A stretch of 64,000 bases of DNA from Candidatus Bathyarchaeia archaeon (lineage in GTDB: Archaea; Thermoproteota; Bathyarchaeia; Bathyarchaeales; Bathycorpusculaceae), in contig JAVZNE010000001.1 in the NCBI GenBank assembly GCA_038882975.1, forward strand, positions 288,001 through 352,000, given 5' to 3'. The notes under the pieces are model-generated. The model did no database searches. It was not told the origin of the DNA and was given only the letters and a program-made list of their open reading frames with translations. The position numbers and the translations under genes were made by a program. Shown piece after piece: positions 1 to 64,000 of this stretch (position 1 is the stretch's first letter; each line of letters opens with the position of its first letter).

Positions 1-168
1 ATTCATAAGCCAAATAAACCCAGAAATCCCATACACGCTTCTGGCGTTTTACCCATGCTACGTCATGAACGACTTGCCAACCACAAGCAGAAAACAAGCA
101 ACAGAATGCCAAAAAGCAGCCCAAAAACACCTAAAAAATACAAGAATAGGAAACATACACCTACTATC

Positions 169-1266
169 TTAGATAAACTCCGACAATTTTTTCTGACTTT
201 CAGGTATAGTCTCACCTCGTATTGGCTTTGGTCTTCCGATCCTTCTCTTTTCTTTTTTCAATAGAGATATACATCTCCTTGCAAGCTTTCGACAAATCAC
301 TTCTTGTATTGGTCTTCTTGTCCGTAAAGTAGGGATAGGAATCTTCCACCAATCAGGTTTATCATATGATTTCCAGCATAATCTTAATTCGTATAACTTT
401 TCTAAGGCATCTTTTATCCACTTTCTTTTAAGTTGAATTGTTTCCGCATCAAATTTGTGCCAAGATGGGAAAAACGCTTTTGCCCGCTCATATATCATGT
501 CTACATGAATATCATAAAGTTTCTTTTCGGGATCACTTTGAAATGTAGGGAAAATGTTTTGTATTAAAATGTGGATGGTATATTGCACAGGCGGTGTTTC
601 CTTTATAAACGTAAATAGGAAGCGGAGGTAAGTTAGAACTTCTTCTGGAAAAATTAAACCTAATGGTTGGCTTATCAGATTTTGAAGTTTTTCGTTGCGT
701 GTCTTTCCATAAACACCAAACAATCGCATTTTTTCCTCACGTTCTCCCATTTTGGACGGAGTAATCGTCCACGTCCAAATAGCAAATCCATCTTTGGTTA
801 AGAAATCATAATCTGGATCTCTAGATACTTTCTGAACAGCTTTAATTACACGCTGGGCATCATCGGGATGGCATATCAAAATCAAATCATGAAAATCTAC
901 ACTATGAGAAGGAGAGAGCCAGTTTGAACAAGGGACAGTATACTTTTTTAACTCTTTGATTTCTTTCTCCAATAGGGATTCTTGTTGGGGCAAGGACCAT
1001 TTTAACTCAAAAAGCAACCCCTTTCGATCATTATCAAAAGTGGCAACCAAGTCGGGCGTTATGCTTTCTCCTTGATTATTTCTTAACTTATGTTCTATCC
1101 CAATAAATTTTGCAATATCGGGGTTATGGATAAGAAAGTGATAGATTGCACACGAGATAGCAACGGTATCTGAATATCTTCTGTAATCTCTTACGCAATT
1201 CTGCTCGATTTGTCGATGATCGAGCAATGATCTACCCCAAAATACTCGTGATTTCCCCGTCTCCAA
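169..1266 (-). CDS. PD-(D/E)xK nuclease-like protein with C-terminal PIP box (alternative TTG start at 1227)
   Basis: Motif ITPDLV...LLFELKWS; wHTH-like segment WIKDALEKLYELRLCWK; ends QKKLSEFI; AT-rich coding sequence. Confidence 0.6.
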   Translation of the reverse strand: METGKSRVFWGRSLLDHRQIEQNCVRDYRRYSDTVAISCAIYHFLIHNPDIAKFIGIEHKLRNNQGESITPDLVATFDNDRKGLLFELKWSLPQQESLLEKEIKELKKYTVPCSNWLSPSHSVDFHDLILICHPDDAQRVIKAVQKVSRDPDYDFLTKDGFAIWTWTITPSKMGEREEKMRLFGVYGKTRNEKLQNLISQPLGLIFPEEVLTYLRFLFTFIKETPPVQYTIHILIQNIFPTFQSDPEKKLYDIHVDMIYERAKAFFPSWHKFDAETIQLKRKWIKDALEKLYELRLCWKSYDKPDWWKIPIPTLRTRRPIQEVICRKLARRCISLLKKEKRRIGRPKPIRGETIPESQKKLSEFI

Positions 1267-2326
1267 GGATTTCTTGAATTCTATTTGTTAGCTTCCACGT
1301 GGCTTGAGAAGTCCCTTTTGTGATGGGTGTTATCGTGACAGATTTTCCGAGGGCTGTTACTCCGAAAGATGAGCCTTCTTGGTAATCGCATAATATCGCA
1401 ACAAAGTATGGATTTCCGCCGTGTATAATCGAACATGAATATATTTTACTGATTTTTTTTGCCAGTCTTTGAAGTTGTACTTCATCCAATTCAAACGGAT
1501 ATTCTATACGAAGCGGTCTGATTAGTATTTTTCCTTCTTGTATTATTCGCTCTCGATGCCCATAGAAATTTTTCCATTTTAAGCCAAGTTCAAGTGCGTT
1601 TTGAATAACATTTTTGTAGAAAGCGGAAAAGCTTCCAAACCTTAACTTACAGACCCCTCTCCGAGAAATTTGGGCTTGAAGAAGAACGATACCTTCTTTA
1701 TTTTTAACTTCAAAGTTAACCATGTCAACAATTACTCGATAAATCTCTGACTGTTTTCTCAGCTCTTCCTCAGCATTTTCTTCCCATAATTGAACGGTTC
1801 CTTTTAGTTCCCTTTTGTGCTGCTCACGATAACTTTCTGGATATTTGGGGGCTCTTTTTATAATAAAAAATGTTAACGTTGTCTGCCCTTTATAAGCTTC
1901 TTTTATTCGGTTTAGTAAGGTCTGCAGCTTAAAGTAATTAAGATATAATCGCGAAATATTTGGGTATAACCCGGTGAATAATCTTTCTAAAGCGCGTTTA
2001 ACGAAATACGATTGCTCATTGCAAAAAATTACCCACATGTTTTTAAAACTTGTATCAATAAGGGCACATCCTGAGACGATCTCTCTCCAAACAAGTCTTT
2101 TAATGTTTAATCTGTATAAGTTATCGTCAAGTCTGGTTAAATTGACATTATAAAGCTTTGCTAACTTTTTCCTCCTTTGCACGCAATCTTTTAACTCTTC
2201 CGGTTCGATCTCCGAGAACAAAAGTATCGCTTTAAGCGAAGGACGCTTTTGCCTTGTGGCGTATAGTTTCTCAAAGAAAATATTCATGTCAAAACGGCTC
2301 GAGATTTGACTTGTCAACCTCTCCAA
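1232..2326 (-). CDS. hypothetical protein, coupled to the downstream nuclease
   Basis: 364-aa ORF; TATA-like TTATATAA at about 2348-2355; stop abuts the next gene; no recognisable catalytic motif. Confidence 0.75.
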   Translation of the reverse strand: MERLTSQISSRFDMNIFFEKLYATRQKRPSLKAILLFSEIEPEELKDCVQRRKKLAKLYNVNLTRLDDNLYRLNIKRLVWREIVSGCALIDTSFKNMWVIFCNEQSYFVKRALERLFTGLYPNISRLYLNYFKLQTLLNRIKEAYKGQTTLTFFIIKRAPKYPESYREQHKRELKGTVQLWEENAEEELRKQSEIYRVIVDMVNFEVKNKEGIVLLQAQISRRGVCKLRFGSFSAFYKNVIQNALELGLKWKNFYGHRERIIQEGKILIRPLRIEYPFELDEVQLQRLAKKISKIYSCSIIHGGNPYFVAILCDYQEGSSFGVTALGKSVTITPITKGTSQATWKLTNRIQEILGDGEITSILG

Positions 2327-2443
2327 TGTATTTCCCCAGACAGCCCGTTATATAAGTGCATAATTAATCTTAATAAATTCAATGCTACAATTACACAAAA
2401 ACTTTGCGCCTGCCACATTTGTATGACGTTTGTTCAAACGAAT

Positions 2444-2632
2444 TTATAGATGATCCCGCTTTATTTTCAGATCTTTTTCCCATTCTTCTGCGTTTTCAAA
2501 CCATAGTTCGAAGGCTTCTTGGAAGTTCTTTAATGCTTCGTCGATGGTTTTGCCTTGGCTGGCAACTCCTGTAACTGGGTCGATGGCAACATACCATTCG
2601 TCCTCTTTATGTATAGCAACACTAACCCTCAT
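2444..2632 (-). CDS. HicB-family antitoxin-like protein (UPF0150), no adjacent hicA
   Basis: EDEWYVA...GVASQGKTIDEALKNFQEAFEL signature. Confidence 0.8.
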   Translation of the reverse strand: MRVSVAIHKEDEWYVAIDPVTGVASQGKTIDEALKNFQEAFELWFENAEEWEKDLKIKRDHL

Positions 2633-2685
2633 AATAGACGACCAAATACATTATATGTTGTGAATCGTATTAACATTTCACAAAC

Positions 2686-3366
2686 TTAAGATAAAGGATA
2701 ATCGATGTGGTATATTTTGCCTTTTCCATTGTCATAGAGCTTAGTGAAATAGGCTGGATGCAGTTCCTCGTCAAATATTAGCCTTAACAGCGTCGTTTGG
2801 CAGCCGAGAGGTGTTGGTTGATACTGGTTGTCTGTGTAAATTAGATAGTCTGTGGCGTTGTAGCCTGCGATGTGGGCTATCCAATAGTACTTTTGCAGCT
2901 CGTCTGGAACGAAGACTAAGACGTATGCAACATTGTATTGTCTCATTAGTTGCAGGGACTGCTGTTCTGGGAGCATAAACATGGTGGCTATATCACAGAT
3001 CTTCTCGTGGGAGCCCCATTTCCCGAAAATTTGGGCTTCAAAGCTGTGCAGCGGGTCTCTGCTAACGCCAAGAGTGTACCATATTTCCCTTGAGGGGTAA
3101 GCCTCTATAACCTCCCTGTGGCTCCATTCGCGCACTGCCCTGCCGTAATCCCACCAGCAAAGCACCACAGAGCCTTGAGGCGTAAGCTCCTCAAGTTTGG
3201 CAAAGGCATCCGGCATCCCCTCCTGCTTAGAAAAGTATTCGAGAACTTCGTCCTCTCTCCTGCCATAGTCTATTCTAAAAGCTATAAAAACCAGAGAAAC
3301 GGCAATCACAACGACTAGTAGGGCGATGAACCATTTGCTCCTCCAAAACTTTGCAACCATAGGCAT
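2686..3366 (-). CDS. membrane-anchored stand-alone AglB/STT3 C-terminal domain protein
   Basis: Single N-terminal hydrophobic helix, VVLCWWDYG motif, DK-like motif DELQKYYWI; only 226 aa. Confidence 0.7.
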   Translation of the reverse strand: MPMVAKFWRSKWFIALLVVVIAVSLVFIAFRIDYGRREDEVLEYFSKQEGMPDAFAKLEELTPQGSVVLCWWDYGRAVREWSHREVIEAYPSREIWYTLGVSRDPLHSFEAQIFGKWGSHEKICDIATMFMLPEQQSLQLMRQYNVAYVLVFVPDELQKYYWIAHIAGYNATDYLIYTDNQYQPTPLGCQTTLLRLIFDEELHPAYFTKLYDNGKGKIYHIDYPLS

Positions 3367-3403
3367 CTCTCTAAAATGGTGGGAGATAAAATCTATTAAG
3401 GTT

Positions 3404-5185
3404 TTATGCCGCCCAGAAGGGCACTTTCTTCCGCATTAGGCTGACATACTCATTTAGGGCTTCCTGCTCGTCCGGAGTTAGCTTGTCCATAAAGTTTTTC
3501 AGCAGTGCTTTGGCGTGTTGTTCTGGCACCTTCACATAGAGAACATCCTTCTCGAATATGTGTCTTCCAACCATGGGCTTGTCTAGGCTTATGGCTACCT
3601 GCATACCCTGCCTAGCCTCTGGTAGGGCTTTGCCCTTCTCTTGGATTTGTTGTATTTCGCCCACCTCTTCGCCGTCTTCAGCCCTTATTAGGCTTGTTTT
3701 GGGCTTTATTCTTCCAGCCAAGACTTCAACGCCCACTATGGCTGGTTTGGCTCTTCTGAAAACGTAGCCCTCTAAAATCCGGATTTTGCCTGGCTTGACC
3801 AGTTTTTCGAATTCGGCTTCAATTTTGGCTTCTCTTTGGGTTTTAAGCCAAGAAAGATAGTTGTCTATCAAGTGGTAGATTATTTTTTCCTTAAAGATTT
3901 GGACGCCAATGTTTTTGGCTTCTTCATTGGCGTCTGGCAAAATTTTAACGTTGAAAGCTAAAATGGCTCCGTAGAAGGGCTCATGCTCCTTCACAATAGC
4001 AGCCTCTGTAACGTCCCGTTTTGAAACGTCGCCAACATCCGCCAAGCGAATGGGCACACCGTTCCGCCTAAGGTTTTCCGCTATAGCCTCTAAAGAGCCC
4101 AAAGTGTCAGCCTTCAAAACAACGCCATCCACATCCGTCGTAATCCTAATCCTCTCAATTTCTTCAGAGACAAGCCTAACATACCTTTCAGGGTTTTCGC
4201 CATCCCCAACAGCATATAAGGGCGCGCCAGCCAAGGCGCCCTCCAAGTCTGGGGCAACAATTTTAACGCCAGCCGCAGCGGAAACGGAATCCACAGAGGA
4301 AAATTTGTCCCGTGGGTCTCTAATCTCGTCTAGAGGCTTTGGTACTAGGATGGCTCTAACCCGTGTTGTTATGGGCTTCTCCTTACCGCCAACAACTATC
4401 AGGTCGTCTTTCCGCAGTGTTCCGTCATAAATTATTGTGTTGAGCGTTAAGCCAAGACCAGGCTCCTCTTTAACTTCGAGAACCGTGCCTTTAGCTGGTC
4501 CAACTGTGGTTTGTAAACGCTTCTTTAGGTACTGCTGAGTTAAGCCTACAAGAACTGCTAAAAGCTCTGTTATGCCCTCGCCTGTTTTGGCGCTTGTAGG
4601 CACAATAGCCACTGTCCGCGTGAAGTCCTTTATGCGGTCGAAGCGGTCAGCCCTAAAACCCAAACGCGAAAAAGTGCCAATAATCTCGTAAAGGCGGTTG
4701 TCCAAATCCTCCTGCACATACTTGTCCTGAAGCTGGTAAGCCTTCAAAAAGGGCGTATCCGGATAAGAGTTCCAGCCAGGTATGCGGTCAATTTTGTTGG
4801 CAGCCACGAGGAAAGGCGTCTTCCGAGCCTTCAAAATCTCAATACACTCATAAGTTTGAGCCTCAAAACCCCGAAGAACATCAATGACAAGGATGGCGAT
4901 ATCAGCTACGCTGCCGCCCCGCTTACGGAGATTAGTGAAAGCCTCATGCCCCGGAGTATCAATAACCAGCAAGCCCGGAATCTCAATCTCACCCTTAATG
5001 GTTGAAAGCAATGGACCAATCATCTGCTTCAAGGTTTCAACTGGAAAGAAGCTGGCGCCAATATGTTGTGTTATGCCCCCAACCTCGCGGGCTTGAACAC
5101 TTGTCTTGCGAATCTTATCCAAAAGAAGAGTCTTACCAGTATCCACATGTCCAAGAACACAGACAATAGGCTGGCGAAGCGACAT
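3404..5185 (-). CDS. infB: translation initiation factor aIF5B/IF-2
   Basis: GHVDTGKT, GGITQHIGA, DTPGHEAF, NKID GTPase motifs. Confidence 0.97.
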   Translation of the reverse strand: MSLRQPIVCVLGHVDTGKTLLLDKIRKTSVQAREVGGITQHIGASFFPVETLKQMIGPLLSTIKGEIEIPGLLVIDTPGHEAFTNLRKRGGSVADIAILVIDVLRGFEAQTYECIEILKARKTPFLVAANKIDRIPGWNSYPDTPFLKAYQLQDKYVQEDLDNRLYEIIGTFSRLGFRADRFDRIKDFTRTVAIVPTSAKTGEGITELLAVLVGLTQQYLKKRLQTTVGPAKGTVLEVKEEPGLGLTLNTIIYDGTLRKDDLIVVGGKEKPITTRVRAILVPKPLDEIRDPRDKFSSVDSVSAAAGVKIVAPDLEGALAGAPLYAVGDGENPERYVRLVSEEIERIRITTDVDGVVLKADTLGSLEAIAENLRRNGVPIRLADVGDVSKRDVTEAAIVKEHEPFYGAILAFNVKILPDANEEAKNIGVQIFKEKIIYHLIDNYLSWLKTQREAKIEAEFEKLVKPGKIRILEGYVFRRAKPAIVGVEVLAGRIKPKTSLIRAEDGEEVGEIQQIQEKGKALPEARQGMQVAISLDKPMVGRHIFEKDVLYVKVPEQHAKALLKNFMDKLTPDEQEALNEYVSLMRKKVPFWAA

Positions 5186-5272
5186 GATTCTTCCCTAGGC
5201 AGATAACAGATTGCAACCATCCACCAAACTAATAAGCTATCCCTTTAAATAAATGCTGTTTTAATGGCTGGA

Positions 5273-5470
5273 CTATTCAGCCTTAGCAATTATGAGAAAA
5301 ACGCCCAGCGCAAGCAAGACCATGGCTAAAAAGCCGAAAAACCATGTGTAAACGCCCAAGGCATTGCTGCTTGTTAGGGTGAAGTGCGTAGCCAAGGCGC
5401 CCACAATAACTAGGATAATTCCAAAGAATTTTTCCGCCGCTGTTATTCCGAAGCCGCCTTCCTCGCTCAA
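5273..5470 (-). CDS. small two-helix membrane protein
   Basis: 65 aa, two hydrophobic segments, GAGG upstream of the TTG. Confidence 0.65.
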   Translation of the reverse strand: MSEEGGFGITAAEKFFGIILVIVGALATHFTLTSSNALGVYTWFFGFLAMVLLALGVFLIIAKAE

Positions 5471-5552
5471 CTTTTCAGCCTCTATGTGTTTGTAATGTGC
5501 CTTTTACCATAAAGCATTAAAAGGGTTATTTTAAATTTCCCTTTTTAGAGGG

Positions 5553-6644
5553 CTATTTTGTCTCTTCGAGTTTTGCTGGCAAGTATTCGTCCACAATGTA
5601 TGTTAGTCCATAGCGGCTAAAGGCTTCTTGCTCAGCCTTGCGTTTGATCTTCATGAAGGTTTTTATTTCCCTCTGCCATAATGGGTCCTCCTTGTACCTT
5701 GGGTCTTTCTGAAGTTCATACAGCCTCTTCATGTCAATCTCATCCAGCGGGTCCGTTGGCAACTTATATTTGACAATGTCTGTTGCCCATACACCACTCC
5801 ATTTCGCGTCTGGCGTTGTCAAGTCTCTCAGGTGGGCTGCATTGGCGGAACCGGAAATTATGACCATGGCTATGTGCATTCCCCATGGGTCGCCGTCCGT
5901 GAAGATGTAGACTGGCAAGCCCAGCTCACGGTTTAGTCGCCTAATAAAATGGCGGGTTGCTCTTGGCGCTTGCCCAGCCGTAAGCACCAGCAAAGCGTTA
6001 AACTTTTTGTGCACGTTCTCTTCAATAAAGCGGGTGAATAAGCCGCCTTTCTCGATGGCTATGACTTTGTCGGCTGTGGTTTCAACGAACTCCGCTGAGG
6101 TTAGGGCTGGTCCAATCATGACACCGTCCGGGTGTGATGTCAAGTTTAGGGTTTTTCCCTCGTAGCCCGGAACAGTATAACGTATTGTTAGGTCGCCGAA
6201 AACCGCTGAGCGCTCTTCTGGAAAGATGTTGAAGTCCTCTCGTGAAAAGCCCAGCACCGTTTCCAAGTCTGTTATTATGTTGTTGGATTCTTGTTGGTCT
6301 TTGAAGGTCATTTCGTAGGCTTGCGCTGAATAGTAAACGTCTCTTAGGGTGGATGTTTTCCGTTGGCTTGTAAGTTCATAGGAGAAGAGCGCCGTCCAAA
6401 CCAGTTGGGCAAAGGGTTTTAGGTGGCGGATGTTTCTGGTGCTACGCCTAACACGTTTATCGCCTAAAATGAACTGCCTAAACTTTGGGTCGTAATATAT
6501 GTTTTCTGTGGAGCGGCTCGGCATCTCAATAGACGGGAAATATCCCCTATCAATCTGCTCATAAATTTTTAATCCAAAATTTTCAAGGGTTGCTAAAACC
6601 TCTTTCCGCCTTTCCACTATGCTTCTAAATTCCCTCGACTCCAA
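5553..6644 (-). CDS. top6A: DNA topoisomerase VI subunit A
   Basis: STLRDVYY catalytic Tyr, IEK and DGDPWG Toprim motifs. Confidence 0.96.
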   Translation of the reverse strand: MESREFRSIVERRKEVLATLENFGLKIYEQIDRGYFPSIEMPSRSTENIYYDPKFRQFILGDKRVRRSTRNIRHLKPFAQLVWTALFSYELTSQRKTSTLRDVYYSAQAYEMTFKDQQESNNIITDLETVLGFSREDFNIFPEERSAVFGDLTIRYTVPGYEGKTLNLTSHPDGVMIGPALTSAEFVETTADKVIAIEKGGLFTRFIEENVHKKFNALLVLTAGQAPRATRHFIRRLNRELGLPVYIFTDGDPWGMHIAMVIISGSANAAHLRDLTTPDAKWSGVWATDIVKYKLPTDPLDEIDMKRLYELQKDPRYKEDPLWQREIKTFMKIKRKAEQEAFSRYGLTYIVDEYLPAKLEETK

Positions 6645-8163
6645 ACTTTTTCACACTCCTTAAGAGCTTATCGATGTCTGGAGGCTTTTCCTTGCCGGCA
6701 AGTTTGGTGGAGAACTCGGCAATTTTGGGCAGGTATTTGCTGAAGACTCCAAGGCGTTTGCGTTCTCTGTCCACGTGCTCTCTCCGCGTTAAAAAGCGTT
6801 GGAGTTGGCGTGCCACTTCCCTTAAGCCGTTGGCTATCTCCCGCCGGACTTCTGGTCTGTCGGCTATAAACTCTTTTCCAACAGTCTTGTAGGGGACTTT
6901 TGTGCTGCATATGTGGACAACTATGGCTATGGGCATGTCCGGCGAAACCTTGTAGCGCCGCCAGTTCATTTCATTTATGACCTTGACTGAAACGTCGCTT
7001 GCCTCGTCATAAAGAAGTGGAATGCGGTTGGCGAAGCGGTATATTAGGAAGCCGCCTTTCTGGGGAATTTCACCACCATAAGCTATTGCAACTTCAACAA
7101 TGAAGGGATGCCCAGCATAAGTAGCGGGCTTCCGCTGGTGAACCGCCACAAACTCTGGTTTAAGCTCTTTTAAAACGCCGGTTTTCAGCAGTTCCTCGCC
7201 GAGCGGTGAGAGACAACTGGCGTCTGGTGGGAGAAACTCCTTAAACTTTTTCAGCATGTGCATAAGCCGGACAATTTCCTCGTGGGATAGCTTCTTCGGG
7301 TTTTTGGAGGGGCTTATGCCACTGAACTCAAGGAATTTTCTGGCTGTTATTTCGCCCACGCGATGGAAGTGGTTTTTGAGAAACTCTAGCATGTTTTTGT
7401 AAGGCGTGACTTGTATGAGGCGTTGGAGAAGCTCCACATCAACGCCATATGGGTGGGGCAAAGTCTCTTTAGGCGGGTCTGGCATTACCGTGGTTGCTCT
7501 TGTAAACTTGTAAAGTCTTCCTTTAGGGTCTACAAAGGTGAGGTTGGCGTAGGGGTTCACCATGGCTGTCTGCTTGAAATATTCTAGGATTTTTGGCATA
7601 GCCCTCAAATAGTCGCCTTCAAGGCAGAATTCGACAATAGTGCCTCGCCAGCCCTCCTTGTTCAAAAAAACTTTTCTGTCGAGGATTATTGGGCGGTTCC
7701 TTTGGATGTCAATCATAAGCTTGTACATGTAAATCCGTGACATGCCAGTGCTGGAAATCACCATTGCTGGCTGGTGGGTTGTAATCTGCCCATATAAGAT
7801 GGCCATCTTTCCGCCTAAACCGAAGGTTCCCCTCTGCTGTTTCAGCTTATACTTTGAGCCGAAAAGCACTTGTCCGAAGGCTGATGGAATGTGCCTAGGC
7901 GGAACGCCGCAGCCGTTGTCCTCAACCCTTAGCTTATAAATCTGTGTTTCCTTGCTGGCTTCGCCCTCAAAGGAGAGTCTAACATAGATTTCTGGTGGGA
8001 TTTTGAGGCTTTCGGCGGCGTCTAAAGAGTTTTCCACGAGTTCGCGGATGGCTGCGAAAATGGCTCTTGTGGGGTTTGTGAATCCTGCTATGTCGCGGTT
8101 TCTGTAGAAGAAGTCTGATGCGCTTATTTCTTCGAAGGTTACCTGTGCCACGCTAGCCTCCAC
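6625..8163 (-). CDS. top6B: DNA topoisomerase VI subunit B
   Basis: GHKL motifs ELVENSLDA, VEDNGCG, RGTFGLG; overlaps top6A. Confidence 0.96.
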   Translation of the reverse strand: MEASVAQVTFEEISASDFFYRNRDIAGFTNPTRAIFAAIRELVENSLDAAESLKIPPEIYVRLSFEGEASKETQIYKLRVEDNGCGVPPRHIPSAFGQVLFGSKYKLKQQRGTFGLGGKMAILYGQITTHQPAMVISSTGMSRIYMYKLMIDIQRNRPIILDRKVFLNKEGWRGTIVEFCLEGDYLRAMPKILEYFKQTAMVNPYANLTFVDPKGRLYKFTRATTVMPDPPKETLPHPYGVDVELLQRLIQVTPYKNMLEFLKNHFHRVGEITARKFLEFSGISPSKNPKKLSHEEIVRLMHMLKKFKEFLPPDASCLSPLGEELLKTGVLKELKPEFVAVHQRKPATYAGHPFIVEVAIAYGGEIPQKGGFLIYRFANRIPLLYDEASDVSVKVINEMNWRRYKVSPDMPIAIVVHICSTKVPYKTVGKEFIADRPEVRREIANGLREVARQLQRFLTRREHVDRERKRLGVFSKYLPKIAEFSTKLAGKEKPPDIDKLLRSVKKFGVEGI

Positions 8164-8248
8164 CAGTCACCTCATACAGCAGAGCCACTTTAACGTATGT
8201 ATACGCGGCATGCACATTAATTTAACTATGCCGTTTCATGCGAACAGT

Positions 8249-8671
8249 TCATTTCTCAAAAGGCTCTGGGAGAAGCTCCTTAAGCCGCTTTATCTTGAGT
8301 GTTTCAAACAGCACTCTGGCGTTTTCAACTTTTGCCATGACGATTTTAATTTCGGAGCTTTCAGCAAAGTCTGAAATATATTGGAGGCACGCCCCGCAAG
8401 GTTTTATTTCACCCTTGTTTTTGGCATCTGTCACAACGGCTATTTCCCTAATTCGCTTGTTCCCGTGTAAAATGGCATGGTTTATGGCGTTTCTTTCAGC
8501 GCAAGCGCCAAGCCCTGAAACCCAGCTTTCTACATTGCAGCCGCCATAAATCTTTCCGTCTTCAGCCAGAACTGCCGCGCCAACGCCGAAACCCCAAAGC
8601 ACGTGGGCGTTCGCTAAAGCCTTTGAGGCTTCCTTTAAAAGGGCTTGCTCCGTCTCACCAATTTTAACCAT
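8249..8671 (-). CDS. cdd: cytidine deaminase family protein
   Basis: CAERNAI and PCGAC zinc motifs, GCNVE. Confidence 0.8.
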   Translation of the reverse strand: MVKIGETEQALLKEASKALANAHVLWGFGVGAAVLAEDGKIYGGCNVESWVSGLGACAERNAINHAILHGNKRIREIAVVTDAKNKGEIKPCGACLQYISDFAESSEIKIVMAKVENARVLFETLKIKRLKELLPEPFEK

Positions 8672-8673
8672 GT

Positions 8674-10473
8674 TTAATCCTCTTCTGTTATGGCTGTGTG
8701 CCTCACATAGTAGTATTCGCCAATCTCCTTTTGATACTTGTCCAGCTTTGAGCCCTCCTTGTTGACGCGGGGTCTCTTCGTGACAGGGTCCCTTCTGAAG
8801 GTTACATTCATCTCCTTCAAGAAGGCGTTCATCCCATCCCTTAGGCTTGTTGGCGGGTTGGCTATGCCCCTTATTCCAGGCTCGCCCGTAAACACCATCA
8901 AACGGTCTGCTATGAAGTCTTGAGCTACAACGTCATGTTCAACAACGAAGGCTGTGGCATTCCTCGCCTCAATTACTCGGCGTATGGTTCTCGCCATGTT
9001 AAGCCTCTCTTCAACGTCCAAGTAGGCGCTCGGCTCATCTAAAAGATAAAGCTCAGCCTTTCTTGATAGGCATGCGGCTATGGCAACTTTCTGAAGTTCG
9101 CCGCCGCTAAGCTCGGCTATATTTCTCTCTAAGAGTGGCGTTATACCAAGTGGCTGGAGGATTTCAGCTTTATACCAGCCTGAAGTGAAGTCTTCTTTAG
9201 CTATGCTTGTTAAGAGTTCTTGCACGGTGCCCTCATATTCAGCAGAAATGTACTGTGGCTTATAGCTGACAGTCAGCTCTTTAAACTCTTTTCCATCATC
9301 TGTTTTCTCCAGACCAGCCAATATTTTAACAAATGTTGTTTTGCCTATGCCGTTTGGTCCAAGAATCCCTATAATTTCGCCCCTTTTTATTTCTCCTGGC
9401 TGTGCGACGAGTTTAAAGCCTTCATAGGTTTTCTCCACCTTATCCCATTTTAGGAGCGTCTCGCCAGCGGCGAAGCTTATGGTTGGCGGTTTTTCATGGA
9501 ATATTATGGCTTCTTTTCTGAAGCGGATGTTTTCGTCTGGGATGTAGCCTTGAAGATAAATGTTTATGCCAGTTCTGACGCCGTGCACGTGGGAGACTAT
9601 TCCGTAAACGCCAGCCTCACCGTAAAATATGCTTATTTGGTCTGAGAGATAATCGATTATTGCGAGGTCATGTTCGGCTACAACGACAATTTTTCCCTCC
9701 CCTTTTAAGCTTCTTATGGCTCTTGCAACCTCAAGCCTCTGCTTCACATCGAGGTAACTGGATGGCTCGTCGAAAAGGTAGACGTCGGCTTCTCTGCATA
9801 TCGCAGCGGCTACAGCCACCCTTTGCAGTTCGCCCCCGCTTAAGGCTTCGATTGGCCTGTCCCAAATGTTTTTCAACTCAAGCCTTTCGGCAACATCCTC
9901 AAGGATGCCTCGCTCATCCACTTTTCCAAGAAGTTCGCCAACCCTGCCAGAAACAGCCCTTGCAATCTTGTCAACATATTGGGGTTTGTGCACAACTTTT
10001 AGTTTGCCCTCGCTCATCCGCTGGAAATAGTCTTGCAGAACTGAACCCCTAAAATACCTTATTAGCTCGTTCCAGCTGGGTGGATTCTCATAATTCCCAA
10101 GGTTTGGCTTAACCTCCCCGGAAAGAATCTTCAGCGTCGTCGTCTTTCCTATACCGTTTTTGCCGAGAAGCCCCAAAACAGTGCCCGGTGACGGGGTTGG
10201 AAGTCTATAAAGCTTAAAGGTGTTTGGTCCAAATCGGTGGCTGCACTCCTTTTCCAGCTCATCTGGAAGGTTCACTATTGATATGGCGTTGAAGGGACAC
10301 TTTTTGACGCATATTCCACAACCGGAGCATAACGCCTCAACAATCAGTGGCTTGGCGTCTTCGAAGCGGATTGCCTCAACATGGCTTCTAACCATTGGGC
10401 AAAAGCGTTGGCACTGTTTTCCGCAACGCTTAGGTTTGCACTTATCAGCGTCCAGCACTGCAACGCGTGTCAT
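8674..10473 (-). CDS. rli: ribosome recycling ATPase ABCE1/RLI
   Basis: N-terminal Fe-S cysteines, two NBDs (GKNGIGKT/GPNGIGKT, LSGGELQ), C-terminal PRVNKEGSKLD. Confidence 0.97.
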   Translation of the reverse strand: MTRVAVLDADKCKPKRCGKQCQRFCPMVRSHVEAIRFEDAKPLIVEALCSGCGICVKKCPFNAISIVNLPDELEKECSHRFGPNTFKLYRLPTPSPGTVLGLLGKNGIGKTTTLKILSGEVKPNLGNYENPPSWNELIRYFRGSVLQDYFQRMSEGKLKVVHKPQYVDKIARAVSGRVGELLGKVDERGILEDVAERLELKNIWDRPIEALSGGELQRVAVAAAICREADVYLFDEPSSYLDVKQRLEVARAIRSLKGEGKIVVVAEHDLAIIDYLSDQISIFYGEAGVYGIVSHVHGVRTGINIYLQGYIPDENIRFRKEAIIFHEKPPTISFAAGETLLKWDKVEKTYEGFKLVAQPGEIKRGEIIGILGPNGIGKTTFVKILAGLEKTDDGKEFKELTVSYKPQYISAEYEGTVQELLTSIAKEDFTSGWYKAEILQPLGITPLLERNIAELSGGELQKVAIAACLSRKAELYLLDEPSAYLDVEERLNMARTIRRVIEARNATAFVVEHDVVAQDFIADRLMVFTGEPGIRGIANPPTSLRDGMNAFLKEMNVTFRRDPVTKRPRVNKEGSKLDKYQKEIGEYYYVRHTAITEED

Positions 10474-10603
10474 AGTTTACCAGCAACTATCTAGTTATGT
10501 GCTTTTACGTCATAAATATGAGCCTTAAAATCAGATTGCTAGAGTGCTAAAAACTTTTCGGGTTAGAAAGAAAACGAGGGAAACATGAAACTGTTTAGGG
10601 TTT

Positions 10604-10678
10604 TCACCATTCCTCTTCTTCCCACTCTTCTTCTTCCCAATCTTCCTCTTCCCATTCCTCTTCTTCCTCGAACACCAT
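10604..10678 (-). CDS. unannotated 24-aa acidic microprotein MVFEEEEEWEEEDWEEEEWEEEEW
   Basis: ATG at 10678 just after GGAGGTGA; TATA-like CTTAAAG at 10737-10731; TGA at 10604-10606; T-rich tract downstream. Confidence 0.7.
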   Translation of the reverse strand: MVFEEEEEWEEEDWEEEEWEEEEW

Positions 10679-10796
10679 ATTCACCTCCACTAACCCAAGG
10701 GCTTGGCATACTGAGAGCCTCAAAAGAATGCTTTAAGCATTTTCATTCGACTATTGTCGAGAACCCTTCTTGATGATGAGCCTGCATTTTAAAAAT

Positions 10797-11750
10797 TTAC
10801 TTCAGAATTTTTGCCGTTAGGGCGGCTTCAGGCTCCCGCATTTCAGGCTTAAGGTAAGCCCAACACAAATGTGCGGAGTTGTGGGCTGCTCCAATTTCGC
10901 CGCGTGTGTCTACGGCGATTAAACCCATGGAATTGTAGGTTCCAGCCATCCGCTCATTAACAAGCCTTATGGCGGCTTCAACAGCCTCTTGGGCAGTTTT
11001 GCCGCCCTCCATGTAATTGCAGACGGTCTTCGCAAGGACAAGCCTTATGGCGATTTCGCCAACGCCGGTGGCGGAACAAGCCCCACTCCTATTATCGGCG
11101 TAGGTGCCACATCCAATCAAGGGCGAATCGCCAATCCTTCCGGGAATTTTTAATGGGAAGCCGCCGGTGGATGTGGCAGCAGCAACATTTCCATCTAAAT
11201 CTAAGGCAACAGCGCCAACGGTTTCCAGGTCGAAAAGCTCCGGATACCTCTTAACCAGTTCTGCAAGTTTTGGCAGCTCAAACTTGCCATCCAATAGGGC
11301 TTGCTTCGCCTGCTCATAATATTTTAAGCGGAGTTCCGTAAGCGGGTTTCGCCTTTCAAGGTTGAACAGTTTTGCGAGTTTTTCTGCTCCATCGCCAACA
11401 ATGAAGACGTGGTCTGTCTTCTCCATAACTATTCGTGCAAGCCTAACCGGATTCCTAATGTCCCGCAAGAGCCCGGCAGCCCCAGCCCTTAAAGTTTTTC
11501 CATCCATAACTGAGGCTTCCATCTCCACAGTCTTCTCTATGGTTAGGCTTGAACCATAACCAGCGTTAAAGACACCTTCATCCTCCATGACGGCTACAGC
11601 CTCAACAACGGCGTCGAGGGCGCTTCCGCCATTAGCTAAAATGTCAAAACCAGTTTTGGCAGCCTTCTTTACACCTTCAAGTCCAGGATTAATGCGCTCT
11701 GGATGCCAGTTCCCAGCGCCGCCGTGGACAACTATTACTGGTTTTGGCGT
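10797..11750 (-). CDS. isoaspartyl peptidase/L-asparaginase (Ntn hydrolase); frame extends beyond the ORF track to an ACG codon
   Basis: IVVHGGAG N-terminal motif upstream of the track start; ETVGAVA cleavage site; TSTGG; RIGDSP. Confidence 0.88.
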   Translation of the reverse strand, partial: TPKPVIVVHGGAGNWHPERINPGLEGVKKAAKTGFDILANGGSALDAVVEAVAVMEDEGVFNAGYGSSLTIEKTVEMEASVMDGKTLRAGAAGLLRDIRNPVRLARIVMEKTDHVFIVGDGAEKLAKLFNLERRNPLTELRLKYYEQAKQALLDGKFELPKLAELVKRYPELFDLETVGAVALDLDGNVAAATSTGGFPLKIPGRIGDSPLIGCGTYADNRSGACSATGVGEIAIRLVLAKTVCNYMEGGKTAQEAVEAAIRLVNERMAGTYNSMGLIAVDTRGEIGAAHNSAHLCWAYLKPEMREPEAALTAKILK

Positions 11751-11947
11751 TTGCCCTTCCCTCCAGTTTTGGAAAGATAGAGTTTACGCCCATAAATTTA
11801 AGCCTAATCCCCAAAAACATCAAAACAGATAAATCCATGTTGTGAAAGTAATAGTTTGGGATGATGTGAGGCGACGGCTAGGAGCCCTTCCAAGCTGTGA
11901 AAAGCCAACTAACCTGCACTGACCAAAACTTGTAGCTGGTGGTTGGT

Positions 11948-12472
11948 GTGCTTAGGGACTTCAACCTTTTAGCCACAACTTCAAGAGGAAATGAGGATGA
12001 GGCTTGCTCCGAGCTTTGGTATTTGCTGGGCGAGATTGGCGACTCAGCGCCCATCGTGGACAAGACTGGAGTGGCTGGTTTAATTGCCGCGAAAACAGCT
12101 TTTAACCCCTTCGAGGTTATTGAAAAGTTTAGGCAGATTCTCCGAGAACGTCCCTACGAGTTTCGCTATATGCTGCGCATAATTCCAATAGAGAAGGTTA
12201 TCCGCACAGACCTTGGAGAAATCCAGCGGGCAGCCACAGAATTAAGCTCAAAAATTGGCAAAAACGAAACTTTTAGGATTACTGTTGAGAAGCGCTTCAC
12301 AGAAACCTCAACAAGGGACATTATTGAGGCGGCAGCCGCCAATATTGAACGCAAAGTGGACTTAAACAAGCCCGATAAGATTCTCTTAATCGAAGTTATT
12401 GGCGGGTTGACGGGGCTTTCGGTGATTAAGCCAGAAGATATCCTATCAATTGTGAAGGAGAAAGTGCTTTAG
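11948..12472 (+). CDS. THUMP-domain RNA-binding protein (Tan1-like)
   Basis: TFRITVEKR...KVDLNKPDKILLIEV THUMP signature. Confidence 0.88.
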   Translation: MLRDFNLLATTSRGNEDEACSELWYLLGEIGDSAPIVDKTGVAGLIAAKTAFNPFEVIEKFRQILRERPYEFRYMLRIIPIEKVIRTDLGEIQRAATELSSKIGKNETFRITVEKRFTETSTRDIIEAAAANIERKVDLNKPDKILLIEVIGGLTGLSVIKPEDILSIVKEKVL

Positions 12473-13035
12473 CGCTCGGTTGCCAAGAGCGCCACACGCT
12501 CAATAACAAGGTTAACTAGGGCTTGCATTAGGTCGTTCCCCTTTACAATAGCCTCAAGCTCTGCGTCTGATATTTCGAAGGCTTCTCGAATAACCCCAAT
12601 TTTCTCCCGTGAAAGCTCCAGAACAGCGTCGTCACGTCGCCCACCAACAACATTTGATATGACTTGTAAGGCTGTTTCCACATCCTCAGCCTTTTCACCC
12701 ACAACAAGAACCGCAATCGCCTCACAGTTGGGTTTTACTCCGAGAAGGCTCATGGCTTTTCGAATTTGACGCTGTGCAGAAGCGTAAAGAAGCATTTCCA
12801 CGGCTAGGCTTTTTGAGATGTTGATGCCATTTTTGAAGGCGTTTATGGCGTTTAAAGCTGCAAAATACAAGTGCTGCCAAGTAACCACAAGCCAAGCGTC
12901 GAAAAACTGGGCTTCCACATTTTTTGCCAAACATTTCCTAACAGTTTCAAGAAAGTCTTCAACGTCTGCTATTTTTACATCTCTGAAGCCGGCGATAGCC
13001 ACATACTTGCCAAACTCTTCGATGTGTTTCAGCAA
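12469..13035 (-). CDS. cgi121: KEOPS complex subunit Cgi121
   Basis: SKSLAVEMLLYASAQRQIRKA signature. Confidence 0.9.
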   Translation of the reverse strand: MLKHIEEFGKYVAIAGFRDVKIADVEDFLETVRKCLAKNVEAQFFDAWLVVTWQHLYFAALNAINAFKNGINISKSLAVEMLLYASAQRQIRKAMSLLGVKPNCEAIAVLVVGEKAEDVETALQVISNVVGGRRDDAVLELSREKIGVIREAFEISDAELEAIVKGNDLMQALVNLVIERVALLATER

Positions 13036-13637
13036 GCCCCTTCTTCCTCGCTAATCTCCTTTAGGAAATGGTTAACAAGCCTTTGGGACAAGCCAGCCTT
13101 CACGAGTTTCTCCACCTCCTTTTCAATGGGCTTTCCTTGTTCCTTGCATTTTTTGACTATTTTTCTTATGGTTTCCTTTATTTCCCATGGGAAGACTATC
13201 CATCGGCTTGTTTCCCTAGCGTAGTAGTCCGGCTTTATTATGCTCCATGGTTTGAGGTAGACGGCGGCAATCCTAACCTCGGCGGCGCCCTCCTTTTGCA
13301 AGTGCCCCTTTATGAGTTGGAGACTTTTGCCGGTGTCAGCCACCTCATCCACAACAAGCACCTTTTTGCCAGCAACCTTCACGGAAACAGGCTGCGTTAA
13401 TGTCGGCTCCCCCTTTGTTTCAGCCACACCAACATAAAATTCAACCTTAACATTGGCAAGGTTTGGATTCTCTAAAAGGTCTGATAGAACCCTTGCTGGA
13501 GGCCATCCGCCACGGGAAACGCCAACAATTATGTCTGGCTTGAAGTTGTCTTTCTTTATCTTTTCTGTTATTTTCATGAGCATTCTATAAATTTGGTTCC
13601 ATTTTGGCGCTTCAAATTCAAGCTCTTGCTGTGTCAA
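13029..13637 (-). CDS. type I purine phosphoribosyltransferase
   Basis: VSRGG, VLVVDEVADTGKS PRPP-binding motif, WIVFPWE. Confidence 0.9.
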   Translation of the reverse strand: MTQQELEFEAPKWNQIYRMLMKITEKIKKDNFKPDIIVGVSRGGWPPARVLSDLLENPNLANVKVEFYVGVAETKGEPTLTQPVSVKVAGKKVLVVDEVADTGKSLQLIKGHLQKEGAAEVRIAAVYLKPWSIIKPDYYARETSRWIVFPWEIKETIRKIVKKCKEQGKPIEKEVEKLVKAGLSQRLVNHFLKEISEEEGAC

Positions 13638-13766
13638 GCCTTTTCTCCACCAGTTTTTCAGCGTGGTTAAGAGTTTGGATTTAAAGCCGATTTTAGCTTT
13701 TCTAAAAAGGGCTGAGTTTGCTGATAACTTTAATTAGGCTCTAGCGGTGATAGAAGGGGGAGGGCG

Positions 13767-14696
13767 GTGAAATCATTGAGGGAAATTATTGAATGTGTTC
13801 CAAATTTCAGCACTTCAGACCCGAAGGTTGTTGAGCAAATCCTTAACGAGCTTAAAACAACCAAAAAAGCGTTTTTGCTTGATTACACCTTTGACAATTA
13901 TTACAACCGGCTTGTGGTCTCCTTCGTTGGTGATAGGCGTTCCGTGCTTGAAGCCATGTTAAAAATGGCTTTTAGGGCTGTGGGGCTTATTGACATGCGA
14001 ACCCATAAGGGGCAACACCCACGGATAGGCGCGGTTGACGTTGTCCCATTCATACCAATAAAAAACGCCACAATGGAAGATTGCATAAGGCTGGCGAGAA
14101 AGTTTGGCAGAACATTGGCTCAAGAACGCGGCGTGCCAGTCTACCTTTACGGCGAGGCTGCCACAAAACCAGAAAGAAGAGATTTGGACTGGATACGGGA
14201 AGGCGAATACGAGAGGCTGGAGGAAATGATGGCGAAGCCCGAACGCAAACCAGACTTCGGTCCAGCCAAGCCCCACCCAACGGCTGGAGCCACAATAACT
14301 GGCGCCCGCAAGGTTATGGCTGGATTCAACGTCAACCTTGGAACATCAGACCTAAAAATTGCAAAGAAGATAGCGAAGGCTTTGCATTCGAAGAAGGGTG
14401 GACTGGCAAACGTTAAGGCTATGGCGGCTTACATACCAGAAAAGAACATAACACAGATTGGGATGAGTATAAGCGATTTTGAGGCAACGCCCCTATACCG
14501 TGTTTTTGAACTGGTTAAAATTGAGGCTGAACGCTACAACGTGCCAGTCATAGGCTCAGAGTTTTGTGGAATGGCGCCTTTAAAGGCGATAGTTGATGTT
14601 GCGTCCTACTACTTAAAAATTGACAACCTCACGGTTGATAGAGTGTTAGAAGTGGCTATTCAAAACGCCACTGAGAAGGGAGGAAAATTTGAGTAA
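13767..14696 (+). CDS. ftcD: glutamate formiminotransferase (FT domain only)
   Basis: IECVPNFS, IDMRTHKGQHPRIGAVDVVPF, HPTAGAT. Confidence 0.92.
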   Translation: MKSLREIIECVPNFSTSDPKVVEQILNELKTTKKAFLLDYTFDNYYNRLVVSFVGDRRSVLEAMLKMAFRAVGLIDMRTHKGQHPRIGAVDVVPFIPIKNATMEDCIRLARKFGRTLAQERGVPVYLYGEAATKPERRDLDWIREGEYERLEEMMAKPERKPDFGPAKPHPTAGATITGARKVMAGFNVNLGTSDLKIAKKIAKALHSKKGGLANVKAMAAYIPEKNITQIGMSISDFEATPLYRVFELVKIEAERYNVPVIGSEFCGMAPLKAIVDVASYYLKIDNLTVDRVLEVAIQNATEKGGKFE

Positions 14697-16023
14697 GGCT
14701 AGAACAGGTAAAACGGCTGTCAAGGAAAAAGCTGACACACTTATTGTTAATGCCAGCGAGCTTGTGACACTAGCTGGCGACAATGAGAAACCTAAAACTG
14801 GTAAAAGAATGCGGGAACTCGGAATAATCAAGAATGGATGTGTAGCCATAAAAGATGGCAAAATATTGGCTGTTGGAAAAACCCCAGAGATAAGGAAGAA
14901 TTTTAGGGCTGAAGACATAGTGAATGCCAGCGGAAAAACAGTTTTGCCAGGCTTTGTTGACCCCCATACGCATTTGGTTTTTGCTGGCTCGAGGGAAAAC
15001 GAGTTCCAAATGAGGATTGAGGGCGCCTCTTATATGGAAATTCTGAAGGCTGGCGGTGGCATATTGAAAACTGTTAGGGAAACCAGAAAAGCCAGCCTTG
15101 ACGAGCTTTTGGGCTTTGGTTTAAGCACTTTGGATGTTATGCTACGATATGGCACAACAACAGTTGAGGCGAAGAGTGGATATGGATTAACAAAAAGGGA
15201 TGAATTGAAGATTTTAGAAGTTATCAAGCGTCTAAACCAGCTTCACGCCGTTGATGTTGTCCCCACATTTATGGGAGCCCACGCCATCCCAGCCGAATAC
15301 GCAGGCAATCCAGAAGAGTATGTCAGCTTGGTAATTGACGAAATGATTCCAGCTGTTGCAGAGAAAAAGCTGGCGAAATTCTGCGACGTTTTCTGCGAGA
15401 GAGGAGTCTTCAACCTAGAACAAACAAGAAAAATTCTCATAGCAGCCAAAAAACATGGCTTAGGGCTTAAGGTGCACGCTGACGAGATGAGCCAGATGGG
15501 TGGGGCTGAACTTGCAGCCAGCCTTGAAGCAGTTTCAGCCGAGCACTTGTTGTTCGCTTCTGACGTTGGACTTAAGGCTATGGCTGAAAAGAGCGTGATC
15601 GCCGTTCTGCTTCCAGCGGCAGCCTTCAGCCTCATGACTGGGCGTTTCGCCGACGCCCGTAAAATGATTGATTATTGTGTTCCAATAGCCTTGGGAACAG
15701 ATTTTAATCCAAGCTGTTGGGTTGAAAACCAGCAGCTTGTTATAGCCTTTGCATGCCATTTTATGAGGATGACGCCAGCCGAAGCCATAACCGCAGCCAC
15801 GATTAACGCGGCGCATGCCATTGGAAGAGCCAGCGAAGTTGGCAGCTTAGAAGTTGGCAAGAAGGCAGACATAGTGATTTTGAATGTGCCCAACCATGTT
15901 TTTCTCGGCTATCGCTTCGGCGTAAACCTCGTGGATAAAGTAATAAAAAATGGTAGAACGGTTGTTGACGAGGAAACCTCCATAGCCGAGGCAGCAAAAC
16001 TCTTCAGCAAAGAATTAGAGTAA
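14689..16023 (+). CDS. hutI: imidazolonepropionase
   Basis: [35 protein letters not shown]. Confidence 0.95.
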
Positions 16024-16061
16024 CCTTCAGCCACATATTTCTTGTTAAGGGTGAAAATTCC

Positions 16062-17720
16062 TTGTTGAAACTGGAAAGACCCATAAAATGCTTAACCGGA
16101 CCTGAACTGCACTGTAAGAACTGGCAGATTGAAGGCATCTTGCGCATGCTCTTCAACGTTGTCGACCCGGAAGTGGCCAAAGACCCTGAAAGACTGATTG
16201 TTTATGGCGGCACCGGCAAGGCTGCCCGCAACTGGGAGTGCTTTGAAAAAATTGTCGAAACCCTCATTGAGCTTGAGCCAGACGAAACCATGCTCGTTCA
16301 AAGCGGCAAGCCAGTAGCTGTCTTCAAAACCCACGAGTGGGCGCCCCGAGCCCTAATAGTGAATGCCATGCTTGTGCCAAAATGGGCAACATGGGACTAC
16401 TTCTACGAGCTGGAGCAGAAGGGCTTAATCATGTTTGGGCAGATGACCGCCGGCTCATGGGCTTACATTGGAACGCAAGGCATCCTTCAAGGCACGTATG
16501 AGACCATGGCGGCGGTGGCCCGCGAACACTTCGGCGGAACCCTCCGCGGCAGACTCGTCTTAACGGCTGGTTTAGGCGAGATGGGGGGAGCCCAACCCCT
16601 AGCTGTAACCATGAACGAAGGCGTCGCTCTAGTAGTGGAAATAGACAAACGCGCAATTGATAGACGCATAAGACATGGTTACTTGGAAACATGGACAGAC
16701 GATTTAGACGAAGCCGTAAAAATGGCTTTAGAAGCCAAACGTGAAGGCACCCCGAGAAGTATAGGCTTATTGGGTAACGCGGCTGAAGTGCACCCAGAAC
16801 TATTGAAGAGGGGAATAATACCAGACGTGCTAACAGACCAAACCAGCGCCCACGACCCTTTGAATGGCTATTATCCAGCTGGACTTTCAAAGGAGGAAGC
16901 CGACGAACTCCGCAAAAACAACCCAGAGGAATATCTGCGAAGAGCAAGCCAGAGCATGCGCACCCAAGTGGAAGCCATGGTCAAGATGATGGAAAAAGGC
17001 GCAATAACCTTCGAGTATGGCAATAATTTGCGCCAGCAAGCCTACAACGCCGGATTCAAAGAAGCCTTCGCTTATCCTGGCTTTGTTCAACGCTATATTA
17101 GGCCAATGTTCTGTGAAGGTCGTGGACCCTTCCGCTGGACGTCTCTAGTGGGGAGTGTTGAAGACATATACACGTTGGACGATGTTATTTTGAAGGAGTT
17201 CTCCTATAACAAGGAGCTCTGCCGGTGGATACAGAAGGCAAAGGAGCAAGTTAAGTTTCAAGGGTTGCCAGCCCGCGTCTGCTGGTTGGGCTTCGGAGAA
17301 AGAGCCCGCTTCGGAAAAATAATGAACGACATGGTGGCAAGCGGTAGGCTTTCTGGTCCCGTATGGATTGGGAGAGACCACTTGGACGGCGGAAGTGTCG
17401 CCTCGCCGAACCGTGAAACAGAGGGCATGATGGATGGAAGCGACGCCATAGCCGACTGGCCCATACTTAACGCGTTGTTGAATGCTGTTGCTGGCGCCAC
17501 ATGGGTAAGCGTCCACCATGGTGGAGGCGTCGGCATAGGCTATAGTATACATGCTGGCATGTGCTTGGTGGCTGACGGAACAAAAGAGGCTGAAAAACGC
17601 ATAGTAACCGTACTCACAACAGACCCTGGAACAGCCATAGTTAGGCACGCAGACGCTGGCTATGAAAAGGCGAAGAAAATAGCAAGGGAAAAGGGCATTA
17701 AAATGCCTATGCTGAAATAG
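16062..17720 (+). CDS. hutU: urocanate hydratase
   Basis: [39 protein letters not shown]. Confidence 0.97.
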
Positions 17721-17740
17721 ACATTGGAGGGTGTTGCTTT

Positions 17741-18088
17741 ATGGCGATTTTCCTCCTAGACATGTGGACGGTTGCTAAGGGTAAGGAAGCGGAAAACGAA
17801 GATGTTGTAAAGCAGATTCTCCAATATGGAGGCAAGCATCCAGAAGCATTCAAACATGTTAAGTCTCTGCGTTGCTTCAGACAGAGTATAGGTGGAAAGC
17901 CTCCAGGAAAATTCGTCCTAGTAACAGAGTTTTCAAGCCTACATGAAATGGAGGAATTTTTCCAAAAAATTAGGGAAGACAGCGAATGGAGAAAGATAAA
18001 GCGCAAGTGGAAGGAAGTTATGGACCATACATCTTCGGAAAGCCTACTATGGTCCGACGTTTTCAGAGAACTGTGGAAAGAAAAATAG
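17741..18088 (+). CDS. small NIPSNAP/dimeric alpha-beta barrel-like protein
   Basis: GGAGG SD; pattern FVLVTEFSSLHEMEEFF...DSEW; last gene of the hut run. Confidence 0.55.
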   Translation: MAIFLLDMWTVAKGKEAENEDVVKQILQYGGKHPEAFKHVKSLRCFRQSIGGKPPGKFVLVTEFSSLHEMEEFFQKIREDSEWRKIKRKWKEVMDHTSSESLLWSDVFRELWKEK

Positions 18089-18107
18089 TTATGGGAAAGT
18101 TTTGGGT

Positions 18108-19754
18108 TTACTCGAACTCTGATGTTTCTTTGGGTTTCTCTTTCTCCTTTTCCTTCTCCTTCTCGATGCCCTTCGCTGCTATTACATCGTCAATCTTCAG
18201 TATCATGTTTGCCGCTTCTGTGGCAGACTTAACAACTTGAAGCTTAACCCGTAATGGTTCTATAACGTTTAGTTCCAGCATGTCCCTAATCTTGCCAGTG
18301 AAGACGTCGACGCCGAAGGACGGCGATGAAGCGCTTTCATGGGCTGCCCTTAATGCGACCATGATGTCAACGGGGTCTAAGCCAGCATTTTCAGCCAGAG
18401 TTAGCGGTATAGACTCGACAGCATCGGCGAAAGCTTCTATGGCTAGTTGTTCGCGCCCGCCAACCTTTACGGCGTAGTCTCTGAGCTGTTTTGCCACCTC
18501 GGCTTCCGGTGCTCCGCCTCCAGGCACTATTTTTCCATCTTCAATGGCGTTTCTGACAACGCACAAGGCGTCATGCAGTGAGCGTTCAGCCTCGTCAACC
18601 ACGTGTTCCGTTCCGCCCCTAACCACTATTGTGACAGCCTTTGGATTCTTGCACTCCCTTATGTAGACGAGTTTGTCTTCGCCTATCTTGACTTCTTCGA
18701 CGAGTTTTGCCTCGCCAAGCACTTCTGGCGTTAAGTCTTTCACGCTGGCGACAATTTTGCCGCCAGTTGCCCTTGCCAGCTTCTCCATGTCGCTGCTGCT
18801 AATGTTTTTAACTGCTAGTATGCCTCTCTTCGCCAAGAAGTGCAGCGCAACATCGTCTATGCCCTTTTCGCATAAAACCACGTTGGCGCCTGCCTCTGCA
18901 ATTTTGTCCACCATCTCACGGAGCATGCGCTCCTCCTCGTCCAAGAAAAGCTTCATTTGCTCTGGGCTTTCAATGTTTATTTTTGCATCAAACTCCGTCT
19001 TCTCAATCTCCAACTTGGCATTCAAAAGCGCAATCTTCGCATTGTGAACTATCTTTGGCATCTGCGGATGAGCCACTTCCTTGTCTATAACCATGCCCTT
19101 AACAAGCTCTGTCTCTTCCAGGCTTTTGCCGTGCTTCTTCAAAATCTTAATTAAGTCAATGTCAGCCTTGAGCTTCCCATCCTTTTCCTCAGCGACTTGC
19201 TTCACGGCTTCAACAGCCAATTTTGCAAAGTGCTCTTTTGCTGCGGCGATTCCCTTGCTACCCATGGAGGTTATTGCAACGTCCATGAGCCTTTTCTCAT
19301 CGTTTGTGCTGACTGGCAGTGCCATCTTCTCCAAAACTTCGCGGGCTTTCTCGCTGGCCTTCTTGAAACCCTCAATTATTATTGTTGGGTGGATGTTCTG
19401 GTCTAGGAGCTCCTCAGCTTTTGCCAGAAGCTCTCCGGCTAAGACGGCGGCTGTGGTTGTTCCATCGCCAACCTCGTTGTCCTGGGCTTTAGCAACCTCC
19501 ACAAGCATTTTCGCCGCTGGGTGCTGAACATCAATCTCCTTCAATATTGTTGCACCGTCATTGGTTATTGTGACATCGCCGAAGCTGCTGACAAGCATCT
19601 TGTCCATGCCCTTCGGTCCTAAGGTGGTTTTAACAAGCTCCGCTATTATCTTGGCCGCCATAATGTTGTTTCTCTGAGCTTCCCTTCCAGTGGTTCTCCC
19701 GGTTCCTTCCTTCAACACCAAAACCGGGACTGTTCCAGAGGGCATGGCCGCCAT
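18108..19754 (-). CDS. ths: thermosome (group II chaperonin) subunit
   Basis: [32 protein letters not shown]. Confidence 0.97.
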
Positions 19755-19835
19755 ACACCATCACCCCCTCATCCAGTTTTTGTGTTAGTAGGAAGCAGCA
19801 AATCACCGAAAAAATTTACTTCTATATAAACTTTT

Positions 19836-20900
19836 CTAAACGCTTGCCTTGACAATTCTATAACCAGAAGCCTTCCTAAGCCTATTCATAACAGCTAAAC
19901 CTAAACCCTCGGTTGGCACACCCTCAGCTATAATTACATTAGCGCCTTCAACATCAAACTCCCTCAAAAGCCTAAAAAGATTCTTAGCAACCACGTCGAG
20001 GCGACTTCTACTTCCAAGAGACTTCACAACATCAGCCATGTAAAGGCTGGCGGTTTCATCCGTAGCTAAAACGCCAACCTTCATGTTCTGCCTTTTATAA
20101 CGATTCACCAGTTCCGCAACCTTTTTGACGGTGGCTGAAAGCTCACCTTCAACAACAATTAACTTTGCCTTTGGAGCATAGTGCCTATGCTTCATCCCAG
20201 GCGAACGCGCCTTCTCAACCATCAACTTCTTCTCCGCAACGGCAACTGGATGCAGCTCAACCTTTCCAATAACAGCCTCCAACGCCTCGCGGGGCGTCCC
20301 CCCTGGACGAAGTATCTGGGGTGGGTCAACAGTCATGTCCAAAACTGTGGATTCCACGCCAATCCTCGTTGGGCCAGCATCCAAAACAGCGTCTATCCTC
20401 CCGTCAAGGTCTTCAAGAACATGCTCAGCTGTCGTGGGACTAGGCTTCCCAGCAAGATTCGCGCTTGGAGCGGCAATGGGGCAGCCGCACTCCCTGATTA
20501 GGGCCAAGGCCACATTATGTTTTGGCATCCTAACTGCTATAGTGTCCAAGCCAGCCACAGTCACATTCGGCACAATACTGGAACGCCTAAAAACCAGTGT
20601 TAAGGGGCCGGGCCAAAAGGTTTTCATCAAAATTTCGGCTTTGGCTGGAACCTCCTTAACAAGTTTATAGACATCTTCGAATTTTCCAACATGGACTATC
20701 GGGGGGTTATCCAGCGGACGCCTCTTAGCCTTAAAAAGTGCTAAAACAGCCTTGGCATTTAATGCGTCGGCTCCTAGGCCATAAACCGTTTCTGTTGGAA
20801 AGGCTACTAATCCGCCATTTCTTATGATGCAGGCTGCTTCATGTATAATTTTGGCTTCTGGATTTTCAGGGTTAACCTTAAACACTATAGTCTTCTTCAT
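19836..20900 (-). CDS. sua5: threonylcarbamoyl-AMP synthase Sua5
   Basis: FPTETVYGLGA, KRRPLDNP, SANLAG, SPGMKHRHYAP. Confidence 0.95.
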   Translation of the reverse strand: MKKTIVFKVNPENPEAKIIHEAACIIRNGGLVAFPTETVYGLGADALNAKAVLALFKAKRRPLDNPPIVHVGKFEDVYKLVKEVPAKAEILMKTFWPGPLTLVFRRSSIVPNVTVAGLDTIAVRMPKHNVALALIRECGCPIAAPSANLAGKPSPTTAEHVLEDLDGRIDAVLDAGPTRIGVESTVLDMTVDPPQILRPGGTPREALEAVIGKVELHPVAVAEKKLMVEKARSPGMKHRHYAPKAKLIVVEGELSATVKKVAELVNRYKRQNMKVGVLATDETASLYMADVVKSLGSRSRLDVVAKNLFRLLREFDVEGANVIIAEGVPTEGLGLAVMNRLRKASGYRIVKASV

Positions 20901-20976
20901 AGGTTTCAGCCGTTTTATCGCTTTAAAATAGATTAAACTTACTTAAACACGTTTAGAAAGAGGGACGAAGCCTAAA

Positions 20977-21474
20977 TTACACTACATAGTAGTCTATGAC
21001 TTTCTTCATGCTTTTTGGTGCGGCTTGTCTCATGGCAAGTTGTTTAAGGATTTTTATCATTTGGGGTTGGAAGCGGGCTATATCCGTTAAGGTTACAAGC
21101 CCCACTAGGCGCTTTCCATCAACCACTGGCAACTTCTTAATCTTCATTTGAAACATCAATTTTACCGCTTCTTCCAGCTCCATGTTTGGCTCCACAACAA
21201 CAAGCGGGCTTGACATTACATCCTTAACCTTCGTTTTGTTTACGTCTTTGGCTTCGGCGACAACTCTTTTTAAAAGGTCTCTTTCAGTTAGTATGCCGAC
21301 GGCTTTTCCCTTCCGGACAGCTATTAGGCAGCCAATCTCAAACTTGTTCATAACCTCGGCGGCCTCTTTGACTGTTGATTCCTCGTCTATGGTTATTACT
21401 TCTCTAACCATTACATCCTCGACTTTAAGAGAGAGTGGGCTTTCCTCTTTCGTTGATTCTTCCTCGTTCTCCAC
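20977..21474 (-). CDS. CBS-domain pair protein
   Basis: Two CBS repeats (VEDVM...GILTERDL; VKDVMS...GLVTLTDI). Confidence 0.9.
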   Translation of the reverse strand: MENEEESTKEESPLSLKVEDVMVREVITIDEESTVKEAAEVMNKFEIGCLIAVRKGKAVGILTERDLLKRVVAEAKDVNKTKVKDVMSSPLVVVEPNMELEEAVKLMFQMKIKKLPVVDGKRLVGLVTLTDIARFQPQMIKILKQLAMRQAAPKSMKKVIDYYVV

Positions 21475-21539
21475 AATGTCACCAAATTTTCTATTCCGAA
21501 ACCTACATATATAATTTGACGCGTTGGCAAACAGACGCT

Positions 21540-22880
21540 TCAGTGTCCAAGCAGTTTCCGCGTCAGCTCCTCAACACGTTTACTCGCAGGTATCCTAGCC
21601 CTTTCAAACTTCTCTTTCGGCTTTGTTAAGGGTCTGGTGGCGTCCAAACCCATTTTTGAGGTTAAACCTGTTTCCTGATTTGCCGAAGAATCCAGTGTTG
21701 AGCCTCTGGCATTCTCTATTATGAGCAGGTCTTCCGATGCTTGGAAGCGGGTGGCAATAGCCCATTCCACATCCGCCATGTCAAAAATGTCGATGTCTGA
21801 ATCCACAACAACGGCGTGTTTAAGGCTTGGATGAGCCGCAAAAGCAGCCAACAGGGCGTTTTTCCCATCACCGTCAAGTTGTTTTTCAATGGATATTATA
21901 GCATGGAGCCACCCGCCACCGCCAACTGAAAGGTTCACAGCCTTAACCCTAGGGACAACCTTTGAAACAGCCTCATAAATTGAGGCTTCATGGGGAAGCC
22001 CCATCAAAAGCCTATGCTCCGACCCAGATGGCAAAAGCGCCTGATAAATGTAGTCGTCACGGTGCATCACATTAACAATTTCAACAACAGGCTGCTTACG
22101 CTCAATATCGTATGTTCCGGTAATATCCACCAGTGGTCCTTCAGGCACCTCCTTTGAGGCTGAAATCCTCCCTTCCAAGACAAGTTCCGCGTCCGCAGGG
22201 GCATAGGCATCTACATACTTACCCCTCACAAGCTCAAGTTTCCCATCCAACAGCGTATTCGCCACATCAAACTCATTTACCCCGAAAGGCACTGGTGAGG
22301 AAGCCGCTAACATGACTGCCGGATGAACACCGATGGAAATTGCCACGTCCAAGTCAACCTCCGCTTCCCTAGCCATCTGCCACAATTTATAGAGGTGCCT
22401 AGGAACTAGGCGTATTGCCAAATGCTTCTCGTCCAAAAGCTGTAAACGGTGGATGGACACGTTCTCGACGGTTCCATCGAGGCTTTTCGCGTGAATAACA
22501 GCAGAAGTTATGTAGGGACCAGCATCCCTCTCAAAATGGGTCAAGATTGGAATCCTTAGCAGGTCTGGTTCCTCAATAACCTCTTTGACAGCGCCATCCT
22601 CGACGATTTTTGGCTTCTGCGGATGGCGCCATGCCTCCAATAGTCTTTGATAAAGCCCCTCCGGTTCAACGCCTAATGCTCCGCAGATGCGCTTCCTTGT
22701 CCCACAGACGTTTGCCACAATCTTTGTTTTGGAGCCTTCAACGTTTTCAAACATTAGAATTGGGCCGTTGTCGAAGGCTTTCATGATGTAGGAGATTTCA
22801 AAGTTTGTGGAAACCTCTTCTTTTATATGCAGTATTTCGCTCTTCTCCTCCATCTGTGCCAGAAAAGCTCTTAAGCTCAT
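21540..22880 (-). CDS. UbiD-family prFMN-dependent decarboxylase (possibly anhydromevalonate-phosphate decarboxylase)
   Basis: DAGPYIT, SIHR, EGPLVDITG, VDSDIDIF, WAIATRFQ; substrate inferred only. Confidence 0.88.
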   Translation of the reverse strand: MSLRAFLAQMEEKSEILHIKEEVSTNFEISYIMKAFDNGPILMFENVEGSKTKIVANVCGTRKRICGALGVEPEGLYQRLLEAWRHPQKPKIVEDGAVKEVIEEPDLLRIPILTHFERDAGPYITSAVIHAKSLDGTVENVSIHRLQLLDEKHLAIRLVPRHLYKLWQMAREAEVDLDVAISIGVHPAVMLAASSPVPFGVNEFDVANTLLDGKLELVRGKYVDAYAPADAELVLEGRISASKEVPEGPLVDITGTYDIERKQPVVEIVNVMHRDDYIYQALLPSGSEHRLLMGLPHEASIYEAVSKVVPRVKAVNLSVGGGGWLHAIISIEKQLDGDGKNALLAAFAAHPSLKHAVVVDSDIDIFDMADVEWAIATRFQASEDLLIIENARGSTLDSSANQETGLTSKMGLDATRPLTKPKEKFERARIPASKRVEELTRKLLGH

Positions 22881-23266
22881 GTTAGGCTTCCCTCTCGGCT
22901 TTCTAAACCCTCCACCTTTGGCTCTGTTATGGTAACCCTTTCAATAAGCCTTTTGAAGATAGCTTGCGCCTGCATTTCGTCCATTTTCTCCAAGTATACT
23001 GAAACTATGGCTATTTTGCCCCTTTTTGAAGCCAAGTATTCGGCGAACATGCGGGCTGAAATAACGTTTCTATTGCCAAGAATAACTGAAGAAGAAGGCA
23101 GTCCAGGAGTGTCTGGAGGTTTAGGTATGGCTATGGCTAATGTTCCAAGCCTATCCTCATTCTCGCTTAAAAGTATCAAGCAAGAGTTTTTTGTCTCGAG
23201 GTAAACGGCGAGAAAGTGGATGTTCTGCTCAACCAACTCATCCTTAATAACCTTGGCTCGCTCCAT
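22877..23266 (-). CDS. proteasome assembly chaperone 4-like protein (tentative)
   Basis: RLGTLAIAIP...SSVILG...ARMFAEYLASK...IVSV resembles PAC4/PSMG4. Confidence 0.5.
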   Translation of the reverse strand: MERAKVIKDELVEQNIHFLAVYLETKNSCLILLSENEDRLGTLAIAIPKPPDTPGLPSSSVILGNRNVISARMFAEYLASKRGKIAIVSVYLEKMDEMQAQAIFKRLIERVTITEPKVEGLESREGSLT

Positions 23267-23336
23267 CTCAAACTCTCCAATGTATTTATAGCTTTACGTA
23301 TTCACTATTTATTACTTTCAAAAAGGACAGGCGACA

Positions 23337-23993
23337 ATGGACAAGAAAAGAGCGGAAAAGATTCTTCAAATCCTAAGGGAAAATTTCACCTTGCCAAGAT
23401 GGGTTTCTGCAGACCACAACCCATTCGAAACCTTGATCATAACGATAATTTCCCAGAACACTTCCGACAAAAACACGGAAAAAGCCTTCGCAAAACTTTC
23501 AGAAGCCTTCCCAATAACCCCAGAGGCATTGGCAAACGCAGAAATAAGCGAAATTGAGGAATGCCTAAGAGTTGCTGGACTATATAGGAATAAGGCTAGA
23601 ATAATAAACCAAGTCTCAAAGATCATCGTCGAGAAATTCGGCGGAAAACTTGAAACAATTTTGGCTTTACCCTTTGAAAAGGCAAGAGAAACGCTCATGG
23701 GGCTTCCGGGTGTCGGCCCAAAAACCGCCGATGTTCTTCTGCTTTTCTCGGCAAACAAGCCAACAATACCCGTGGACACACATGTTAACCGTGTTTCAAA
23801 GAGGCTTGGACTTGCACCCGCTGATGGGAATTATGAAAGTGTTCGCGAATCTCTTCAGCAATCTTATAAACCAGAAGACTATTTTGAAGTTCATATACTC
23901 CTAATTTTGTTGGGCAGAAAATACTGTAAAGCCAGAAAACCCCTTTGCAAGCTATGCCCAGTTAAGACGTTATGCCCTTCAAGAACCGAATAA
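23337..23993 (+). CDS. nth: endonuclease III
   Basis: HhH LPGVGPKTA, VDTHV, C-terminal four-Cys Fe-S motif. Confidence 0.95.
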   Translation: MDKKRAEKILQILRENFTLPRWVSADHNPFETLIITIISQNTSDKNTEKAFAKLSEAFPITPEALANAEISEIEECLRVAGLYRNKARIINQVSKIIVEKFGGKLETILALPFEKARETLMGLPGVGPKTADVLLLFSANKPTIPVDTHVNRVSKRLGLAPADGNYESVRESLQQSYKPEDYFEVHILLILLGRKYCKARKPLCKLCPVKTLCPSRTE

Positions 23994-25292
23994 CTATAGT
24001 GGTTTGGCGCTTTCCTCTATTAGCGGAGGTGCAACTTCTTTCAGATTTTCGTCCAGCCTCACCCTTCCGAAAATGACTGTTGATATGCCACTAGAGACTG
24101 TTGTGAAGATTTTCACAACCTTTCTTCTGTAGTCGATTTCCCTTAAAATGCCTATTCCGAGAAACCTTCCCGCATCGTTGTATAGGGCTAGGAGCAAGCC
24201 CTTCTCATCGCCCTTAAATGTAACCACAACCCTCTTGCCAAGAATTTCTTCAGTGCGTTTTATGTTTTCAGGGTTTATCCATCGGTTTCTTCCAATAACC
24301 ACGTATAGCTTGTCTTTCAACTCGACCATGTACAGAGGTTTCATTCCCAGCAAATCGTAAATCTCCCCTTCCCGTCTCCTGTCCATAAAGTTTTTGCCCG
24401 GGACCAAAATTTCTTCGCTTTCAATTTTAAGCCAGCTCATAGGTATGGATTGAACCTTTGAATTTTTCAGGTATTTTATGTAGCCCAGCTCTCGGAGGCT
24501 TCTGCGTTTATCTCTGCTTCTCTGTTTTATGGTTTGGGGGGAATCCATAACCACTGTTTTGAAGCCCTTAACAGCCTCCAAAAGCGGTCTCAGTTTTTCG
24601 TTCTGCTGTATGCAGTAGATTATGCTTGGACTGATTTTCTCTATAAGCTGAACCTTATAATTTACTGCATCTTCCCCCTCCACCCAACCATCAGTATTCA
24701 CAATGACAAAATCCGGGTTACTGCCTAAAATTTCACTTTTCAGCAATGTTAACCCGTGAATTACCTTTTCTATGGCTCTGCTAGGCGATGTTACACCTAC
24801 GAAGAAGGCGTTTTTTGCCTCTAGGTTGAAGAGGTCTGTAACATGCCGCGACACAAGGGCATAAGCCAACGTGCATGGAGGCCCAATATCCGACTGTCCC
24901 AAATCGCCGTCGAGAATGGCTACTTTATGCTTTTCATTCAACAGCCTATTTACTAGGTATGTACAGAAACTTGTTTTTCCAGAATCCACTGTTCCCAAGA
25001 CTAGGGCTGTTGCTGGTCTTATCTGGATGGTTGATAACTCCTCATAGGCTTTGTCCCATGAGGGGGGAATGGTGTTTCCCTCAACTTCTTCAACGTTTGC
25101 GCTCTCGCCAAGTGATATATTGAAGGTTGCTGGTTCTTTCACATAGAAGGGCATTCTTTTTCCGTCTCTTATTACGACTTTTTCCATGTTTCGTAACGTG
25201 TAGCCGAAAACCTCAGCCTTTCCAGAAACCAGCGTGACAGACGCTGGTCCATCGACAAGCAAGGTTTTTCCAACCGCAACGTTTATGTCCAT
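23994..25292 (-). CDS. Clp1/Nol9-family polynucleotide 5'-kinase
   Basis: GTVDSGKTS, DGDLGQSDIGPP, VNTDGW, RSRDKRRSLRE. Confidence 0.9.
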   Translation of the reverse strand: MDINVAVGKTLLVDGPASVTLVSGKAEVFGYTLRNMEKVVIRDGKRMPFYVKEPATFNISLGESANVEEVEGNTIPPSWDKAYEELSTIQIRPATALVLGTVDSGKTSFCTYLVNRLLNEKHKVAILDGDLGQSDIGPPCTLAYALVSRHVTDLFNLEAKNAFFVGVTSPSRAIEKVIHGLTLLKSEILGSNPDFVIVNTDGWVEGEDAVNYKVQLIEKISPSIIYCIQQNEKLRPLLEAVKGFKTVVMDSPQTIKQRSRDKRRSLRELGYIKYLKNSKVQSIPMSWLKIESEEILVPGKNFMDRRREGEIYDLLGMKPLYMVELKDKLYVVIGRNRWINPENIKRTEEILGKRVVVTFKGDEKGLLLALYNDAGRFLGIGILREIDYRRKVVKIFTTVSSGISTVIFGRVRLDENLKEVAPPLIEESAKPL

Positions 25293-25930
25293 TACTTCTC
25301 TCTCCTAGCGTAAACCTGCCCGTTTCTTCTGGCAATTTTTATGGCTGAAACTATATCCCTTAAACCTCTCCTATGCTTTGAGTCGCTTATATAACGGTCT
25401 GTTCCGGCTTCGCCGACGCTTTCCAAAACTATGTTGGGAGGAAGTTTCCTATCAAGGGCTTTTAGAAGCCTCTCCTTATATTCAGGTATGCCATCGCCAA
25501 CTTTAACAGCAATCATGGACGCCCTAATATCCTTGAGACTGTTTATTATGTTCTCTATCTCGTTCAACGTTTCATTTATGCCAAAACAGTTTCCGGTCCT
25601 AATAACTTTTCCATCAGCCAGAACAGCCAAGCCTAAAACTTCGCCTGGGTCAACGCCTATAACTATCTGCTCATAAGAGTCTTTCCCCTCAATGTGTTGC
25701 AGAGTCTGGTTCACCAAAGCTTGCATGTCCATCCCATCTTTATAAACAAGAATGTTTTCGTGGTTTATGTGGGGGCGTTCTTTTTCGGTTGTTATTACAA
25801 CTTTTATCTCCAAGGGTATGGGCTCGTAGGGTGTCAAGCTTATGAAAGGAACATTGGCTTTTTTCAACTCGTTAACTATTAGGTAGTAGGCCTTCCCTGA
25901 AACTGTTGCAACCGCCACTTTAGCCTTCAT
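25292..25930 (-). CDS. hypothetical protein with RNase H-like (YqgF/RuvC-type) domain
   Basis: IVIGVDPGEVLGLAV, VKVGDG, VGEAGT, DIVSAIKIA; TAATG overlap with the kinase gene. Confidence 0.6.
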   Translation of the reverse strand: MKAKVAVATVSGKAYYLIVNELKKANVPFISLTPYEPIPLEIKVVITTEKERPHINHENILVYKDGMDMQALVNQTLQHIEGKDSYEQIVIGVDPGEVLGLAVLADGKVIRTGNCFGINETLNEIENIINSLKDIRASMIAVKVGDGIPEYKERLLKALDRKLPPNIVLESVGEAGTDRYISDSKHRRGLRDIVSAIKIARRNGQVYARREK

Positions 25931-25990
25931 ACAACCTTCCTAGGTTTAGCCCTTTTTAACAACAAATTATTATTTCGAACCTTATATCTA

Positions 25991-26713
25991 TTGATGTGCA
26001 TGCCATTGCTACAGAAGATAACGACAAGCTGCAAAGTGCTTGACGAAGCCCTCGAAGGCGGCTTTCCCATAGGTGAGATCAGCCTAATATATGGAGAAGC
26101 GGAAACAGCAAAAACAACTTTGGCAATTCAATGTGCAGTGAGCTGCGCTAAACAAGGGTACAAAACATTTTTTGTCGACTGTGATGGCACATTCTCCGCC
26201 AGAAGACTTTCACAAATAGCATCCGGAGACGCTGAAAAAGTGGCGGAGCTCATAATTCTCGCAAGACCTAAAAGCTTTAAGGAACAAGCACTTGTCATAG
26301 ACCAGCTAGCCAACTATATAACCAAAGGCTTCGGTCTTGTTGTCATAGACACCGCAACCTTCTTGTACCGAATGGAAGTGGCGGAAAATCCGGAAAAAAC
26401 ATTTGAGCTTAACCGTGAATTAAATAGGCAGATGGCTTTATTGGCACAAACTGCAAAAACGCAGAAAGTAGCGGTTCTAGTCCTAAGCCAAGTTAGAAGC
26501 GTTTTTGATGAAGCCTATGTGGATGTTGAACCCGTCGCCACAAGAGTGCTAAAGTTTTGGGCAAACACAATAATTGCAATGAAGCCAACAGAAAATCCAA
26601 AGGTTGTTAGGATAACCATAGAGAAAAAGGGAAAAATGACTGAACTATTCTCATGTTGCTTAAAAATAAGTGAAAAGGGGCTGTGTGAGCTTCCCCAACA
26701 GCATGAAGGTTAA
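25991..26713 (+). CDS. radB: RadB-like RecA-family protein
   Basis: LDEALEGG, divergent Walker A GEAETAKTT, LVVID, LSQV; no N-terminal RadA domain. Confidence 0.82.
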   Translation: MMCMPLLQKITTSCKVLDEALEGGFPIGEISLIYGEAETAKTTLAIQCAVSCAKQGYKTFFVDCDGTFSARRLSQIASGDAEKVAELIILARPKSFKEQALVIDQLANYITKGFGLVVIDTATFLYRMEVAENPEKTFELNRELNRQMALLAQTAKTQKVAVLVLSQVRSVFDEAYVDVEPVATRVLKFWANTIIAMKPTENPKVVRITIEKKGKMTELFSCCLKISEKGLCELPQQHEG

Positions 26714-26716
26714 AAG

Positions 26717-27223
26717 ATGAGCGCAATAGCAGAGCTGTTTGCCGAAGCCATAAAATTCATATTTCCAGCCTACTGCGCCAACGCCATTCCAGTGCTAGCT
26801 GGCGGAGGCTTGCCCATCGACCTTGGAAGAAAATTTTTCGATGGAAAACCGATCTTCGGGAAAAACAAAACTTTCAGAGGCTTCATCTCTGGACTAATTA
26901 TTGGAACGGCTGTTGGCTTCGCAGAAGCAGCAGTTTTCCAAGAATACAACAGCATAGGTTATTTTGGTTTCCTACTTTCACTGGGCGCCTTACTCGGCGA
27001 TTTAGCAGGAGCCTTCATAAAAAGGAGATTAGGGATACCGCCGGGCGGACTTCTGCCAATAGTGGACCAAGTGGACTTTGTAGTGGGGGCTTTAATATTC
27101 GCTTTTCCGTTAAGGGTGTTATCCCTTGAGCTTATGTTGGCTGTACTTATTATAACGCCGCCACTGCACATGGCAACAAACTTTGCAGCCTACAAGCTTG
27201 GATTGAAAAGTAGCCCATGGTGA
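26717..27223 (+). CDS. carS: CDP-archaeol synthase
   Basis: PAYCANAIP, PIDLG...GKNKTFRG, GDLAGAFIKRRLG, DQVDF. Confidence 0.93.
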   Translation: MSAIAELFAEAIKFIFPAYCANAIPVLAGGGLPIDLGRKFFDGKPIFGKNKTFRGFISGLIIGTAVGFAEAAVFQEYNSIGYFGFLLSLGALLGDLAGAFIKRRLGIPPGGLLPIVDQVDFVVGALIFAFPLRVLSLELMLAVLIITPPLHMATNFAAYKLGLKSSPW

Positions 27224-27230
27224 AAGGTGG

Positions 27231-27665
27231 CTATACGCCCTTCCAGTAGTGCAGCACAGCCTCTAACGAAATGTACGCCATAAATAATAGGATGGCGCCT
27301 ATCATAAACGTCAAATAGGCTTGTCTCGGCTTGTAGGCATACTTTGTGCTTTGGTAAATGAACAAGGCTCCGGCAACACCCATGGCGAACAGAATCATTG
27401 CTATGAGGCTGTCTGAAATCCACTGCTCAGACAACTGCGGATAAACGAAGAGGAAACGTCCGCCATAATAGACAGCTGGTAAGGGTTTCACAATAATTAG
27501 GTGCAATCCACCCCCGTATAGAAAAATGGCTACAGCCATGGCGATTACTGCAAGGGCGAAGGGTGAAGGCTTAGCTGAGGATATCTTTGTATAAAGCTTC
27601 TGCAAGGAATAAGAAAGCGAAACTGCTGTTTTTCTGGCTTTACGTGCCACCTTTTTCCTCTCCAA
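27231..27665 (-). CDS. OSTC/DC2 (Ost3/Ost6-like) oligosaccharyltransferase accessory subunit homolog
   Basis: Three TM helices; GGLHLIIVKP...EQWISDSLIAMILFAMGVAG resembles DC2. Confidence 0.6.
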   Translation of the reverse strand: MERKKVARKARKTAVSLSYSLQKLYTKISSAKPSPFALAVIAMAVAIFLYGGGLHLIIVKPLPAVYYGGRFLFVYPQLSEQWISDSLIAMILFAMGVAGALFIYQSTKYAYKPRQAYLTFMIGAILLFMAYISLEAVLHYWKGV

Positions 27666-27867
27666 TTTTTATTAGGTGTTCTGCCACCTCTTTAGCCCAT
27701 TCGCCAGTAAATGGATTCTTAACAATCTCACTTAAATACTCTTTCCAGGAAATCTCTAAGGCTTTCTTCCAAACATCATACTTCTTCACAATACTCTGGT
27801 AAGCTCTGGCGTGGAGTTCGCAATATCCATTTTCAACGGCTTCTCTACTGCATATTACGCATTTCAA
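27640..27867 (-). CDS. small putative zinc-binding protein
   Basis: CxxC...CxxH at the N-terminus; overlaps both neighbours. Confidence 0.7.
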   Translation of the reverse strand: MKCVICSREAVENGYCELHARAYQSIVKKYDVWKKALEISWKEYLSEIVKNPFTGEWAKEVAEHLIKIGEEKGGT

Positions 27868-29956
27868 CCGCTCTCCTCTCCTCTTTCAATGGGCATTTTG
27901 GATTAAAACATAAGTTCCATGGGCGCCTACCCTTAATACGAACTTGAACTGTTGGCCAACCGCATCCGCGGCAGTTTCTTCCAAGGGGGCGAACAGTTCC
28001 CCTCTGTGGAAGTGGAAAGGCGGCGTTACACTGCCTCTTAAAGAAATTTATGCATCCAATGAAGCGCTTTCCAGTTTTCCTCGAATAAAGTATCATAAGC
28101 ATGCCGGACCCACAAAGTGGGCATGGCCCCACAATTCTCTCTTCAAGCCTCGCCCTCTTTATCGCGTTGCTCAACTGTTCGCCTATGGTTTTCTCCTTAG
28201 CCTTAAGCCCTTCAACGACAGGCTTTAGAATCTCAATGGCGTCCAATAGGACGTTTTCGCGTTTCTCCTCGCTGGCTTGAATCTTGTCCATCCTCTCTTC
28301 AAGCTTTCTCGTCAGCTCGATTGAAACAATCGGTGGACAGTGCCTTTTGAGGACTTCGAGAACCTCAAAGCCTAAATCCGTCACAACCATCCTTTCGTCT
28401 CGGACGTATTTTCGGTCATATAGGGTTTGTATTATGTCCGCGCGGGTTGCCTTCGTCCCAATGCCTGCCTCCTCCATCCTTTTGAGCAAACTGCCGGGAT
28501 TGTACCGTGGAGGCGGCTTCGTGAACTTGTCTTCTAATATAATCCTTCTAACCTTAAGTTTTTGTCCCTCTTCCAGTGGCGGCAAAAGGACCTCCTCGGA
28601 CCTTACATATGGCTCGTAGAAGCGCAGCCAGCCTTCTTTCAATGTCTGTCTACCACGCAAGAAGAACCTTTGCCCGTCAATGCTTATGCAAACTTTGAGG
28701 CTTTGCCTTATGGCCGGCTCTCCAAAAACAGCCATAAACCGTCTAACAACAAGGTCCCATATTCGCCTTTCAGGTTCTTCAAGCACTCTTTCGGGAAGGT
28801 TTCCAGTGGGGTATATGGCTGGGTGTGCTGGATCCTCTTTTTTCCCCTCGTTGGGTTTAAGCTCCTTTTTGGCTAGGAGTTCTGCCGCAAGCTTTCTGTA
28901 TTCGGGAACTCCGCTTAGGCTTTTGAGTATTGCCTCATAATTTATTGCTGGTGGGAGTTTTTGGCTGCTTGTTCTGGGATATGATATTAAGGCGTCCAAA
29001 TACAAGCGTTGGGCGATGTCTAAAGTTCTTCGAGGCGTGTAGCCAAATAGGCTGTAGGCTTCGCTTTGCAATGCACCAATGTCAAAGGGCGTTGGCGGCA
29101 TCTGCTGAAACTGTTTAACCTCAATTTTTTCAACTACGCCGTCTTTCCCTTTACAAGCGTCTACTACCGCGTTAGCCTCTTTTTTAGTTTCAATTATTTC
29201 CTTCTCATGTTCAGCCTCGAAAATCTGCCCGTCTATTTCAATTTCAGCCCTAATCTGCCAGTAAGGCGTAGGCACAAAACTTCTTATCGCTTTTTCTCTG
29301 GCAACAAGAAACCTTAAGGTTGGCCCCTGCACCCTTCCAGTGCTTAGCGTGGCGTATTTTCCGCTCCAATCTTTTGCGGCTATCGTTAAAGCTCTGGAAA
29401 GGTTGACGCCGTAAAGCCAGTCAATTTCATGTCTTGTTCTTCCAGCCTCTATGAGGGCGAAGTCAAGCTTGGGCAACAGCTCCGCATAGGATTTTTCCAG
29501 CTCCTCCTTGGTCAGCGTAGAGTACTTCATTCTTTTTGCAATGCCTTCCTTGTTGCCGCATGCGTACTTCAGTATGCAGTAGCCGATTATGCTCCCCTCA
29601 ATGTCGTAGTCGCATGCATCAATGTATGTGTCAGCATCCTTGGCAAGCTTAGAGATTGTTTCAAGCCAAACACGGATTTGTTTTGCACCCCTCTCCGCCA
29701 TGTAACGAGGAACCCATCGAAAACTGAAAACCGGATAATAATTTCTCCCGCTTCTCTCCTCTGCAACGGTATACAAGTGCCCAATAGCCGGAACAACAAT
29801 TATCTGCTTATCCCTCTCGGCTATGTAGTAGGGAACCCCATTCTCCTCCATTTTCTTGGGTTTACCCTTCAAGTCAAGAGCTGAAGCTATCCTCTGAGCG
29901 GCGTCCGGCTTCTCCGTAATAATGAATGCGTATTTTCCCATGCCAGCACATACCAT
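27845..29956 (-). CDS. topA: DNA topoisomerase IA
   Basis: ITEKP, DYDIEG, STGRVQGPTL, LISYPRT catalytic Tyr, C-terminal zinc ribbons. Confidence 0.96.
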   Translation of the reverse strand: MVCAGMGKYAFIITEKPDAAQRIASALDLKGKPKKMEENGVPYYIAERDKQIIVVPAIGHLYTVAEERSGRNYYPVFSFRWVPRYMAERGAKQIRVWLETISKLAKDADTYIDACDYDIEGSIIGYCILKYACGNKEGIAKRMKYSTLTKEELEKSYAELLPKLDFALIEAGRTRHEIDWLYGVNLSRALTIAAKDWSGKYATLSTGRVQGPTLRFLVAREKAIRSFVPTPYWQIRAEIEIDGQIFEAEHEKEIIETKKEANAVVDACKGKDGVVEKIEVKQFQQMPPTPFDIGALQSEAYSLFGYTPRRTLDIAQRLYLDALISYPRTSSQKLPPAINYEAILKSLSGVPEYRKLAAELLAKKELKPNEGKKEDPAHPAIYPTGNLPERVLEEPERRIWDLVVRRFMAVFGEPAIRQSLKVCISIDGQRFFLRGRQTLKEGWLRFYEPYVRSEEVLLPPLEEGQKLKVRRIILEDKFTKPPPRYNPGSLLKRMEEAGIGTKATRADIIQTLYDRKYVRDERMVVTDLGFEVLEVLKRHCPPIVSIELTRKLEERMDKIQASEEKRENVLLDAIEILKPVVEGLKAKEKTIGEQLSNAIKRARLEERIVGPCPLCGSGMLMILYSRKTGKRFIGCINFFKRQCNAAFPLPQRGTVRPLGRNCRGCGWPTVQVRIKGRRPWNLCFNPKCPLKEERRAVEMRNMQ

Positions 29957-30100
29957 GCCTTAGGATGTTGAATGCTTCAAAGATAAACCTTCGTCAAAAT
30001 TAAAAGTTTCTATCATCCGGCGCTAGTTCAAGGTGTTAAAGTTCAGCAACCGATAAATATGGCGTAGGCATTACACCCATTTTGTTAAGGAGATGAGGAC

Positions 30101-30265
30101 TTGCCTCAAAGGGTTGTATGCCACCAGTGTGGCTACGTCTTATATGAGGGAAGCGAACTTAAGCCTCCGGACGAGATTTTACACAAACATAATGGAAAAT
30201 GCCCCCAATGCGGCAGAAAACTCGCCATTATACCATTAAACGTTGAAGTAAAACCCATAAAATAA
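30101..30265 (+). CDS. 54-aa zinc-ribbon microprotein missing from the ORF track
   Basis: TTG after AGGAGATGAGG; MPQRVVCHQCG...GKCPQCGRKL; stop TAA at 30263-30265. Confidence 0.75.
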   Translation: MPQRVVCHQCGYVLYEGSELKPPDEILHKHNGKCPQCGRKLAIIPLNVEVKPIK

Positions 30266-30292
30266 CACCGTCCATTTAAGGAGGACCCAAAA

Positions 30293-31426
30293 GTGCGGAA
30301 AACACAGCTCTACGAAATACATAAGAAAACAGCGAAAATGACCGAGTTCGCCGAATTCGAAATGCCCCTATGGTATAAGGGGATAACGGAAGAGCATTTA
30401 TCAGTGCGAAATAGCGTTGGCGTTTTCGATGTTTCTCACATGGGGAGGGTGATTATAACCGGAAAGGATGCCGTAAGTTTCCTAAATTATGTTATAACCA
30501 ACGACGTGACAGCGTTAACGCCAAACAGCGCCCTCTATTCAGTTATGTGCAACGAAAACGGCGGAATAATCGACGACTTCGTGGTAAGCCGCATCGAAGA
30601 GGAAAAGTTTCTGCTGGTCCCAAACGCCACAAACAGAGAAAAAGACTTCAACTGGCTAATTAAAAACGCTGAAGGATTCAACGTTAAAATCGAAGACGTT
30701 TCAGACAAAGCGGCAATGTTCGCCGTTCAAGGACCAAACGCTGAAAAAACCCTACAGAAAATCTGCACAGCAGATTTAAGCAAAATTGAAAGATTCAAAT
30801 GCACAACAGCCAAGTTAGCAGGTGCAGATGTCTTCCTATCTAGGACTGGTTACACGGGCGAGGACGGCTTTGAAGTTTATGTGTGGAACGCGCCACTAGA
30901 TAAGCCAGAAAACGCCGTAAAAGTGTGGAACGCCATTCTAGAGGCTGGTAAACCCTTCGGAATAGAACCTTGTGGCTTAGGTGCAAGAGACACGTTAAGG
31001 CTTGAAGCTGGACTATGCCTATACGGAAATGACATAAACGAAAACACGACGCCATTAGAGGCTAGACTAGGCTTCGTGGTAAAATTCCAAAAAGACAACT
31101 TCATAGGAAAAAACGCCCTTTTAAAACAAAAAGAAGAAGGAGTTAAGCAAAGACGAGTCGGACTGCAAATGATTGGACAAGGCATACCAAGAAGAGGCTT
31201 CAAAATATACAACGAAAAAGGCGAAAACATAGGACAAGTAACCAGCGGAACCTTCTCGCCGCTGCTCAAATGCGGCATAGCAATGGCCTACATACAGACA
31301 CAACAAGCCCAAGAAGGGAGCATTGTGAACATTGAAATCCGCGGAAAAATAGCAGAGGCAAAGATTGTTCCATTCCCCTTCTACGATGCTGAAAAATATG
31401 GATACAAGAGAAAGATAACCACATAA
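30293..31426 (+). CDS. gcvT: glycine cleavage aminomethyltransferase T
   Basis: FDVSHMG, SRTGYTGEDGFE, GLGARDTLRLEAG. Confidence 0.96.
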   Translation: MRKTQLYEIHKKTAKMTEFAEFEMPLWYKGITEEHLSVRNSVGVFDVSHMGRVIITGKDAVSFLNYVITNDVTALTPNSALYSVMCNENGGIIDDFVVSRIEEEKFLLVPNATNREKDFNWLIKNAEGFNVKIEDVSDKAAMFAVQGPNAEKTLQKICTADLSKIERFKCTTAKLAGADVFLSRTGYTGEDGFEVYVWNAPLDKPENAVKVWNAILEAGKPFGIEPCGLGARDTLRLEAGLCLYGNDINENTTPLEARLGFVVKFQKDNFIGKNALLKQKEEGVKQRRVGLQMIGQGIPRRGFKIYNEKGENIGQVTSGTFSPLLKCGIAMAYIQTQQAQEGSIVNIEIRGKIAEAKIVPFPFYDAEKYGYKRKITT

Positions 31427-31495
31427 AACTATTTAACCAACCGTAAGGAAAATAAAACACCTTCATAACCTTTATTGAAGAGCTGGAGCTTGCAA

Positions 31496-33805
31496 ATGGA
31501 AACAAAAAGTCTATCAAAAAAGGAAAAAATAACCAATGCCATCAAAAGTCTTGGAAAACTCCGTCCAAAAATAGACCACACATCAATAATGACCATGGCG
31601 GCTTTAACGCTTATACTTTTTATAGCCTTTACAATACGACTTTTTCCAATACGATGGGAAATAGACCCAACGACCGGCAAATCAAACCTTCTACTATCAG
31701 AGTTTGACCCATACTTCCAATACCGTTTCACAGAAAAAATAGTTAAAGATGGCTTTATCTCATGGGCTATAGAAAACGGAGGAGTGGGATGGATTGACCG
31801 GCAAAGATGGTATCCTCAAGGTTTCTATGTAGCTAAGTCCGCTTTTCCAGGGCTTCCAATGACCGCAGCCTTCCTCTACAAAATAGTTTCAATGCTCGGT
31901 GTAGGCATAGACCTCATGAGCTTCTGCGCCCTATTTCCAGCCATTATGGGAGCACTGGCATGTCTCGCCTTGTACTTCCTTGGAAAGGACATGGGCGGCA
32001 AACCAGTAGGCCTATTGGCCGCACTTTTCTTGGCCCTAGAACCATCTTATATTCAACGGACATCGGTGGGCTTCTTCGACGACGAAACCGTTGGGATACT
32101 AGCTTTCATACTTTTCATTTTCCTATTTCTAAGGGCAATCGATGAAGACAGACCAATAAGCTCAACAGTTAAGTACGCACTAGCCTCAGGATGCACTCTT
32201 GGATACTTCTGCGCCAGCTGGGGTGCTGCATACTATCCAATAGGTCTCACAGCCCTCTTCACCCTCATATTGTTGTTGACCAGGAGGTATACCCGTCACC
32301 TTTTTTTGGCTTACAGCATAACCTTTGGGTTAGGACTATTCATAGCCATAAACGTTCCATACCTCTCGCCAACCTATCTCTTGACAAGTGCCGTATTATT
32401 AGTGGCTGGTGTTTTTGGCCTGCTCTTCCTCGCAGAGCTTTTAGAAGCAGTGACAAGGCGGAAATGGAAGGTATTTGTGGTGGTAGCTTTTATAGCCTTA
32501 ATAATTGGAGTTTTTGCTGTTCTTTCGCTGGCAGGTTACATGCGGGGTATAACGGGAAAGTTTCTGTACGTTATAAACCCATTTGAACGTGAAACATCTC
32601 CTCTTTACGAGTCTGTGGCTGAACATAGGGTATCAGCGTGGGGCTCAATATATTATGAATTTGGCGTTATGATAATCTTCTTCATCATTGGGTTATTCTT
32701 CATTCTAGGAAACTTGAACAATAGAAACCTATTCCTACTTGTTTTCGGTTTGACATCTCTCTATTTTGCATGTTCAATGGTGCGGCTATTCGTGCTTATG
32801 GCTCCAGCCTTCAGTCTTTTGGCTGCTGTAGGGATAAGCGGGCTTCTGAAGCCTTTTGTAACATTGCTGAAAGAGCCGCCGCGGATAAGTGTCAAGAGGA
32901 AGTTTGGGCTGGAGCGTGTTGGAAGGGAATTCAGCGGCATGGCAGTATTCCTAATATTCTTGATGTTAATGGTGAACTTGGCTTTTCCAATGCCTAGAGT
33001 TTATACACAAGCTTACACGCCAACTACAATATCTGGGGGAAGCCTATCAGTATCGCCGCAGTACTTAAGTACACCAGTGAAGGAGTGGGTTGACATGTTA
33101 TATTGGATGAGAACAAGGCTAAGTCCAGATACTGTTGTGTGCAGCTGGTGGGATTATGGATATTGGATGACTGTTTTAGGGAATGTTACATCGCTTGCGG
33201 ATAACGCCACATTAAATGGAACACAGATACAAAACATTGGCTTCATATTTATGGCTAATGAGACGCAAGCAATGAGAATGTTAAAGCTTTACAATGCATC
33301 CTATATTCTTGTTTTCACAACCATTCGCGCTGACTCGGGTGAGTGGGTAAATGCTGGCGGCGATGAGGGCAAATGGGTTTGGATGGCAGCCATATCCGGA
33401 AAGGCACGTGAACGCTTCATAAACAATGGCTTCATTTCAGCAAATGAAATGTGGAACGAGAAACTTGACGATGTTAGAACAATGTTTGGAAATCTGACTC
33501 TTGGGACATATTGGCGAGATAGCAACGAAAATGGGTACTATGACAGTGGCGATTCCACATTCCCGTCACCTAGAGGAAATAATACAACAATTTACAAGTT
33601 AATGCGTTATGCGGTTGAAGCTTGGAAGCAAAAGCATGGTAAAGGTGGCTCGACGATTGAGTTGCTCTACTTTACACCAGAATACATCGCTGGACTAGAT
33701 TTAAATCCGGAAATCGCTAAAAATAGCTATGGCGGCGTTGTTCCGCTTGTTTGCCTCTATAAAATTAACTGGGAAAAATATTATAGCGAACATCCAAGCG
33801 GGTAA
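31496..33805 (+). CDS. aglB: oligosaccharyltransferase AglB (STT3)
   Basis: EFDPY, GFFDDE, SVAEH, WWDYG, DNAT, DEGKWVWM; many TM helices. Confidence 0.95.
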   Translation: METKSLSKKEKITNAIKSLGKLRPKIDHTSIMTMAALTLILFIAFTIRLFPIRWEIDPTTGKSNLLLSEFDPYFQYRFTEKIVKDGFISWAIENGGVGWIDRQRWYPQGFYVAKSAFPGLPMTAAFLYKIVSMLGVGIDLMSFCALFPAIMGALACLALYFLGKDMGGKPVGLLAALFLALEPSYIQRTSVGFFDDETVGILAFILFIFLFLRAIDEDRPISSTVKYALASGCTLGYFCASWGAAYYPIGLTALFTLILLLTRRYTRHLFLAYSITFGLGLFIAINVPYLSPTYLLTSAVLLVAGVFGLLFLAELLEAVTRRKWKVFVVVAFIALIIGVFAVLSLAGYMRGITGKFLYVINPFERETSPLYESVAEHRVSAWGSIYYEFGVMIIFFIIGLFFILGNLNNRNLFLLVFGLTSLYFACSMVRLFVLMAPAFSLLAAVGISGLLKPFVTLLKEPPRISVKRKFGLERVGREFSGMAVFLIFLMLMVNLAFPMPRVYTQAYTPTTISGGSLSVSPQYLSTPVKEWVDMLYWMRTRLSPDTVVCSWWDYGYWMTVLGNVTSLADNATLNGTQIQNIGFIFMANETQAMRMLKLYNASYILVFTTIRADSGEWVNAGGDEGKWVWMAAISGKARERFINNGFISANEMWNEKLDDVRTMFGNLTLGTYWRDSNENGYYDSGDSTFPSPRGNNTTIYKLMRYAVEAWKQKHGKGGSTIELLYFTPEYIAGLDLNPEIAKNSYGGVVPLVCLYKINWEKYYSEHPSG

Positions 33806-33817
33806 GGGAGAAAGCGT

Positions 33818-34684
33818 TTGTTTCCAAAGGTTCCGGATCAGCATAAGCCGGGCAAGCCACTGGTTCCAACTGGTTTAGGCGTCATATATGTCGTTGTGAG
33901 TGCGGCTTATCTTTTCTTTTTGCATGCCTTTGGATTTGATGTTGGTAATGTTTCTCCGGCTCTGACTTTGGCTGTTTGCATATTGTTTGGCGGTTTTATG
34001 GGTTTGCTTGACGATTGGATGGACTTACGATGGCGTTACAAGGCTTTCTTTCCACTGGTGGCAGCTGTTCCATTGATGGCTTTGGCTTACAGGATGGGTA
34101 TTGCCCGAACGGCTATTACGCTTCCATGGTTAGGAACCGTCAATTTTGGCGCATATTATTTCTTTATTTTGATTCCGCTGATTGTAACGGTGGTCACCAA
34201 CACTGTTAACCAGTTAGGTGGGCTGAACGGTTTGGAAACCGTTTGCCCCGCCATTGTTTTGATTGGACTTATGACTGCTTCTGGAAAAAACGCTGTTTTG
34301 TTAACGCTTCCTTTGGCTGTTTGGCTTGTGCTTGCCTTTTTCAATTTTCGAGGGAAAATTTTTGTTGGTAATACTGGCTCGTTTGCTATTGGAATTACTT
34401 TAGCTGCTTTTGCAATAATTTCAGATGTCAAATGGTGCTTACTGATTTCGCTTATACCCTACATAATCAATTCTTCCATGATTTTATTGAACTACTTCTT
34501 TTTCCGAACTAAAGCGAATGTCTCTTTCGATGGAAAGAGGCTCCACTCAGACCATAGGAGAAGCCTAATAACGCTCATTACTTATAAGCGGCCTATGACT
34601 GAGCGGCAAGTAGTTGCCGTTATAGCCTTTTTAGTTGCAGTTTCAACTTTTGCAGCTGTTGTTGCTCAACTCCTTTTGTTTTAG
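33818..34684 (+). CDS. aglH: UDP-GlcNAc:dolichol-P GlcNAc-1-P transferase (AglH/Alg7, MraY family)
   Basis: DQHK, GLLDD, NTVNQLGGLNGLE, KIFVGNTG; follows aglB. Confidence 0.82.
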   Translation: MFPKVPDQHKPGKPLVPTGLGVIYVVVSAAYLFFLHAFGFDVGNVSPALTLAVCILFGGFMGLLDDWMDLRWRYKAFFPLVAAVPLMALAYRMGIARTAITLPWLGTVNFGAYYFFILIPLIVTVVTNTVNQLGGLNGLETVCPAIVLIGLMTASGKNAVLLTLPLAVWLVLAFFNFRGKIFVGNTGSFAIGITLAAFAIISDVKWCLLISLIPYIINSSMILLNYFFFRTKANVSFDGKRLHSDHRRSLITLITYKRPMTERQVVAVIAFLVAVSTFAAVVAQLLLF

Positions 34685-34844
34685 GGCTGTATGTAACAAA
34701 ACACTACACACAAAAGGCAAAAATTGGTTGAAGGCGAGGCTTAATCACGGAGGTTGTTAAGGAAAAGCCGAATTCGGCGTATAGGCTTAATGTGAGGAAT
34801 CAGCTATTTGCCCCACACTTCATGTTCCAAATGTTTCGGTTAAA

Positions 34845-35288
34845 GTGGATGTTACGAGTATTGTAGGGGTTAAGCTGGACATTAAAGGTGGGGCTGGGAC
34901 AGTTAATTTTGATGTTAAGGCAAGGCTTGAAGAGAGGGAAAGGCGAAGTCAAATGGTTGTTGTTGGCTTTAACCTCCAACTGACAACGAAACCTAGCATT
35001 GTTAAATTTGAGGTTGAAGGAACTGCAACGCTTACAGGGAAGGATACGGAGATAAACAAGATGCTGGAGGTTGACCCTGAAACAAAGGTGCCCTATGTTT
35101 TTCAGAAGGTTTATCAACACACTTTTACAACCATGTATTTGCTCTCAACTATTCTGAATACGCCTCCGCCACCAATAGACCTCCTCCTTTTCAGAGGGGA
35201 AGAAGCGTCAGCTGGGGGAGTTGCCATTGAGCCTGAAGCAGCCGTAAAAGTTGAGGGAGAGGCTGAAGAAGCGGAAAAAGAGGGCTGA
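34845..35288 (+). CDS. hypothetical protein, possibly SecB-like fold; start uncertain
   Basis: Alternating beta pattern, a helix, PPP and an acidic tail; frame open upstream to about 34791. Confidence 0.55.
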   Translation: MDVTSIVGVKLDIKGGAGTVNFDVKARLEERERRSQMVVVGFNLQLTTKPSIVKFEVEGTATLTGKDTEINKMLEVDPETKVPYVFQKVYQHTFTTMYLLSTILNTPPPPIDLLLFRGEEASAGGVAIEPEAAVKVEGEAEEAEKEG

Positions 35289-35299
35289 CAAAATAACAC

Positions 35300-35306
35300 T
35301 TTTATA
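35300..35306 (+). promoter_or_regulatory. putative TATA box of the queT transcript
   Basis: TTTTATA about 25 nt upstream of the GC-rich leader. Confidence 0.55.
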
Positions 35307-35331
35307 GTTGCTTTGTTGTTATGCTGTTTGT

Positions 35332-35391
35332 TGGCGGGTGAGTGGGACCTCCCACCCGTTCCGCCATATAAACCCCGGTGTAGGGAGGTGA
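35332..35391 (+). ncRNA. structured cis-regulatory leader, candidate translational riboswitch
   Basis: TGGCGG/CCGCCA and GTGGG/CCCAC stems; ACCTCCC complementary to GGGAGGT in the SD. Confidence 0.5.
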
Positions 35392-35395
35392 AAAA

Positions 35396-35899
35396 TTGAA
35401 ATTTGATAGTAAAGATTTGGCTTTGACGGTGGTTTTTGCGGCTTTGTATGCTGCTGGAGTGATTTTTCTGGCGCCCATAAGCTTTGGGATATATCAGGTG
35501 AGGGTTGCTGATGCGCTTTTGCCCTTGTCGGTGGTTTTCGGTATGCCAGTTGCCCTCGGAACAGGGGTAGGATGTTTGGTTGCCAACGTTTACGGTGGAC
35601 TGGGCATAATTGATGTTGTTGGCGGCAGTGTTGCAAATTTTGTTGCATGCGTTTTGGCTTGGCTTATCGGTGGAGAGAGTATTGTACGTAGACTCGTGGC
35701 GTGTTTCGTGGAGACCGTCACAATAACGATTATTGTTGGAGGATACTTGGCGCTTATATTCAATGTTCCAGTGGAGGTTGGATTGTTTGGCATTTTCATA
35801 GGCTCTATTGTAGCGATTAATATCCTCGGATTTGCGATTCTAGAGGCTTTAAATCGGAGCCGCATAGGCAAAAGATATGCGAGAAGCGGTGGAAACTAA
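35396..35899 (+). CDS. queT: QueT-family transporter (ECF S-component-like)
   Basis: AALYAA...APISFGIYQVRVADAL...GCLVAN...DVVGG signature. Confidence 0.85.
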   Translation: MKFDSKDLALTVVFAALYAAGVIFLAPISFGIYQVRVADALLPLSVVFGMPVALGTGVGCLVANVYGGLGIIDVVGGSVANFVACVLAWLIGGESIVRRLVACFVETVTITIIVGGYLALIFNVPVEVGLFGIFIGSIVAINILGFAILEALNRSRIGKRYARSGGN

Positions 35900-35904
35900 A
35901 AAAT

Positions 35905-38589
35905 TCACATGAAACGTTCCAGCTTTGTCAACCCTATTATTTCGTCGAAGTCTAAGCCTAATGCGTCTAAAACTTGGTCGAAGGTTGAGTGCAGATAAGC
36001 CACATATTTGTCCACATCTATCTCATTTTTCGTTGCTAGTTCCACTGGTTTTACGTGAGGCTCGTTCACCACCTTTACAAAGCTTATTAGGTCTCCGGCT
36101 TTGAGTTCCATTCCACTTTCTTTTAGGATTCTTGCGGCTTTCACGTGTTGTGGCGTTGTCTTTGTGTAGCGTTCTGGTTCTTCGCCTAAAACCACGTTGA
36201 AGGCTAGTTCGTTTAGGCTTTCCCATTCACGTCTTTTTAGGCGTATGTAACAGTCGCGGATTGTTTGGATAATATCTTTTTTGGCTGCTTCGAAGTCTGC
36301 TGGCGTTTTCACTGTGGCTAGGCGTTCTTTCATTTTGTCAAAAGCTTTCTTGATGAATATGGGGATGTGGCGTTTCTTGCCCGTCAAACCCTTAACGTCT
36401 ACACTTCCGTCTTCCAGTACACCCAGATAGTTCTTTTTGCGGGAGCTGAAGACTGCGTAGCGGTAAACCTTGTCCACGTCTAAGCCCATTTTAAGCTCGC
36501 GTTCAGTCCATTCTTCTAGTTCGTGTATTTGCTCTTTTGATGGGTTTTTTAGGAAGACGCTGTCTGTGTCGCCGTAAAGCACTTGTATGCCCAGCTCATC
36601 AGCCCTCTTAATTATTTGGGTTATGGCGTGCCTCCCTATGGCTGCTGTGGCTTCAGCCACTGGGGGGCAGTAGAGGTCGAAGGTTTCCGCTCCAAAAACG
36701 CCGTAGCTGGCGTTTAAAATAACTTTTAATGCGCCTTGAATAATATTGTACCAGCTTCTAACTTCTGGTGGCAGAGCCTTATCCTTAGATTTTGGCTTGT
36801 ACCATTGGACCCGCAAGTCCCTAAGGGAGCCTATTAGGAGGCTTTCTAGGGTGCGTTTTTTGCGGCAGACCCAGTGGGGCGTGTCCGGCACAAGGTTTGT
36901 TTGGCACTCTGGATGCCCACACAAGATGGACTGGTAGCCCAGGTTCCAAACTTTTATTATTGATGGGTATAGGCTTGGGAAGTCCATTACTGCGACGTTG
37001 AAGTGGACGCCTGGCACTGGTTCGACTACTATGGCGCCCTTGTATTTTTTACCCTTTATTATGGCTTTTGTGGCTGTCTTGCCCTTTAGGGCTAGTATGT
37101 CTTCAGCGTTTGGGATGAGCATTTTTTTTCTGCGGTGTTCGCGGTGCATGAAATTTCTTATCCAGCGGGATACGCCTTGTCGGCTTACATCCTCCATTGG
37201 CATGCTGCTTATCCTAGCCAAAACGAGAATCAACTTTAAGACCAGCTCGTCTTCGAAGCTTGTGAGTTTGTAGGTGATTTCGGCGTCTCTGAAGCAGTAT
37301 TTTGCAAGTTCCGTGTATGTTAGTTCGCCTATTCCCTTTTCAAGCGTTATCTTGTCCAAGCCCACAAGTGCCCTTCCAACGTCGCCTAAAGTTACGTCTC
37401 GGTAGCGGTTGTTGAAGGCGTAAATTTGTATGGAGCGGTTGAAGAAGAACTTGTAAAGGTCTATGTGAACACCATACTTTAGGAGGCAAACCCGTTTGCC
37501 AATCTCTATTGGGATTTCATCCCTCTTAAAGCCGTGGTTTTCTGCTCTATGCGCTAAATATCGTAGGTCGAAGTCGTCGCCATTGAAGGTTATCACAAAT
37601 GGGTAGTTCCACAAAACCTCAAAAACAGCCCTTATCAGCTTCTCTTCAGAATCGAAATATTCTATTTGAACGTCTGCTGGTAAACGTTCCGAGCCCTCGC
37701 GAACCCCTTCCCTTTTTAGGAGGAGAACCCGCTTTTGCCCATCTGAACTGTATAGGGAGACACAGACTATCGGGTAGGCTGCCTCGCGGGGGTCTGGCAT
37801 CCGGGTTGGTATGGGCGAGTAAACCTCAATGTCCATGGCGACATAACGGAACTTTGGAGCCGGATACTCCAGAAGCCTAGCCCACTGCTCGATGTATTGA
37901 CGTTCTTCAGCGGCAGCCCCCTTAAAAGTGCTAACTATTTGCTGAATCGTTTTCTCCGCCTCTTCTAGGCGTTTTGACACAAGATTGCCATTCTTAACCT
38001 CGTAAACCATACCGGGCAAAAGTCCACGATCATAAATGTAGGATTGGTAGTACTTTATCTTGGACTCCCAAACTTTGATGGATTCTACAGAAACTGGAAC
38101 ATCTGCAACCTTTGGAAAGTCCTCTGGAATAATATCCCTTATGCAGCCTTTTGGGCGTCCCCCAATAGCCAGCGGGTCCTTAGCCACAATCTTTGTCACT
38201 TTGACCGGCTTATCCAAAAGGGGGTCAAACTTCTCCTCGATTTCAAAGTGATCGAAGCCCGGATGCTTCATTAATCGGTCGATTTTTTCAAGCTCGAATG
38301 GCGAAAGGTTTGTGTAGCAGTAGGGCTTATGACCAGTGTTATCATACCAGAAGTAGATTCGCCCAGAAACCGGCTCGTAAAGCTTTAGGAGGGCTTTTCC
38401 AGCTTTGCCATCATAAGTGGCTGAAACAAAATATGAGGGGGGAAGGTTTTCAGGCGCTGTTGGCGGAAAACCCCTCTGTTTTCGCTCTTTTTCTATGGAT
38501 TCTGTGAAGGGTAGGGCTTCCGCTTTTGGTTCTTGGGGCTTAGCCACCGGTATTGAAAACTCGTCTAATCGCCTTTGAGCCATAACCAC
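35905..38589 (-). CDS. polB: family B DNA polymerase (B1-type), no intein
   Basis: MDIEV, FNGDDFD, DFPSLYPS, KVILNASYG, YGDTDS, KKNY; PIP-like QRRLDEF at the N-terminus. Confidence 0.95.
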   Translation of the reverse strand: MVMAQRRLDEFSIPVAKPQEPKAEALPFTESIEKERKQRGFPPTAPENLPPSYFVSATYDGKAGKALLKLYEPVSGRIYFWYDNTGHKPYCYTNLSPFELEKIDRLMKHPGFDHFEIEEKFDPLLDKPVKVTKIVAKDPLAIGGRPKGCIRDIIPEDFPKVADVPVSVESIKVWESKIKYYQSYIYDRGLLPGMVYEVKNGNLVSKRLEEAEKTIQQIVSTFKGAAAEERQYIEQWARLLEYPAPKFRYVAMDIEVYSPIPTRMPDPREAAYPIVCVSLYSSDGQKRVLLLKREGVREGSERLPADVQIEYFDSEEKLIRAVFEVLWNYPFVITFNGDDFDLRYLAHRAENHGFKRDEIPIEIGKRVCLLKYGVHIDLYKFFFNRSIQIYAFNNRYRDVTLGDVGRALVGLDKITLEKGIGELTYTELAKYCFRDAEITYKLTSFEDELVLKLILVLARISSMPMEDVSRQGVSRWIRNFMHREHRRKKMLIPNAEDILALKGKTATKAIIKGKKYKGAIVVEPVPGVHFNVAVMDFPSLYPSIIKVWNLGYQSILCGHPECQTNLVPDTPHWVCRKKRTLESLLIGSLRDLRVQWYKPKSKDKALPPEVRSWYNIIQGALKVILNASYGVFGAETFDLYCPPVAEATAAIGRHAITQIIKRADELGIQVLYGDTDSVFLKNPSKEQIHELEEWTERELKMGLDVDKVYRYAVFSSRKKNYLGVLEDGSVDVKGLTGKKRHIPIFIKKAFDKMKERLATVKTPADFEAAKKDIIQTIRDCYIRLKRREWESLNELAFNVVLGEEPERYTKTTPQHVKAARILKESGMELKAGDLISFVKVVNEPHVKPVELATKNEIDVDKYVAYLHSTFDQVLDALGLDFDEIIGLTKLERFM

Positions 38590-38643
38590 TCTTAACCTAA
38601 CCTAAATATCACCGGCAACAGACTAAAAACCTTACTAGCCCCT

Positions 38644-39885
38644 TCAGCAGTGTATATTGCGCTCTTCGCTTTCGATTTTTGTAATGAATTGCTTCAACGT
38701 CATCATACCTATGTGCCCAAAACCATGTCTTCTGACAGAAACCTTTTTGGCTTTTAATTCACGTTTACCGAGGATTATCATGTAAGGGATTTTCTGAACT
38801 TCAGCTTCCCTAATCTTATAATTGATTGTTGACTGACTTTCTTCAATTTCCGACCTAACTCCATTTGACTCAAGTTTTTCATGGATTTTCTTAGCGTATG
38901 ACAAGTATTTGTCTCCCATGGGTAATATTCGCACTTGCACTGGTGAAAGCCAAAGCGGAAGATTGCCCTTAAAATGTTCGAGAAGTAGGGCGAAGAATCT
39001 TTCTATTGTCCCGAGGAGGGCTCTATGAATCATGATTGCCCCGTGTTTCTTTCCATCTGGACCCACATATGTTACATTGAAGCGTTTTGGAAGGTTAAAG
39101 TCAAACTGAATTGTTGAGCATTGCCACTTTCTTCCAGAGGCATCCTCTATGTAAAGGTCGATTTTCGGACCGTAGAAAACGGCTTCTCCGGGCATCTCTC
39201 TGTACCTCAGTCCTTTCCTTTTTAGGGCTTTTGCTAATGCTTTTTGAGCTTGGCTCCAGTCTTCATCAGAACCCATGTATTTTTCAGGCTGGCTTTCATC
39301 TCTGGTTGATAGAACCACCTCGTATTTGTGGAAGCCGAAACGTTTGAGGATGTGCTCTGTAAAGTCTAAGAGTTTTAGGATTTCATCTTCCATTTGTTCT
39401 GGTGTGCAGAAAATGTGGGCGTCGTCCTGTGTTAACCCTCTAACCCGCAATAGCCCATGCAGTGTGCCGGATCGTTCATATCTATAGACGGTACCCCATT
39501 CCGCGTATTTTATTGGCAGTTCTTTGTAGCTTCTGGGTTTTGCCTTATATATTTGTATGGGGAAGGGGCAATTCATGGGTTTTACAACATAGAGTTCGCC
39601 TTCCTTCTCGAAGGTATACATGTTTTCCATGTAGTAATCCAGGTGCCCAGAAATTTTCCAAAGCTCTCCTCTTGCAATATGAGGGGTACAGACAAGCTCA
39701 TAGCCGCCTTTAATGTGTTCTTCTTCCCAAAAATTTCTGATTATCCTTCGAACGGTTGTGCCTTTTGGGTGCCAAAGCACTAGTCCTACGCCAACATCTT
39801 CATTTATGGAGAACATATCCAAACGTTGACCAAGAACTCTGTGGTCTGTGTCCGACAGGTCCTTTATTTGCACCTTGTCTTTCAA
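38644..39885 (-). CDS. thrS: threonyl-tRNA synthetase, catalytic and anticodon domains only
   Basis: DHRVLG, KPMNCP, YRYE, QDDAHIF, FYGPKID, MIHRA; no N-terminal editing domain. Confidence 0.9.
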   Translation of the reverse strand: MKDKVQIKDLSDTDHRVLGQRLDMFSINEDVGVGLVLWHPKGTTVRRIIRNFWEEEHIKGGYELVCTPHIARGELWKISGHLDYYMENMYTFEKEGELYVVKPMNCPFPIQIYKAKPRSYKELPIKYAEWGTVYRYERSGTLHGLLRVRGLTQDDAHIFCTPEQMEDEILKLLDFTEHILKRFGFHKYEVVLSTRDESQPEKYMGSDEDWSQAQKALAKALKRKGLRYREMPGEAVFYGPKIDLYIEDASGRKWQCSTIQFDFNLPKRFNVTYVGPDGKKHGAIMIHRALLGTIERFFALLLEHFKGNLPLWLSPVQVRILPMGDKYLSYAKKIHEKLESNGVRSEIEESQSTINYKIREAEVQKIPYMIILGKRELKAKKVSVRRHGFGHIGMMTLKQFITKIESEERNIHC

Positions 39886-40092
39886 AATTTCAGCGGGGTT
39901 TTTAGGGGCTAGATTTTCGCTTACAAGACGTTTAGACTTGTGTTTCTAAATACCCCATTTCAACCACAAAGTCAACAAGTGCCGCGGTTCTATTTATTCT
40001 TTGTTCTGTTGGAAAATGTGCGCATCGCCTATTATGGAAACTTTTAATCCTTAAAGCGCTTTTCTATTGCTGTTTAGCCGAGTGAAAATGGC

Positions 40093-41445
40093 ATGCTAAG
40101 AGAGGCTTGGTCTCTAGCCATTGAGGCTTTAAGCTGGATGGAGAAAGCGCAAATAAGCGAGCGTCTAGCCATAGCCAGAACAGCCAAACAGCTGGAAATA
40201 AGCGACATTGACGCTTTACGCTTTGCTCACAGTCTTGTCTGTGAAACCGTCCGGCGCCGCAACCTCATAGACCGCTTCATAAACGAGGTTTTGAAGCCAA
40301 AATCCATAAGCGAACTCACCTTGGGCGTCCAGTCCTTTTTGAGGCTTTATGTTTACCAAACGAGGGTTGCCAAAGACTGGGGAAAAATTGACTTTGAAGA
40401 AGCAAAAAACATCGTGCGACTTGCCCGCTCAATCTTAGGATGGAGAACCCTCCAAAATGTTGAGCCCTTTCTGGGCTTGCTTTTAACAGAAAGCCCCAAC
40501 ACCATTCTAAAAGCCGTGGGCGACGAGGAAAGAGTGGGACTTTTAACCTTTCATCCAACATGGTTTGTGCGGTACTGCTTCAAACTTTTCGGCAGAAAAG
40601 AAGCCATAACCATGCTTGAGGCAAACCTGAAAGCCCCGCCAACCTACATTAGGCTTAACACACTAATGGGAAGTGAAAATGAAATTTTGACAAGGCTAGC
40701 CGAAGAAAAGATAAGGGTTGAAAAGGTTGATGGGTTACGCTATGCCTACAAAGTTTTAGGCACAAAAACCCCGCTGACAAGAACCAAAAGCTTCAGCGAA
40801 GGCTTGTTCTACATTCAAGACAAGGCTAGTTGTTATGCAGCCGAAGTGGCAAACCCGCAGCCGGGAACAGTGCTTTTGGACGTGTGTGCGGCTCCGGGTG
40901 CCAAAACCACCTATTTAGCTCAGCTTATGCAGAACCGAGGCGCAATCTATTCAATAGACTTTTCGAGGCGTAGGATGGACGTTTGGAAAAGCGAAATTGC
41001 AAGAATGGGTGTGGAAATTGCCGAGCCAATAATTGCTGACGCATGCAACCCGTTGCCATTCTCCATAGAGGCTGACGTGGTAGTTTTAGACCCGCCATGC
41101 ACAAGCACTGGAGCCTTCGCAAAGATTCCATCAGCCAAATGGAGGCTTACACAACGCTCTGTTGAAAAAATGGCCGAAATCCAGTGGCAGATGCTGGAAA
41201 ACTGCGCAGAAAAAGTCAAGCCGGATGGCACATTAATCTACTCCACTTGCAGCATAACAGTTGAAGAAAATGAAATGCTTATTGAACGATTTTTGAAGTG
41301 GCATCCCGAGTTCTCGCTGGCTGAAATAACACCAAAAATTGGGCTTCCTGGATTGAGGGGGATGCAAAAATGTCAGAGGCTTTACCCCCACATCCACGAG
41401 TGCAACGGCTACTTCATAGCAAAGCTGTTAAGGAACAAAACATAA
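40093..41445 (+). CDS. RsmB/NOP2-family m5C RNA methyltransferase with NusB-like N-terminus
   Basis: QDKAS, DVCAAPGAKT, LDPPCT, YSTCS, EENE. Confidence 0.92.
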   Translation: MLREAWSLAIEALSWMEKAQISERLAIARTAKQLEISDIDALRFAHSLVCETVRRRNLIDRFINEVLKPKSISELTLGVQSFLRLYVYQTRVAKDWGKIDFEEAKNIVRLARSILGWRTLQNVEPFLGLLLTESPNTILKAVGDEERVGLLTFHPTWFVRYCFKLFGRKEAITMLEANLKAPPTYIRLNTLMGSENEILTRLAEEKIRVEKVDGLRYAYKVLGTKTPLTRTKSFSEGLFYIQDKASCYAAEVANPQPGTVLLDVCAAPGAKTTYLAQLMQNRGAIYSIDFSRRRMDVWKSEIARMGVEIAEPIIADACNPLPFSIEADVVVLDPPCTSTGAFAKIPSAKWRLTQRSVEKMAEIQWQMLENCAEKVKPDGTLIYSTCSITVEENEMLIERFLKWHPEFSLAEITPKIGLPGLRGMQKCQRLYPHIHECNGYFIAKLLRNKT

Positions 41446-41470
41446 CAAGACTGTAAGGAGGCAGAATAAT

Positions 41471-41754
41471 TTGAAAGGTTGTAAATTAATTGGGAAGATT
41501 GTAAAAGTTGAAGGCGAATGCTCAGCGGGACACCACGTCGGAGAGAATTCGACTTAACACTTTACTCTGAAGAAGAAAACAAAAGCCTTAGAGCCCCAAA
41601 CATCTGCGGTTTTTTCTATAACGCCATTTTTCCGTACCTAGTGGCTTTGCAATTCGGCAGAGCCTTCCCACGGGAAGAAGACAAAGACACTTTCACTTCT
41701 GGCTGCCCAGACCGCCAAAAAGTTGTAATTGAAATTAAGAGAGTTAAAAAATGA
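41471..41754 (+). pseudogene. frameshifted TIGR04076-like Cys/His protein
   Basis: TTG with AGGAGG gives ...VEGECSAGHHVGE then stop at 41555; continues in the -1 frame as EFDL...NICG...CPD...IEIKR. Confidence 0.65.
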
Positions 41755-41758
41755 AGAT

Positions 41759-42667
41759 CTAACCCCTTCTCGCTTTTTCTACGCCACATAATATTTCAAA
41801 GATCACTTTTGCAGCTTGTATAGCCGTCACTCCGCTATCATAGTTTGGCGCAACTTCAACCACATCAAAACCAACAACACGCTTGTCGCAAATACCGCAT
41901 AGAATTTCCAGTAAAGTGTAACTTTCAAGACCCTCTGGTTCGGGATTTTGCACTGCTGGAGCATAGGCTGGGTCCAGAACATCCATATCCACGGAAATAT
42001 AAACGTTTTTAACATCGGAGAGCTTCCGCTTCAAAATTTTCAGCGTCTGCTCTACGCCTTCCTCTCTAATTTGTTGGGCTGTTACAAATTTGATTCCGAC
42101 TTTCTCCGCATAGGCGAGCTCTTCTCTGCAGACAGCCCTTGTGCCAATCTCCAATATCTTGGCTGGCTTCAACTGCTCATTTAGCCTTCGCATAAAGGTT
42201 GTGTGGGAAAACCTCAAACCCATGAACTCGTTCCGCAAATCAAGATGTGCATCAAAACTTAAAATGGCCGTCTTGGAAACTTTATTGCCAAAACCCTTCA
42301 AAACGCCCAATGTGACCGTGTGCTCCCCACCAATAGTAATGGGTGTTTTCCCAGCCTCCAAGGTTTCACCAACAACCTTTGCAAGCCTTTCAAGGGTTTG
42401 CGCCGTGTCCATTGACACATGCAAGTCGCCCAAATCGTGAATTCGCAGTTCTTCAACATCTCCGCCGCTGCGAAAACTGTAGGTTTCAATGTTTAGGGAA
42501 GCCTTCCTTATGGCGTTGGGTCCAAACCTTGCTCCAGTCCGGTAAGTGCTTGTAGCGTCAAATGGCACGCCTAAAACCACGTAGTCAGCTTCTTCAAAAG
42601 TCTTTTGAAAGCCGCTGAAGACTGTTGAGTGCGAAACGTATAAGTCGCGATAACTCATTCTCTGCAC
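41759..42667 (-). CDS. speB: agmatinase
   Basis: GARFGP, GGEH, DAHLD, DMDVLDP, DVVEV. Confidence 0.93.
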   Translation of the reverse strand: MQRMSYRDLYVSHSTVFSGFQKTFEEADYVVLGVPFDATSTYRTGARFGPNAIRKASLNIETYSFRSGGDVEELRIHDLGDLHVSMDTAQTLERLAKVVGETLEAGKTPITIGGEHTVTLGVLKGFGNKVSKTAILSFDAHLDLRNEFMGLRFSHTTFMRRLNEQLKPAKILEIGTRAVCREELAYAEKVGIKFVTAQQIREEGVEQTLKILKRKLSDVKNVYISVDMDVLDPAYAPAVQNPEPEGLESYTLLEILCGICDKRVVGFDVVEVAPNYDSGVTAIQAAKVIFEILCGVEKARRG

Positions 42668-42683
42668 CCCTTTGGAGCTGAAC

Positions 42684-42700
42684 GGCTAAACAGTTTAGCC
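42684..42700. repeat. perfect inverted repeat GGCTAAAC-A-GTTTAGCC upstream of speB
   Basis: Read directly; lies between a TATA-like element near 42724-42730 and the start codon. Confidence 0.75.
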
Positions 42701-42773
42701 TATGAAGTTCTAAACTCTTTCGCTTTATATGTGAGAATTAGAGGCTTCTTAACGCTGGATGAATTGTTGATGG

Positions 42774-44486
42774 TTAAAGGCTTGTTATGGCGAAATAGTT
42801 GGTGGCGGCGCCGCTGCGCTTCCTTTTCCTAACGTAATAGGCTGTTGAGGCTAAAATAGCCAATATGGCTAAGATTATCAGTATTAGCCAGTATAACGGG
42901 AACCCTTCGATGCTAGGGGTAGTACCGCCCTCGCCCGGCGCTGCCTTGACAATGTAATAGCCTTCCATTGTTTTCGCGGCGTTTCCAGCTTTATCAAAAT
43001 ATTCCACATAAAACGTTATTATGGCATCTTTTGGGTACTCTGGAATTGTGCCAGTCCAGTTTCCATTCTCCAAATTCATTGATAGTTTTTGCCATTCGCC
43101 GCCCAAAAGCCTAAACCATAAGGTCACATTTTTGATTCCGCTTCCGTCGTCAACGATTTTGGCTGAGACTTTGACAGACTCGTTTTCTTTTGGTTCTGTG
43201 GGCGTCCATGAGAAGCTAACTACCGTTGGGGCTGTATTGTCAACAGTTGCGGTTATGGTGGTTTCAGCCTTGTTTCCAGCCTTGTCAAACACCGTTAAAG
43301 TGATGTTGTAGACGCCGTCGCTGTAACCGCTTGTATCCCACGCATATGTCTGGTCTTTCATCTCCCAAGTTTGGATTTCTTCGCCTATTTTCAGCTCCAT
43401 CCTGTCAAAGTTTGCATCTTCGGCATGAAGCCTAACAAGCACTACGCCACGCAGAAAACTTCCATTGGTAGGCGACCAGATTTCGGCCCTTGGCAATGTA
43501 TTGTCAACAGTTACGGCAATCTTGTGCTTGGCTATGTTCCCCGCCGTGTCAACGGCTTCCAGCGTCAAAACATGAAGTCCATCATCCAATGTCGCATTGT
43601 CCAACGAGCAAGCATATTTTCCTGTTATGTTCCACTCGGCTAAAAGTATTTCATCAACCACAAGCTTGGCACCTAAAAGATTGTCGTCTTGCACATGAAC
43701 TGTGATGTTTATGCTTCCGGTGATGTAGTTTCCATCATTTGGTGTTAAAATGGTGGCTATTGGCGGAAAGCGGTCAACAACAGAGTACGAGTAAATGTCT
43801 AGGGTTGCAGTATTTCCAGCGTTATCAACCGCCGAAACGCGGTAATTTATCGCCGTTCCATATGGGTATGTCGGTATCTCCGCAACATATAATGTACCGT
43901 TGAAATTCATTCTTGTAACATTCCAGCCTGTTCCGTTACTATGGGACAGAAACAGCTCTTTTACGCCACTGGCAAGGAGCGGCTCCGTCGCATTTGCAAT
44001 TATTAGGACTGTTTCGTTGTAGTTTGGTTGGGCTGGGACTCGCTCGATATATGTTATTGTTGGTGGATGAAAATCGCTAACAATGTACGTGTACTCTTTT
44101 GAGCATGCTTTGTTTCCAGCCCTGTCATAAGCGCAGACCACATAGGTGACTGTGGAGTTGTAACGTTTTGGCGGAATCTCTGCGAAATATAAGTTGCCAC
44201 TCCTATTCATTTTCAGCCTAACGGCTTCTTGGTTGTCAACCCTGCAGTATAGGGTTGCGTTGGCTACCCCGCTTCTGGAGTCTGTTATGTACGCTAAAAC
44301 AAGAACACTGTCTTCATATTCAGGCTCTGTGGGGTGCTGGTAAACATAATGAATCTTCGGGGGCCTTTGGTCTTTACGGTGGCATCCACCCGCTGCAAAA
44401 ATTTCGACAATGCTCGGCGTTAGAACTAAAAAAGTTAGGATTAGGAGTATGGCAGCTTTTCTTTCTCGCATCCCCTTTCTCCACAA
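42774..44486 (-). CDS. cell-surface protein with tandem Ig-like domains and a C-terminal TM anchor
   Basis: Signal peptide, five repeats ending D(R/N/T/K)AGN, N-x-S/T sequons, TM helix followed by RKRKR. Confidence 0.82.
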   Translation of the reverse strand: MWRKGMRERKAAILLILTFLVLTPSIVEIFAAGGCHRKDQRPPKIHYVYQHPTEPEYEDSVLVLAYITDSRSGVANATLYCRVDNQEAVRLKMNRSGNLYFAEIPPKRYNSTVTYVVCAYDRAGNKACSKEYTYIVSDFHPPTITYIERVPAQPNYNETVLIIANATEPLLASGVKELFLSHSNGTGWNVTRMNFNGTLYVAEIPTYPYGTAINYRVSAVDNAGNTATLDIYSYSVVDRFPPIATILTPNDGNYITGSINITVHVQDDNLLGAKLVVDEILLAEWNITGKYACSLDNATLDDGLHVLTLEAVDTAGNIAKHKIAVTVDNTLPRAEIWSPTNGSFLRGVVLVRLHAEDANFDRMELKIGEEIQTWEMKDQTYAWDTSGYSDGVYNITLTVFDKAGNKAETTITATVDNTAPTVVSFSWTPTEPKENESVKVSAKIVDDGSGIKNVTLWFRLLGGEWQKLSMNLENGNWTGTIPEYPKDAIITFYVEYFDKAGNAAKTMEGYYIVKAAPGEGGTTPSIEGFPLYWLILIILAILAILASTAYYVRKRKRSGAATNYFAITSL

Positions 44487-44637
44487 AAAGCATCATTATT
44501 TTCCTATAAAAAGGGTGTTTCAAAAACGGAAATATCCATTAATGGAAGGGGACGCTTAGGAAAAATGCTGTTTAAAGCATATAATTTATTAACATATGTG
44601 TTTCAATTTAATGCATTAATTTCAGAAGGCAACCGCT

Positions 44638-44997
44638 ATGGGACTCAAATCAAAGCTTAAAACCGAAAACATAGGCTTGCTTCTAGCCTCAATATTTTAT
44701 GCTGCCTCTGGTGTAGCTTGTTTCACCGCAATAGCCACAATGGATTATGAACTGGTTCACGTTGGCTTGATTGGCATAATAAGCCTAATCACAGCCTACG
44801 GCTTAATTAGGCGGAGGCGCTGGTCCCTTTGGAGCGTTTTCGTCCTCTTCTTCACAAATACAACCTTTGCCATTTCCATGCTCTATTATACAATGGGCAG
44901 CGACATTCTCATCGACACGACCATGATTTTATACTTAATTCTGACTTGGATTGCAACAATTTATTTGGCTGCCAAGCGAAAAAAGCTCGAACTTTAA
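44638..44997 (+). CDS. small four-TM membrane protein
   Basis: Four hydrophobic segments. Confidence 0.7.
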   Translation: MGLKSKLKTENIGLLLASIFYAASGVACFTAIATMDYELVHVGLIGIISLITAYGLIRRRRWSLWSVFVLFFTNTTFAISMLYYTMGSDILIDTTMILYLILTWIATIYLAAKRKKLEL

Positions 44998-46247
44998 ACG
45001 CCAATATCCTCTAAGCTTTTGAAAAGGTGAACCGTTACCTCCTCATCCACATCTACAAACTGTTGGTTTTCGGGAATTTCTATGAAGCCGTCAGCCTTGA
45101 GAAGGGTTGTTATTGCCCCTGAAAGCCCAGCTGGAACAGGTTCCGCTATTAGCCTCTTTGACTTGTCTCCTTTAAGCTTGACCATGACGAATGTGCGTCT
45201 CCCCCTCGCTGGAAATATTCGTGTTGATGCAAAAGCCCTCACAGTGGCAGCCTCCATGGTTTTTCTTCCAGCCATACGCTCAATTATCGGACGCACCAGC
45301 AAGTGGAAGATTAGCAGTGCTGAGGTTGGATGTCCGGGTAGGGCGAAAATGGGCTTGCCATCTATTATAGCGACTGTTGTTGGTTTTCCCGGTTTTGTGG
45401 CTACTCCACAAACAATCACGCCGGGCTTTCCAAGAAAACTGAGCATTTTTGGAATGACATCCTTTGGTCCAACTGAAACTCCGCCTGAGGTCACGACGAC
45501 ATCTGCTGACGACAAAGCCTTTTTCAACGCTTTTTCAATTTCATTTTGGTCGTCTGGAAAAACTCCGAGGTAAACTGGTTTTCCGCCACTTTCCACGACA
45601 GCTGCGCTTAAGCTGTAAGCGTTAATATCATAAATTTTTCCGGGAGCCAGTGGCTTGCCTGGTTCAGTTATTTCTGCGCCTGTGGATAAAACTGCTACGC
45701 TTGGAATTTTGTAAACTTTGACTTTTGAAAGCCCCACTGCTGCTATGGCGCCGATTTCTCTCGAGCCTAAAAGCTGCCCTTGTTTGGCAACTGTTTCACC
45801 CTTTTTTATGTCTGCTCCAGCTTCCATAACGTTTTCACCTTTTGCCACTGCGGCATAAACGTAAATGTCGCGGTTTTTTCTTTCAGCGTTTTCAGCCATG
45901 ACAACGGCATCTGCGCCTTCAGGAATTGGGGCGCCAGTCATTATTTCTGCTGCTGTTCCATGCTCTACCCTTATTTTTGGCGTTTCTCCGACATTTACCG
46001 TTCCGCAAAGCCTCAACTTCACTGGTTTATTTTCGTCTGCGCCGAAGGTGTCTTCAGCTTTAACGGCGTAACCATCCACCGTTGAACGGTTAAAGGGTGG
46101 AATTTTAATGGGGGCTGTTACATCTTCTGCCAGAACGCGGTTGCACGCCTCCAGAAGTGGGACTTCTTCAACGCCTAACGGTTTAGCCTCAAAATGCTTT
46201 TGAATGGTTTGTTTTGCCTCCTCAAGAGTTAAGAGTTTCCTAAACAT
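44994..46247 (-). CDS. moeA: molybdopterin molybdotransferase MoeA paralog
   Basis: PFNRSTVDGYAV, STGAE, TSGGVSVG, LPGHP; ATG at 46247 preferred over the track start. Confidence 0.93.
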   Translation of the reverse strand: MFRKLLTLEEAKQTIQKHFEAKPLGVEEVPLLEACNRVLAEDVTAPIKIPPFNRSTVDGYAVKAEDTFGADENKPVKLRLCGTVNVGETPKIRVEHGTAAEIMTGAPIPEGADAVVMAENAERKNRDIYVYAAVAKGENVMEAGADIKKGETVAKQGQLLGSREIGAIAAVGLSKVKVYKIPSVAVLSTGAEITEPGKPLAPGKIYDINAYSLSAAVVESGGKPVYLGVFPDDQNEIEKALKKALSSADVVVTSGGVSVGPKDVIPKMLSFLGKPGVIVCGVATKPGKPTTVAIIDGKPIFALPGHPTSALLIFHLLVRPIIERMAGRKTMEAATVRAFASTRIFPARGRRTFVMVKLKGDKSKRLIAEPVPAGLSGAITTLLKADGFIEIPENQQFVDVDEEVTVHLFKSLEDIGV

Positions 46248-47499
46248 TCTCGCCGAAAACCTCCAACGTGTCAAAGAGGTGAACTTGAAACACCTCGCCT
46301 TCTTCAAGTCCCTCGCGGTTTTCAGGCACAACAACGTATCCATTAGCCCTAGTTAACGTTGAAATTATGCCGGAGCCTCTAGCGCTTATGGGTTCAGCGT
46401 AAAATTCCCCGTTCCTTTGGAAGACGCGAACGCGGACGAAAGTTTTTCTTCCAAGGGCTGTCGAGGTTCGCCTCGTAAGCCTTGCCGCAACAACTGGTCT
46501 AGGCTCATTTTCGATGCCCAACATTTTGAGGATTAGGGGTCTGGCGAAAACCTCAAAGCCGAAGAAGGCTGCAACTGGATTGCCTGAAAGCACTATTATG
46601 GGCTTATCATCTATAATGGCTAGGGCTGTTGGCATGGCTGGGCGCATGGCAACTCCGTGGACGAGAACACCTGGCTTGCCAAGCCTGTTAATAGCTGTTG
46701 GGACTAGGTCTGATGCCCCAACACTTGTGCCGCCAGTGGTTATTACAACGTCCGCCTTCTCAAGCCCTTGTTTTAGAATTTCTGAAATTTCCTCAACATC
46801 ATCTTTGACTATTCCCAAGTCTAAAGGCTCGGCGCCCAGCTCATGGCATAAAGATGCAAGCATAACCCTATTAGTCTCATAAATTTGGTCTTCCCTCGGT
46901 TTTTGTCCAACTTCGACAAGCTCGTTTCCAGTAGCCAAAATCGCCACCTTTGGCTTTACAAAAACCAGCACTTCATTTTTGCCAAGCGCCGATATTAAGG
47001 CTAAATGGTGGGGTTTGAGGCGCGTTCCAGCTTTGACAGCAGCCTCGCCTTTTGCAATGTCTTCCCCCCGCTTCGAAACATTTTCGCCCGGCGTAACAGC
47101 TGCCCAAACCTCTATTTGGCTGTTGACAAGCCTAACATTTTCCAGCATTAAAACAGCGTCTGCCCCTTTTGGAAGAGGGTTTCCAGTCCAAACCTGTTTT
47201 GCTTCGCCACTTTTCACTTCACTTGCACTTGTCAGTTTTAGGATTTTGGGCTTAAACTGGGAAGCCCCAAAAGTGTCTTCAGCCTTTACAGCATAGCCGT
47301 CGACAGCTGAACGGTTAAATTTCGGCAAGTCTTCCTCCGCGATAAGGTCTTCTGCCAAAACACGGTTAAGTGCCTCCCAGACCAGGACAATCTCGGTTCT
47401 ATGCTGCCTAAATTTTAGATCGTCAAAAAACAGTTTTTTCGCTTCCTCAATTGTCGCAAGCTTTTGGAATCCCCTTAGCCTAACCAAAACCGGAAGCAC
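46240..47499 (-). CDS. moeA: molybdopterin molybdotransferase MoeA paralog
   Basis: FNRSAVDGYAV, ATGNE, TGGTSVG, LSGNP. Confidence 0.93.
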   Translation of the reverse strand: MLPVLVRLRGFQKLATIEEAKKLFFDDLKFRQHRTEIVLVWEALNRVLAEDLIAEEDLPKFNRSAVDGYAVKAEDTFGASQFKPKILKLTSASEVKSGEAKQVWTGNPLPKGADAVLMLENVRLVNSQIEVWAAVTPGENVSKRGEDIAKGEAAVKAGTRLKPHHLALISALGKNEVLVFVKPKVAILATGNELVEVGQKPREDQIYETNRVMLASLCHELGAEPLDLGIVKDDVEEISEILKQGLEKADVVITTGGTSVGASDLVPTAINRLGKPGVLVHGVAMRPAMPTALAIIDDKPIIVLSGNPVAAFFGFEVFARPLILKMLGIENEPRPVVAARLTRRTSTALGRKTFVRVRVFQRNGEFYAEPISARGSGIISTLTRANGYVVVPENREGLEEGEVFQVHLFDTLEVFGENV

Positions 47500-47559
47500 C
47501 TATAAACAGCACACAAACTTTATAGAAAAAGATATCGCACCAAGCCCGTTGTAGCCAGC

Positions 47560-48423
47560 TTATGTTTTCAGCACTTTTCTGAGAATATCCCGCATTTTCA
47601 CAGCGTCAACATCCAACACTGGGCTCTCACTAATTATGACGGGGTTAAGCCTAAAATCGGCTATAACCCTTGCAAGCATCTCAAAATCTGGTCCGTAGCC
47701 AGCCTCATCCATGGTATGGTGACACCTTTCCCCTTTATCCGTGAACTCAACTTTTGTGAAGTGGCAATGCATGTTTTTAACGGCTTCGGTCCCCAAACGC
47801 CTCTCAATTTCTTCCACAACTGCACGGAAGTCATCGACGCTTTTAAAGCGTCCACGGTCCCTCGCATGCAAGTGCGCCCAGTCTATCACGGGCTGGGTTT
47901 GCTCAACCTTTTCGCACAGAGCCAAAACCTCTTCTAAACTGCCAAACTGGGTTGGCTTCCCCATGGTTTCAGGACCAAGCTGCACATCCCTTATGCCAAC
48001 AGCCCTTAGCCTCTCAACAACATCTTTCAGGGCCTCTAGACATGCATTAAAAACTTCTTTTGGAGATTTTCTTCCATAAAATCCGGGATGGAAGACAACA
48101 ATTTTGGAGCCCATCCACCGTGATGCTGTGGCACATGCTATTAGTCGGTCTTTGCTGGCTTCAACAGTTTCTCTCTCGCCGCACAGGTTTATGAAGTAGG
48201 AGCCGTGAAGGCTTAAAAGAACATCGTTCTCCTTAGCTTTCAATCCCAGCTTTTCAGCATCCTCCCTTCGAATTTGGGGCTTTCCACCCCAGCGCACAGC
48301 TTGATACTCAAAAGCATCTAACCCCTCCTCCCCCAAGAGCCTCGGAACGTCCGTTAAGGAGGCTTTCATAGCCCTAAAACTTGGCGGAACCCCTGCTGGA
48401 CCGAACCTTGGACGGTCAGCCAT
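47560..48423 (-). CDS. nfo: endonuclease IV-like AP endonuclease
   Basis: HGSYFINL, FHPG, ETMGK, IDWAH, HCHF, ESP. Confidence 0.9.
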   Translation of the reverse strand: MADRPRFGPAGVPPSFRAMKASLTDVPRLLGEEGLDAFEYQAVRWGGKPQIRREDAEKLGLKAKENDVLLSLHGSYFINLCGERETVEASKDRLIACATASRWMGSKIVVFHPGFYGRKSPKEVFNACLEALKDVVERLRAVGIRDVQLGPETMGKPTQFGSLEEVLALCEKVEQTQPVIDWAHLHARDRGRFKSVDDFRAVVEEIERRLGTEAVKNMHCHFTKVEFTDKGERCHHTMDEAGYGPDFEMLARVIADFRLNPVIISESPVLDVDAVKMRDILRKVLKT

Positions 48424-48434
48424 TCGCCAGAACC

Positions 48435-49319
48435 TCACTTTTTCTTTGTCTTCCTAAGGCGATAACCTTTTCGCGTTAAAAACCCATAAGAAAAAGCTGC
48501 TAAAGCTGAAACCCAAGCCGCCACATTTTGGAAAACAATATATTTACCAAACGGAGGCAAATCCACAAGGGGTTTCACTAAACCTCCGAGAGCGGAAAGG
48601 AAACCCCTCAAGGCTGGCGCTGCAGATATTATGGCATCATTTATTGATGAGCAAAGCCAACCGATGGGACCAAGAGCCTCAACAAATCCTTTCAAAGCGT
48701 TGTTCACAGATTTTACGAACCCAAGAAGCGAGGGGTTCCCTCGATACATATTTGAAAAAGCCGTATAGATTAGCCCAGGATAGGCAATCACTGAAATTAG
48801 CAGAATTAGGGCTGAAAAAACTAGAACTGTCATTATTGCGCTTTTTATTGTTGCCCTTGCAAAGCTAACCTTCCCCCAAACGTAGGAGACCCCTTTAATC
48901 CGTAAAAGCCCAGACTTTATTCTGCCAAAAAAGTTCTTTATGGCGCTCACTATACTAGACTTGAGTTTTCTCTCTGTTTTCTGGATTTGCTCCTTCTTTT
49001 GTGGCTTAGTTTTGGGTTTTCCTTCAAGCGGCTTTTGAGGTTGCATAGCCGCATATTTTGTCATGCAAATCCAACTGAAAACAAGTGCAATAATAACTGA
49101 TAATGGGACAAAGTGGAAAAGCGGACTTACAACAATCTTTATTGTCCAATTTGTGCCTGGAAACTGAAAACTTCCTTGCAAGGGGTTTTCTTCTTTAACC
49201 CCGAGGGAGATGGCGTAAACGACAACGGCATACTCCATTAAGGCGGCTACAATGAAGAATAGGATTATTGCCGTTAAACCCTTAAGAGAGGCCCATCGAA
49301 GTATCAAACGCCTAGACAA
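48435..49319 (-). CDS. hypothetical membrane protein
   Basis: Several TM segments and a Lys-rich loop. Confidence 0.7.
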   Translation of the reverse strand: MSRRLILRWASLKGLTAIILFFIVAALMEYAVVVYAISLGVKEENPLQGSFQFPGTNWTIKIVVSPLFHFVPLSVIIALVFSWICMTKYAAMQPQKPLEGKPKTKPQKKEQIQKTERKLKSSIVSAIKNFFGRIKSGLLRIKGVSYVWGKVSFARATIKSAIMTVLVFSALILLISVIAYPGLIYTAFSNMYRGNPSLLGFVKSVNNALKGFVEALGPIGWLCSSINDAIISAAPALRGFLSALGGLVKPLVDLPPFGKYIVFQNVAAWVSALAAFSYGFLTRKGYRLRKTKKK

Positions 49320-49420
49320 TCAACCACCACTGACGCATTGCCTTCGTAAATTTTGCTTTAGGGAATATGGAAAATCCGGTTAAAAAACGTGACTGTTAAA
49401 CTTTGCTCCGCAACGCGGTT

Positions 49421-49585
49421 TTAAGGCTCCTGTAATGGAAATTCATGCCCACATTTGGGGCATTTTGCATAGCCGCACTGCACTGTTGAAGGACACCCTG
49501 AACACGCAAAGGCTCTCCCATAAGATATGTCAAATGTGAAGCCGCATTTAGGACAGCGCACAAGCTTTTTTGTTTGGGGATTCAT
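49421..49585 (-). CDS. 54-aa Cys-rich zinc-finger microprotein
   Basis: CPKCG...CSGC...C...CPKCGHEF; AGGTG upstream of the ATG. Confidence 0.7.
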   Translation of the reverse strand: MNPQTKKLVRCPKCGFTFDISYGRAFACSGCPSTVQCGYAKCPKCGHEFPLQEP

Positions 49586-49740
49586 TTCCGGTGCACCTTT
49601 CAAAACGACAAGCACAGCAATCCTTTAAAACTTTTCGAGGGAAACTAAAATTTTTGTGGAAAGTTTTAAACAGTAACAAATTTTATATAATACGGTCTGA
49701 AGCCTCTAGATACCAGTTTAACGGTCGCCGGCATGGGAAA

Positions 49741-50724
49741 TTGATGCAGAGTGGAAAACTTGAGAGGATAAAGCTGTATAAGGATCCGAATGTTCAGGTT
49801 TTCTTAGGTAAATTTTTAAGCGGCGAAATAAGCGAGCTAAAGCCCAGCTTCGACCCGAAGTTGGGCTACAGATATGCTGAAGTTGAGGCAATCTTGGGGG
49901 ATTCCTCAAAAGTTGAAAACTTCTTAAATGGACTTTTTGAGGCAAAGGTGATTGAAAGGAAGCTTTACGACAAAATACTGTACTGCCCCAGTTGCGGTTC
50001 GCAAAACGTTTCAACCCATTATTGTTGTCCCTACTGTAAGTCCTTCAATATACAGAAGGGTTCTCTGGTTGAGCATGTTAAATGCGGTTACATGGATGTT
50101 GAAGAAAACTTCAGAAAGGGCGGGAAGCTGGTCTGTCCAAAATGCCGCGAGGAGTTGAAGAAGCCGGAGGTGGACCATAGGAAGGCTGGGATATGGTGCA
50201 CGTGCAAGGACTGCGGTAAAAGTTTTGACATACCAGTTACGAGGCATTTTTGCAGAGAGTGCCAAGCAGACTTCACTTTTGAGGATGTGGAAATTCGCGA
50301 CGTCTATGCTTACACGCTTAACGAGGAAGTTAAAGGCGAAATAACAGCGGGATGGATTTTTGTCGCGCCGATAAAGGAGTTTCTCATTGAAAATGGGTTT
50401 GAGGTGGAGGCTCCAGCCTTTCTGAAGGGGAAGTCAGGCGCAAACCACATGTTTGACATAGTTGCTTACAAGAAGGAAATCACCAAAAAAGTGGCAGTCA
50501 TGGACGTGGCAACCGCGACTGAAGACGTGGTTTCGGAACAGCCAGTGATAGCCCTATTCGCAAAAATATATGATGTGGCGCCGGACAGCGCCTTTCTAAT
50601 AGCTATTCCAAAGTTAAATGACAATGCAAAGAAAATGGCTGAACTATACAACATTAAAGTTATTGAGGCTAGAGATTCAAAGGAGGTTATGAAGGCGCTT
50701 AAGGATAAACTGGGCAAGAAATAG
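49741..50724 (+). CDS. TackOD1-like multi-zinc-ribbon protein with C-terminal restriction-endonuclease-like domain
   Basis: CPSCGS, CPYCKS, HVKCG, CPKC, CKDC, CREC; GKSGANHMFDIVA. Confidence 0.7.
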   Translation: MMQSGKLERIKLYKDPNVQVFLGKFLSGEISELKPSFDPKLGYRYAEVEAILGDSSKVENFLNGLFEAKVIERKLYDKILYCPSCGSQNVSTHYCCPYCKSFNIQKGSLVEHVKCGYMDVEENFRKGGKLVCPKCREELKKPEVDHRKAGIWCTCKDCGKSFDIPVTRHFCRECQADFTFEDVEIRDVYAYTLNEEVKGEITAGWIFVAPIKEFLIENGFEVEAPAFLKGKSGANHMFDIVAYKKEITKKVAVMDVATATEDVVSEQPVIALFAKIYDVAPDSAFLIAIPKLNDNAKKMAELYNIKVIEARDSKEVMKALKDKLGKK

Positions 50725-50730
50725 GTTAGC

Positions 50731-53184
50731 CTAAAAAGTGTCTATGTTACCCCTCTCGGTGACGATTTTAACTGTGAAGTTGCCGGCTGGTGGGGGTATG
50801 TCCACCCTTATATAAGTTGCGCTTTCTCCAGAGTTTATGAAGAAGTTCACGTCGTAACGGATGTGGTGGGTTGCATTGATAACCCATAAGGAGACTATGT
50901 GGGCTGTTGTGGCGCCGCTGTTTTTTATTTCCACATGTATGCCATTGAGGATGACGCGGACTCCTACAAAATCGATGCAAACAAACGTTTGATTTTCGCC
51001 CGTGCCCTCGTCACAGAACATTATTTGGATGGCGCCGTCACCCCACAGGTAGCGTGTCCAATTTTTATTTATGCTTATGGTGTAATCATTCCATTCGTTA
51101 GGCGTAGGCTGGTCTCCCTCTGTAAAGTTAAAGCCCGCGTCACTGAAGATTTCAGAAGCCCAATCATACGCCCTTATAAACCAGCGTTCAGCAGCTTCCG
51201 AAACGTTGTATCTTACCATTATTTCAATGCCGTAAACGTGGTCTAATGGATACGTCGACAAGTCTATTGTGAACAGATTAGAGATTTCAAGCCGGTAAAT
51301 GTTCGATGAAGTAGCCTTAAGCTCTATCAAGTCGATTTTAAGGTTAAATGGTGTTGCCCCCTTTCCAGCTATTCTTATTTTCCAGCTTCCGTCGGCGTCT
51401 CTGAAGCGTGTTGGGTTGGCTGTTATTGTTTGGTTTACAGTTATGTCTATTGTCCCAATTATGGCGGTTATGTACCCGTCTCCGCTTGTGGAATATTCAT
51501 CTGCTTCATAGTCGTAGAGCTGAAATGTGACGTTAACCGAGCTTATGACGGATGAACAGTCAACTGTCCAAACAAGTTCCGACCAGCTTTGAGTGTTTGA
51601 AGTCCCCATGAGCTCGACTTGAACGTAGCTGTCGTCCCACGTATGCAATAAGACGCAATCTATTTGCCAGCTACTCTGCGTTCCATCATTTGATATCTCT
51701 GCGTCTTTAAACCTTATGGTGAAAATGTTTGATGTTAAATGGTTAGAGACTGAAACGTTGTTCCAGCTGTTTGCGGTCAATGCTTCAATTACTGTTATCC
51801 AGTTTGACCCGTTCCACACGTCAACTTTCAAGCTTTCAGAATCTAGCGCTCCCGTCTTAATGCACAATTCCTTGTATGTTCTGTTGTAGCTTGCATTGGT
51901 CCACTGAACTTCCAAATCAAGCTGGTAATTAAATTGAGGCTGAGGCTTTAAAGCAATTGTTGCCAAAAGTTTAGTTTGAACAGTTGCAGAGGCATATGTT
52001 AGATTTGTTGGTCCTGTTGCGCCGGCGGTTGCTTTGCCGCCATAAGCCACAAAGATTCCGCCGCCACTACCAGCCGTTGTCCCAGAGTCAACTGCCTCAG
52101 TAATTGGAGGGTTGGCTAAATTTGGGTTTGACCAACCTGAGGCGTGTGCCCCAGCGTTGTCTCTGGAATGCGCCCCAACTACAACAATAAGCGTATTAGG
52201 AACTGTGGTGGTTACCCCGTTAGCTGAAAGGGTGGTCACGGTGTTGTCTATCTGGTTTATTCCAGTGGCTATGGCATCCCAAGGTTCGCCGCTTTGAATG
52301 CAGCCTCTAAAGGCTAGTATGATTGCCCATTTATGGTTGCTACCGCCTGTAACTGTTGGGTTAGACTCCGAATTTGTGGCTCTTTTCCAGAAGACGCTTA
52401 AGCTTGTTGGGGCGGTTGAGCCTCCACTTATCGGAAAACCACTTACAGCACTCCATCCGCTTGGCGCATTAACGGGAGAGTTGCTTTCCACAAACAATAG
52501 GAAAATATCGTTTAGCTGCCATCCAGCAGGAAGAGTTGGAACGACGTTACCTATTCCACCAGCACCAGTTCCAGCACCTACATAAACTGGGATAGATGTC
52601 CCGACCGTATTAGCCTCTGTCAAATTGTCATATACACCATCTGGTCCAGCCTGCATTGCTGTAAAATTGCTATGTGCTCCAATGTCAGCTGAGCCGTCAA
52701 TATCGCTCTGTTGGTCGACGAAGTCCTCGTCATTGACAGCGTAGCTTCCGAAAGTCATGTAGGCGCCATTATTACTTTGCAAGTCTGATAGTGAGCCAGA
52801 AACATGGCTTGTGCCGCCAAGTAAAGTGAATGATGATGGATAAGAGTAATTGTGAGTTATTTGGGGCTCTTTTTTAAAAGATTCATAAAAGCTGTCTATG
52901 GCTCTTGTATCTGTATAGGTACCGCTTACTTTGCTTCCCCGTATTATTGAGAATTCGTTTTGGGCTGTGAACCATTTTGAGTGTGTTAAGCGGCTAGCGT
53001 TTGTTATGTTTATTGATTCACGCATCCTTTCAATGTCCAGCTGGTTCATTTGGTAGTTCCATAGCACCACGTTTGCAACTATAACTGTTATTAGGATTAG
53101 GCTTAGCATTACAACTAGGACGTTGCTTACGCCGTGCCTGTCATTTTTTAGCCTTTTAAGGCGCTTTATAATAGCCTCCAACAC
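50731..53184 (-). CDS. giant type IV pilin-like adhesin
   Basis: Class III signal RHG/VSNVLVVMLSLILI; C-terminal pilin strands KNSG...KIVTERGN. Confidence 0.8.
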   Translation of the reverse strand: MLEAIIKRLKRLKNDRHGVSNVLVVMLSLILITVIVANVVLWNYQMNQLDIERMRESINITNASRLTHSKWFTAQNEFSIIRGSKVSGTYTDTRAIDSFYESFKKEPQITHNYSYPSSFTLLGGTSHVSGSLSDLQSNNGAYMTFGSYAVNDEDFVDQQSDIDGSADIGAHSNFTAMQAGPDGVYDNLTEANTVGTSIPVYVGAGTGAGGIGNVVPTLPAGWQLNDIFLLFVESNSPVNAPSGWSAVSGFPISGGSTAPTSLSVFWKRATNSESNPTVTGGSNHKWAIILAFRGCIQSGEPWDAIATGINQIDNTVTTLSANGVTTTVPNTLIVVVGAHSRDNAGAHASGWSNPNLANPPITEAVDSGTTAGSGGGIFVAYGGKATAGATGPTNLTYASATVQTKLLATIALKPQPQFNYQLDLEVQWTNASYNRTYKELCIKTGALDSESLKVDVWNGSNWITVIEALTANSWNNVSVSNHLTSNIFTIRFKDAEISNDGTQSSWQIDCVLLHTWDDSYVQVELMGTSNTQSWSELVWTVDCSSVISSVNVTFQLYDYEADEYSTSGDGYITAIIGTIDITVNQTITANPTRFRDADGSWKIRIAGKGATPFNLKIDLIELKATSSNIYRLEISNLFTIDLSTYPLDHVYGIEIMVRYNVSEAAERWFIRAYDWASEIFSDAGFNFTEGDQPTPNEWNDYTISINKNWTRYLWGDGAIQIMFCDEGTGENQTFVCIDFVGVRVILNGIHVEIKNSGATTAHIVSLWVINATHHIRYDVNFFINSGESATYIRVDIPPPAGNFTVKIVTERGNIDTF

Positions 53185-53581
53185 GGTTCCCCCTAGTTGT
53201 CACAACATCTAGATAGTATAGGCTGTTCGACGCCCAACTGTATGTGATATTAAGCCAATTGTGGTCGCCCAATCCCAACTCTAGAGTTGGCGCTGACCAG
53301 CGAGTGTGGTTTATGTACACAGCTGATATGCGGATTGGCACTTTCCCAACGTTGCGAAGGTAAACACTTATTTGGCTTGTACCACCAACGCTGTTGAACC
53401 AGATGTCCTCTATGATTAAGCGTTCTCCCATGGTTTCGCGAAGGTTTGTTGTTATGACGTATGTGGTGGCGGCAGCTATTGACATGGCGGCAACAGCAAC
53501 AACCATGAGCAATAAGTTGCTCAACACGGGAGTTATAGCCCGCTTATCCGCAAAAAGCCTTAAAAGCCGCCGCCTGTTCAT
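53156..53581 (-). CDS. archaeal type IV pilin
   Basis: KRA/ITPVLSNLLL class III signal; ERLIIED, RNVG, VVTTRGN. Confidence 0.88.
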   Translation of the reverse strand: MNRRRLLRLFADKRAITPVLSNLLLMVVAVAAMSIAAATTYVITTNLRETMGERLIIEDIWFNSVGGTSQISVYLRNVGKVPIRISAVYINHTRWSAPTLELGLGDHNWLNITYSWASNSLYYLDVVTTRGNRVGGYYKAP

Positions 53582-53592
53582 GTTTAACCACC

Positions 53593-54420
53593 TTATAGGA
53601 AGATTTTGAGGGCTAAATAGCCACACACCATCATCACTAGACTATGCTTGAGCCCAGCGCTTACTGCGCCCTCGCCCATCTTTCCAGCCACCAAACCGCC
53701 GAAAAAGCCTTGAATCGCAGTCATATGCAAGAACAAGCGCTTTATTTCCGCTGGCGCCATAACGGCTGTTCCAAGCATCGGCAAGCCTTGTATTTCCACA
53801 AAGAAGGACTTGAAAAGCAGCACTATTGTGAATAGGAAGACGAAGAAAGCCACATAAATTATGGCGATGTATGGTCTTGTCCTGTTTCGCCGCTCCCTAT
53901 GAAGCATAAGTGTTGACTGGACAAACTTGCCCATAGGATCAAAGACCTTCTCCACATGCCCGCCAGAGCGGTTAGCCTCAATTATGAGCGGTATGGTTCT
54001 CTGCACAAGAACAGTGTTAACACGCCTAGCAAACGCTATTAGGGCTTCTTCCAAAGTCATGCCCCAAGAAATTTGGGCATTCATTTTCTGCAACTCAGCT
54101 GTTAACGGTCCGAAATCTCTTTTCGCCGCTTCTTCCAAAGCTCTGGGCAGCGTCATACCCGTTTCCTGTGCCTGCACAATGCTTCTGAAAAGGTCCGGCA
54201 AGTGCTCGTCTATGGCTCTCTTCCACTTGTAATCAATGTAGTTTATGATTGTTGGCGGTGTGAAGGCCGCAATAACCGCGAAAAACACAAACTCGTCAAA
54301 TAACATTGTACCCCAAGCCGTGAAAAACCCGAAAACTATTATGGACACTGCTAGGATAGCCGACGAAACCCAAACGATTTGCTTGACCGATTTCCCCACT
54401 TTGGGCATATGCTCTACCAC
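53593..54420 (-). CDS. type IV pilus platform protein (TadC/T2SS-F)
   Basis: LPDLFRSI...ETGMTL...DFGPLT...SGG; TM helices. Confidence 0.88.
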   Translation of the reverse strand: MVEHMPKVGKSVKQIVWVSSAILAVSIIVFGFFTAWGTMLFDEFVFFAVIAAFTPPTIINYIDYKWKRAIDEHLPDLFRSIVQAQETGMTLPRALEEAAKRDFGPLTAELQKMNAQISWGMTLEEALIAFARRVNTVLVQRTIPLIIEANRSGGHVEKVFDPMGKFVQSTLMLHRERRNRTRPYIAIIYVAFFVFLFTIVLLFKSFFVEIQGLPMLGTAVMAPAEIKRLFLHMTAIQGFFGGLVAGKMGEGAVSAGLKHSLVMMVCGYLALKIFL

Positions 54421-55409
54421 TTTGGCGAAACCGCGTCCAATATTAGGAGAAACATTATTGAGCCCACGGGAATTCCAATGTAAGTTAAGATGTTGAGCAA
54501 AAGGTCTGGACTTAAAAGTCCGAGACCGCCGCCACCCATCATGGCCATAACAGCCAGCATAATTATGAGAAGCAAGGGTCCAGTAACAAGTATTGCCACG
54601 TAAAACTCTGAAAGCATGGACAAAGTGTCAGAGAATTTGCGGAGGCTCATCCTCTTCAATTTCATGTGTTGCTTTGACTTTTCCCTCAAATAAGCAGCTA
54701 GGTTGCTTCCGGAATGAATTGTTGATATGAAGCCTTCAATCATTTCCCGAAACCTTTCAGACGGCGTGCGCTTCGAAGCTTGTTCTAAAGCTGAAATTAC
54801 GTCTAAGCCGAAGAGGTTCACATCCCTAATGATGTTCCTTGCCTCTGCAGAGACCGCCAATGGAATGGGAAGGTTTGAAAGCGAATAGAATATTTTCTCT
54901 GGTGGAACGCCAGCACTAGCCAAAATTGACATGTAGCCAGTCGTGAAAGCCAACTCGTCTTCGAGTTCCCTCTTAAACTTGTCAGCCCGATAAACGGGAT
55001 ACATGTAAAACCCAAGAATCGAAAAGGCGACAGCGAAGAGGCTTCCGCCTAAACCAAAAAGGAAGGCTGGAAAGATGGGCACATCAAACAGAAAGACCAG
55101 CAAGCATGGAACTACCACAAAAGTGGCAAGCGCAATCATAAGTGTAGAAAAAAATGTTAGGCTTATGTAAACCCTAAAACCAGTCTTAAGCCCAGCCCTC
55201 TGCAAGTGCAAACTCAAATCTTCAAAAAGAGGTAAAACCCAGCTGATTTTACCGCCCACCAGTCTATAGGCAACGGATTGGAGGCTTCCAGCCCTAACTT
55301 TCTCCTTTTCGTTCTCACTTGAGGCTTTCGAAGAGCGGATTTTCAATGTAAACTTGTTTAGCTTCGATAGAACCTTTTTAAAGGCTTCAGCGAGTTTTTG
55401 GTTTTTCAT
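54414..55409 (-). CDS. type IV pilus platform protein (TadB/TadC, T2SS-F)
   Basis: YMSILASAGV, GLDVISAL...RTPSERF; TM helices. Confidence 0.88.
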   Translation of the reverse strand: MKNQKLAEAFKKVLSKLNKFTLKIRSSKASSENEKEKVRAGSLQSVAYRLVGGKISWVLPLFEDLSLHLQRAGLKTGFRVYISLTFFSTLMIALATFVVVPCLLVFLFDVPIFPAFLFGLGGSLFAVAFSILGFYMYPVYRADKFKRELEDELAFTTGYMSILASAGVPPEKIFYSLSNLPIPLAVSAEARNIIRDVNLFGLDVISALEQASKRTPSERFREMIEGFISTIHSGSNLAAYLREKSKQHMKLKRMSLRKFSDTLSMLSEFYVAILVTGPLLLIIMLAVMAMMGGGGLGLLSPDLLLNILTYIGIPVGSIMFLLILDAVSPKW

Positions 55410-56956
55410 TTCAGTCCCATCCTTGCTCTCTGATAAACACGTGATGGGTTAGCGTAGTATTCTCGGATTACGTTGGCAACTTCGGTGTGTCTGCGGATGC
55501 CCCTCTTAACCATCCATTCCAAAACAGTTTTTCTTTGCTGCAATTCTCGCCTAACATCTTCCTCGTTTATATCCCTCTTCTTCATGTGCTCTTCAAGTAA
55601 AGAGCTGCGCCCCAAAAATTCAAATTTGTCCTCGCTGGCTTTCCACCTAAAAATCTCCTCCGTCATCAAATCCTTTGTTTTAGCGTCTAAGCCAACAACC
55701 TCCGTGGCGGTAAGCGTCCGCCTCACTGGTTTCCCCCCAATTTCAGTTCTTGCCATAACCAGTACCACGTCAATCATGGCTATGAGGGACCTCGGAATAT
55801 TCATGGGCTCTGATTCAAGGCGGTTTATTACAGCTTCAACCGATTCAGCATGGATTGTGCACATGCCCAAGTGTCCCGTCGCCATAGCCTGGAAAAGCGT
55901 GTAGGCTTCTTCCCCTCGTATTTCGCCTACGATTATGTAGTCTGGTCTTTGGCGTACAGCAGCCTTCAAAAGATCAAATAGTGTTATGCTTCCACTTCCC
56001 CTGTCTTCATGCCCAAAACCAAGCCGAACAACCGAGGGAATCCAGTTTTCATGGGGTAAATTAAGCTCCTGTGTATCTTCAACGCTTACTATCTTCATTT
56101 CAGGCTTTATAAACATGGATAGGCAGTTCAGCATTGTCGTTTTTCCCGCCGCTATACCGCCAGCGACGAGCACAGAAGCCCTGTTCTCTATAATGTACCA
56201 TAGGTATGCCGCCATATCTGACGAAAGGGTGTTGAAGGCAATTAGGTCAGAGATGGTTAAGGGGTCAACACGGAAGCGGCGAATGGTGAACGTTGAACCT
56301 CTGCGGGTGACTTCATTCCCATAAGTTAGTTGTATGCGGCTCCCGTCTGGAAGCGAGGCATCCAAAATTGGGGAAGCAATTGAAATGTTTTTTCCAGCCA
56401 AATATGCTAGGCGAATTATGAAGGAGTTTAGTTCAGCCTCATCTTTGAAAATTATGTTTGTCGGTAAAGACTCATACACGCGGTGCCAAACATAAATGGG
56501 TATGTTTACCCCGTCAGCCGATATATCCTCAATAAAGTGGTCCTTCATCAAAGGGTCTATCTTTCCATATCCAATAAAATCCCTTGTAATGTAGTAGAGG
56601 AGCTTGTCGATGGATTCCGGCGGGATTTTGATGTGGTATTTTTTGATTATTTGGGCTGCTTTTTCCTTTAGGTATTTTTCTGCTTTTTCTTTAGTTTCTA
56701 TTTCTTTTAGGTTTACGTCTATTTCCTCCATTAGGAGGCTTTTAATCTCTTTTAGAAGGTTTTCGTCTTCTTTTTGCAAGGTTGGTTCTATCACTTCGTA
56801 TTGGGTTTTCTGGGTTTCTGGATCTTTAACTATGGCAGCGTAGACGTAGGGTTCTTGTATTGGGTAGACTTCCCTGAAGACGGCTGGTTTTCTGGCTTTT
56901 CCTTCGATGATTATGCCTAGCTCTGTTTTTTCTTCGGCTTTTTGGGTTTCAGGCAT
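55406..56956 (-). CDS. type IV pilus assembly ATPase (FlaI/TadA family)
   Basis: GGIAAGKTT, VEDTQE, RQRPDYIIVGEIRG, TGH, TIHA; ATG at 56956 preferred. Confidence 0.94.
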   Translation of the reverse strand: MPETQKAEEKTELGIIIEGKARKPAVFREVYPIQEPYVYAAIVKDPETQKTQYEVIEPTLQKEDENLLKEIKSLLMEEIDVNLKEIETKEKAEKYLKEKAAQIIKKYHIKIPPESIDKLLYYITRDFIGYGKIDPLMKDHFIEDISADGVNIPIYVWHRVYESLPTNIIFKDEAELNSFIIRLAYLAGKNISIASPILDASLPDGSRIQLTYGNEVTRRGSTFTIRRFRVDPLTISDLIAFNTLSSDMAAYLWYIIENRASVLVAGGIAAGKTTMLNCLSMFIKPEMKIVSVEDTQELNLPHENWIPSVVRLGFGHEDRGSGSITLFDLLKAAVRQRPDYIIVGEIRGEEAYTLFQAMATGHLGMCTIHAESVEAVINRLESEPMNIPRSLIAMIDVVLVMARTEIGGKPVRRTLTATEVVGLDAKTKDLMTEEIFRWKASEDKFEFLGRSSLLEEHMKKRDINEEDVRRELQQRKTVLEWMVKRGIRRHTEVANVIREYYANPSRVYQRARMGLK

Positions 56957-57090
56957 CTGCTTCCCTTTTTTAGCGTTTAGGGTGGTGGCTGTTTTTCCGC
57001 AACTAATATAATATCGCAAGTCTTAATAAGCTATATGCACGCCTAATCCTTACCAAACTTAACAACACAAAATCGTTACAAAAACCGCAA

Positions 57091-57168
57091 CTACTTGTAT
57101 CGAGCTCTCCGCTTCTGCCTCTTCTTCTTCTGCCGCCTCATCCTCTTCTTTTTCCACTTAGCCCGGAT
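57091..57168 (-). CDS. rpl41e: ribosomal protein eL41 (eS32), 25 aa, probable ATC start
   Basis: (I/M)RAKWKKKRMRRQKKKRQKRRARYK matches eL41 MRAKWRKKRMRR; GGGGAGTG 6 nt upstream of the ATC. Confidence 0.85.
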   Translation of the reverse strand: MRAKWKKKRMRRQKKKRQKRRARYK

Positions 57169-57205
57169 TTCCAGCACTCCCCATAAACGCATAAACGCGT
57201 AAAGC

Positions 57206-57805
57206 CTACTCTATTGTGGCGTGCCTACGCCTTAAATCCTCTTCAGTTCTACCCATACGATGCATAAGCTCCACAATCAAACCATCCAAGAAAACCATGC
57301 AGTTATTCTCAAATATGCTTCCAAGCGGGGTTAGGGGCTCTCTTTCGCCCATAAGCTGCCTAGCCAAATAATCCTCCTCCCTGGGCCAACCAGCTTTAGT
57401 TCTGCCCTTAATCGTCACAACCAAGTCGGCTATTTGTCCCAAGGGAGATTCTGGGAAAGACGTTATTGCAACAACAGTCGCCCCGATTTCTTTCGCCGCT
57501 GAACTCGCTGTCAAAACCATTTTTGTTGCGCCTGTTCCTGAAATGGCTATTAGGAGATCTCCTTTTTCGGCGGCTGGTGTTATTGTTTCTCCTAGGAAGT
57601 AGACGTTGAAGCCTAAGTTCATTAAGCGAAGGGCGAAGGCTCTTCCAACGAAGCCGCTTCTCCCCATGCCGACAACAAATATTTTCTTGTTTTTTGCCCC
57701 CAACAGCAGCTGAATGAAGCGTTCAACCTCTTTTGGGTTAAGCTCTTCAATGGAGCTTTTAATCCCTGAAATGATTTCTTCTGCCGCAGCCTTTAACCAT
57801 TCCAA
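57206..57805 (-). CDS. hxlB: 6-phospho-3-hexuloisomerase
   Basis: SIS domain GMGRSG, GETITP, ISGTG, PLGSIFE, RHATIE; TTG at 57805 after GGAG. Confidence 0.92.
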   Translation of the reverse strand: MEWLKAAAEEIISGIKSSIEELNPKEVERFIQLLLGAKNKKIFVVGMGRSGFVGRAFALRLMNLGFNVYFLGETITPAAEKGDLLIAISGTGATKMVLTASSAAKEIGATVVAITSFPESPLGQIADLVVTIKGRTKAGWPREEDYLARQLMGEREPLTPLGSIFENNCMVFLDGLIVELMHRMGRTEEDLRRRHATIE

Positions 57806-57860
57806 GTTTTCAAGCTCCGAGAAACCCTTTACACGGAAGTCTGTGTTAAAAGTCTTGCGG

Positions 57861-58655
57861 TTAAACAACACCCATTAAGATTTCCTCTAAACGCGGAATC
57901 CTAAGATAAATGCGGATTAAAACCGCCGCGGCTAAAATGCCAATAGTCAGAAGCATGAAAACATAGTCTCCTCTGCGAAGTTTCAAAACGTATAGGTTTG
58001 TGCGCTTTTTAGTGGCTCCCCATGCTCGTGACTCCATGGCTTCAGCCAATTCTAGGCTTCGGCGAATTGCACTTACAATAAGCGGAATAAGAATTGGAAT
58101 GTAGTTTCTAACCCTTTTTAAGAAGTTGCCCTTCTCAAGTTCCAAGCCCCTTGCCTTTTGGGCGTCCATGATGGTTTGGGCTTCCTCGGCTAGGACTGGG
58201 ACGAAGCGCACGGCTGTTGTGAAGGCGAAACAAAACTCGTAGGGTACACGAGACTGTTCCAAGGCTAAGCCAAGATGGTCCGGCGACGTAGTTAAGAAAA
58301 ATATGGAGAAGGATTCAACAAGGACCACAAAACGCAGTGTCATGGCTAAGGCATGTTCCAAAGCTGACAATGTAACCACGTAGCCAGAGCTTGTGAAGGA
58401 GAAAATGAAGTTGACAAAGAATATTACAGATGCTAGAAAGGCTGCACCTCTCATGGAGCGAGCCCACTCCCGCTTGACGCGGGCGACGACAACAAAGGGA
58501 ATCTGTATCAAGAAAAGAACGATGAGCGGCAGCAGCTCCCAAAAAAGTATGGCGACAACAAAAATTACACATGCGTAAACAAACTTTATTCTTGGGTCAA
58601 GATTGTGGATGGGGGAGCTAACCCTTCTGAAGCGAAGTCCATCAAAAAAGCTCAC
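57861..58655 (-). CDS. ecfT: ECF transporter T component
   Basis: LDPRIK, AQKARG, AMESR. Confidence 0.92.
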   Translation of the reverse strand: MSFFDGLRFRRVSSPIHNLDPRIKFVYACVIFVVAILFWELLPLIVLFLIQIPFVVVARVKREWARSMRGAAFLASVIFFVNFIFSFTSSGYVVTLSALEHALAMTLRFVVLVESFSIFFLTTSPDHLGLALEQSRVPYEFCFAFTTAVRFVPVLAEEAQTIMDAQKARGLELEKGNFLKRVRNYIPILIPLIVSAIRRSLELAEAMESRAWGATKKRTNLYVLKLRRGDYVFMLLTIGILAAAVLIRIYLRIPRLEEILMGVV

Positions 58656-59479
58656 GCCTTATGCCTCCCTTGGAAGGCTTTCAGCAGAATTTCTCTAGCT
58701 TCGTAAACGTCTATGACGTCTTTTGGGAAGCCTAAGTCTGATAGGTTTATGAAGATTTGGGCTATTTGTGGTGGCACTATGGAGGCTTGTTCCAGTATTT
58801 CTGGGTCTGTAAGGATTTTTCTGGCTTCTCCGTCTGCAACTATTTTCCCGCCGCGCATAAGAACAACTCTTGGGCTGCATTCAGCCACAAACTCCACGTC
58901 ATGGGTCACGATAACAACGGTTTTTCCTTGAGCCTTCATCTGTAAAATGAATTGGCGGAGCCTCTCCTTCTGCTGGTAGTCCTGCCCAATTGTGGGCTCA
59001 TCTAAAATCAGAATTTTTGGGTCCCATGCAAGCACTGAAGCCAAAGCCACCCGTTTTCTTTCGCCTCCACTGAGCATGAAGGGCGAAGTCTTCCGGTACT
59101 GTGTCAAGCCCAGAAGGTTAAGCGCCCACTCCACCCGCTTTTCTATTATGTCTTGGCTGAAGCCGAAGTTTTTTAGGGCAAAGGCTATTTCCTCCTCAAC
59201 GGTTTCGCTGAAAAGCTGGTGGTCTGGGTTTTGGAAAACGAAGCCAACACTTCTTGCCAGCGTTGCCACACTCACTTTGGTTGTTTCCACGCCGTCCACA
59301 AGCACTTTTCCCTTGGTGGGCTTTAACAATCCATTAAAATGTTTTACAAGGGTTGTTTTTCCAGCTCCATTTTCACCCATTATAGCTACAAATTCTCCGT
59401 CTTGGATTGTTAGGGAAACCCCTTTTAATGCTTCCACGCCGCTTGGATACTTGAAGTAAACGTCTTGAACCTCAATCAT
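58652..59479 (-). CDS. ecfA2: ECF transporter ATPase
   Basis: GENGAGKT, FQNPDHQLF, LSGGE, DEPT. Confidence 0.92.
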   Translation of the reverse strand: MIEVQDVYFKYPSGVEALKGVSLTIQDGEFVAIMGENGAGKTTLVKHFNGLLKPTKGKVLVDGVETTKVSVATLARSVGFVFQNPDHQLFSETVEEEIAFALKNFGFSQDIIEKRVEWALNLLGLTQYRKTSPFMLSGGERKRVALASVLAWDPKILILDEPTIGQDYQQKERLRQFILQMKAQGKTVVIVTHDVEFVAECSPRVVLMRGGKIVADGEARKILTDPEILEQASIVPPQIAQIFINLSDLGFPKDVIDVYEAREILLKAFQGRHKA

Positions 59480-60327
59480 AAGTGTTTAAGCGCCTCCTTC
59501 AACTTTTCAGCCATCTCCTCAGAAGATAACGGAACTTTTCCGCCCAGCTTTATCCCGTCGCTCTTTAGTATTTGGTAGAGACGTGTCGCCTTTGGAATCC
59601 CAACACCGATCAGACGGGCTTCCTCAGAGTTCAAGATTTCATGGGGCTCTCCGTCCAAAACAACTTTGCCTTCATCCATTATTATAATGTGGTCTGCGTA
59701 TTTGGCTGTCAAATCTAGCCTATGCTCAACGAGTACTATAGTGATTCCGAGCTTTCTATTAAGCTCATAAATAACCTCAAAAATTTTCTTGGCGCCCAAC
59801 GGGTCAAGGAAAGACGTTGGTTCATCGAGAACTAGAACTTCTGGTTGCATGGCTAAAACCGAAGCTATGGCAACCCGTTGCTGTTGCCCGCCGGAAAGCT
59901 CTGTTGGTGTGCGCTCCCTTAACTCGTAAATTCCGGTAAGCTTGAGCGCCCAGTCCACTCTTTTGCGGATTTCCTCTCTTGGGATTCCAAGGTTTTCAAG
60001 TCCGAAGGCTACGTCTTTCTCCACTGACAAGGCGAAAAGCTGGTTTTCGGGATTTTGAAAAACTAAGCCAACGTGGGTTGCAAGCTCGTATATTTGGTGT
60101 TCTGGAACCCTTAAACCAGCAACGGTTATCTCGCCTTTCAATTCACCTTGATAAAAGTGGGGGATCAGCCCATTAAAACATCTGCACAAGGTTGTTTTTC
60201 CACATCCGCTTGGACCAGTTATTAATGCGAATTCGCCCTTCTCAATTTTTATGGAAACATCCCTAATTGATGGCTTTGCCGCGCCTGGATAAGTGTATGT
60301 TAGGTTTTTTGTTTCAATCACTGCCAT
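59476..60327 (-). CDS. ecfA1: ECF transporter ATPase
   Basis: GPSGCGKT, FQNPENQL, LSGGQQQR, DEPT. Confidence 0.92.
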   Translation of the reverse strand: MAVIETKNLTYTYPGAAKPSIRDVSIKIEKGEFALITGPSGCGKTTLCRCFNGLIPHFYQGELKGEITVAGLRVPEHQIYELATHVGLVFQNPENQLFALSVEKDVAFGLENLGIPREEIRKRVDWALKLTGIYELRERTPTELSGGQQQRVAIASVLAMQPEVLVLDEPTSFLDPLGAKKIFEVIYELNRKLGITIVLVEHRLDLTAKYADHIIIMDEGKVVLDGEPHEILNSEEARLIGVGIPKATRLYQILKSDGIKLGGKVPLSSEEMAEKLKEALKHL

Positions 60328-60382
60328 GCTTGGTTTTTCCACCACATTTAAAGCCAAAATTTTGTCATTTAAGAGTAACTAC

Positions 60383-61396
60383 TTAACTTTGAGTCTTCGT
60401 CTGTTGCGTTGCCACTATTTTTTCCTTCAAAAGCTTCAAACATCGCTTAAGCCCAGCCTCAAGCTCCCCAAAACCGTTCACACCTGCAGCTGTTGCGTGT
60501 CCCCCGCCCATCCCGTTAAGATACTCGCCTAAAGGTTTGGCTATGTCCCTTCCAAGGTGGATACCTGTCTTCTCATGAAAATCCTTCGTACAGCGGAGGC
60601 TAATCTCCAAACTTTCATTTTTCTGTCCAGCCACAACAGCCACGTGCGCTCCAAGGTCTATTATGGCACGGGCTGCCGAAGCCTGATAGGCACTTACATG
60701 CGACAAGGCGATTATCCATTCGCCTATTTTGAAGAGTTTAGCCCTCTTACAAGCTTTAAGCCTTGCAACTCTTTCTGAAAAATCCATGGGCAAGGATAAT
60801 ACTGCCAATGCTTCTTGCACGTTCACTCCAGCATCTATCAGATCAGCTACCGTTTTAAGCGTTGAGGAGTTAGCCAAAACAAAGTGTCGGGTGTCAAAGG
60901 CTATGCCCAAGAAAAGCGCCTTCGCCTCATTTTCCTCGATCTTCACGCCCGACTGCTTGTAAAAGTTGTAGATTATTTCGCATGTTGAGGAGACGCCTTC
61001 ATCCGTAATGCAAAGCCTCGCCATCTTTTCGGTTTCTGGATGGGCAGCATGATGATCAATAACGACTAATGGTGCTTTTGAAGCTTTCACCTTTTCTGCA
61101 AGGTTGTTCAACTGCTGAATAGTGTTTGTGTCTAAAAGCATTATCACATTTGCTTCTTCCACCTTGGGCTGGGCTTCCACGTTTATTGGCAAATATTTTA
61201 GGATGTGCTTTGAAAGGCGACTTATTCCCTGCGCTGCCCCAATCTCAACGCTGACTTGCGGTCTACGCTTTTTAATTAGGCTTGCCAAAGCATAAGCCGA
61301 GCATATGGCGTCTGGGTCTGCATTATGATGGCACAATAAGACTATGTGCTGGGCATTTGCCTCATCCATTATTCGAGCTATTTCTGCAAACGACAC
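60383..61396 (-). CDS. DHH/DHHA1 phosphoesterase
   Basis: HHNADPDA, IDHH, GGGHATAAG. Confidence 0.9.
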   Translation of the reverse strand: MSFAEIARIMDEANAQHIVLLCHHNADPDAICSAYALASLIKKRRPQVSVEIGAAQGISRLSKHILKYLPINVEAQPKVEEANVIMLLDTNTIQQLNNLAEKVKASKAPLVVIDHHAAHPETEKMARLCITDEGVSSTCEIIYNFYKQSGVKIEENEAKALFLGIAFDTRHFVLANSSTLKTVADLIDAGVNVQEALAVLSLPMDFSERVARLKACKRAKLFKIGEWIIALSHVSAYQASAARAIIDLGAHVAVVAGQKNESLEISLRCTKDFHEKTGIHLGRDIAKPLGEYLNGMGGGHATAAGVNGFGELEAGLKRCLKLLKEKIVATQQTKTQS

Positions 61397-61680
61397 TTAA
61401 TCTCCCTCAAATACTTCTCAGCTGACTTAAACGCCTCTTTAACAGCCTCATCCGCAAGCTTCTGAACGTCATATTCCTGCATCAGCGGTGACAGAACTAT
61501 TTCAACATCAACGGTCAATGTTAAGGGTTTCTCACCGTCTGTTTCAACGCTTATGTTTAATGTCTCAACTTGTTTAGGCGGAACCTTTGACAGTACGTAT
61601 TCTCTTGCAGCCTCCTCAGCTATCGAGCATAACTCTTCAATCTGTTCTGGAGTTAACTCTGGCAAGCCTATATCTTCCAA
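61378..61680 (-). CDS. DUF3194-like protein
   Basis: IGLPELT...AEEAA pattern; neighbour of prefoldin beta. Confidence 0.65.
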   Translation of the reverse strand: MEDIGLPELTPEQIEELCSIAEEAAREYVLSKVPPKQVETLNISVETDGEKPLTLTVDVEIVLSPLMQEYDVQKLADEAVKEAFKSAEKYLREIKCRLQK

Positions 61681-61711
61681 GCTTCCACCAAGCCTCGTTA
61701 GTGCCCTTTGC

Positions 61712-62083
61712 CTATGGCTGTGTTCCCGAAACTGGAGCCAAATCCTGCTGAAGCTTCGTCTGAAGCTCCTTCATTTGGCTACGGAGGCGCTCTTCCTGCT
61801 TGCCCAAAACAGAAGCTCGCATGTTAAGAAGCTCTTTACGCTCGTTTAGGTCTGCTGTCACCTTCGCCTTGTCGGTCTTAACCAAAAGCGAGCCTATCGC
61901 TCTATAAATAACCGCATCATCCGCAACCTTTTGCAGCTCACTCAAAGCCTGCTCAATCTCTGTTAGCTCCAACTCCACCTGTTGTTTCTGAGCCAAAACA
62001 GATTGCAACGTCTGCTGTAACTGTTGTAACCTTAAGAGCCGCTCCTGAACCTGTGGAGGAAGTTTAGCTAACTCTTCACTCAA
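61712..62083 (-). CDS. pfdB: prefoldin beta subunit
   Basis: LPPQVQ, coiled coil with IYRAIGSLLVK hairpin. Confidence 0.93.
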   Translation of the reverse strand: MSEELAKLPPQVQERLLRLQQLQQTLQSVLAQKQQVELELTEIEQALSELQKVADDAVIYRAIGSLLVKTDKAKVTADLNERKELLNMRASVLGKQEERLRSQMKELQTKLQQDLAPVSGTQP

Positions 62084-62168
62084 ATTTATCCTTCCATCTG
62101 CACAGCTTTACACCAAACCAATTAATTAAACATTTTCTAAAGGCAGTAATAAACGAAGAGCTTTAACA

Positions 62169-62257
62169 TGCAAAATCTAGAGGGGGATAGTCAATTTTGG
62201 CTTTTCCAAAACCAAAAGTTGTTGCAAAACCTAGAGGGGTAGTGTATTTGCGCTTTC
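62169..62257. repeat. two imperfect direct repeats, each able to form a hairpin
   Basis: TGCAAAA(T/C)CTAGAGGGG at 62169 and 62223. Confidence 0.7.
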
Positions 62258-62353
62258 TGCCAGCTCACAAATATGACTTCCCACAATGATTAAACAGTTA
62301 ATTTTAAAGGCTTAAAAATAGAAGATTAACAACTACATGCGAGGTGGAATGTC

Positions 62354-62773
62354 GTGGTTAAGGTTGACGGATACGAGGTTCCAGAAGGACTATACTACTC
62401 GAAGGATTTTGAATGGCTCAAAATTGAAGGCGACAAGGTTCGTGTTGGCATAACAGACTACGCCCAAAAACAGCTAAGGGAAGTTGTTTACGCAGAGTTG
62501 CCAAGCCCAGGAACCACCACAAAACAGAACGAGCCATATGGCACCGTCGAGTCGGTGAAAGCCGTTTCAGACCTTGTGGCACCAGTGAGCGGTACAATAG
62601 AAGAGGTGAACACCGAAGTTCAGTCAAAACCAGAGCTCTTAAACGAAGACCCATACGGGAAGGGCTGGCTCCTCATTATAAAACCCTCAAACTTGCAAGC
62701 CGAACTAAAAAATCTGATGGACTTCAATGCAGCTGTCGAATGGCACAAAAGCCTAATTAAAGAAGGGAAGTAG
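62354..62773 (+). CDS. gcvH: glycine cleavage H protein
   Basis: VGITDYAQ, VESVKAVSD lipoyl-Lys, DPYGKGWL. Confidence 0.95.
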   Translation: MVKVDGYEVPEGLYYSKDFEWLKIEGDKVRVGITDYAQKQLREVVYAELPSPGTTTKQNEPYGTVESVKAVSDLVAPVSGTIEEVNTEVQSKPELLNEDPYGKGWLLIIKPSNLQAELKNLMDFNAAVEWHKSLIKEGK

Positions 62774-62776
62774 CCC

Positions 62777-64000
62777 TTGCCAAAACGCATAGTAATAATT
62801 GGGGCGCACGCTGCCGGTGTAGATGCAGCCTCAGCCGCTAGAAAAACAGATCGCACAGCCGAAATCACCCTAATAACTGATGAGAAGTATGCAGGATACT
62901 CCCGTTGCGGTTTACCCTTCGTCATAGGCGGACACATACCAAGCTTCAGCAACCTCATAGTTTTCCCGCCAAGCTATTTCCAAATGATGAAACTAAACCT
63001 AAAAACAGAAACCAAAGTGACAAAAATAGACAAGGACAAAAAGACCGTTCTAACAGTGGACAAGGCTGGAAACACCGAGGAAATCTCCTACGACAGCCTA
63101 ATAATAGCCGCAGGGGCTAGCGCCTTCACACCACCAATAAAAGGAAGAGAAAAGCAAGGAATAATACCCTTAAGAACAATAGAGGATGGGCAGAGAATAG
63201 ACCAGGCGGTCCGCGAAGGCGCAAAAACAGCCGTCGTAATGGGCGCTGGACTCATAGGCTTAGAAACTGCTGTAGCCCTGCAAGAACGAGGCTTAAAAGT
63301 GACTGTTGTGGAAATGTTGCCCCAAGTTTTGCCAGCCATGCTTGACGCAGACATAGCGAAAATGGTTCAGGAAATGCTAGAGCAAAAAGGCATACGAATT
63401 CTAACCAGCAAACCAGTTGAAGAGTTCCTCGGAACGGATAAGGTGACGGGCATAGTGGCTGGAGGAGAACAAATAAGCGCAGACCTCTTCGTAAGCGCTT
63501 TTGGTGTCAGGGCAAACACCCAGCTCGCCGTGGACGCTGGAATAGCCCTAGGCGAAACAAGAGCCATCAAAACAAACGCCAGAATGGAGACAAACGTTAA
63601 GGACGTTTATGCTGTGGGTGACTGTGCAGAATCCACCCACATTGTCACGCAGAAGCCGGCACTGCAACAGCTTGGAACAGTGGCTGTAAGACAGGGAAAA
63701 GTGGCAGGGATAAACGCTGCTGGCGGCTATGCACTATTTACTGGTGTTTTGGGCTCGGCTGTAACCCAGCTTTATGACACACAGGTTGGCGTGACAGGCT
63801 TAACGGAGGCGGCAGCCCAAAGGGCAAGAATAGAAACCGTTACTGGAACAATCTCTTCCAAGACAAAAGCAGACTATTATCCGGGCGCCTTACCAATAAA
63901 GGTTAAGCTTGTCGTTGAAAAGGAGTCGCAACGCATTATTGGAGCTCAAATAATAGGCGGAGAAGAGGTGACCCAACGTATAAATGCTGTTTCATTCGCC
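62777..64000 (+). CDS. FAD-dependent NADH oxidase/CoA-disulfide reductase family protein, runs off the window
   Basis: TTG 3 nt after gcvH; IVIIGAHAAG, YSRCGLP, GAGLIGLE, VYAVGDCAE; absent from the track because there is no stop. Confidence 0.9.
   Translation, partial: MPKRIVIIGAHAAGVDAASAARKTDRTAEITLITDEKYAGYSRCGLPFVIGGHIPSFSNLIVFPPSYFQMMKLNLKTETKVTKIDKDKKTVLTVDKAGNTEEISYDSLIIAAGASAFTPPIKGREKQGIIPLRTIEDGQRIDQAVREGAKTAVVMGAGLIGLETAVALQERGLKVTVVEMLPQVLPAMLDADIAKMVQEMLEQKGIRILTSKPVEEFLGTDKVTGIVAGGEQISADLFVSAFGVRANTQLAVDAGIALGETRAIKTNARMETNVKDVYAVGDCAESTHIVTQKPALQQLGTVAVRQGKVAGINAAGGYALFTGVLGSAVTQLYDTQVGVTGLTEAAAQRARIETVTGTISSKTKADYYPGALPIKVKLVVEKESQRIIGAQIIGGEEVTQRINAVSFA

Follow-up and report, generated by a model that had tools for sequence, protein, structure and literature searches.

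A 60-base RNA element occupies positions 35331-35389 of the window (the whole 64-kb stretch of DNA analysed), 5′ of an archaeal queT, the gene for a 7-deazaguanine transporter. The best explanation for this sequence is a putative aptamer together with its expression platform, belonging to an undescribed archaeal class and located in the queT 5′ UTR. Probably it represents a new riboswitch class, translational and of the OFF type, whose ligand is a 7-deazaguanine, most likely preQ0. A first-pass annotation of this DNA had proposed a new translational switch sensing such a compound or another QueT substrate. Conservation, gene association and covariation now support that proposal, and gene content points to the ligand. 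The element is far above a chance hairpin because it is conserved, and covaries, in more than 170 other genomes. It also shows the general features of a riboswitch: a structured, covarying element in what would be a 5′ UTR, associated with the genes of a single pathway across distant lineages.

The downstream gene extends from a TTG start over 35396-35899 (on the + strand, as are all features described here) and encodes a protein of 167 aa. Its annotation as queT was borne out by a match to PF06177 (E 5.4e-26, 92 bits against a gathering cut-off of 33.7), which spans residues 9-153 of QueT and positions 2-140 of the 141 in the profile; no NCBIfam model matched this QueT at E up to 1e-5. The protein is predicted to be the S component of an ECF-type transporter for a 7-deazaguanine. 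The sequence features named in the first-pass annotation were all present where it had placed them, among them TGGCGG at 35332-35337 with its partner CCGCCA at 35361-35366, GTGGG-ACCT-CCCAC at 35342-35355 and ATATAAA at 35366-35372.

The element is built on a GC-rich helix, P1, formed by UGGCGGG (35332-35338) and UCCGCCA (35360-35366). The 5′ strand of P1 is followed by a joint, U-G-A (35339-35341), by GUGGG (35342-35346), the 5′ strand of an inner hairpin, P2, and by an anti-Shine-Dalgarno (anti-SD) strand, ACCUCCC, with its extension A-C and C-C-G (35347-35358). A single U (35359) links this strand to the 3′ strand of P1. Beyond P1 are an A-rich linker, A-n-A-A-A-n-C-C-C (35367-35375), the 3′ side of the extension, C-G-G (35376-35378) and G-U (35380-35381), whose partners are in the loop, and the Shine-Dalgarno (SD) sequence GGGAGGU (35383-35389), located 6 nt 5′ of the TTG start. 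ACCTCCC at 35347-35353 is fully complementary to GGGAGGT at 35383-35389. The first-pass annotation described two folds, P1 enclosing P2 (Fold A) and the anti-SD paired to the SD (Fold B), and held them to be mutually exclusive. This is correct for the inner hairpin GUGGG/CCCAC, which rivals the SD pairing for CCC(AC), but not for the outer helix: P1 is compatible with the SD pairing and the two together make an H-type pseudoknot.

Fold A is the minimum-free-energy (MFE) fold of 35325-35400 (-29.6 kcal/mol, z -2.18) and was equalled by 4 of 200 shuffled sequences, so that the MFE of this single sequence, taken alone, is only modestly above chance. Extended Fold B, in which ACCUCCC-AC-CCG pairs with CGG-n-GU-a-GGGAGGU, is the best loop-tail duplex at -19.9 kcal/mol. 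The computed values for P1 plus P2 (about -21 kcal/mol), for P1 alone (-10.6 kcal/mol) and for a pseudoknot duplex of 7-12 bp (-14.7 to -19.9 kcal/mol, loop penalty not included) indicate that the two states, P1 with P2 and P1 with the pseudoknot, are of similar stability.

In the mechanism we infer from these sequences, including its transcript start, pocket, ligand and direction of switching, the transcript would begin a few bases before P1, and the anti-SD in the P1 loop, extended through AC and CCG, would pair with the ribosome-binding site (RBS) to give the H-type pseudoknot. When the ligand is absent, GUGGG/CCCAC would form in this organism, P1 would become a long hairpin and the SD would be free, allowing translation. 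When the ligand is present, the pseudoknot would be stabilised, burying the SD and turning off queT translation.

Stem P1 is supported by covariation. On alignment A4, pair 9:62 is GC67/AU21/CG1, 13:58 is GC85/CG7 and 8:63 is AU22/UA22, while in the second phylum 9:61 is AU14/GC3/UG3/CG2. The changes thus include GC/AU/CG/UG at the third pair, GC/CG at the seventh and AU/UA at the second. The closing G.U pair (14:57 on A4) is kept in 91/92, and its near-invariance argues for RNA over DNA. On A2, five of the eight P1 pairs are constant and so are uninformative on pairing.

The pseudoknot between the P1 loop and the RBS is also supported by covariation, and the anti-SD:SD pairing noticed in the initial reading proved to be maintained through compensatory changes. 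The pseudoknot score is 0.211-0.243, compared with 0.104-0.120 in shuffles (reached by 0/500) and at most 0.093 in slid controls, and cognate loop/RBS duplexes are more stable, at -13.08 kcal/mol compared with -11.51 kcal/mol for permuted ones (0/3000 permutations were as low), although shuffle controls overstate significance since the sequences are related. The pair sets observed are ACCUCCC:GGGAGGU, GUCUCCC:GGGAGGC, CCUCCU:AGGAGG, GCCCCCU:AGGGGGC, CUUCCA:UGGAAG, CCUCGCA:UGCGAGG, UUCGCA:UGCGAA and UCCGAC:GUCGGA. Any CCUCC can pair with any SD, so that the core pairing alone is weak evidence and the flanking pairs carry the weight. Columns 30:75 and 31:74 reflect a joint register shift of one base (CCUCCC/GGGAGG vs CCUCC/GGAGG) and not an independent compensatory change. 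The AC/GU and CCG/CGG extension drawn in the initial reading is compatible with the family alignments: pair 35:68 is CG48/UA4 on A2 and CG50/UA9 on A4, while CCG:CGG is invariant or nearly so and thus carries no covariation information. Variant type B is without the extension and its tail is CCCC-AAAA.

P2, the inner hairpin of the initial reading, is a competitor of the pseudoknot that is not conserved throughout the family. On A2, 90.7% of its cells are paired; it is missing or has been replaced in L048, L072, L149, L127, L045 and L140 and in variant types B and C. As P2 is not kept in these two types, the switch may in many lineages be a simple stabilisation of the pseudoknot. An alternative register considered by eye, CGGGUG:CACCCG in place of P1 and P2, was rejected, since it is broken by types B and C whereas P1 covaries.

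More than 15 unpaired positions are near-invariant across the two phyla. Base frequencies were counted over 91 distinct copies. The joint after P1 is U (91/91), G (88/91) and A or G (89/91), and the linker base at the position of 35359 is U in 86 copies, C in 3 and A in 1. In the A-rich linker, A73 is present in 89/91, A75 in 90/91, A77 and A78 in 91/91, C80 and C81 in 91/91 and C82 in 90/91. These bases, U-G-R after P1, the U before the P1 3′ strand and A-n-A-A-A-n-C-C-C, might form the ligand pocket around the helix junction, with the A-rich linker proposed to run along P1. No pairing partner was found for the invariant CCC of the tail: the loop GGG, the SD GGG (as a small hairpin) and the CGGG of P1 were examined, and none of these pairings is kept across types A-C. 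A K-turn was also considered, and no tandem G.A pairs were seen by eye.

The first-pass annotation had made its reading depend on conservation of the leader, and the motif was found in the queT operon at 30/30 loci of relatives, with QueT identity down to 33%. It lies within 160 nt 5′ of queT at 29 of these loci; at the other (L012), the motif stands at the head of the operon and queT comes after queC. In the class to which the window belongs, 93 of 151 sampled genomes carry the motif (72/95 among the high-quality ones). The phylum sample gave a match in 29/151 genomes, and the families with matches include some outside the class: f44 (9/15), f56 (3/3) and f60 (2/2). In a second phylum, where the named records are Asgard archaea, it is present in 21/121 genomes; all records with this phylum's variant (12/12) bear the label Promethearchaeota, Hermodarchaeota, Thorarchaeota or "archaeon". 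So far the motif has been seen only in archaeal records, in a sampling of archaea without Euryarchaeota-type groups and DPANN. The 55 matches to the pattern in bacteria (of 120 stretches in the first scan) are without the tail and are chance matches, and a relaxed pattern gave 0 matches in viral contigs. The weakest matches to covariance model R1, L222 and L237 (20.5 bits, before ribosomal protein genes) and L223 and L235 (23.2 bits, before an unknown membrane-like ORF), were treated as false positives; true copies score as low as 20.8-21.5 bits (L197, L198), so that the model has no clean cut-off.

The genes that follow the motif belong to 7-deazaguanine metabolism, as expected of a conserved RNA element tied to this pathway. 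Pattern searching gave 152 distinct places, of which 149 were assessable, one being a bacterial chance match and two being cut by contig ends. Among the 149, 145 precede queT (43 of them as queT-queC) and 4 precede a gene for a QueE-like radical-SAM protein (3 as queE-queC). The second-phylum set, counted with two further copies from genome G315, comprises 23 copies, one of which runs into a contig end; among the other 22, queT comes first in 21 and queE in one. In the class sample, queC follows in 29 genomes. The element is always sense-oriented and 5′ of the gene.

Such a leader could in principle be read by a protein (tRNA-guanine transglycosylase, QueC or an unknown regulator) which would stabilise or open the SD-burying pseudoknot in place of a small molecule. 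The conservation, gene-association and structural data would fit this equally well, tgt is present in the host, and autoregulatory leaders bound by proteins exist in archaea. We nevertheless consider a protein reader unlikely. Since queT, queE and queC are unrelated families and the motif precedes them in two phyla, a shared trans factor would be needed, for which the loci offer no linked candidate. At ~60 nt the element is moreover small, with its invariant unpaired bases gathered at the helix junction, which is usual for small-molecule aptamers. In bacteria, according to the available parts of two articles, the same queT/que gene set is controlled by preQ1 riboswitches (PMC5372724, PMC11625349).

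The leader might also be a constitutive structured 5′ UTR which senses nothing and simply tunes translation, stabilises the mRNA or responds to temperature. A pairing that buries the SD would lower translation with or without a ligand, the z-score of the single-sequence MFE is modest (-2.18) and the supposed alternative state, P2, is not conserved everywhere. This explanation appears improbable to us, as it would not lead one to expect copies confined to 7-deazaguanine genes (149/149, and 22/22 in the second-phylum set with the two G315 copies), more than 15 near-invariant unpaired positions across two phyla, or an element present as a single copy in the host genome, as revealed by a genome scan.

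A TATA-like promoter box, TTTTATA, is located at 35300-35306, and in 177 distinct upstream regions TATA-like hexamers accumulate between positions -35 and -29 relative to the P1 core. Such a hexamer starts between -40 and -28 in 83 of the 177 regions, and A+T peaks there at 0.76-0.84. With this upstream box, transcription would start a few bases 5′ of P1, and the fixed distance would put the element in the 5′ UTR. The first-pass annotation had raised a counter-case in which TATAAA at 35367 drives a start downstream of the stems. This fails, as the upstream box is fixed and the inner ATATAAA does not persist as a TATA box (the base at its second position is T in 38, G in 30, C in 14 and A in 9 of 91 copies, with A-G-A-A-A in 30/91). 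Alternatively, the block could act at the level of DNA, as an operator combined with a promoter: a transcription factor would recognise its inverted repeat, and ATATAAA at 35366 would serve as TATA box for a queT mRNA with no leader (it lies ~30 nt 5′ of the TTG start, a spacing that suits leaderless archaeal mRNA). This is very improbable given the drift of the inner box, the fixed TATA-like box 5′ of the whole element, the strong, canonically spaced and conserved SD, stems that keep pairing rather than sequence (including the near-invariant G.U and other G.U pairs), a loop-RBS pairing kept through compensatory changes, and an orientation that is always sense relative to the gene that follows. 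Three metatranscriptomes of raw reads yielded 0, 0 and 3 reads, none on the leader. In a fourth RNA-seq run, contigs match only the conserved motif (35331-35394), one of them running 214 nt upstream; their flanks are unlike those of the window and they therefore come from relatives.

To our knowledge, very few classes of archaeal riboswitch have been described. Those reported, TPP and fluoride, are cis-acting metabolite- or ion-sensing mRNA leaders of classes common to bacteria, whereas the present motif is seen only in archaeal records. Rfam 15 covariance models gave no match at gathering score in the 64-kb window, and this includes preQ1-I, preQ1-II and preQ1-III (which we take to be RF00522, RF01054 and RF02680, respectively). 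At E up to 10, the preQ1 families had no match in 35000-35700 or in 20 variant loci. These searches, which the first-pass annotation had called for, bear out its impression by eye that the leader does not match the preQ1-I consensus. Searches of the literature (supplements and subscription journals being outside their reach) brought up no report of a queT or preQ0 riboswitch in archaea, and a 2024 review of preQ1 riboswitches, in its available parts, describes three classes, in bacterial phyla only, with archaea never mentioned (PMC11625349).

The three classes, as presented in the same parts of that review, each share some properties with the archaeal element. PreQ1-I is also an H-type pseudoknot in which the hairpin loop pairs with the 3′ tail; it has an A-rich linker after P1 (here the near-invariant A-n-A-A-A), includes the SD or part of it in the second helix (here the SD is the pseudoknot strand), controls queT and que biosynthesis genes (here queT, queE and queC) and is an OFF switch for a 7-deazaguanine, as would be the case here (PMC11625349). 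In contrast to preQ1-I, which is bacterial, the element is so far archaeal only, with preQ0 rather than preQ1 as its likely ligand. It is about twice as long, with a GC-rich P1 of 7-8 bp and a second helix of 7-12 bp, and where preQ1-I has UC or AC, containing the specificity cytosine, before the P1 3′ strand (PMC11625349), the two bases here are U (86/91) and U (91/91). With preQ1-II the element shares an association with queT (COG4708; PMC11625349 and the available part of PMC5372724) and full SD occlusion in a pseudoknot helix (listed as "Full SDS occlusion" in a table of the review, PMC11625349), which is predicted here since the covarying helix has GGGAGGU (35383-35389) as its 3′ strand. 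PreQ1-II, however, has an HLout pseudoknot relying on U-A-U triples (PMC11625349), and the archaeal element has neither a U-rich strand nor a hairpin embedded in the linker. As proposed here, in preQ1-III an anti-SD in a hairpin loop docks on the SD in the 3′ tail, but RNAs of that class, at ~100 nt, comprise five pairing regions and two pseudoknots (PMC11625349), compared with ~60 nt and two or three helices (P1, the pseudoknot and an optional P2).

The host genome is 94.7% complete and includes tgt (282.7 bits). Searches of this genome did not find queC (partial PP-loop matches only) or queE (weak generic radical-SAM matches only) and gave no match for queD or queF. The presence of tgt and the lack of detected queC, queD, queE and queF suggest a salvage lifestyle, a gene content that fits dependence on imported preQ0. 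PreQ0 (7-cyano-7-deazaguanine) is the base inserted by archaeal tRNA-guanine transglycosylase; QueC produces it and QueT presumably transports it. Together, the associated gene set and the host gene content point to preQ0 over preQ1 and make it the most likely ligand; gene content leaves room for CDG, preQ1, archaeosine base and guanine as candidates.

A broader reading, which in our judgement is as apt to hold as to fail, is that the element adds a fourth structural class to the 7-deazaguanine riboswitches, the first one that is native to archaea, and is selective for preQ0 over preQ1. It would be common to TACK (Bathyarchaeia, Methanomethylicus-like and others) and Asgard archaea (Hermod-, Thor- and Promethearchaeota-labelled) and would govern a salvage regulon (queT, queT-queC, queE-queC), many of the genomes seemingly relying on import, rather than synthesis, of preQ0 or of CDG, an earlier intermediate. 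If so, RNAs that sense metabolites would have arisen independently, or been retained, in the archaeal stem leading to eukaryotes, and this would be the first sensor tuned to the archaeosine precursor. Salvage of 7-deazaguanines in uncultured archaea would become directly testable and a compact SD-occluding pseudoknot would be available for archaeal genetic tools. A CDG-salvage route is possible where queT-queC is present and queD and queE were not found. Genome G315 carries three copies of the element, before queE-queC, queE and queT-queC.

The queT gene of the window (35396-35899, plus strand, TTG start at 35396; PF06177, E 5.4e-26) is preceded by a leader, 35331-35389, representing what is a real, widespread and archaea-specific cis-regulatory RNA. 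All the sequence features described in the first-pass annotation are present at the positions claimed: a TATA-like TTTTATA (35300-35306), the facing strands TGGCGG (35332-37) and CCGCCA (35361-66) of an outer stem (P1), an inner hairpin (P2) GTGGG-ACCT-CCCAC (35342-55), an ATATAAA (35366-72) and a loop sequence, ACCTCCC (35347-53), complementary to the GGGAGGT (35383-89) that includes the Shine-Dalgarno sequence (SD). The fold containing P1 and P2 is the minimum-free-energy structure of 35325-35400 (-29.6 kcal/mol) and, judged alone, is only modestly unusual, its departure from chance being small (z-score -2.18; 4 of 200 shuffles equal). Four genes neighbour queT, none tied to 7-deazaguanine metabolism: a putative 776-aa membrane ORF (31475-33805, plus), a glycosyltransferase family 4 gene (33818-34684, plus), a 147-aa ORF matching no Pfam family (34845-35288, plus) and an 894-aa ORF (35905-38589, minus) with a YGDTDS-type motif, by eye a candidate family B DNA polymerase.

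A QueT protein search of the host genome and 40 relatives gave a match in 36 of the 41 genomes and returned 30 loci. Conservation of the leader over archaeal queT upstream regions, which had been proposed as a check, was borne out: the same block lies within 160 nt upstream at 29 of the 30 loci, despite protein identity down to 33-45%, in the order GGCGGGUGAG, loop, CCACCCGUUCCGCC, an A-rich stretch, AAACCCCGG, about 4 nt, (G)GGAGGU and the start codon. In the exception (L012), the queT gene comes third in a motif-queT-queC-queT operon. In the two nearest relatives (L002 and L003) recoding, raised by a flag for one TGA inside the match, was rejected; the TGA is a stop two codons earlier (165 vs 167 aa).

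The element extends well beyond these relatives. Scanning one genome per species for the exact pattern returned at least 120 stretches, with the whole motif in at least 65; among the matches listed, the 65 are without exception archaeal MAG records, for the most part labelled Bathyarchaeota/Bathyarchaeia, with a few Methanomethylicota/Methanomethylicus or Nitrososphaerota/Nitrososphaeria, one Promethearchaeati and some just 'archaeon'. The 55 tail-less stretches among the matches listed are nearly all GC-rich bacterial records and were taken as chance matches. With a covariance model built from 87 distinct copies, one copy was found in the host genome. Of the 151 genomes sampled from the class, 93 carry the element, as do 72 of the 95 rated high-quality; a phylum sample gave 29 of 151, families outside the class included, and the phylum holding the Promethearchaeati-labelled genome 21 of 121. 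As samples of related genomes, these counts measure spread and not independent events. The model's two weakest matches (20.5 and 23.2 bits) precede unrelated genes and were counted as false positives. A variant pattern for the second phylum matched 12 records, all labelled Promethearchaeota, Hermodarchaeota/Hermodarchaeum, Thorarchaeota or 'archaeon'.

P1 (35332-38 with 35360-66) shows compensatory changes that support its pairing. Among 93 distinct copies, GC occupies the third pair in 67, AU in 21 and CG in one; the seventh is GC in 85 and CG in seven, and the flanking pair AU in 22 and UA in 22, while a closing G.U is kept in 91 of 92. The second phylum has AU in 14, GC in three, UG in three and CG in two at the third pair. 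The helix between the loop and the ribosome-binding site, claimed in the first-pass annotation as an anti-SD:SD pairing, is likewise upheld: 81-90% of alignment cells are paired, and its covariation score of 0.206-0.243 compares with 0.104-0.120 in shuffles (none of 500 as high, a control inflated by kinship of the sequences) and at most 0.093 for a slid partner, although some of the covariation in these columns reflects two forms shifting register jointly. Fitting of the alignment A4 does not bias this score, since the helix is absent from the model behind it. Compensatory loop and binding-site sets include ACCUCCC:GGGAGGU, GUCUCCC:GGGAGGC, CCUCCU:AGGAGG, CUUCCUAC:GUAGGGAG, GCCCCCU:AGGGGGC, CCCUCCU:AGGAGGG, CUUCCA:UGGAAG and UCCGAC:GUCGGA, with CCUCGCA:UGCGAGG and UUCGCA:UGCGAA in the Asgard-labelled group. 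For 79 distinct loops the cognate duplex averages -13.08 kcal/mol against -11.51 (sd 0.23) when partners are permuted, with no permutation out of 3000 reaching the cognate mean, although any SD is complementary to the CCUCC core.

Together, P1 and the loop helix are predicted from these comparisons to form an H-type pseudoknot. This modifies the mutually exclusive folds originally proposed: P2 does compete with the anti-SD helix, but P1 joins that helix in the pseudoknot. The suggested extension of the helix (AC with GU, CCG with CGG) fits the family; CCG:CGG shows no variation, the adjoining C:G pair is CG in 50 copies, UA in nine, AU in two, UG in two and unpaired in 18, and variant type B, whose tail is CCCC-AAAA, lacks the extension. 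In the main type, pairing in P2 reaches 90.7%. Several lineages, along with types B and C, carry unrelated sequence in place of its 5' strand; P2 is therefore an optional competitor outside the core. Hardly any copy deviates at the unpaired junction bases (U 91/91, G 88/91, linker U 86/91) or at A-n-A-A-A-n-C-C-C (89-91 of 91 copies).

Upstream, TATA-like hexamers in 177 distinct regions show a sharp peak between -35 and -29 relative to the P1 core; one starts at -40 to -28 in 83 of the 177, where A+T reaches 0.84. With the usual archaeal spacing between TATA box and start, transcription would begin a few bases before P1. A promoter at the inner ATATAAA (TATAAA at 35367), which would place the start downstream of the stems, was rejected: its second base is T in 38, G in 30, C in 14 and A in nine of 91 copies.

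The genes that follow point to 7-deazaguanines. By Pfam, the first ORF after 63 copies is QueT in 59 and a Radical_SAM+Fer4_12 protein in four; the five best NCBIfam matches of these four are all QueE models, near full length at E 1e-25 to 1e-31, scores below the equivalog cut-offs. In a tblastn census of 152 distinct places (one bacterial chance match, two copies cut by contig ends, 149 assessable), 145 copies are queT-first, 43 as queT-queC, and four queE-first, three as queE-queC. A second-phylum check of 23 copies (21 from that phylum and two more from G315, the genome of locus L051; one cut by a contig end) gave 21 queT-first and one queE-first among 22 assessable. The three copies in G315 precede queE-queC, queE and queT-queC. 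QueC is the operon partner by Pfam downstream of queT or queE; it occurs (E up to 1e-20) in 39 of 151 class-sample genomes and, in 29 of the 39, follows the motif on the same strand at a distance of up to 2.5 kb. At locus L131 queE is followed by a GATase-QueC fusion (483 aa, 5243-6691) and a DUF2848 protein (6744-7412), which may be a member of the archaeosine/7-deazaguanine pathway.

Known families do not account for the element. Rfam 15 gave no match at gathering score over the whole 64-kb window, and the sole leader match at E up to 10 is an unrelated sRNA, by chance. The first-pass view that it does not match preQ1-I was confirmed, no Rfam preQ1 family being matched at E up to 10 by the window or 20 variants. 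The proposed switch logic is that of bacterial preQ1-I and preQ1-II as outlined in PMC11625349; according to the same source, a UC or AC defines the preQ1-I pocket, where the archaeal element has U-U before the P1 3' strand. It lacks both the size and the five helices of preQ1-III. The element would function like preQ1-I and preQ1-II, yet is a member of neither. No such archaeal element was described in the open-access full texts searched, and a 2024 review of the preQ1 riboswitch family never uses the word archaea (PMC11625349).

We consider a small-molecule riboswitch, of a new class for a 7-deazaguanine, the best explanation and a probable one; that the ligand is specifically preQ0 has roughly an even chance. 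preQ0 is the most economical candidate because near-identical RNAs head queT alone, queT-queC and queE-queC, of which it is the common product. It is also the base inserted by the archaeal transglycosylase, as stated in PMC5372724. The host genome (94.7% complete) has a single TGT-domain gene by PF01702 (282.7 bits, 555-aa frame), so no separate ArcS-type paralogue is seen with this profile. QueD/PTPS and QueF had no match there, queC was represented just by N-terminal PP-loop fragments within longer ORFs and queE by weak, partial radical-SAM matches, which does not prove that these genes are missing. The host would thus be an organism obliged to import preQ0. Five genomes with motif-queT-queC (G040, G034, G118, G130 and G098, 94-98% complete) show no QueD/PTPS match and just weak generic radical-SAM matches to QueE, a pattern suggesting that they may take up CDG (7-carboxy-7-deazaguanine) and use QueC to complete preQ0.

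At low ligand the loop would be folded (into P2 in this organism) or just undocked, leaving the SD free and QueT made; at high ligand, binding at the junction of P1 and pseudoknot would lock the pseudoknot, burying the SD and the bases that reach within about 6 nt of the start codon, and translation would stop. Direction, pocket and ligand are inferred. Computed for the window RNA, P1 alone contributes -10.6 kcal/mol and P1 with P2 about -21, the 7-bp pseudoknot duplex -14.7 and the extended duplex -19.9, both before a pseudoknot loop penalty; on this rough estimate the energies are close and the two states therefore similar in stability, as a switch requires.

Several loci deviate in detail. 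In one lineage (L155:369-941, L165:2105-2695, L174:2140-2712) a DUF998 membrane protein of about 191-197 aa lies directly 3' of queT. A genome's third copy, L193 (G155:C281), is AT-rich and altered at the usually invariant P1, tail CCC and CGG, still lies upstream of a QueT-like ORF, and may be decaying or retuned. At L185 (G123:C145) the ORF after the motif is 101 aa and QueC begins about 300 nt after the motif; its queT may be frameshifted or truncated. Finally, queT of L075, L082, L108, L109, L148, L026/L040 and L161 carries ACG or CTG, equally far from the SD, at the codon that is TTG, ATG or GTG in close relatives, the ORF finder having started further downstream; these may be non-canonical start codons in these archaea.
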